Source: an uncultured virus (IMG/VR IMGVR_UViG_3300021599_001487) (lineage: Duplodnaviria; Heunggongvirae; Uroviricota; Caudoviricetes). Taken from it: a stretch of DNA of 20,000 nt. The stretch lies in IMG/VR virus record IMGVR_UViG_3300021599_001487, one strand, 5' to 3'. Below the pieces are notes generated by a model. It saw nothing but the letters and a program-made list of their open reading frames with translations, did no database searches and had not been told where the DNA came from. This document shows, piece after piece, positions 1 through 20,000 of the stretch; position 1 is the first letter of the stretch, and every line of letters begins with the position of its first letter. The position numbers and the translations under genes are program-made.

Positions 1-88
1 TGGCGTTGGCTAGCGCGCGTACGGTGCAGTCGTTGCGCTCGCGCTCGGACGATTGGCCGCTGCATGCGGGCAGGATGTAGTGAATCAT
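1..88 (-). CDS. 5' part of a small phage protein (MIHYILPACSGQSSERERNDCTVRALANA...), runs off the window
   Basis: ATG at 88-86 follows the repeated ACAACAGGAG RBS leader and the frame is open to base 1. The NDCTVRALA motif resembles a common phage hypothetical family (recalled, not searched). Confidence 0.75.
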   Translation of the reverse strand, partial: MIHYILPACSGQSSERERNDCTVRALANA

Positions 89-103
89 GGTGTGCTCCTG
101 TTG

Positions 104-150
104 TGAAAGTGTACTGGCCGGGGAATTGAACCCCGGCCGCTGCACTCTCA
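104..150 (-). ncRNA. Intergenic internal-loop hairpin, copy A1 (possible RNA processing site)
   Basis: Minus strand UGAGAGUG-CAGC-GGCCGGGG-UUCAAUU-CCCCGGCC-AGUA-CACUUUCA. It lies between a stop codon and the next RBS and is repeated at 546-589. Confidence 0.65.
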
Positions 151-354
151 TGCCTCCCGGCGGGATAGCATAATGTCGCGAATGCTTTCGCGATCGACTG
201 AGTCGCCGCACCACTCCAGGCTTGCGTCGGGGCGGGACGTCAGCTTGATGGCGATTGCCTCGAGTATTTCCTGTCTTGTGGCGCTCAAGTCGTACAGGCC
301 CCCGGGCCCGTAGAACTCCAGCACGTAATCTACAAATTGCAGTGTGTCCGGCAT
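148..354 (-). CDS. Hypothetical phage protein, 68 aa
   Basis: ORF with the AGGAG RBS leader. FVDYVLEFYGPGGLY and GDSVDRE motifs look protein-like. Confidence 0.8.
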   Translation of the reverse strand: MPDTLQFVDYVLEFYGPGGLYDLSATRQEILEAIAIKLTSRPDASLEWCGDSVDRESIRDIMLSRREA

Positions 355-379
355 GGTGTTGCTCCTGTTGTGGTTGGTG

Positions 380-406
380 TCTTACTGGTTTTTCGTGGGT
401 ACTTTT
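380..406 (-). repeat. 27-bp exact direct repeat, copy C1 (putative early promoter)
   Basis: tcttactggtttttcgtgggtactttt is identical to 1954-1980. Both copies lie just upstream of an RBS leader. Confidence 0.7.
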
Positions 407-528
407 ACCTGCCAAACGAAAAACGTGCCACAAAAAACTAGGCGCGCGTACTCGATCGCCTCTCGTTTGGTCCTAAACTTTGGGCCTGTCGTTGTCTTGG
501 TGTTGGTCCCTGCCAGCCAGTATGCCAT
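382..528 (-). CDS. Hypothetical protein, 48 aa (MAYWLAGTNT...)
   Basis: ATG at 528 lies downstream of ACAACAGGAG. The ORF-track start at 585 falls inside the hairpin repeat. Confidence 0.6.
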   Translation of the reverse strand: MAYWLAGTNTKTTTGPKFRTKREAIEYARLVFCGTFFVWQVKVPTKNQ

Positions 529-545
529 GGTGATTCTCCTGTTGT

Positions 546-589
546 GAAAGTGTACTGGACAGCCCCGTAGGGCTGGCCGCTGCACTCTC
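546..589 (-). ncRNA. Intergenic internal-loop hairpin, copy A2
   Basis: GAGAGUG-CAGC-GGCCAGCCC-UACG-GGGCUGUCC-AGUA-CACUUUC. The base and internal loop match A1, but the apical stem differs and is capped by a C(UACG)G tetraloop. Confidence 0.65.
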
Positions 590-591
590 GA

Positions 592-1199
592 TTACGCCAC
601 GAGTTTGATCGGGATCACGCGATCGACGACGAAGCCCGAGACGTCGCGCTTGGCCTTGCCCTTGGCGTAGAGGGCCACGACGACTCCCTGCGGGTGTGCC
701 ACGGTCACGGAATACCACGGCCACGCGCATGCCGGCGCTGATGGCGCGCTTCGCGTACTCCGGGAAGGCACCGACGCCGGACCACGAGAACGTCAGGTCA
801 TAATTGGCCGGGATGTCGCGGCGGTTGGCGATCTTGGTGTAGTCGTAGAACTGCACGCCGGGGAAGCGATCAAAAATGGTGCGCCCGTCGTCTGTCTTGA
901 TCGTCTCCCAGCGGATGTCTGTCGTGCCGTTCAGGCGCACGAGCGGGGTCATGCCCTTGCGTTTGGCGCTGCGGACCAGCCGCTCGATGTCGGCCACGAG
1001 CACGCGCATGAACGCGGCGCGCTGCTCGATAAAAAACCGGGCCTTGGACAGTCGTGCGCGCTGGACGTTGGACATGGCGCCACGGCCGGCGCTGTTCAGG
1101 CAGGCCGCCTTGCACCCGGCCATGTCGGCCATGGGGCAGAGGTTGACGCCGGAGAGGTCCGCCGGGGCCATGTACAGAATGCCTGTCATGAACCCGTAT
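592..1199 (-). pseudogene. Gp88-family phage protein (Cys-cluster), apparently disrupted: start lost and frameshift near 694-700
   Basis: The main frame carries ILYMAP...NLCPMA...GCKAACL...GRG, VRLNGTTDIRWE, QFYDYTK, NYDLTFS and VAVVF. The family-like C-terminus PQGVVVALYAKGKAKRDVSGFVVD..* is in another frame, ending at TAA 594-592. An out-of-frame ATA sits where the other cassettes have ATG. Confidence 0.7.
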
Positions 1200-1221
1200 G
1201 GTGTGCTCCTGTTGTGGTTAT

Positions 1222-1273
1222 GCATCAGACCATCTCGCGATGGTTTCGGCCAATCAGGCCTCGTCAGTGATGC
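1222..1273 (-). ncRNA. Type I hammerhead ribozyme, copy 1
   Basis: GCAUCA-CUGACGA-GGCC(UGAUU)GGCC-GAAA-CCAUC(GCGA)GAUGG-UC^UGAUGC. The CUGANGA/GAAA core is complete, all three stems pair, and the GUC cleavage site is at 1228|1227. Confidence 0.95.
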
Positions 1274-1477
1274 TCAGTCGTTCCAAAATTCTACCGTGGG
1301 CTCGCCGCGCAGCACGCCCAGCACTGATATGCCGTCGCTGTCGTCCCAGCCCCAGTCCTCGGCGCACTGCTCTTTGCCCTTCTCTGCCGCCTCGTATGGG
1401 TCTGCTGCCTGTACGTGATCAATCCATGTGGTGCCAAAGCTGCCGGCCTCTCTGCAGAATACTGTGTACGTTGCCAT
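1274..1477 (-). CDS. Hypothetical acidic protein, 67 aa (MATYTVFCREAG...), flanked by two hammerheads
   Basis: ATG at 1477 follows ACAACAGGAG. The TGA abuts hammerhead 1. Confidence 0.8.
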   Translation of the reverse strand: MATYTVFCREAGSFGTTWIDHVQAADPYEAAEKGKEQCAEDWGWDDSDGISVLGVLRGEPTVEFWND

Positions 1478-1500
1478 GGTGTTGCTCCTGTTGTGGTTAT

Positions 1501-1552
1501 GCATCAGACCCGCCGCAGCGGGTTTCGGCCAATCAGGCCTCGTCAGTGATGC
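1501..1552 (-). ncRNA. Type I hammerhead ribozyme, copy 2
   Basis: GCAUCA-CUGACGA-GGCC(UGAUU)GGCC-GAAA-CCCGC(UGCG)GCGGG-UC^UGAUGC. Stem III co-varies with copy 1. Cleavage site at 1507|1506. Confidence 0.95.
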
Positions 1553-1560
1553 TGGCGCTG

Positions 1561-1695
1561 TTATACGCAGTAGCCCTCGCCGCGCAAAAATTTCGCAAGG
1601 GTTTCCGGTTCGATGTCCACCTCGTCGCAGAGGATGTCGAGGGGACAGCCTTTGTCCCATAGCTCGATGATTCGTGCCTGAATGATGCTGGTCAT
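1561..1695 (-). CDS. Small protein, 44 aa, possible helix-turn-helix (MTSIIQARIIELWDKGCPLDILCDEVDIEPETLAKFLRGEGYCV)
   Basis: Translated by hand. It has an ATGA overlap with the stop of the upstream ORF and an HTH-like residue pattern. It is below the ORF-track length cutoff. Confidence 0.65.
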   Translation of the reverse strand: MTSIIQARIIELWDKGCPLDILCDEVDIEPETLAKFLRGEGYCV

Positions 1696-1919
1696 TCTAC
1701 TTCAGAGACGCCCACGCCGTTGGCGCGAAGCCATGCCAAACACGGCGCCGGCACTTCGTACATGCCCTCATAGTCGAAGGCCTGTTTGGTGGCCGGGTCC
1801 ACGTCCACCCGGACGGCGCGCTCGTCGCCGAATTGCTCGTGCTCGAAGTAGTAGCCCTCGCCGTCGTCGCACTGGTAGACGGTGTACTTTCCTGCCATTC
1901 CAAGACTGTCTCTGCTCAT
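1692..1919 (-). CDS. Hypothetical protein, 75 aa, first gene of the leftward array
   Basis: ORF with an AACAGGAG RBS just upstream of the ATG. Confidence 0.75.
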   Translation of the reverse strand: MSRDSLGMAGKYTVYQCDDGEGYYFEHEQFGDERAVRVDVDPATKQAFDYEGMYEVPAPCLAWLRANGVGVSEVE

Positions 1920-1953
1920 GTCGTGCTCCTGTTGGTTGTGGTTGGTGTTTCCA

Positions 1954-1980
1954 TCTTACTGGTTTTTCGTGGGTACTTTT
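1954..1980 (-). promoter_or_regulatory. 27-bp repeat, copy C2 (putative early promoter, TAAGAT -10-like)
   Basis: Identical to 380-406 and located at the head of the leftward gene array. Confidence 0.55.
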
Positions 1981-2166
1981 GGGGCGCGGGCCGCTCTCTG
2001 ATGGCCGATCAATGCGCTACCCCAGCGCCGAGGCCTCGCACGCGCGTTTTTAGCCCCGCTGGCGGGCTGGCGCGCTGCCGGGTACCCCTGCCCTTGGCTG
2101 GCTGTGGATATCCCCGTGGTGGCCGTTTTCCTGCATGGTGAAATGCTGGCGCCCGCCCCGCCACTT

Positions 2167-2224
2167 TGGCACGATACTTGCTAGGGCAAGATGCGTGCCT
2201 GCGCAACATGGCACGATTCTTGCA
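2167..2224. promoter_or_regulatory. Cluster of three sigma54 (-24/-12)-like sites
   Basis: TGGCAC-GATAC-TTGCT (+, 2167-2182), AGGCAC-GCATC-TTGC (-, 2200-2186) and TGGCAC-GATTC-TTGCA (+, 2209-2224) match the TGGCAC-N5-TTGC consensus. Confidence 0.65.
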
Positions 2225-2231
2225 TGCCGGC

Positions 2232-2437
2232 ATGTTAGTGAGCGCACACTGACATATTGCGCGGCACCAAATAGGTTAGTGTGCGCACACTGGGGGTGCT
2301 GCGGTGCGGCATATAGGTTAGTGAGCGCTCGCTGGGGCTGGTGCGTTGCGACATTGCTGCGCTGCACAATGTTAGTGGGCGCTTACTAACATGGTGCGGT
2401 GCAACATCGGCAGGGCGGGCTTTTGCTGCGGTGCGTC
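2232..2437. repeat. Four imperfect palindromic GTTAGTGnGCGC repeats interleaved with TGC-rich motifs
   Basis: Copies at 2232-2255, 2275-2291, 2317-2333 and 2369-2392. Confidence 0.75.
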
Positions 2438-2555
2438 ACCCCTTTAGGGTCCTGTCCGGACAGGCCGGGGCGGGGCCCACACAAATCGCTAGCCCGGCAA
2501 TTTTTGCCGTATTTTTTGCTGTACGTGTAGAAGTATAGAGAAATGCATGAAACCT

Positions 2556-2576
2556 AAATGAGAATCGTTCTCATTT
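2556..2576. promoter_or_regulatory. Fur-box-like palindrome 1
   Basis: AAATGAGAATCGTTCTCATTT resembles the 7-1-7 Fur box TGATAATnATTATCA. Confidence 0.55.
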
Positions 2577-2649
2577 GCCGCGGGTAGCGCAGGTTGCCGC
2601 AGGTACGAGCAAGGATCTTTTTCTCTATACCGAAATTTTGCGTCAGAGC

Positions 2650-2662
2650 TAAGTCATTGATT
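2650..2662 (-). promoter_or_regulatory. IHF consensus site 1
   Basis: AATCAATGACTTA matches WATCAANNNNTTR. An identical copy is at 2844-2856. Confidence 0.55.
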
Positions 2663-2673
2663 TTATTAGGGCC

Positions 2674-2696
2674 CAAATGAGAATTATTCTCATTTG
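2674..2696. promoter_or_regulatory. Fur-box-like palindrome 2
   Basis: Perfect 11-1-11 palindrome CAAATGAGAAT-T-ATTCTCATTTG. Confidence 0.6.
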
Positions 2697-2815
2697 CCGC
2701 AGGTAGCGCAGGTAGCGCAGGTCTATGTAGACTTGATTAGCTTTTTTAAAAAATAAAAAATAAAATATCTGTATGGACCTGGAATTGACCCGCGCTACCC
2801 GCGCTACCTGCGGCA
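2695..2815. repeat. 29-bp inverted repeat of GGTAGCGCR units flanking an AT-rich core (origin-like or packaging-signal-like)
   Basis: 2695-2723 matches the reverse complement of 2787-2815 with two mismatches, and A/T runs lie between them. A related direct copy is at ~2576-2605. Confidence 0.65.
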
Positions 2816-2843
2816 TTTGACACTCTGCCTTAAGAAACAGCGC

Positions 2844-2856
2844 TAAGTCATTGATT
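2844..2856 (-). promoter_or_regulatory. IHF consensus site 2
   Basis: AATCAATGACTTA. Confidence 0.55.
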
Positions 2857-2866
2857 GTTCGTGGAG

Positions 2867-2896
2867 GGGCCTTATTTTTGTGGAAGGTGCATAAGT
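2867..2896 (+). promoter_or_regulatory. Putative late promoter RGGC-N17-TGCATAAGT, copy 1
   Basis: The motif recurs upstream of genes at 5519, 9857 and 13807. Confidence 0.55.
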
Positions 2897-2905
2897 GGTA
2901 TAGAG

Positions 2906-3130
2906 ATGAAACGAAAAAACCCAGACACCGGCGACGTGTTCCACCGGGGCGATACGCGCCTGGATGGGTACGTGTTCTTCGCCTACACCAAGAGGCGGAG
3001 ATCGGACGGACACTTCGTCGAGATATGGCTGCACCCCCTGGCATCGGAGAGGGCCACCGTAAACGACCGGCAAAGAAAGCGGCAAAAGGCACATGGCGAT
3101 ACCGTCAGACACGCCACTACCGACGCCTAG
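2906..3130 (+). CDS. Small basic hypothetical protein, 74 aa (MKRKNPDTGDVFHRGD...), possibly nucleic-acid binding
   Basis: ATG at 2906 follows the late motif. The protein is Arg/Lys-rich and overlaps the next gene. Confidence 0.6.
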   Translation: MKRKNPDTGDVFHRGDTRLDGYVFFAYTKRRRSDGHFVEIWLHPLASERATVNDRQRKRQKAHGDTVRHATTDA

Positions 3131-4067
3131 CGGGTGGGTGCTGGCCTCAGACCTTCGACCTGGAGACGTCCTGTTCAACCCCCGCGGCGGTACCCAGGCC
3201 GTTGGCTCTGTCCAGAGCTACATACCAACCGAGTGCTACCGGGTGCACATGTCGGACGGTACCAGCATCGTCGGCGACCGACACGCGGGCATGATGCTGC
3301 AGGACCAGCGGTGGCGCGAGAGGCAGCAGTCCTGGTTCAACAACCAGGGCAACAAGTTTGCACAGAAAAGATTTCGCCGCCCGCTAAAGAGGCAGACCTT
3401 CCTGGATCTTTACAAGGGACCGCTTTTGGACGCGAGGGGCCGCAAGAACTGGTCCCTGCAGGCCGTGAGCCCCCTGCAGTACCCGCAGGTCGACCTGCCG
3501 GTGCCTCCATACGTCGTGGGCCTGTGGCTGGCGACGGTCACCCCAACCAACCGCCACTGGCTACTGAACCGAGACTACAACCAGATGCAGAGACGGGTGC
3601 GAGAGGTGGGGTTCAGCCTGGCAAGAAAGAAGAAGGGCAAGTGGATGTTCTCCTTTAGGCCCGGCGTAAGGGAGTCGTTTATACACTCCGGGGCCCCGGT
3701 GCCGGACGTGATACCGCAATCATACCTTGAGAGCGACGTAGACAGCCGACAGGCGCTGCTGGACGGGCTATTTGACGCAAAAAGCATCAAAAAAGCGGAA
3801 AGCTCACGCGATGGTCTGGTGATACACGACAACTGGCGCTCAATACGGCGCAAGCAGCAGCTCCTGGAGGGCCTTGGGTACGTCACGAGGCTGCTACAGA
3901 ACGGAAAGAACACCTTTTTCTCGCTCTACTTTACGAAAATGTATGACAATGTCGCTAAGTGCAGACGTTTTGTTACAAAAGTTGAAAAAATTGTCCCAAA
4001 ACAGTGCGTACACATCGCCACAGACGGGGAGTTTGTCGCGGGAGAGGGATTTTTAGGTATATGCTGA
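3093..4067 (+). CDS. Free-standing degenerate intein-like (Hint plus LAGLIDADG-like) protein
   Basis: Intein block A/B-like AIPSDTPLPTPSGW...GD...YRVHMSDGTSIVGDRH. Endonuclease-like PYVVGLWL and IPQSYL...RQALLDGLFD. Block F-like FVTKVEKI...CVHI...FVAGEGF. There is no terminal His-Asn and there are no exteins. Confidence 0.8.
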   Translation: MAIPSDTPLPTPSGWVLASDLRPGDVLFNPRGGTQAVGSVQSYIPTECYRVHMSDGTSIVGDRHAGMMLQDQRWRERQQSWFNNQGNKFAQKRFRRPLKRQTFLDLYKGPLLDARGRKNWSLQAVSPLQYPQVDLPVPPYVVGLWLATVTPTNRHWLLNRDYNQMQRRVREVGFSLARKKKGKWMFSFRPGVRESFIHSGAPVPDVIPQSYLESDVDSRQALLDGLFDAKSIKKAESSRDGLVIHDNWRSIRRKQQLLEGLGYVTRLLQNGKNTFFSLYFTKMYDNVAKCRRFVTKVEKIVPKQCVHIATDGEFVAGEGFLGIC

Positions 4068-5497
4068 CCAAAAAACAGGAAACGGTACTCGCAAACTTCG
4101 CAAAAAACAACAAGCACTGGCCAAAGGCGCAGCTAGAGGCCGCGCTGTGGCAGGTCAGGTGGGAGCTGGAGGCGTTGGCGCACCAACGAGAGCCAGAGGA
4201 CGGCGAGTACGACACGTTTCTGATGCTGGCAGGGCGAGGGTCGGGCAAGACGCACACCGCGAGCCACTGGATTGGGATACGGGCATGGAAATACGCCGGC
4301 ACGAGGTGGCTCGTCACGGCACCGACGTCGAACGACATACGCGCGACGTGCTTTGAGGGTGACTCGGGCCTGATGAACATCATACCGTCTTCGCTGATAC
4401 AGGACTACAACAAATCGCTCTTTGAGATCACGCTAACCAACGGCTCGATCATACAGGGCATACCCGGCTCAGAGCCAGAGCGCTACCGGGGCAAGCAGTA
4501 CCACGGGGCCTGGTTCGACGAGCTGTGCGCGTTTGAGTACATCGACGACGCATACGACCAGGTACAGTTCACGCTGCGACTGAGGCACCCAGACATCGCG
4601 CGGGTGCAGCAGATCATCACCACCACCCCAAAACCTAAAGAGCTCATCGTAGACCTCAACGATGGCAAGGTCGGCGGGGACGTGTACGTCGTAAACGCCA
4701 GCTCCTACGACAACCGACAAAACCTCTCGGCGACGTTTTTCAAGCAGCTCGAGACGTACGAGGGCACCGACCTCGGCAAGCAGGAGATCTACGGCGAGAT
4801 CCTGGACCCAGAAGATGCCGGTATCGTAAAACGGAAGTGGTTCAGGATGTGGCCCTCCAAGAAGGAGACGCCTACCCTGGAGTATGTCATCGCAAGCTAC
4901 GACCCGGCCACGAGCGAGAAGACGCACAACGACCCAACGGCCTGCACGGTGTGGGGCGTCTTCGAGCAACAGGACGCGGGCACGTCGCTCATACTGCTAG
5001 ACGCGTGGGACGGTCACCTGGCCTACCCAGAGCTGCGCAAAAAAGTAATCAACGACTTCAAGGAGGTGGTGTACGGGGCGGACAACACGTTTGCCAAGGG
5101 CAGGAAGGCCGACCTGATACTGATGGAGGACAAATCGGCCGGTATATCCCTGATACAAGAGCTTCAGATGGCCGGCGTCCCGGTCCGGGCCTACAACCCA
5201 GGCCGCGCGGACAAGGTACAGCGCGTCAACATCGTGGCGCCCCTGATCGCCAAGGGCAAGGTGTTTGTGCCGGAGGATGCCAAGAAGGACGGGGAGTACG
5301 CCGAGTGGACCAAGAGATTTATGCGCCAGGTCTGTGCCTTCCCGGAATCTGGCGGCCACGACGACTACGTCGACAGCCTGTCGCAGGCGCTGCGCGTACT
5401 GCGAGACTCTGGGTGGGTACAGCTAGACCCCCTGCCGCCGCGGGACTACTCCTACGCCGACGACAAAAAGACCCGAGCCAACCCATACGCGCAGTGA
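4061..5497 (+). CDS. terL: Terminase large subunit
   Basis: Walker A AGRGSGKT, Walker B AWFDE, coupling motif ITTTP, and nuclease motifs YDPA and HDDYVDSLSQA. The likely start is ATG 4061, overlapping the upstream stop. Confidence 0.95.
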   Translation: MLTKKQETVLANFAKNNKHWPKAQLEAALWQVRWELEALAHQREPEDGEYDTFLMLAGRGSGKTHTASHWIGIRAWKYAGTRWLVTAPTSNDIRATCFEGDSGLMNIIPSSLIQDYNKSLFEITLTNGSIIQGIPGSEPERYRGKQYHGAWFDELCAFEYIDDAYDQVQFTLRLRHPDIARVQQIITTTPKPKELIVDLNDGKVGGDVYVVNASSYDNRQNLSATFFKQLETYEGTDLGKQEIYGEILDPEDAGIVKRKWFRMWPSKKETPTLEYVIASYDPATSEKTHNDPTACTVWGVFEQQDAGTSLILLDAWDGHLAYPELRKKVINDFKEVVYGADNTFAKGRKADLILMEDKSAGISLIQELQMAGVPVRAYNPGRADKVQRVNIVAPLIAKGKVFVPEDAKKDGEYAEWTKRFMRQVCAFPESGGHDDYVDSLSQALRVLRDSGWVQLDPLPPRDYSYADDKKTRANPYAQ

Positions 5498-5527
5498 GGC
5501 ACTTTCCTTTGCTTTTTGTGCATAAGT
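5497..5527 (+). promoter_or_regulatory. Putative late promoter, copy 2
   Basis: AGGC-N18-TGCATAAGT. Confidence 0.5.
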
Positions 5528-5553
5528 TGGGTTAGGGAGATAACCACACAAAC

Positions 5554-6903
5554 ATGAACCCAATCAAGTCACCGCGAGAGATGCTGTTCGAGATGGCGGG
5601 CATTCCATCCTTTTCCAAGGGCAAGGCCGTGGGAGAGTTTGGCGCAGACATGTACAAGCTCATCACCGGCGCCATCGAGAAGTACACCAAAAAGTTTGGG
5701 CGCCCTCCCAGCCCGGAGGACGTAGCCGCGCTTAAGGAGCACGCCAGGAGCATCTCGGCAAAGAGCGAGATCAAGACAGACCCCGTGACGCAGGCACGCG
5801 CACGCCACCAGCTCGCGACCGACCCAGGCCTTATCAACCCAGAGGGCCCGGACCCGTTCCTATCAAAGGCAATGACCGGCCGCACCGTCAAGGGCACCTA
5901 CATCAAACCAAAACCGCAGGACATCAACGACCCGAACGTACAGGCCAACATCGAGAAGAAGCAAGTATCTGGCGAGCTCGAGGAGGTCATGCCCGAGTCA
6001 ATCACGCCAAGCGCGGACTACATGGCACGCACAAGCTCGGCGATGGAGAACCAGGCACTCGCCGCGGGCAAGACACCGCTGATTGACATGCTAAAGGCCG
6101 CGTTCTTTAAAAAGAACAACCGCTACCCCACCGACGAGGAGCTTGAGGTAATCATCGCCGAGTACAACCCGCTGCGCCACCAGTACGGCGAGAGGGGCGC
6201 CTCGATCGTGACAGACAGGCCACCATCATCTCGCGGGATGCAGGACTGGAGGCAGCGGGCAAGGTCGGAGGGGATACCCGAGGCATTTCTCAACAAGCCG
6301 CCCGCGGACTACCCCAAGTATTTGCAGGACGAGCTGGCCATCGGCCGCGGCGAGCAGCCCGGCATGCGGCCCATGCCCACGACTCGCATCAACCCCGACA
6401 GGTCATACGCAGACGGAAGATCCGTGCCGGCCATGAGCCCAAGCGAGATGCGGGCCATGATGACTGCCTACGGCAAGACGCCCAGCAAGTTTATGCCGGA
6501 GACGCGACTAGAAAAAATTGCTCGCGGCGCAAGTTTGCCGTTTGCGGCAATGTCGGCACAGATGGCCGGACAAAAACTTGCCGAGGGCAACCCATACGAG
6601 GCCGCACTGCTCGGCACGTCTGCGCTTGGCAGCGGCATGGCGTCGACTCGCAAGTACATGAAGCCGGGCCTTGGGATTGCAGGCGGTGCCGCGGTGCCTC
6701 TCTCAATTGAGGACGCAATGCGACGCTACAACAAGGGCGACAGAACTGGCGCCGTAATATCTGCCATTGAGGCCGCCGGCAACGCGGCCGCGATGTTCCC
6801 GCCCACCGCGGTCCCTGGGTCCCTGGTAAGCATGGGCGCGGGTATTGCCAACGCCATACGAGGCGAACCAGAAACTATGTCCGTAATGGAAGATTACAAA
6901 TAA
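5554..6903 (+). CDS. Hypothetical 449-aa protein, possibly an internal virion or ejected protein
   Basis: Long ORF with a GGAG RBS between terL and portal. The C-terminus has Gly/Ala-rich hydrophobic helices. Confidence 0.7.
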   Translation: MNPIKSPREMLFEMAGIPSFSKGKAVGEFGADMYKLITGAIEKYTKKFGRPPSPEDVAALKEHARSISAKSEIKTDPVTQARARHQLATDPGLINPEGPDPFLSKAMTGRTVKGTYIKPKPQDINDPNVQANIEKKQVSGELEEVMPESITPSADYMARTSSAMENQALAAGKTPLIDMLKAAFFKKNNRYPTDEELEVIIAEYNPLRHQYGERGASIVTDRPPSSRGMQDWRQRARSEGIPEAFLNKPPADYPKYLQDELAIGRGEQPGMRPMPTTRINPDRSYADGRSVPAMSPSEMRAMMTAYGKTPSKFMPETRLEKIARGASLPFAAMSAQMAGQKLAEGNPYEAALLGTSALGSGMASTRKYMKPGLGIAGGAAVPLSIEDAMRRYNKGDRTGAVISAIEAAGNAAAMFPPTAVPGSLVSMGAGIANAIRGEPETMSVMEDYK

Positions 6904-9596
6904 TGCCACCACAGCTTCCCAAGATGCCAATCCAGCAGGGCGCAAACCTTGCATCGCTAGACCTCGAGTCAAACGAGACCTTCGAGGAGAAGGAGGAGGT
7001 CATCGAGCTAGACGATGGCTCGGTCGTCATCAACTACAGACCCAAAGAGGGCCCGCTCAAGAACCCAGAGTTTTACGAGAACCTGGCCGAGAGCTTAGAC
7101 GAGGGCGTGCTGTCTAATTTATCGACGGAATACTCAGAGTACATCGAGGTCGACCGCGAGGCGAGAAAAGAAAGAGACAAGCAGTATGAAGAAGGACTAC
7201 GAAGGACAGGACTTGGAAAGGACGCGCCAGGTGGCGCAACTTTTGACGGAGCTTCCAAGGTTGTTCACCCTGTCATGGCAGAGGCTTGCGTCGACTTTGC
7301 GGCGTCTAGCTCGCGCGAGCTTTTGCCGCCAGAGGGGATTGTAAAATCTGAGATCAAGGGCGAGGCGGACCGTCAACGTGTTGAAACAGCAGACAGAAAG
7401 GCAAACTTCCTTAACTGGCAGCTCACCGAGCAAATCGAGGAGTACCGAGATGAGATGGAGCAGACCCTCACCCAGCTGCCTCTTGGTGGGTCGCAATACT
7501 TTAAGTGGCGCTGGGACAGCGAACAGAAACGGCCCTGCTGCGAGTGGATCCCCATCGACAACATCTTCCTCCCCTACGCAACGACAAATTTCTATACTTC
7601 TCCGCGAGTAACCGAGCAGCAGGACATCACGGAGGACACCTTCCTGCAGCGCGTAGACCAGGGCATCTACCGCGACATTGGCCAGATTGTAAGCTCAGAG
7701 ATCGAGCTGGACAAGCAGACACAGTCCGAAAAAGCCAACGACAAGATCGAGGGCAAGCAGATCCCGACCAAGAACATCGACGGCGTACGGCGCGTGTACG
7801 AGATCACGTGCTTCTTGCGCCTCAAGGACGACCCGTACACAGACGGCGCACGGGCGCCATACATCTTAACGATTGATGAGAGCACGGACAAGGTCCTCTC
7901 GCTGTACCGTAACTGGGAGTCTGGCGATGAGAAGCTTACGAAGCTGGATTGGATCGTGGAGTACAAGTTTATCCCGTGGCGTGGCGCTTACGCTATCGGC
8001 CTACCTCATCTTATTGGTGGTCTATCTGCTGCCCTCACTGGCTCGCTTCGCGCGCTTTTGGACGCGGCTCACATCAACAACAGCCAGACCATGCTCAAGC
8101 TCAAGGGAGGAAGAATCTCCGGACAGAGCGACAGGATTGAACCGACGCAGGTTCTAGAGATCGAAGGTGCCCCCGGCGTGGACGACGTCCGCAAGTTGGC
8201 TATGCCGTTGCCGTTTAACCCCCCATCTAGCGTATTGTACAACCTCCTTGGTTGGCTGACCGATGCCGCAAAGGGTGTGGTCACGACGGCCGAGGAGAAG
8301 ATTGGCGACGCAAACGCTAACACACCGGTGGGCACCACCCAGGCACTCATCGAGCAGGGCGCGAAGGTATTCTCCAGCATCCACGCACGGCTGCACCGAT
8401 CCCAGGCCAAGTCGTTAAAGATCCTCTCCAGGATCAACCACTGGTACCTGGAGGAGATGGACAACGAGTCTGGCACCGAGATCGAGGTCCGTGACTTTGC
8501 GTCCAACAACGACATCCGTCCGGTATCGGACCCCAACATTTTCTCTGAGACGCAGCGTCTTGCGCAGGCACAGGCAGTTCTGCAGATGGCAAACGCCGCG
8601 CCTCAGTTGTACGACCTTCGGGCTGCGCACCGGAGGGTTCTGAAGCAGCTGAAAGTTCCTGCAATTAGTGAGATATTGCCAGATCCGGATGGTATCAAGG
8701 AGGCAAATCCTGCCCTGGAGAACGTAGCAATGTCCATGGGCCGCCCCGCGGCTGCCTACCCGGACCAGGACCACTTGGCGCACATCAAGGTTCACCTGAC
8801 GTATGCACAGGACCCCAACTACGGTGGCAGCCCACTCATTGGGCCCACGTTCGCACCGCACGCGCTTGAGCACATCAAGCAGCACCTGACGCTGCACTAC
8901 CTGCAGTCGATGCGTGCATACGTAGCGGAGGCAACTGGGGGCCAGGACACGCTGGGGCTGCACGAGGAGAAGCCTCTCAAGCTGGAGGACCAGCAGGCGC
9001 TGTCTCTCGCGGCCGAGATGGTCTCGATGGACGCACAGGCCACGTTCCAGTCCGCGCAGCCACAGATCCAGCAGCTGGCTCAAAAGGTCCAGGAGGCACA
9101 AAAGGCCAAGCTGGAGCAGATGGCGGCCAACGACCCAACGGCCCAGGCACTGCTCAAGACACAGATGGCCGAGACCCAGCGCAAGTCGCAGGAGTCGCAG
9201 GCACGCCTGCAGCAGGAGATGGCCAAGCACCAGCAAGACTACCAGCTCAAGGTGGCCGAGCTGGAGCAGAAGGTGCAGGAGCTCATCGCCAAGTACCAGA
9301 CACAGAGCCAGATCGACAGCCAGAAAAACGCTACCAACATCGCCACGGCAAACATCAACAACGCATCGCGCGAGCGCGTCGCGGCCATGCAGGCAGGCGC
9401 ACAGATGGACGCGCTGCAGGCACAGCTGGCGCAGGAGCAGGCCATGTCGGCCATCGAGGCCATCAACACCGCCGACGAGGACATCCGGCAGCACGGGATC
9501 GCCATCGAGCAGGCGGCGTTTAACCAGCAGGCGCAGGCGGTGCAGCAGGCCATCGACGCGCAGCAACCACCACAACCACCACAAGGAGCAGTTTAA
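6903..9596 (+). CDS. Portal protein (P22-like podovirus type) with a Gln-rich coiled-coil C-terminus
   Basis: Size 897 aa, position after terL, and motifs HPVMAEACVDF, IPWRGAYAIGLPHLIGGL and VGTTQALIEQG. Confidence 0.88.
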   Translation: MPPQLPKMPIQQGANLASLDLESNETFEEKEEVIELDDGSVVINYRPKEGPLKNPEFYENLAESLDEGVLSNLSTEYSEYIEVDREARKERDKQYEEGLRRTGLGKDAPGGATFDGASKVVHPVMAEACVDFAASSSRELLPPEGIVKSEIKGEADRQRVETADRKANFLNWQLTEQIEEYRDEMEQTLTQLPLGGSQYFKWRWDSEQKRPCCEWIPIDNIFLPYATTNFYTSPRVTEQQDITEDTFLQRVDQGIYRDIGQIVSSEIELDKQTQSEKANDKIEGKQIPTKNIDGVRRVYEITCFLRLKDDPYTDGARAPYILTIDESTDKVLSLYRNWESGDEKLTKLDWIVEYKFIPWRGAYAIGLPHLIGGLSAALTGSLRALLDAAHINNSQTMLKLKGGRISGQSDRIEPTQVLEIEGAPGVDDVRKLAMPLPFNPPSSVLYNLLGWLTDAAKGVVTTAEEKIGDANANTPVGTTQALIEQGAKVFSSIHARLHRSQAKSLKILSRINHWYLEEMDNESGTEIEVRDFASNNDIRPVSDPNIFSETQRLAQAQAVLQMANAAPQLYDLRAAHRRVLKQLKVPAISEILPDPDGIKEANPALENVAMSMGRPAAAYPDQDHLAHIKVHLTYAQDPNYGGSPLIGPTFAPHALEHIKQHLTLHYLQSMRAYVAEATGGQDTLGLHEEKPLKLEDQQALSLAAEMVSMDAQATFQSAQPQIQQLAQKVQEAQKAKLEQMAANDPTAQALLKTQMAETQRKSQESQARLQQEMAKHQQDYQLKVAELEQKVQELIAKYQTQSQIDSQKNATNIATANINNASRERVAAMQAGAQMDALQAQLAQEQAMSAIEAINTADEDIRQHGIAIEQAAFNQQAQAVQQAIDAQQPPQPPQGAV

Positions 9597-9817
9597 TGGC
9601 AAGCGACAACCAACTCAAAGGCTTTCGCCAGACCTACCAGGAGACTGGCAAGCCGGGATACGGCGGCGGCAACGGCGTCACCGACATCGACCCGGGCCCG
9701 TCCGGCTCACACCGCGACAACAACTGGAAGAAGGGCGCGGCCCAGGCCAAGATGAAGAACGCCGGCAAGGTAGGCCCCTACAGCAACGTCAAGGACCAGT
9801 TTGGGCCGAAGTATTAA
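9596..9817 (+). CDS. Small hypothetical protein, 73 aa
   Basis: AAGGAG RBS and a TAATG overlap with the portal stop. Confidence 0.75.
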   Translation: MASDNQLKGFRQTYQETGKPGYGGGNGVTDIDPGPSGSHRDNNWKKGAAQAKMKNAGKVGPYSNVKDQFGPKY

Positions 9818-9835
9818 AGCAATACTTAAGGTGTA

Positions 9836-9865
9836 GGGCGTAAATTAAAAAAGTCTTGCATAGGT
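9836..9865 (+). promoter_or_regulatory. Putative late promoter, copy 3
   Basis: GGGC-N17-TGCATAGGT. Confidence 0.5.
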
Positions 9866-9871
9866 TGTTAC

Positions 9872-10063
9872 ATGCGAGACTTTACGTCTGAAATAATGCG
9901 TCGCGTAGGCGACGAGATACGGCTAGTAGACTCATCCCTTACCACTGGCAAGGGCATCACCAGCCTCGAGCACTACAAAAAGCTGCTGGGGGAGCGTGAG
10001 GGTCTGCAGAAGTGCCTAAACATCATAGACGAGATTTTGACAGAGAACGACCAGGCTGAATAG
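9872..10063 (+). CDS. Small helical hypothetical protein, 63 aa
   Basis: ORF directly upstream of the GroES-like gene, with a YKKLLGEREGL motif. Confidence 0.75.
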   Translation: MRDFTSEIMRRVGDEIRLVDSSLTTGKGITSLEHYKKLLGEREGLQKCLNIIDEILTENDQAE

Positions 10064-10083
10064 CCTACAGAAAGGAGTGCCGG

Positions 10084-10524
10084 ATGGCATTTGATGTAAT
10101 GCAAAAGGAGGAGCCCGACCTCCGAACGGAAGAGGAGTGTTTTCCGCAGATCGACCCGGGCATTGACGTAGTAGGCGACCGTGTACTGGTCCAGCTGCGT
10201 CGGGAGAAGGCAAAGAGCAAGGGCGGCATTATCCTGGTCGACGAGACCCGGGCAACTCTCAGGTTTAACGAGACCGTTGCCAAGGTCATACAGATCGGGC
10301 AGCTTGCGTATAAAAGCCCAGACTCACTGGAGCCGTGGCCCGAGGGCCCCTGGTGCAAGGTGGGCGACCTGGTAAGGACGATCAAGTACGGCGGAGACCG
10401 TTTTGTTGTCCAGCCCGGGGATGACGGATCGCCGGTGGTGTTTATCACCATCCAGGCCCGTGAAATTATATCCGTCATCAGAAGCTTCGAGCACGCCCAG
10501 CGCATGCGCGCCTTCGTAGATTAA
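10084..10524 (+). CDS. groES: GroES/Cpn10-like co-chaperonin
   Basis: GDRVLV, mobile loop KSKGGIIL, AKVIQIG and KVGDLV...KYGG. AAAGGAG RBS. Confidence 0.85.
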   Translation: MAFDVMQKEEPDLRTEEECFPQIDPGIDVVGDRVLVQLRREKAKSKGGIILVDETRATLRFNETVAKVIQIGQLAYKSPDSLEPWPEGPWCKVGDLVRTIKYGGDRFVVQPGDDGSPVVFITIQAREIISVIRSFEHAQRMRAFVD

Positions 10525-10544
10525 AACTTTGTAGAAAGTGAAAA

Positions 10545-11561
10545 ATGGCAGAGAAAGAAGAAAAACTTCTCCCAATCCGGGAGCAAGACGATGGCACGGT
10601 CCTGGTCGCCGTGGACGAGGAGAAAGATCCCTTTGAAGACCAGAAAAAAGATGAGGCTTCGGCCGAAGAAGGAGCTGACGGTGACGGTCCTGCTGATGGT
10701 GGAGACGGTAATACCGAACCAGCGATGGGTCCTGACGGCGACGCCGGGGACGAAGATGGCGAAACTGACGAAGACCGCGAAAAAATTCGTGAAGCTCGCC
10801 GCGAAGAGCGCAAACTTAAAAAAGAGCTCTCTAAGCAGCGAGAAATTTCCGCGAAGCATAAAATCAGCTCCCTTGAAAGACGCAATGAAGAGCTGGCTAG
10901 GAGACTCGCGGCTGTAGAATCCGCCGCGGCATCGTTCCAATTTGCTCAGGTAGACAAGGCGATTGAGGACGAGGCGACTCGCGTAGAGTACGCCAAGATG
11001 AAGCTGCTGCAGGCGTCGCAGGCTGGCAACGCCGAGGAGCAAGTTGAGTACCTCGAGCAGCTGCAGGAGGCAAAGCTACGGCTTGGCCAGATGCAGGCCT
11101 ACAAGAAGCAGCAGGTAGAGCAGATCCGCAGGCCCAAGCAAAACGTGCCAAACGAGGTATCTCGCGCGGTGCAGGAAAATGCGGAGAGCTGGCTCTCCAA
11201 GAATAAATGGTATGACCCGCAGGCTCGCGACACAGACAGTCGGATTGCGAAGGTCATAGACAATGAAATGGCGTCAGAGGGCTGGGACCCGTCGGACCCG
11301 GAGTATTGGGACGAATTGGACAACCGTCTGTCGGCACGTTTGCCACATCGTTACGCGGCAAAGACTGGTGGTACAGTGAAGAGGGCCAACCCAACGGCAT
11401 CTTCCAGGACGGCAAACCCGTCATCGACACCGGCAAACACGATCAGGCTATCGCCGGAGCGTGTGAAGGCAATCAAGGATGCAGGGGCCTGGGACGACCT
11501 GGCGGCACGCAACCGAATGATCAAGGCCTACGTAGCGTACGATAAACAGAACAGGACATAA
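10545..11561 (+). CDS. Capsid scaffolding protein (putative)
   Basis: Acidic N-terminus and long coiled coil, positioned between portal and capsid genes. Confidence 0.7.
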   Translation: MAEKEEKLLPIREQDDGTVLVAVDEEKDPFEDQKKDEASAEEGADGDGPADGGDGNTEPAMGPDGDAGDEDGETDEDREKIREARREERKLKKELSKQREISAKHKISSLERRNEELARRLAAVESAAASFQFAQVDKAIEDEATRVEYAKMKLLQASQAGNAEEQVEYLEQLQEAKLRLGQMQAYKKQQVEQIRRPKQNVPNEVSRAVQENAESWLSKNKWYDPQARDTDSRIAKVIDNEMASEGWDPSDPEYWDELDNRLSARLPHRYAAKTGGTVKRANPTASSRTANPSSTPANTIRLSPERVKAIKDAGAWDDLAARNRMIKAYVAYDKQNRT

Positions 11562-11563
11562 TC

Positions 11564-12115
11564 ATGGCAAACGCAAGAATTAAACGCGACTTAGACGACC
11601 GCTTAGAGGAGAGAGTCGCAGAGGTAAAACAGCGGAGCACCGCTAACGAGGAAGATGTCAAGCGCCGGGAACGTATAGATGCGTTCCGTGATAAGTGGCA
11701 GAATAGCGCACTGCCCACGATACCTAAGGACTCAATCCCTGGGTTTCACTTGTGCTGGTTGAGCACCACAAACCAGTACGACAGTATCGACAAACGTTTA
11801 GCACTAGGCTATGAGCCCGTGAAAGCCAGCGAGTTAGGTAAAGGCTTTGAATCACTTGGCAAGATGAGTTCAGGCAAGTTTGAAGGCTGTGTTAGTTGTA
11901 ACGAGATGGTACTCTTTAAGTTACCAGAAGAAATCTACCAGGAAGTAATGCGAATGCTGCACCTTGAGGACCCCCTCGAGCACCAGCGGAACATTACGGC
12001 CTCCGTCCGTAGCAACTCGCAAGAGGGCAAGGGCGGGCGTTCAATCCTGGAGGGTGGAATTTTGGAAATGGAGAAAGAGGCCGCCAAGGCGAACAAGCAC
12101 GTTCGCTTTGAATAA
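11564..12115 (+). CDS. Conserved-looking phage head-module hypothetical protein
   Basis: 183-aa ORF with an RBS and IPGFHLCWLS...GYEPV motifs. Confidence 0.75.
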   Translation: MANARIKRDLDDRLEERVAEVKQRSTANEEDVKRRERIDAFRDKWQNSALPTIPKDSIPGFHLCWLSTTNQYDSIDKRLALGYEPVKASELGKGFESLGKMSSGKFEGCVSCNEMVLFKLPEEIYQEVMRMLHLEDPLEHQRNITASVRSNSQEGKGGRSILEGGILEMEKEAAKANKHVRFE

Positions 12116-12142
12116 CATTCTTCAACAAACAAAGGAAATTAA

Positions 12143-12805
12143 ATGGCAACCACATTAAAGCCCTTTGGTCTGAAGCCCGTGTACCACCCAAGTGGTCTTG
12201 ATCGTGCAACTCCTTTTGTTGGCACGAACTCATACACCACCGGTAGTACATACACGGCGCCTTACTCGTTGTCTGGTGGACAAGCTTTCTACCAGTACCA
12301 GCCGGTATCGCTGACCGCGTCGGGTGAACTGACCATCGCCGCATCGGCCGCCGCCTCTGGCACCGTATATGGCGTATTTGACGGCGTCGAGTTTACCGAC
12401 TCGCAAGGCCGTCGCTCCGTAGCCAAGTGGGCATCCAAGCTTACGCTTGACGCCTCCTCGGACATCGTCTTTTGGGTCTTTACCGATCCTGAGGTCGTGT
12501 ATGAGGCACAGGTAAATGGCTCCGCCACTACCGCCTCCATCGGACAGCAGTACAACTTTGAGACCGCATCGGGCATGACGCCCGCGAGTGGCACGGCTAT
12601 CGGCAACGGTGGCGCTGGCTTCTCGACCTGCGCGCTGAATGACACCGCCGTCGGCAGTGGCAACCAGGGCCAGGTTCGTGTTGTTGGTCTGGGCCGTGAG
12701 GCTGCTTACCCCTCTGGCGAAACAAACGCCTGGGGTGATGCCTACACGATTTTACAAGTAAAGATCGCAAACAACTCGTTTGTGTATCCGAAGGTTTCGG
12801 TCTAA
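12143..12805 (+). CDS. Putative capsid decoration or minor head protein
   Basis: Begins PFGLKPV, is beta-rich, and lies immediately upstream of the major capsid gene. AAAGGA RBS. Confidence 0.65.
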   Translation: MATTLKPFGLKPVYHPSGLDRATPFVGTNSYTTGSTYTAPYSLSGGQAFYQYQPVSLTASGELTIAASAAASGTVYGVFDGVEFTDSQGRRSVAKWASKLTLDASSDIVFWVFTDPEVVYEAQVNGSATTASIGQQYNFETASGMTPASGTAIGNGGAGFSTCALNDTAVGSGNQGQVRVVGLGREAAYPSGETNAWGDAYTILQVKIANNSFVYPKVSV

Positions 12806-12828
12806 TTAACGAAAGAAAGGATTAAGCA

Positions 12829-13746
12829 ATGGCAGCCCCAATGCGTAGTACGGACTTTCGTGCGGTAGTCGAGCCGATTATCAACGAAGTCTTTGACGGT
12901 GTTTACGATCAACGTGATGATGAGTGGAAAGGGTTTGTGACCCAGATCCAGGGTATCCCCCGCAATTATCACGAAGAAGTCATGCTGTTCGGTATGAACG
13001 CAGCGCCCGCAATGCCAGACGGAACCCCGGTTTCGTATGACCAAGGCGGTACGCTGTACATCACCCGATTCATTTATCAGATCTATGGCCTGGCATACGC
13101 CCTGACCAAGGTACTGATGGAAGACGGCGATCATATCCGCATCGGCAGCACCTTCGCCAAGCACCTGGCTCAGTCGATGATTGAGACCAAGGAGACCCTG
13201 TGCGCCAACCTGCTGAACTTCGCGTTCACCGGTGGATACACCGGCGGTGACGGCGTGACGTTGAACAACAACGCACACCCCGTCGCTAACGGCTTGACCT
13301 ACAGCAACGTCTTGGCAACCCCCGCCAACCTGTCCCAGACATCGGTTGAGCAGATGCTCATCCAGATCCGCGGCGCTATTGACAACAATGGCAAGCGTAT
13401 CCGTCTGAAGGCAGAGCAGCTGATTGTTCCGCCGGCTCTCGAGTTTCAGGCTGAGGTTATCCTCAAGTCTGTCCTCCGCTCCGGTACGGCCGACAACGAT
13501 CTGAACCCGATCAAGTCGACTGGTATGCTCCCGAAGGGCGCCCACGTGGTGACCCGTCTGAGCTCTACCAAGGCATGGTGGGTACAGACCGACGCCGAGA
13601 ACGGTCTGATGCTGGTAATGCGTCGCCCCATGGAGAAATCTATGGAAGGCGATTTTGAGACCGACTCCATGCGCTACAAGGCTACGGAGCGTTACGCCAC
13701 TGGCTGGCACGACGCACGTAACATCTACGGCACGCCTGGCGTCTAA
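12829..13746 (+). CDS. Major capsid protein (Mu gpT-like, HK97 fold)
   Basis: 305 aa with motifs LIVPPALE and GDFETDSMRYKATERY. It has a strong RBS and is followed by a terminator. Confidence 0.88.
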   Translation: MAAPMRSTDFRAVVEPIINEVFDGVYDQRDDEWKGFVTQIQGIPRNYHEEVMLFGMNAAPAMPDGTPVSYDQGGTLYITRFIYQIYGLAYALTKVLMEDGDHIRIGSTFAKHLAQSMIETKETLCANLLNFAFTGGYTGGDGVTLNNNAHPVANGLTYSNVLATPANLSQTSVEQMLIQIRGAIDNNGKRIRLKAEQLIVPPALEFQAEVILKSVLRSGTADNDLNPIKSTGMLPKGAHVVTRLSSTKAWWVQTDAENGLMLVMRRPMEKSMEGDFETDSMRYKATERYATGWHDARNIYGTPGV

Positions 13747-13764
13747 TCAAGGCCAAGCAGTAAG

Positions 13765-13795
13765 AGCCCCGAAGAGAAATCTTCGGGGCTTTTTT
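13765..13795 (+). terminator. Rho-independent terminator after the capsid gene
   Basis: 11-bp stem AGCCCCGAAGA-GAAA-TCTTCGGGGCT followed by a T run. Confidence 0.92.
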
Positions 13796-13815
13796 ATTGG
13801 CAATTCTGCATAAGT
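13786..13815 (+). promoter_or_regulatory. Putative late promoter, copy 4, overlapping the terminator
   Basis: GGGC-N17-TGCATAAGT. Confidence 0.5.
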
Positions 13816-13832
13816 AGAGATAGGAAGATTTA

Positions 13833-13898
13833 GCCCCTCACAGACAGCCGACACTTCCCGGCTGACGGCTTAGAGACTGCTTGGGGCACCCACTAAGC
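13833..13898 (+). ncRNA. Structured RNA element downstream of the capsid gene (possibly the Mu-gpT-DE motif)
   Basis: GCCCC/GGGGC outer stem, CAGCCG/CGGCUG inner stem, and GCUUAG/CUAAGC pseudoknot potential next to the RBS. The genomic position fits Mu-gpT-DE. Confidence 0.5.
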
Positions 13899-13911
13899 AA
13901 GGAACAGAACA

Positions 13912-14403
13912 ATGTCACGCACGACTTTTTCGGGACCAGTCGCGTCCCAAAACGGCTTTATCAGCATCGCAGCAACCTCTGAGAAGACCCTCACCATCCT
14001 GGCACCTGCCGCGCTGTCGGCCGATACCACCCTGACCTTCCCCAACGGGGCGGGATCAAACGGGCAGGTACTCACGACCAACGGAACCGGCACCCTGACC
14101 TGGACCACCAACGGCGCCGGCACCGTAACCTCCGTCGCCACGGCGGGCACCGTCAACGGACTTACGCTGACCGGCGGCCCGATCACCTCCACCGGCACGA
14201 TCACGCTCGGTGGCCAGTTTGCCCTCCCGACATCGACCGCGGCAGCCGTTGCCGACATCACTAATGCAATCAACACCACCGGCAAGTACACCGGGAAGAT
14301 GGTCGTTGACTACTCAAGCGGAATCATCTACACCGCCGTCGGTGCAACCGCAGGCTCTGACTGGGCCCCGTCTGACGCCAGCGGCCTCGTGACTCCCGTT
14401 TAA
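13912..14403 (+). CDS. Virion structural protein (head fibre or decoration-like)
   Basis: Starts MSRTTFSGPV. Thr/Gly-rich fibre motifs GSNGQVLTTNGTGTLTW and GTVTSV...GGPITSTGTI. Confidence 0.75.
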   Translation: MSRTTFSGPVASQNGFISIAATSEKTLTILAPAALSADTTLTFPNGAGSNGQVLTTNGTGTLTWTTNGAGTVTSVATAGTVNGLTLTGGPITSTGTITLGGQFALPTSTAAAVADITNAINTTGKYTGKMVVDYSSGIIYTAVGATAGSDWAPSDASGLVTPV

Positions 14404-14440
14404 TTAGGAGCGGACCATGCGTCAAACGACCGTTTAAGAT

Positions 14441-14462
14441 GGCGGGGCAACCCGCCTCTTTC
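14441..14462 (+). terminator. Possible weak intrinsic terminator
   Basis: GGCGGG-GCAA-CCCGCC followed by TCTTTT. Confidence 0.55.
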
Positions 14463-14479
14463 ACCGTTCAGGAGAAATT

Positions 14480-14791
14480 ATGAGACAGCAAGTCGTATCA
14501 CAAACTGGAGTTGGTTCCAGCGCCACCATCCCAATGAATTTGGATTCAACCCCATTTAATGTTGGCTTTGGTGTTGTCGCAACCGGCACGGTAACTTATA
14601 CCGTTCAACATTCATTTGACAACCCTTGGACCACAGCAAGTCCGACTTGGTTTGATCACCCAACAGTTCAGGGCATCATATCAACAGACGCCGACGGCAA
14701 CTATGCGTTCCCGGTGGCTGCAATTAAGGTTGCGGTTGTATCTGGCGCAGGTACTGCCACACTTACAGTAATCCAAGCCGGTATCGCTTAA
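14480..14791 (+). CDS. Small beta-rich structural protein, 103 aa
   Basis: AGGAG RBS. Motifs YTVQHSFD and GNYAFPVAAI. Confidence 0.75.
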   Translation: MRQQVVSQTGVGSSATIPMNLDSTPFNVGFGVVATGTVTYTVQHSFDNPWTTASPTWFDHPTVQGIISTDADGNYAFPVAAIKVAVVSGAGTATLTVIQAGIA

Positions 14792-14792
14792 T

Positions 14793-15032
14793 ATGCCATA
14801 CGTTGGTTTTAGCGGGGTAGCAAATCAAGCAAACACTAGCGACGGGTTCGCTCTTGGTGTTGGTGCTCGTAATGACCCTGCAGAGCCAACATACGGCGAT
14901 AATGTAGGTAATGGTGGTGTTGTGGATCTTTACAGCAACGGAACACCAGTTGTTGACAGTTTTATACTAATGGAAAACTCGGGCTATGTGCTCGAGCAAA
15001 ATGACTTCAAAATTCAATTAGAGGTAGGCTAA
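14793..15032 (+). CDS. Hypothetical protein, 79 aa
   Basis: Tightly packed ORF ending in an ILMENSGYVLEQ motif, as often seen in virion proteins. Confidence 0.7.
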   Translation: MPYVGFSGVANQANTSDGFALGVGARNDPAEPTYGDNVGNGGVVDLYSNGTPVVDSFILMENSGYVLEQNDFKIQLEVG

Positions 15033-15033
15033 C

Positions 15034-15633
15034 ATGGCTGACACAAAAATATCGGCAATGCCGAACGCAACAACGCCTTTAACTGGTGCGGAGTTAGTTC
15101 CGTTAGTACAATCTGGCGTTAATGTAAAATCAACAATTTCTGCATACAACGACTTTGTCCGTGATAGTTATTTTAACCACGGCGCGTTTAGTAGTAACGC
15201 AGACCAAACTGGCAGCATCACCGCCGGAACCGCGATGACATTTACATCCACGGATATTACTGGCGGGGTTACATTAGCAAGCGGTAGTCGATTAACTGTG
15301 CCCGTAACTGGAGATTATAACGTTCAGTTTAGCGCGCAATTTGAAAACATAGAAAATACGCAAGAGATAGTAACCGTTTGGTTCCGTGTTAACGGCGTAG
15401 ACGTACCAAAATCTGCAACTAACGTAACAATTCCGGCCCGTAAAAACGCTTTTACTAACGGCTATGGTGTAGCCTCTTGGAATATTTTTATTAGTATGAC
15501 AGCGGGTCAGTACGTTGAAATTGTTTGGTTGCCGGCGGTTGCCACAGTCACTCTTCAACAGCTTCCTGCTAGCGTGACACCTGCGTATCCCGCAATTCCT
15601 TCAGTAATTGCGACAGTTAACCAAATAAGCTAA
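15034..15633 (+). CDS. Fibre or spike-like protein with a C1q/TNF-like beta-sandwich C-terminus
   Basis: Begins MADTKISAMP, the N-terminal motif shared with 15982. Motifs GDYNVQFSAQF, VWFRVNGVDV and GQYVEIVW. Confidence 0.65.
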   Translation: MADTKISAMPNATTPLTGAELVPLVQSGVNVKSTISAYNDFVRDSYFNHGAFSSNADQTGSITAGTAMTFTSTDITGGVTLASGSRLTVPVTGDYNVQFSAQFENIENTQEIVTVWFRVNGVDVPKSATNVTIPARKNAFTNGYGVASWNIFISMTAGQYVEIVWLPAVATVTLQQLPASVTPAYPAIPSVIATVNQIS

Positions 15634-15636
15634 CAA

Positions 15637-15978
15637 ATGCCGGTATACCTTGACACCCGAGGTAACAGTGTATTGTCTGTGGCGATCTGTGATCGCTGCA
15701 ACAGGAAGTTTCCGTACGTCGATTTAATGCCAGACCCAAACTTCCCTGGCATGCGCGTGTGCATGGACGACAAGGATCAGTACGATCCTTGGCGCCTGCC
15801 GGCGCGTCAGACTGAAAACATTGCGCTTCGCCACCCACGGCCCGACCAGAACATTGCGATTGATAATAAGCACATCATCACGCAGGGCGCGCCCAACGCC
15901 GCAGGCGATTCCATCTTCAACGACCAGGTACCGCCCGAGTCTACGACAGCGGGCACGTCTGGTGACCTAGAGTACTAA
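15637..15978 (+). CDS. Conserved-looking phage protein with a CxxC...C motif (possible metal binding)
   Basis: AICDRC...RVC..DKDQYDP. Confidence 0.75.
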
Positions 15979-15981
15979 ACC

Positions 15982-17283
15982 ATGGCCGATCGTTCCATAA
16001 CCCAACTGCCAGTATCAAACCCGCTGTCTGGTACCGAGGTCACCGTCATCGTACAGAACGGCATCTCAAAGCAGACGCAGCTGTCAGACATTGCCGCCCT
16101 TGGCGGCGCCGTTGGTCCAACCGGGCCGGTCGGCCCCGCGGGACCCACCGGACCCGTTGGCGGTCCAGGACCCACCGGGCCACTCGGGCCTACCGGGCCG
16201 CTTGGGCCCACGGGCCCAACTGGTCCCACCGGACCCACGGGGGACCCATCCACCGTGCCCGGACCTACCGGAGACACCGGCCCCACGGGACCATCGGGGC
16301 CCCTTGGACCGCCCGGGCCCATTGGGCCTACGGGACCCACCGGACCCACGGGGGACCCATCCACCGTGCCCGGACCCACCGGACCCACCGGAGACACAGG
16401 ACCCACCGGACCCACGGGGGACCCATCCACCGTGCCCGGACCCACCGGACCCACCGGCCCACAGGGGGACTCCACGACGTTCTTCCCGTACAAGACAAAG
16501 ACCACGTCGCTAAGCGGGGACCCTGGCCATACGTACCTTCTTTGGAACGACGCGACGCAAATAAACGCGACGCAGGTAAACGTCAGCCACATCGACAAGG
16601 ACAACGTCGACGTTGACATATTTTTGGCGCTGCTACAGCAGGGCCAGAAGTTTACGATACAGGACGCGACGGTAAGCGCCAACTACCAGACCTGGCTCAT
16701 AAGCGGGCCGCCGGTGAACGTGAACCCGGGGCTATCGACCAGCTACTGGGAGTACCCCGTGACGCTGGTCTCATCGGGCGGCACCGGCACGACCAACTTC
16801 CCCAACGACCACAACGTCATCTTTGCCGTCGTGTCCGGCATCGTCGGGCCCACGGGACCCACCGGAGACCCTTCGACAGTTCCAGGCCCCACGGGACCCA
16901 CCGGCGACACCGGCCCCACGGGACCCAGCGTCACGGGGCCCACGGGACCAAACTACGGCTCCCGCGTCGTGGCCGTCGCAGACGCGACGTCCATCACAAT
17001 GGACGCCGACACGACCGACATGGCGACGCAGGCAAACACCCAGGCCGCCGGCACCTTGACCATCAACGCCCCCACCGGAACGCCAACAAACGGACAGAAG
17101 ATAATGCTAAGGCTGACGTCTACCAACGTTCAGACCTTCTCATGGAACGCCATATTCCAGGGGTCGACGCAGCTGCCGCTGCCTACGGTATCATCCGGGT
17201 CATCCCGGGTAGACTACCTGGGCTTTATCTACAACTCAACCGCCACCAAGTGGCAGATCATTACACGAATCTTTGGGTTCTAA
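15982..17283 (+). CDS. Collagen-like (Gly-Pro-Thr) repeat fibre protein
   Basis: Two G-X-Y repeat tracts separated and followed by globular domains. Confidence 0.88.
16114..16468 (+). repeat. Coding tandem repeats (GPT triplets and GDPSTVP units)
   Basis: ggacccacgggggacccatccaccgtgcccggacc occurs three times, with a diverged copy near 16855. Confidence 0.85.
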
Positions 17284-17285
17284 TC

Positions 17286-17540
17286 ATGCTGCAGATAACG
17301 TTTGAGAAGACGCTGGACAGCCACGGCATAGTATTCCGTGACGCGATAGTTTTGCCAGACGACCACGGCCTGACACAGGACGAGATTGAGGCCATCAAGG
17401 ACCAAAGGTTCCAGGCATGGGCCGATGCCGTTTTAAACCCCCCAGAGCCCGAGGAGAGCCCGCACCCGTTGCTTCCGCCACCGGCGGAGCCCCCGCCCGA
17501 ACCTTCGGAGCCCCCGCAACTTCCCCCATTGGAGGCCTAG
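17286..17540 (+). CDS. Small protein, 84 aa (MLQITFEK...), Pro-rich tail, possibly fibre-associated
   Basis: ATG at 17286 directly follows the fibre stop. Motif FRDAIVLPDDH. Confidence 0.7.
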   Translation: MLQITFEKTLDSHGIVFRDAIVLPDDHGLTQDEIEAIKDQRFQAWADAVLNPPEPEESPHPLLPPPAEPPPEPSEPPQLPPLEA

Positions 17541-20000
17541 ATGGCGGACAGGTACTGGGTGGGCGGGACGGGGAGCTGGACCAACTCATCTACAACCAAC
17601 TGGTCGACCAGCTCTGGCGGCGCCAGCGGCGCCTCGGCCCCCACAACCTCGGACGATGTATACTTTGACGCCAACTCAAACGTAGGCACCGGCTCGTTCA
17701 CGGTAACGACAAGCTCGACCCCAAACTGCCGAAATTTGACAATACAGAGCCTAGATGGGGCCATGACCCTGGCCGGAACCACCAACTTGACCGTGGCGGG
17801 TTCGATATTTTTCTCTGGCTCAAACCTCACCTACACCAGGACCGGGGACCTGGTACTGGCCCCCACAAGTAACTCTTTTGTGACCACAAACGGCGTCTCG
17901 CTGGCCTCCGGAGGGGTGGTTATAAACACAACCGGCGCGTCTACCACTACCCTTGGCAGCAGCTTGACTTGTGCTGGGTTTACAGTAACGGACGGGGCGT
18001 TTATTACCAACAACTGGAATTTAACGTGCACCTTTTTTTCGTCAACCGGCTCCGCCACGCGGTCCATAACGCTCGGCACTTCGACCATAGCCTGCAGCAG
18101 TAGTTTTGCTTTAAGCAGCACCAACCTTACGTTCTCTGGCGCAAGCTCAGACATTGTACTGTCCGGCGGCAGTGTTTTCTTTACCGGTGCTGGCCAGACC
18201 TTTGGAACGGTAAGGTTTACAAACAACTCCGCCTCGATTCCAGCGCTTACAATAAGTGGCGCCAACACGTTTAGCTCGTTGCGTTTGTGTGACAACACGC
18301 GCACCGTTGTGCAGCCATTTATTTTTAGAATTACTGCAACTCAGACCTGCACGACTAACTTTATATGCCGCACGACCGTCGCAAACAGCCGCATCATGGT
18401 AATAGGCTCGGATGCCAGCGGGCCGATTACCATTTCTACCCCCGTCGCAACACTTCAAAATGTCGACTTTGGCTGGATCAACGGCGCCGGGGCCGCGGCA
18501 CCCTTTACTGGGACACGTATCGGAGACCTCAGCGGCAATACAAACATAACCACCTCCGCGCCCAAGACGGTCTACTGGAGCGCGGTTGGTGGCGGAAACT
18601 ACACCGACACCGCCTGGGCGCTCTCAAGCGGTGGGACCCCAAACGCGGACAACTTTCCGCTGCCGCAGGACACGGCGGTGGTTGAAAACACCGGCCTAAA
18701 CGTTAGCGCCACCATCACCATACCCGCAAGTTGTGCGTTTAACGGCATCGACACCTCTACCAGGACAAACGCGGCCACCCTCGCGGTTGCCTCAACCTCG
18801 ACCTATTGCTTTGGCACAATCTACAACTTCTCGTCGCCAAACGTGACGTTCCCGGTCGTTGGTAACTTTTTTTACTTTAGTTCGCCCACGACGCAACAGG
18901 TGTGGCTGCCCACCGGCACCAACAACTTTACGCCCATTCTTTACACTAATTTTTCTACTAGCTACGACACGACAAACTTAACATATCGTGGCACGCTAAA
19001 GTTTATGAACTCCGGTCGGCTCGGCGGAGCCAACAATTTTGTCCTATATCACGCCTCGGGGACCTTAGACGTAAACGGGCAAACGATCGAACTGACGGGG
19101 TCAGCCGCGACTATTAGGTTTAATAATTCGGGATCTGCTTCTCAATTTTTGCAATGGAACTTTAACGGCGGGACGGTGGACGTAACGGCAAACCCCACCA
19201 ATTCCTACGCTCTATACTTTGATAGTAACTCGCCCTACTACATCAAGTTTGACTCTGCGCTCAACGCCGGGGGGTTTAGGATTATGCCAACGGGGACCAA
19301 TACGGCTATTACCTATTTGCGAATGCCGCCGTTTGCCGTTACCACGATTGGGGTCGTCCCGCCAAACATCGAGCTCCGCAGCGTCACAAACTTAAGTGGA
19401 AATTTTAGACAGTTTTATTTTGTGGACCTCGGCACGTTCCACGTAAATAACTTTGTCACCTCCATAACGGCCGCGGCCGACGCAGGCAGCAGCGGGCCCT
19501 TTGCCTACATTAACACCTCAGGGCACATGATCGTAAGCGGCAACTTTACAGTGTGCCGCAGGACGAGGGTGCAACACTTTAGCACTTTCGTTATATGCCT
19601 CGCCAACAATGCCTTTTCTTTGCCATCGCAGGCAAACATTAGCGTTGAGTCTAACAGCGCCAACGTCAACATATACCCCGCCGTGTATTTTGGGTATGAT
19701 ATTTATTATAGTCAAAACAGGCTAAACACCAGCTACGTGGTGTCCCAGAGCTCCGCGGCCGGCAGCACCGGCTTTACATGGTCGCCATGCATTTTTTACT
19801 TTTTTGGTGGGACACTTAACCTTAACGGCAACCGCATACCCATCGACCGCTTTTTTTATAATGGCCCCGGCCCGTGCACGCTTGTGTCCGGGACTAACGG
19901 CACGATCGCAAGCAACTTCACAAGCACTACAGTGAGCGACTATGCCTGGAACGTAAACACGTCCACCGCTAATTTTAATATCACCGGCAACGCATACCTG
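17541..20000 (+). CDS. Large Thr/Ser/Asn/Gly-rich tail fibre or receptor-binding protein, 3' truncated
   Basis: GGAGG RBS, then MADRYWVGGTGSWTNSSTTNWSTSSGGASGASAPTTSDDVYFDANS. The frame was open in every segment I spot-translated through to the window end, and its absence from the ORF track fits a frame with no stop. Confidence 0.8.
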   Translation, partial: MADRYWVGGTGSWTNSSTTNWSTSSGGASGASAPTTSDDVYFDANSNVGTGSFTVTTSSTPNCRNLTIQSLDGAMTLAGTTNLTVAGSIFFSGSNLTYTRTGDLVLAPTSNSFVTTNGVSLASGGVVINTTGASTTTLGSSLTCAGFTVTDGAFITNNWNLTCTFFSSTGSATRSITLGTSTIACSSSFALSSTNLTFSGASSDIVLSGGSVFFTGAGQTFGTVRFTNNSASIPALTISGANTFSSLRLCDNTRTVVQPFIFRITATQTCTTNFICRTTVANSRIMVIGSDASGPITISTPVATLQNVDFGWINGAGAAAPFTGTRIGDLSGNTNITTSAPKTVYWSAVGGGNYTDTAWALSSGGTPNADNFPLPQDTAVVENTGLNVSATITIPASCAFNGIDTSTRTNAATLAVASTSTYCFGTIYNFSSPNVTFPVVGNFFYFSSPTTQQVWLPTGTNNFTPILYTNFSTSYDTTNLTYRGTLKFMNSGRLGGANNFVLYHASGTLDVNGQTIELTGSAATIRFNNSGSASQFLQWNFNGGTVDVTANPTNSYALYFDSNSPYYIKFDSALNAGGFRIMPTGTNTAITYLRMPPFAVTTIGVVPPNIELRSVTNLSGNFRQFYFVDLGTFHVNNFVTSITAAADAGSSGPFAYINTSGHMIVSGNFTVCRRTRVQHFSTFVICLANNAFSLPSQANISVESNSANVNIYPAVYFGYDIYYSQNRLNTSYVVSQSSAAGSTGFTWSPCIFYFFGGTLNLNGNRIPIDRFFYNGPGPCTLVSGTNGTIASNFTSTTVSDYAWNVNTSTANFNITGNAYL

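Follow-up and report, generated by a model that had tools for sequence, protein, structure and literature searches.

The window (the whole stretch of DNA analysed here, 20,000 nucleotides from an uncultured virus) belongs to a tailed phage, with terminase, portal, GroES-like, and major capsid genes on the plus strand and a divergent block of short genes on the minus strand (1-1920). Its capsid protein is 65-67% identical to those of Caulobacter phages GB2A, RW, RLK, and KcrB and of a spring-water phage; by this protein, the Caulobacter phages, at 65%, are the closest cultured relatives. The minus-strand junctions are filled by a hammerhead, a promoter-like repeat, or a hairpin, and each filler is then followed by the same A/C-rich leader and a GGAG. 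The features of this block are listed below, C1 and C2 being the predicted cuts in the 5′ and 3′ arms of the hairpin.

86-103, minus strand: A/C-rich leader after hairpin copy 1, with GGAG at 98-95 and AUG at 88-86; predicted C2 cut to AUG, 27 nt
104-150, minus strand: hairpin copy 1, a predicted RNase III site (fold, RNase III pair scoring); lower stem 150-141/113-104, 2×2 loop 140-139/115-114, upper stem 138-131/123-116, apical loop of 7 nt; predicted first nucleotides after cutting, 136 (5′ arm, C1) and 115 (3′ arm, C2)
148-354, minus strand: early gene phrog_7799, 68 aa; its TGA stop supplies the first letters of copy 1
367-406, minus strand: putative promoter-like repeated intergenic element, the third kind of junction filler; second copy at 1941-1980
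526-544, minus strand: A/C-rich leader after hairpin copy 2, with GGAG at 539-536 and AUG at 528-526; predicted C2 cut to AUG, 28 nt
545-590, minus strand: hairpin copy 2, a predicted RNase III site (fold, RNase III pair scoring); 2×2 loop 580-579/556-555, upper stem of 9 bp including one C·U, UACG loop; predicted first nucleotides after cutting, 576 (C1) and 556 (C2)
592-1199, minus strand: early gene phrog_1617, upstream of copy 2; broken, with no start and with an internal gap and frameshift relative to near-identical contigs
1222-1273, minus strand: type I hammerhead with full core in the stop-to-RBS slot; predicted cut after 1228; RAGATH-1-hammerhead at 22.5 bits, below the gathering score
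1501-1552, minus strand: type I hammerhead with full core in the stop-to-RBS slot; predicted cut after 1507

The window is without three short segments (about 65, 57, and 97 nt; in 592-1199 and at about 1683) that are found in the otherwise 100% identical contigs L202 and L203; two of the three disrupt the phrog_1617 gene, as an assembly artefact or a defective variant. Parts of the region are carried by 4 metatranscriptome runs of one study as shallow contigs that may contain DNA. One shallow RNA contig stops inside copy 2 and is not counted as evidence of cutting; relative to the window, RNA contigs have extra letters at 695 and 1199. The promoter-like repeat has no sigma-70 consensus match, and the copy at 367-406 is not picked up by a sigma-70 scan, so that it is possibly activator-dependent or read by another polymerase; variants of it occur in related phages. 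Between the divergent early and packaging blocks lie AT-containing direct and inverted repeats (2220-2410 and 2550-2820), similar in the related contig L025, which are probably an origin or packaging-end region. At 3093-5497, similarity to the terminase large subunit is split over two overlapping ORFs (324 and 497 aa), and L025 has an apparent insertion in the same area; an intein, an intron, or a frameshift is possible.

The original prediction, made from the letters of this DNA, had proposed two matching hairpins that have no U tract and that occupy, between stop codon and RBS, the same slot as the hammerheads. All of this stood. The hairpins refold on the minus strand at 104-150 and 545-590 with energies of −29.0 and −24.6 kcal/mol, far better than shuffled sequences (z −7.39 and −4.14, with 0 of 200 shuffles equally good), and for neither copy is there an alternative two-state fold within 2.5 kcal/mol. 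Nothing terminator-like follows either copy. ORF 354-148 ends in the TGA within which copy 1 starts, and copy 2 starts right behind the TAA at 594-592; both end 6 nt ahead of a GGAG, and the two type I hammerheads sit in the same position. The finer anatomy had been drawn less accurately. An internal loop is present, but not with the 4×4 extent (CAGC/AGUA) given to it, as homologues resolve it to an invariant 2×2 loop (5′-GC/5′-AG) with a conserved A-U or U-A pair below it and, further down, one weak variable pair. The base stem is likewise present, but its top G-C pair is formed in just 6 of 16 sequences. There is no constraint on the apical loop, for which the 27 variants have 17 sequences, and the likeness of one copy to a tRNA T-loop, seen in 2 of them, is therefore incidental; ARAGORN, run for a tRNA or tRNA-like element, finds 0 tRNA genes.

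A search of viral and metagenome sequence for homologues, which the original prediction had named as one of its checks, turned the two copies into a family of 27 variants in 69 loci and 31 groups. Pattern scans gave 3 true hits out of 22, and further ones came from 62 viral and 60 metagenome stretches. An unbiased route via the upstream phrog_1617 protein (80 loci, the best 80 of 598) came upon the family twice, in L025 and in L081, which is divergent, and a pattern built on L081 then found a second subfamily, with 13 variants in 29 of 48 loci; the same upstream gene precedes the subfamily-2 hairpin in L081 and in four inspected loci. Covariation was looked for among these homologues and found: in 16 sequences, both partners have changed at 9 of 19 pairs, and in an alignment of both subfamilies (14 sequences) the figure is 11 of 19. 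The invariant core consists of the G·G/C·A 2×2 loop with its closing pairs, G-C on the upper side and A-U or U-A on the lower, between an upper stem of 8-9 bp and a lower stem of 10 bp; across both subfamilies, the four loop nucleotides and a few pairs are all that is invariant. Most search patterns fixed the 2×2 loop, and a separate scan was run with the loop left free. Among its 38 distinct matches, the 12 hairpins that fold at −23 kcal/mol or better all have the G·G/C·A loop, and two weaker folds (−21 and −20) have other loops, neither of them in the stop-to-RBS slot. The sense strand is the better folder in 21 of the 27 variants. Two sets of candidates were discarded: 31 pattern hits in cellular genomes were taken to be due to chance, none exceeding 33 bits and those inspected folding differently, and three repeats in L195 fit the descriptor but are unrelated (p 0.08-0.11) and were left out of the 27 variants. 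The latter are about 273 nt each, in tandem with an internal hairpin, at 1440-2150 of that 110-kb metagenome contig, and are a chance pattern match.

The original prediction would have been undercut by a match to a characterised family. Rfam, including the RAGATH motifs, was searched with the window, with a 91-nt stretch at E up to 10, and with 17 loci; no family reached the gathering score and the best hit, unrelated, had 18.2 bits, in a setting where sensitivity is limited, a real hammerhead reaching just 22.5 bits. In a blastn comparison of the early region with annotated phages, coding stretches and short pieces of the hammerhead region match and the hairpin does not; a locus search with the 68-aa protein found nothing. 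The family model has no copy in the examined stretches of the cultured Caulobacter-phage relatives, no hit in the nearest virus record (G001, 56% complete), and no sequence match to T7. A literature search found no published account of the motif, nor of an exchange between RNase III sites and hammerheads; the Weinberg motif papers of 2015 and 2017 and their supplements could hold one. This kind of element is known from T7, and the family is absent from Rfam.

The stem was scored against a matrix of pair counts from E. coli in vivo double-cleavage RNase III targets (Table S4 of PMC6212723, whose erratum, PMC6212792, touches Figure 2 only). The enzyme of the host may differ from that of E. coli: B. 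subtilis RNase III has the same preferences (PMC11780869), but the alphaproteobacterial enzyme of S. meliloti is reported to need longer substrates (PMC6121014). When the product score of the E. coli study was applied over ten registers, the best one placed the two pairs just above the 2×2 loop between the cuts in 25 of 27 variants; another register was favoured in 2 of the 27 and in 1 of 13 of subfamily 2. The window copies score −23.9 and −25.6 on this scale, beside published cut-offs of −25.5 and −33.8 (PMC6212723), and so fall in the range of true targets. These scores only approximate those of that paper, as our ladder runs gap-free through the loop; the matrix rows sum to 86, and the division was by 85. 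Log-odds on the stem positions give one best register in 27 of 27 variants (pair-order permutation p 0.0005-0.024) and the same register in 13 of 13 of subfamily 2 (p ≤ 0.005), although the variants are related, so that these p values are not independent and represent about two independent families and not 40 tests. Among controls, 400 of 2160 other hairpins with 2×2 loops, 8 reach p ≤ 0.025 and 4 reach 6.6 bits. A scan of both strands of the 20-kb window ranks the two copies first and second, at 25.5 and 22.1 bits. A control with T7 was less favourable: the gap-free whole-site scan missed all T7 sites, because their loops are asymmetric, and half-site scoring found 2 of 5, one with the GAU start that we take to be the expected one and one as a tie, with three not captured.

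The stem has 20-21 stacked positions, and its lower half gives 12 positions to the predicted C1 cut, long enough for a site whose helix must come to about 22 bp in total, with 11 bp or more on one side. The conserved E, D′, K′, and J′ pairs match the proximal and distal boxes as PMC1540722 defines them, one such set being, by its account, enough to specify a cut. Position E is G-C in 27 of 27 variants. At proximal position 2, all 27 variants have A-U or U-A at D′ and 23 have it at D, copy 1 having G-C at D; in subfamily 2, both are A-U or U-A in 13 of 13, with D′ flipped to U-A in a column constrained to A/U by the search pattern. The distal box has A-U at K′ in 27 of 27 and G·U at J′ in 26 of 27 (U-A at J′ in subfamily 2), in columns partly fixed by the search patterns, and is missing from the upper side, where the stem is too short for one. 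Half-site scores average 7.1 bits for the lower stem versus 1.2 for the upper, and run at 5.9-7.5 versus 2.9-3.6 bits in subfamily 2. At proximal positions 3 and 4, G·G (C′) and C·A (B′) stand in place of the A-U pairs that are optimal there (PMC1540722), and two adjacent mismatches in this box depart from the RNase III optimum; they are also the commonest mismatches at these positions in the E. coli targets (6 and 5 of 86 rows). The B position carries a weak C·U pair in 10 of 27 variants, as in the efficiently cut T7 site R1.1, and G-C or C-G in 12 of 27, which at B is described as a catalytic antideterminant that uncouples binding from cleavage (PMC1540722). The C1-C2 spacing is 18-21 nt across variants; double cuts spaced 17 and 18 nt exist in E. 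coli (PMC6212723). The two adjacent proximal mismatches and the missing upper distal box make the site a weaker substrate, as does, in 12 of 27 variants, the G-C or C-G pair at B.

RNase III sites between cistrons are textbook knowledge for T7. The T7 early mRNA signals (R0.3, R0.5, R1, R1.1, and R1.3) are, like the hairpin described here, intercistronic internal-loop hairpins placed just before an RBS in an early polycistron (PMC3867540), and they share its proximal box, with G-C at E, A-U at D, and often C·U at B. They differ in having an asymmetric 4/5 loop (PMC6121014), as against the symmetric 2×2 G·G/C·A, and in carrying the full proximal and distal set in the upper stem, not in the lower stem as here, where a cut in the 5′ arm would be favoured; moreover, unlike the T7 signals, the hairpin is interspersed and exchanged with hammerheads. 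With the E. coli double-cleavage targets (Altuvia et al. 2018, PMC6212723), it has in common the pair pattern over about 20 positions, A-U or U-A at D and D′, G-C at A′, G·G and C·A as tolerated mismatches at C′ and B′, and a short C1-C2 spacing. The E. coli targets have no common sequence, whereas the hairpin keeps the two mismatches jointly and recurs as a cassette.

At homologous gene junctions, hairpin and hammerhead replace one another, and the leaders behind them are equally long. The predicted C2 cut lies 27-34 nt from the AUG in 64 of 70 distinct contexts, and the hammerhead cut lies 25-34 nt from it in 34 of 36. Gene families that border the hairpin also border a hammerhead elsewhere in 2 of 18 cases upstream and 5 of 25 downstream, and what comes after the phrog_1617 gene is a hairpin in 4 contexts and a hammerhead in 4. 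Clustered intergenic hammerheads of phages and prophages occupy the same slot and have been given the same role, Perreault et al. (2011, PMC3088659) having proposed that they cut long transcripts to gene-length mRNAs. Unlike them, the hairpin contains no hammerhead core; its cutting is predicted to depend on a host enzyme and to yield 5′-P and not 5′-OH ends. These are the ends that RNase III and hammerheads, respectively, leave. Near relatives differ by gene blocks with repeats at their borders: L202 and L203 are without the gene between the two hammerheads, and L180 and L187 are without the two genes between the hairpins, the promoter-like repeat being placed directly against the hairpin. 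Such differences resemble the modular shuffling ascribed to the PeSL cassettes of T4-like phages, which are also repeated intergenic stem-loops in a variable early region and probable recombination points (PMC4122927). PeSLs are described there as promoter/terminator composites, whereas the hairpin has no U tract and stands apart from the promoter-like repeat in most copies. The hairpin repeats may double as recombination points for gene shuffling.

The original prediction had called the hairpin an RNA processing element and had offered an RNase III site, a protein-binding stabiliser, or a ribozyme-associated motif. The general claim is supported, and of the three options the RNase III site fits quantitatively and the other two gained no positive support. 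The conserved stem pairs fall at RNase III recognition positions. We favour this option and consider it probable that the hairpins are T7-type processing sites for host RNase III. Like the T7 R sites, they would punctuate a polycistronic early transcript: host RNase III would bind the stem of about 21 bp, with the two pairs directly over the G·G/C·A loop at its centre, and would then cut, so that the long message would be reduced to single-gene pieces, the same job as that of the hammerheads at neighbouring junctions. Counting against this reading, predicted cutting leaves access to the RBS unchanged (0.55, 0.56, and 0.57 unpaired). Which arm is cut is a separate question. In T7, the upper stem carries the optimised set and cutting takes place on the 3′ arm (see PMC8708148). 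Here it is the lower stem that carries everything needed for recognition: an A-U/G·U distal box, A-U or U-A as the second proximal pair, and a weak pair as the fourth. The 5′-arm cut is therefore favoured, and the site is probably a mirror-image variant of the T7 arrangement. Within the RNase III reading, a cut at C1 only falls somewhat short of an even chance, cleavage of both strands is quite possible, and a cut at C2 only is rather unlikely. After a C1 cut, the GC-rich upper stem, a hairpin of 6-7 bp, would start the next mRNA and shield its monophosphate end. A 5′ hairpin, or the 5′-OH end made by a hammerhead, may blunt RNase E attack. Attack by RNase E is faster on 5′-monophosphate ends (PMC3997798), and mismatches at a site can limit RNase III cutting to one strand (PMC3867540). 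It is conceivable, if doubtful, that evolution has made the fixed G·G/C·A tandem a device for choosing the strand, by which RNase III nicks the 5′ arm only and the hairpin caps each downstream mRNA.

What else might such a hairpin do? It could be bound and left uncut, as a protein-binding or stabilising element (including one that RNase III binds but does not cleave), holding back 3′ exonucleases or insulating the RBS that follows. The invariant G·G/C·A loop could then be a protein recognition site, the G-C or C-G pair that 12 of 27 variants have at B would uncouple binding from cleavage (PMC1540722), and what follows the subfamily-2 hairpin is a long conserved intergenic stretch and no RBS. 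However, an uncut stem leaves the swap with self-cleaving hammerheads and the matched cut-to-AUG distance unexplained, and 10 of 27 variants carry at B the weak C·U of the efficiently cut R1.1; we judge this role unlikely. The slot common to hammerhead and hairpin and their mutual exchange would also suit a new minimal, protein-free self-cleaving ribozyme that replaces hammerheads and has the G·G/C·A loop as its active site. The loop is invariant even when unfixed in the search (12 of 12 hairpins at −23 kcal/mol or better), and the twister-sister-like ("lantern") ribozymes, with a core of 31-35 nt, likewise consist of two stems around a conserved internal loop (PMC11620745). Their loops, however, have 5 + 6 nt with a conserved CA cut site (PMC11620745), unlike the 2×2 GC/AG loop with its other sequence; a ribozyme would have just four unpaired invariant nucleotides, no conserved tertiary partner, and a free apical loop, and the RNase III code accounts for the conserved stem pairs. 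Self-cleavage seems very improbable.

The enzyme might instead be encoded by the phage, as an endoribonuclease that recognises the loop, for the loop is strictly kept in phage-only sequences, none of the 31 cellular pattern hits exceeding 33 bits. Against this, early genes would presumably need processing before a phage enzyme exists, a search for an RNase III domain in 5 partial phage records (12-61% complete) found none, and the fit to the host code requires no second enzyme; we give this idea very little credence. Finally, the hairpin might be a terminator, or a PeSL-like repeat that shuffles genes at the DNA level and has no RNA function, as the gene blocks that differ between near relatives are bordered by these repeats and PeSL promoter/terminator cassettes shuffle genes in T4-like phages (PMC4122927). 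Yet a U tract is absent on both strands, the compensatory changes and the conserved G·U pair point to selection on RNA structure, and the sense strand folds better in 21 of 27 variants; recombination may be a side effect, and we find this the most far-fetched of the alternatives.

If processing by host RNase III is what the hairpins serve, then a single phage relies on two kinds of cut, one made by a host enzyme and one by the RNA itself, as equivalents at the same gene junctions and with leaders of equal length. This would be a natural control for the role of phage hammerheads, and would point to early-message segmentation over regulation or ligation. The family also predicts exactly where the cuts should fall and, as a compact natural substrate of RNase III in which a tandem mismatch is fixed, would help to show how mismatches select single- versus double-strand cleavage.

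Three other structured elements were seen in the related loci. At L018:2068-2185 (plus strand), a larger multibranch RNA of about 115 nt (−54.8 kcal/mol, with a long closing stem) occupies the same stop-to-RBS slot; it has no Rfam match and no further copy among the examined loci. In subfamily 2, the sequence that follows the hairpin is not an RBS and is a conserved, apparently structured intergenic stretch of about 300 nt (L081:5730-6010, and about 450-740 in gene orientation in L325, L335, L342, and L353). It has no Rfam match and could be a phage ncRNA, with a 5′ end possibly set free at the hairpin. In Mesorhizobium phage Lo5R7ANS, an unannotated hairpin (L023:1052-1110) scores 23.6 bits on the RNase III matrix and lies just before the RBS of the first early gene.

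What the first reader, a model, noticed from the sequence alone, without database searches (positions are those of the whole stretch)
1222..1552. Tandem type I hammerhead ribozymes bracket a single phage gene and could release a circularisable 279-nt mRNA
Seen in sequence: two complete hammerheads on the coding strand with identical stems I and II and fully compensatory stem III (CCAUC/GAUGG versus CCCGC/GCGGG, with GNRA versus UNCG loops), which indicates selection on structure. Each sits after a stop codon and cuts about 13-16 nt before the next RBS. Cleavage at 1507|1506 and 1228|1227 would free a 279-nt RNA carrying the RBS and the 67-aa ORF. Established knowledge: hammerhead products have 5'-OH and 2',3'-cyclic phosphate ends, and tandem hammerheads yield circles in retrozymes and satellite RNAs. 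Inference: because stem I is identical, the two ends of the fragment can re-form a full hammerhead and be self-ligated or RtcB-ligated into a circular mRNA. At minimum the ribozymes would cut the early polycistron into monocistronic 5'-OH RNAs without host enzymes.
Basis: partly seen in the sequence, partly recalled or inferred. Interest (0 to 1): 0.93.

Follow-up and report, generated by a model that had tools for sequence, protein, structure and literature searches.

The report
Twin hammerhead ribozymes in phage operon
Two genuine self-cutting hammerhead RNA motifs flank one small gene in the early operon of a freshwater phage, most likely chopping a long message into single-gene pieces, an arrangement already described for phages in 2011.

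Summary
Two complete type I hammerheads lie on the minus strand at 1552-1501 and 1273-1222. They would cut at 1507|1506 and 1228|1227 and bracket a 67-aa ORF (1477-1274) in a 279-nt unit. Both fold as three-way junctions. No complete hammerhead appears in 300 shuffles of the window.

They belong to a large family in viral contigs. Of 60 contexts matching only core plus stem II, 56 are complete hammerheads. Stems I and III covary strongly.

The window is a phage with terminase, portal, capsid and tail fibre genes. The ribozymes sit between a stop codon and the next ribosome-binding site in a small-gene operon.

Best reading: co-transcriptional self-cleavage into single-gene mRNAs. The circle is geometrically possible but unsupported:
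- 9 of 27 neighbouring hammerhead pairs in relatives cannot re-form stem I.
- The circle has no stop-free frame.
- Perreault et al. 2011 already proposed and looked for circles without success.
- Read-level evidence could not be obtained.

This scan has noted tandem hammerheads before on other DNA. Verdict: new member of a known kind, modest interest.

The parts
1501..1552 (-). Upstream type I hammerhead (HH-up). Stem I 1552-1547/1506-1501, core CUGACGA 1546-1540, stem II 1539-1536/1530-1527, GAA 1526-1524, stem III 1523-1518/1513-1508 with UGCG loop, C17 at 1507. Predicted cut 1507|1506.
   Evidence: Sequence. Minimum-free-energy fold is the three-way junction. Own covariance model 77 bits (training member). 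Rfam RAGATH-1-hammerhead 19.8 bits, E 0.69, below gathering.
1222..1273 (-). Downstream type I hammerhead (HH-down). Stem I 1273-1268/1227-1222, core 1267-1261, stem II 1260-1257/1251-1248, stem III 1244-1239/1234-1229 with GCGA loop, C17 at 1228. Predicted cut 1228|1227.
   Evidence: Own model 79.2 bits (training member). Rfam RAGATH-1-hammerhead 18.6 bits, E 1.2.
1274..1477 (-). 67-aa ORF bracketed by the two ribozymes. Shine-Dalgarno AGGAG 1489-1485, ATG 1477-1475, TGA 1276-1274. Function unknown.
   Evidence: ORF list. Weak PHROG hit phrog_29605, E 1.4e-5, unknown function. 44% identical homologue in a related contig, L007/L008.
1228..1506 (-). 279-nt RNA that double cleavage would release: 29-nt leader, ORF, and the 3'-terminal hammerhead body.
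   Evidence: Coordinates. Fold re-forms stem I between the two ends. No stop-free circular frame.
1561..1919 (-). Upstream cistrons orf75 (1919-1692) and orf44 (1695-1561). They overlap by ATGA and have no intercistronic element between them.
   Evidence: orf75 homologues at 79% identity in related contigs.
592..1210 (-). Cistron after HH-down, a GP88-family gene (PF17338), with its SD at 1210-1206. It is damaged in this assembly. AUA (1199-1197) stands where the SD-led AUG is expected. About 37 N-terminal residues are missing. An internal gap of about 24 aa with a frame change lies near 700.
   Evidence: Pfam and PHROG hits. tblastn of an intact homologue. A near-identical metagenome contig, L301, has about 60 extra bases at the internal site.
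546..589 (-). Intercistronic hairpin C, copy 1. Lower stem GAGAGUG/CACUUUC, internal loop CAGC/AGUA, variable upper stem. It lies between a stop codon and the next RBS, the same slot that the hammerheads occupy.
   Evidence: Only 4 distinct instances were found in all collections.
105..149 (-). Intercistronic hairpin C, copy 2.
1954..1980 (-). Motif B, copy 1 (AAAAGUACCCACGAAAAACCAGUAAGA), at the head of the minus-strand operon, about 35 nt before the orf75 start.
   Evidence: About 30 near-identical instances, several per contig, lie ahead of ribosome-binding sites in related viral contigs.
380..406 (-). Motif B, copy 2, ahead of orf68 (354-148).

Best explanation
The two elements are active type I hammerhead ribozymes built into the intercistronic spacers of a phage small-gene (probably early) operon transcribed from the minus strand.

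Each ribozyme folds as it is transcribed and cuts after its GUC. This separates the upstream cistron from the next one. The upstream RNA then ends in the compact ribozyme body with a 2',3'-cyclic phosphate. The next RNA begins with a 5'-OH, a 29-nt leader and an AGGAG ribosome-binding site.

The result is single-gene mRNAs made without a host nuclease. Their stability and translation are uncoupled from their neighbours.

Shown here:
- the motif and its fold
- its statistical rarity
- its covariation
- its fixed position between stop codon and RBS
- its recurrence in tandem in related phages

Inferred: cleavage itself, and its effect on mRNA fate.
For: All defining core nucleotides and the three helices are present in both copies. 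The minimum-free-energy fold equals the hammerhead junction. 2 complete motifs are observed against 0 in 300 shuffles.

A viral-contig scan fixed only the core and stem II. It gave 60 unique contexts: 42 complete type I, 14 complete type III, 3 cut by a locus end, and 1 not a hammerhead.

On 40 type I sequences, 99.8% of cells pair and 11 of 16 pairs show changes on both sides. 0 of 500 shuffles reach this, and slid controls pair at 28-35%.

Stem II also covaries (GGCC/GGCC, GCCC/GGGC, GCUU/AAGC) in hits found through a neighbouring protein gene and not through the pattern.

27 unique neighbouring pairs in related contigs are spaced 238-1143 nt apart. In 15 of these 27 the longest ORF starts 25-28 nt after the cut.

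The window is a phage: terminase, portal, capsid, tail fibre.

Perreault et al. 2011 showed that three such tandem prophage arrangements cleave in vitro and one cleaves in vivo in E. coli (passages read).
Against: No cleavage assay and no read-level data.

Rfam 15 reports nothing at gathering score. The best match is 19.8 bits against a 56.3-bit cut-off. However, Rfam also reports no hammerhead in 20 related loci that hold 32 type I hammerheads by my scan. This speaks to the thresholds more than to the motif.

Stem I is only 6 bp, and no pseudoknot partner for loop II was seen. Fast cleavage at cellular Mg2+ therefore rests on an unidentified tertiary contact.

The core invariance in my alignments is partly forced by how the sequences were collected.

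The gene after HH-down is damaged in this assembly, so the benefit of processing there is unclear.
Confidence: 0.8

Rival explanations
1. Circular mRNA. After both cuts, the 5' end of the 279-nt RNA pairs with the stem I strand of the downstream ribozyme. The nick is then sealed by the reverse hammerhead reaction or by a host RtcB-type ligase. The product is a circular, exonuclease-resistant mRNA for the 67-aa protein.
For: Stem I is identical in the two copies. The excised RNA's minimum-free-energy and centroid folds both re-form the nicked hammerhead. 18 of 27 neighbouring pairs in relatives could do the same. RtcB is common in prokaryotes: 10 of 14 control genomes. Type I is the topology that keeps the catalytic body together with the cyclic phosphate end, as noted by Perreault 2011.
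Against: 9 of 27 neighbouring pairs cannot re-form stem I (0-2 bp). In one contig the stem I sequences alternate (L013). Circularisation is therefore not a conserved property. Identity may simply reflect recent duplication or sequence constraint on stem I.

The fold is no more stable than shuffles (z -0.8). No stop-free frame exists on the circle. Perreault 2011 looked for circular or spliced products of tandem prophage hammerheads and found none (data not shown).
Confidence: 0.1
2. Selfish or neutral intergenic cassette. The 71-nt unit (hammerhead plus leader plus RBS) spreads between intergenic sites by recombination. It persists because it is harmless, not because processing helps the phage.
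For: The unit is repeated with identical flanks. Stem I, II and III variants are mixed between contigs. The gene slots that carry a hammerhead differ between related phages: the orf67 homologue in L007/L008 has one downstream only. Only 3 of 80 loci chosen by the neighbouring GP88 gene carry any. Near-identical contigs differ by loss or gain of whole intergenic modules.
Against: Strict maintenance of pairing by double changes and of the fixed distance to the start codon argue for continued selection on a working ribozyme in a defined place. This reading is also compatible with the best explanation, since a mobile cassette may still cut.
Confidence: 0.08
3. Non-catalytic structured repeat, for example a protein-binding or stabilising hairpin cluster that only resembles a hammerhead.
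For: No Rfam hit at gathering score. No activity data.
Against: Every defining core position is canonical in both copies. U16.1 and C17 were not imposed by the search, yet they are present in 40 of 40 aligned relatives. 0 of 300 shuffles give a complete motif.
Confidence: 0.02

Closest known systems
Clustered hammerheads flanking single genes in prophages (Perreault et al. 2011, PMC3088659; e.g. the Agrobacterium tumefaciens triple arrangement around ardA)
   Same: Several same-strand hammerheads in a phage transcription unit, each between genes. The proposed role is to cut long transcripts into single-gene mRNAs. Circular or spliced products were considered there as well.
   Different: This is a different phage lineage (freshwater metagenomes) and a distinct type I subfamily. 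That subfamily has a 6-bp stem I (GCA.../...UGC), a 4-bp GGCC stem II with a U-N-A-N-U loop, and a fixed 25-29-nt leader to the start codon. In the same operon it shares its slot with two other repeated elements (B and C).
Rfam hammerhead models: clan CL00010 (type I, II, III, HH9, HH10) and RAGATH-1-hammerhead RF03152
   Same: Same catalytic core and three-helix junction. The RAGATH-1-hammerhead model aligns its positions 26-77 to both copies.
   Different: Scores of 18.6-19.8 bits are far below the 56.3-bit cut-off. The 5' part of that model (positions 1-25) has no counterpart. No clan model exceeds 13.1 bits.
RNase III processing hairpins between the early genes of phage T7 (recalled from memory, not from a call)
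   Same: Intercistronic cuts turn a polycistronic early phage mRNA into single-gene mRNAs and leave a structured 3' end on the upstream piece.
   Different: T7 relies on a host protein enzyme and produces 5'-phosphate and 3'-OH ends. Here the RNA cuts itself and produces 5'-OH and cyclic phosphate ends.
Retrozymes and viroid-like circular RNAs with tandem hammerheads (PMC4918200 and PMC7229834 from abstracts in search listings; PMC7761336 from passages)
   Same: Two hammerheads with matching stems excise a unit whose ends can re-form the ribozyme and be ligated.
   Different: Those units are non-coding, replicate or retrotranspose, and are found as abundant circles. Here the unit is an ordinary cistron of a DNA phage, and no circle has been seen.

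Membership tests
Hammerhead ribozyme (class) | Core C3 U4 G5 A6 N7 G8 A9, G12 A13 A14, A15.1-U16.1, H17 (the criteria listed by Perreault 2011) | tested here: met
   CUGACGA, GAA, A-U closing pair and C17 are present in both copies.
Hammerhead ribozyme (class) | Three helices around the core, with standard pairs next to the core (10.1-11.1, 1.1-2.1, 15.1-16.1) | tested here: met
   G-C, U-A and A-U respectively. The minimum-free-energy fold equals the junction for both copies.
Hammerhead ribozyme (class) | Helices supported by covariation in relatives | tested here: met
   Stems I and III: 11 of 12 pairs show changes on both sides, and 0 of 500 shuffles reach this. Stem II covaries in pattern-independent hits.
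Hammerhead ribozyme (class) | Reaches an Rfam gathering score | tested here: not met
   0 hits at gathering. The best is 19.8 bits against 56.3. The same library reports no hammerhead in 20 related loci that hold 32 type I motifs, so the test is insensitive for this subfamily.
Hammerhead ribozyme (class) | Site-specific self-cleavage | not testable with these tools
   Needs a transcription and cleavage assay or end-specific RNA sequencing.
Hammerhead ribozyme (class) | Tertiary contact between stem I and stem II elements, needed for fast cleavage | tested here: inconclusive
   Loop II U22, A24, U26 and the stem I end with its flanks (A4, G5, A7, U54, C56, A57) are at least 90% conserved. No pairing partner for loop II was found by eye.
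Type I topology | Stem I open, stems II and III closed by loops, cleavage at the 3' side of the ribozyme body | tested here: met
Clustered gene-flanking phage hammerheads (Perreault 2011) | Two or more same-strand hammerheads flanking single genes or short gene blocks in a phage or prophage | tested here: met
   Phage genes in the window. The two copies bracket one 67-aa ORF. 27 neighbouring pairs occur in related contigs.
RAGATH-1-hammerhead RF03152 | Full model match at or above 56.3 bits, including model positions 1-25 | tested here: not met
   Only positions 26-77 align, at 18.6-19.8 bits.
Hammerhead circular RNAs (retrozyme or viroid-like) | A circular RNA species exists | not testable with these tools
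Hammerhead circular RNAs (retrozyme or viroid-like) | Neighbouring ribozymes have compatible stems so that the ends re-form the motif | tested here: met
   Met in the window. Not met in 9 of 27 neighbouring pairs of relatives.

The most novel reading that the evidence does not exclude
In infected cells a measurable share of the excised 279-nt RNA is sealed into a circular, translatable mRNA for the 67-aa early protein. Sealing would be by hammerhead self-ligation or by a host RtcB-type ligase. This would be a natural protein-coding circular mRNA made by tandem ribozymes in a DNA phage.
Probability: 0.08. Interest if true: 0.8.

Novelty: new member of a known kind. Interest (0 to 1): 0.3.

Why it matters
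The biological role of the many bacterial and phage hammerheads is still unproven (reviews read in passages). This operon is a compact natural test case. One transcript uses hammerheads at two gene junctions. At other junctions it uses two different repeated elements, a conserved hairpin (C) and a conserved 27-nt motif (B).

Comparing RNA ends and half-lives across these junctions would show what self-cleavage achieves that other punctuation does not.

The subfamily is invisible to Rfam at curated thresholds. Phage annotations therefore miss it, and a dedicated model would recover many more.

Tried and rejected
- Rfam at gathering score over the whole window: 0 hits. At E up to 10 over 20 kb, no hammerhead was listed. 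Only a 421-base scan showed weak hammerhead matches.
- Megablast of window 1-6000 against GenBank phages: no match.
- The window's own assembly is not held. The nearest record, G001, has no match to window 1-2600.
There is therefore no evidence for or against cleavage ends or a circle junction.
- Perreault 2011 supplements, searched for the stem II/core string: only two unrelated primer rows. The alignment PDF may not be searchable as text, so I cannot say whether this subfamily is in their Dataset S1.
- Earlier scan notes by sequence and by place: nothing.
- Single-subunit RNA polymerase (PF00940) and RtcB (PF01139) in five partial related virus records: 0 of 5 each. This is uninformative, because the records are 26-56% complete and PF00940 rang in no control genome.
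- Close relatives of the 67-aa protein in viral contigs by peptide patterns: only the same phage plus one 15-residue match.
- Endless reading frame on the putative circle: none. The three frames carry 1, 3 and 3 stops.
- The in-frame AUG inside stem I (1504-1502 and 1225-1223) as a near-leaderless start: rejected as a conserved feature, because the longest ORF starts at that position in only 3 of 27 related fragments.
- Hairpin C as a known ribozyme: no Rfam ribozyme match in a 620-base lax scan. Only 4 distinct instances were found, even after viral and metagenome scans.
- Sigma-70-type promoter for the minus-strand operon: none upstream of 1980.
- Pattern scan of one genome per species: 4 matches (Halomonas, two Vreelandella, Nitrosopumilus), not followed up.

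Full report
**What is there.**
On the minus strand the window carries two 52-nt type I hammerhead motifs.

HH-up spans 1552-1501:
- stem I GCAUCA/UGAUGC
- core CUGACGA
- stem II GGCC/GGCC with loop UGAUU
- GAA
- stem III ACCCGC/GCGGGU with loop UGCG
- C17 at 1507

HH-down spans 1273-1222. It is the same throughout except stem III, which is ACCAUC/GAUGGU with loop GCGA.

The repeat unit is 71 nt (1204-1274 and 1483-1553) at 89% identity. All 8 differences fall in stem III. Two pairs are changed on both sides, and the tetraloop changes from UNCG to GNRA.

Predicted cuts are 1507|1506 and 1228|1227, 279 nt apart. Between them lie AGGAG (1489-1485), an ATG (1477-1475) and a 67-codon ORF that ends in TGA (1276-1274), directly against stem I of HH-down. 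The cut is 17 nt from AGGAG, not 13-16.

**More than chance.**
- Each 54-mer has the hammerhead junction as both its minimum-free-energy and its centroid structure. No shuffle of 200 folds as well.
- A scan of my own requires the core, three stems and the NUH site. It finds the 2 motifs in the window and none in 300 dinucleotide-preserving shuffles.
- A core-only pattern is not significant alone.
- Rfam 15 lists nothing at gathering score.
- A lax scan of 421 bases gives RAGATH-1-hammerhead at 19.8 and 18.6 bits (cut-off 56.3), aligned to model positions 26-77 only. Type III scores 13.1 bits.
- Rfam thresholds are insensitive here. In 20 related loci with 32 type I hammerheads by my scan, Rfam reports only one tRNA.

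**Relatives.**
A viral-contig scan fixed only CUGACGA, the GGCC stem II and GAAAC. It returned 61 loci.

Of 60 unique contexts, 42 are complete type I hammerheads and 14 are complete type III. Three are cut by a locus end, and one is not a hammerhead. Stems I and III and the cleavage triplet were not part of the pattern, so this test is not circular.

I aligned 58 unique type I sequences. For a gap-free structure count I kept 40 of them and dropped 18 with other stem or loop lengths.
- 99.8% of 625 cells pair, against 28-35% when partners are slid.
- 11 of 16 pairs show changes on both sides, and 0 of 500 shuffles reach this.
- Stem II is invariant there by design.

Hits found independently came through 80 loci chosen by the neighbouring GP88 protein. 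In those, stem II covaries too: GGCC/GGCC, GCCC/GGGC, GCUU/AAGC. Only 3 of those 80 loci carry hammerheads (5 copies, all type I, all on the gene strand). The ribozymes therefore mark a narrow lineage, not the gene.

**Context.**
The window is a phage. On the plus strand it has:
- large terminase at 4004-5497
- a portal-like gene at 6903-9596
- a capsid gene at 12829-13746
- a collagen-repeat tail fibre at 15982-17283

Near-identical DNA is present in 18 freshwater or lake DNA runs from 11 studies. It is partly present in two metatranscriptomes.

The hammerheads lie in a divergent minus-strand operon of small genes. In order, the operon reads:
1. motif B (1980-1954)
2. orf75 and orf44, which overlap by ATGA
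3. HH-up
4. orf67
5. HH-down
6. a GP88-family gene
7. hairpin C (589-546)
8. orf47
9. motif B (406-380)
10. orf68
11. hairpin C (149-105)
12. a further gene that runs off the window

Every junction ends in the same leader...ACAACAGGAGCA, followed by an ATG. Three kinds of repeated element therefore occupy the same slot between a stop codon and the next ribosome-binding site.

Related contigs share orf75, orf67, GP88 and orf68, but they place hammerheads at different junctions. In one contig the order is B, HH, HH, HH+B, HH, HH, B, B, B (coordinates).

**How it most likely works.**
Each ribozyme cuts its own transcript after GUC. The upstream cistron keeps the ribozyme body as a structured 3' end with a cyclic phosphate. 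The downstream cistron starts with 5'-OH and a 29-nt leader. This end chemistry is established for the class.

In 15 of 27 neighbouring-pair fragments from relatives, the longest ORF begins 25-28 nt after the cut. That fits a fixed ribozyme-leader-RBS module.

The effect on mRNA stability and on the balance of expression is inferred. The nearest functional parallel is RNase III processing of T7 early mRNA, which I recall from memory.

Perreault et al. 2011 reported the same layout in prophages. They showed cleavage of three tandem arrangements in vitro and of one in E. coli (passages read).

**The circle.**
For:
- Stem I is identical in the two copies.
- The excised 279-nt RNA is predicted to pair its two ends into a nicked hammerhead, although overall it is no more stable than shuffles (z -0.8).

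Against, as a selected function:
- 9 of 27 neighbouring pairs in relatives have stem I strands that cannot pair (0-2 bp).
- In one contig the strands alternate between two incompatible versions.
- The circle has no open-ended frame.
- Perreault et al. explicitly considered circular or spliced products and could not detect them.
- No phage RtcB was seen in five partial related records, but that is uninformative.
- The decisive read-level check could not be run.

I put a biologically meaningful circle at about 0.1.

**Novelty.**
The class, the type I topology in phages and prokaryotes, the gene-flanking tandem layout, the processing hypothesis and the circle hypothesis are all in print.

New here are a well-defined freshwater-phage subfamily that Rfam misses, and its coexistence with two other intercistronic elements of unknown nature.

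This scan has already noted tandem hammerheads on other DNA: 65 notes in at least 62 genomes.

Searches for later work on phage hammerhead circles found reviews and methods but no demonstration.

Noticed in passing
window 546-589 and 105-149, minus strand: Conserved intercistronic hairpin C. Lower stem GAGAGUG/CACUUUC, 4x4 internal loop CAGC/AGUA, and an upper stem that covaries (GGCCGGGG, GGCCAGGG, GGGCAGCG and a mismatched copy). It lies directly after a stop codon and before the RBS, the same slot as the hammerheads. Only 4 distinct instances were found. There is no Rfam ribozyme match. My guess is an RNase III-type processing site. A new self-cleaving motif is not excluded.
   Followed up: partly
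window 1954-1980 and 380-406, minus strand: 27-nt motif B (AAAAGUACCCACGAAAAACCAGUAAGA). It is nearly invariant and occurs up to 6 times per related contig, always 25-45 nt ahead of a start codon. It stands at the head of the operon, where no sigma-70-type promoter is found. In some relatives it directly follows a hammerhead. It is a candidate non-sigma-70 (phage-specific) promoter or protein-binding site.
   Followed up: partly
window 2167-2181 and 2209-2223, plus strand: Two copies, 42 bp apart, of TGGCACGAT(A/T)CTTGC. They fit the recalled sigma-54 -24/-12 consensus (TGGCAC-N5-TTGC) and point towards the structural genes. Repeats containing GTTAGTG lie beside them at 2232-2406.
   Followed up: no
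window 592-1210, minus strand: The GP88-family gene (PF17338) looks damaged in this assembly. The SD-led start is AUA, about 37 N-terminal residues are absent, and an internal stretch of about 24 aa is missing with a frame change near 700. A near-identical metagenome contig (L301) carries about 60 more bases at the internal site, so the lesion is polymorphic or an assembly artefact.
   Followed up: partly
window 2553-2830: Long inverted and direct repeats (GCGGCAAATGAGAA...TTCTCATTT and CTACCTGCGCTACC units) around an AT-rich core, between the two divergent gene blocks. Rfam lists them only as chance microRNA-like hairpins. Possibly an origin or packaging region.
   Followed up: no
window 3093-4067, plus strand: A 324-aa ORF just upstream of the large terminase gene and overlapping its start, in another frame. 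It matches only the intein-bearing part of long terminase PHROG profiles (phrog_15, positions 81-311 of 1330) and has no Pfam hit. Possibly a free-standing Hint/intein-like or homing-endonuclease remnant.
   Followed up: no
L298/L299 compared with window 1-700: A near-identical metagenome variant lacks the segment between the two C hairpins (orf47, motif B, orf68). In its place a B-like motif is joined directly to one C hairpin. This suggests that the repeated intergenic modules mediate gene loss and gain by recombination.
   Followed up: partly
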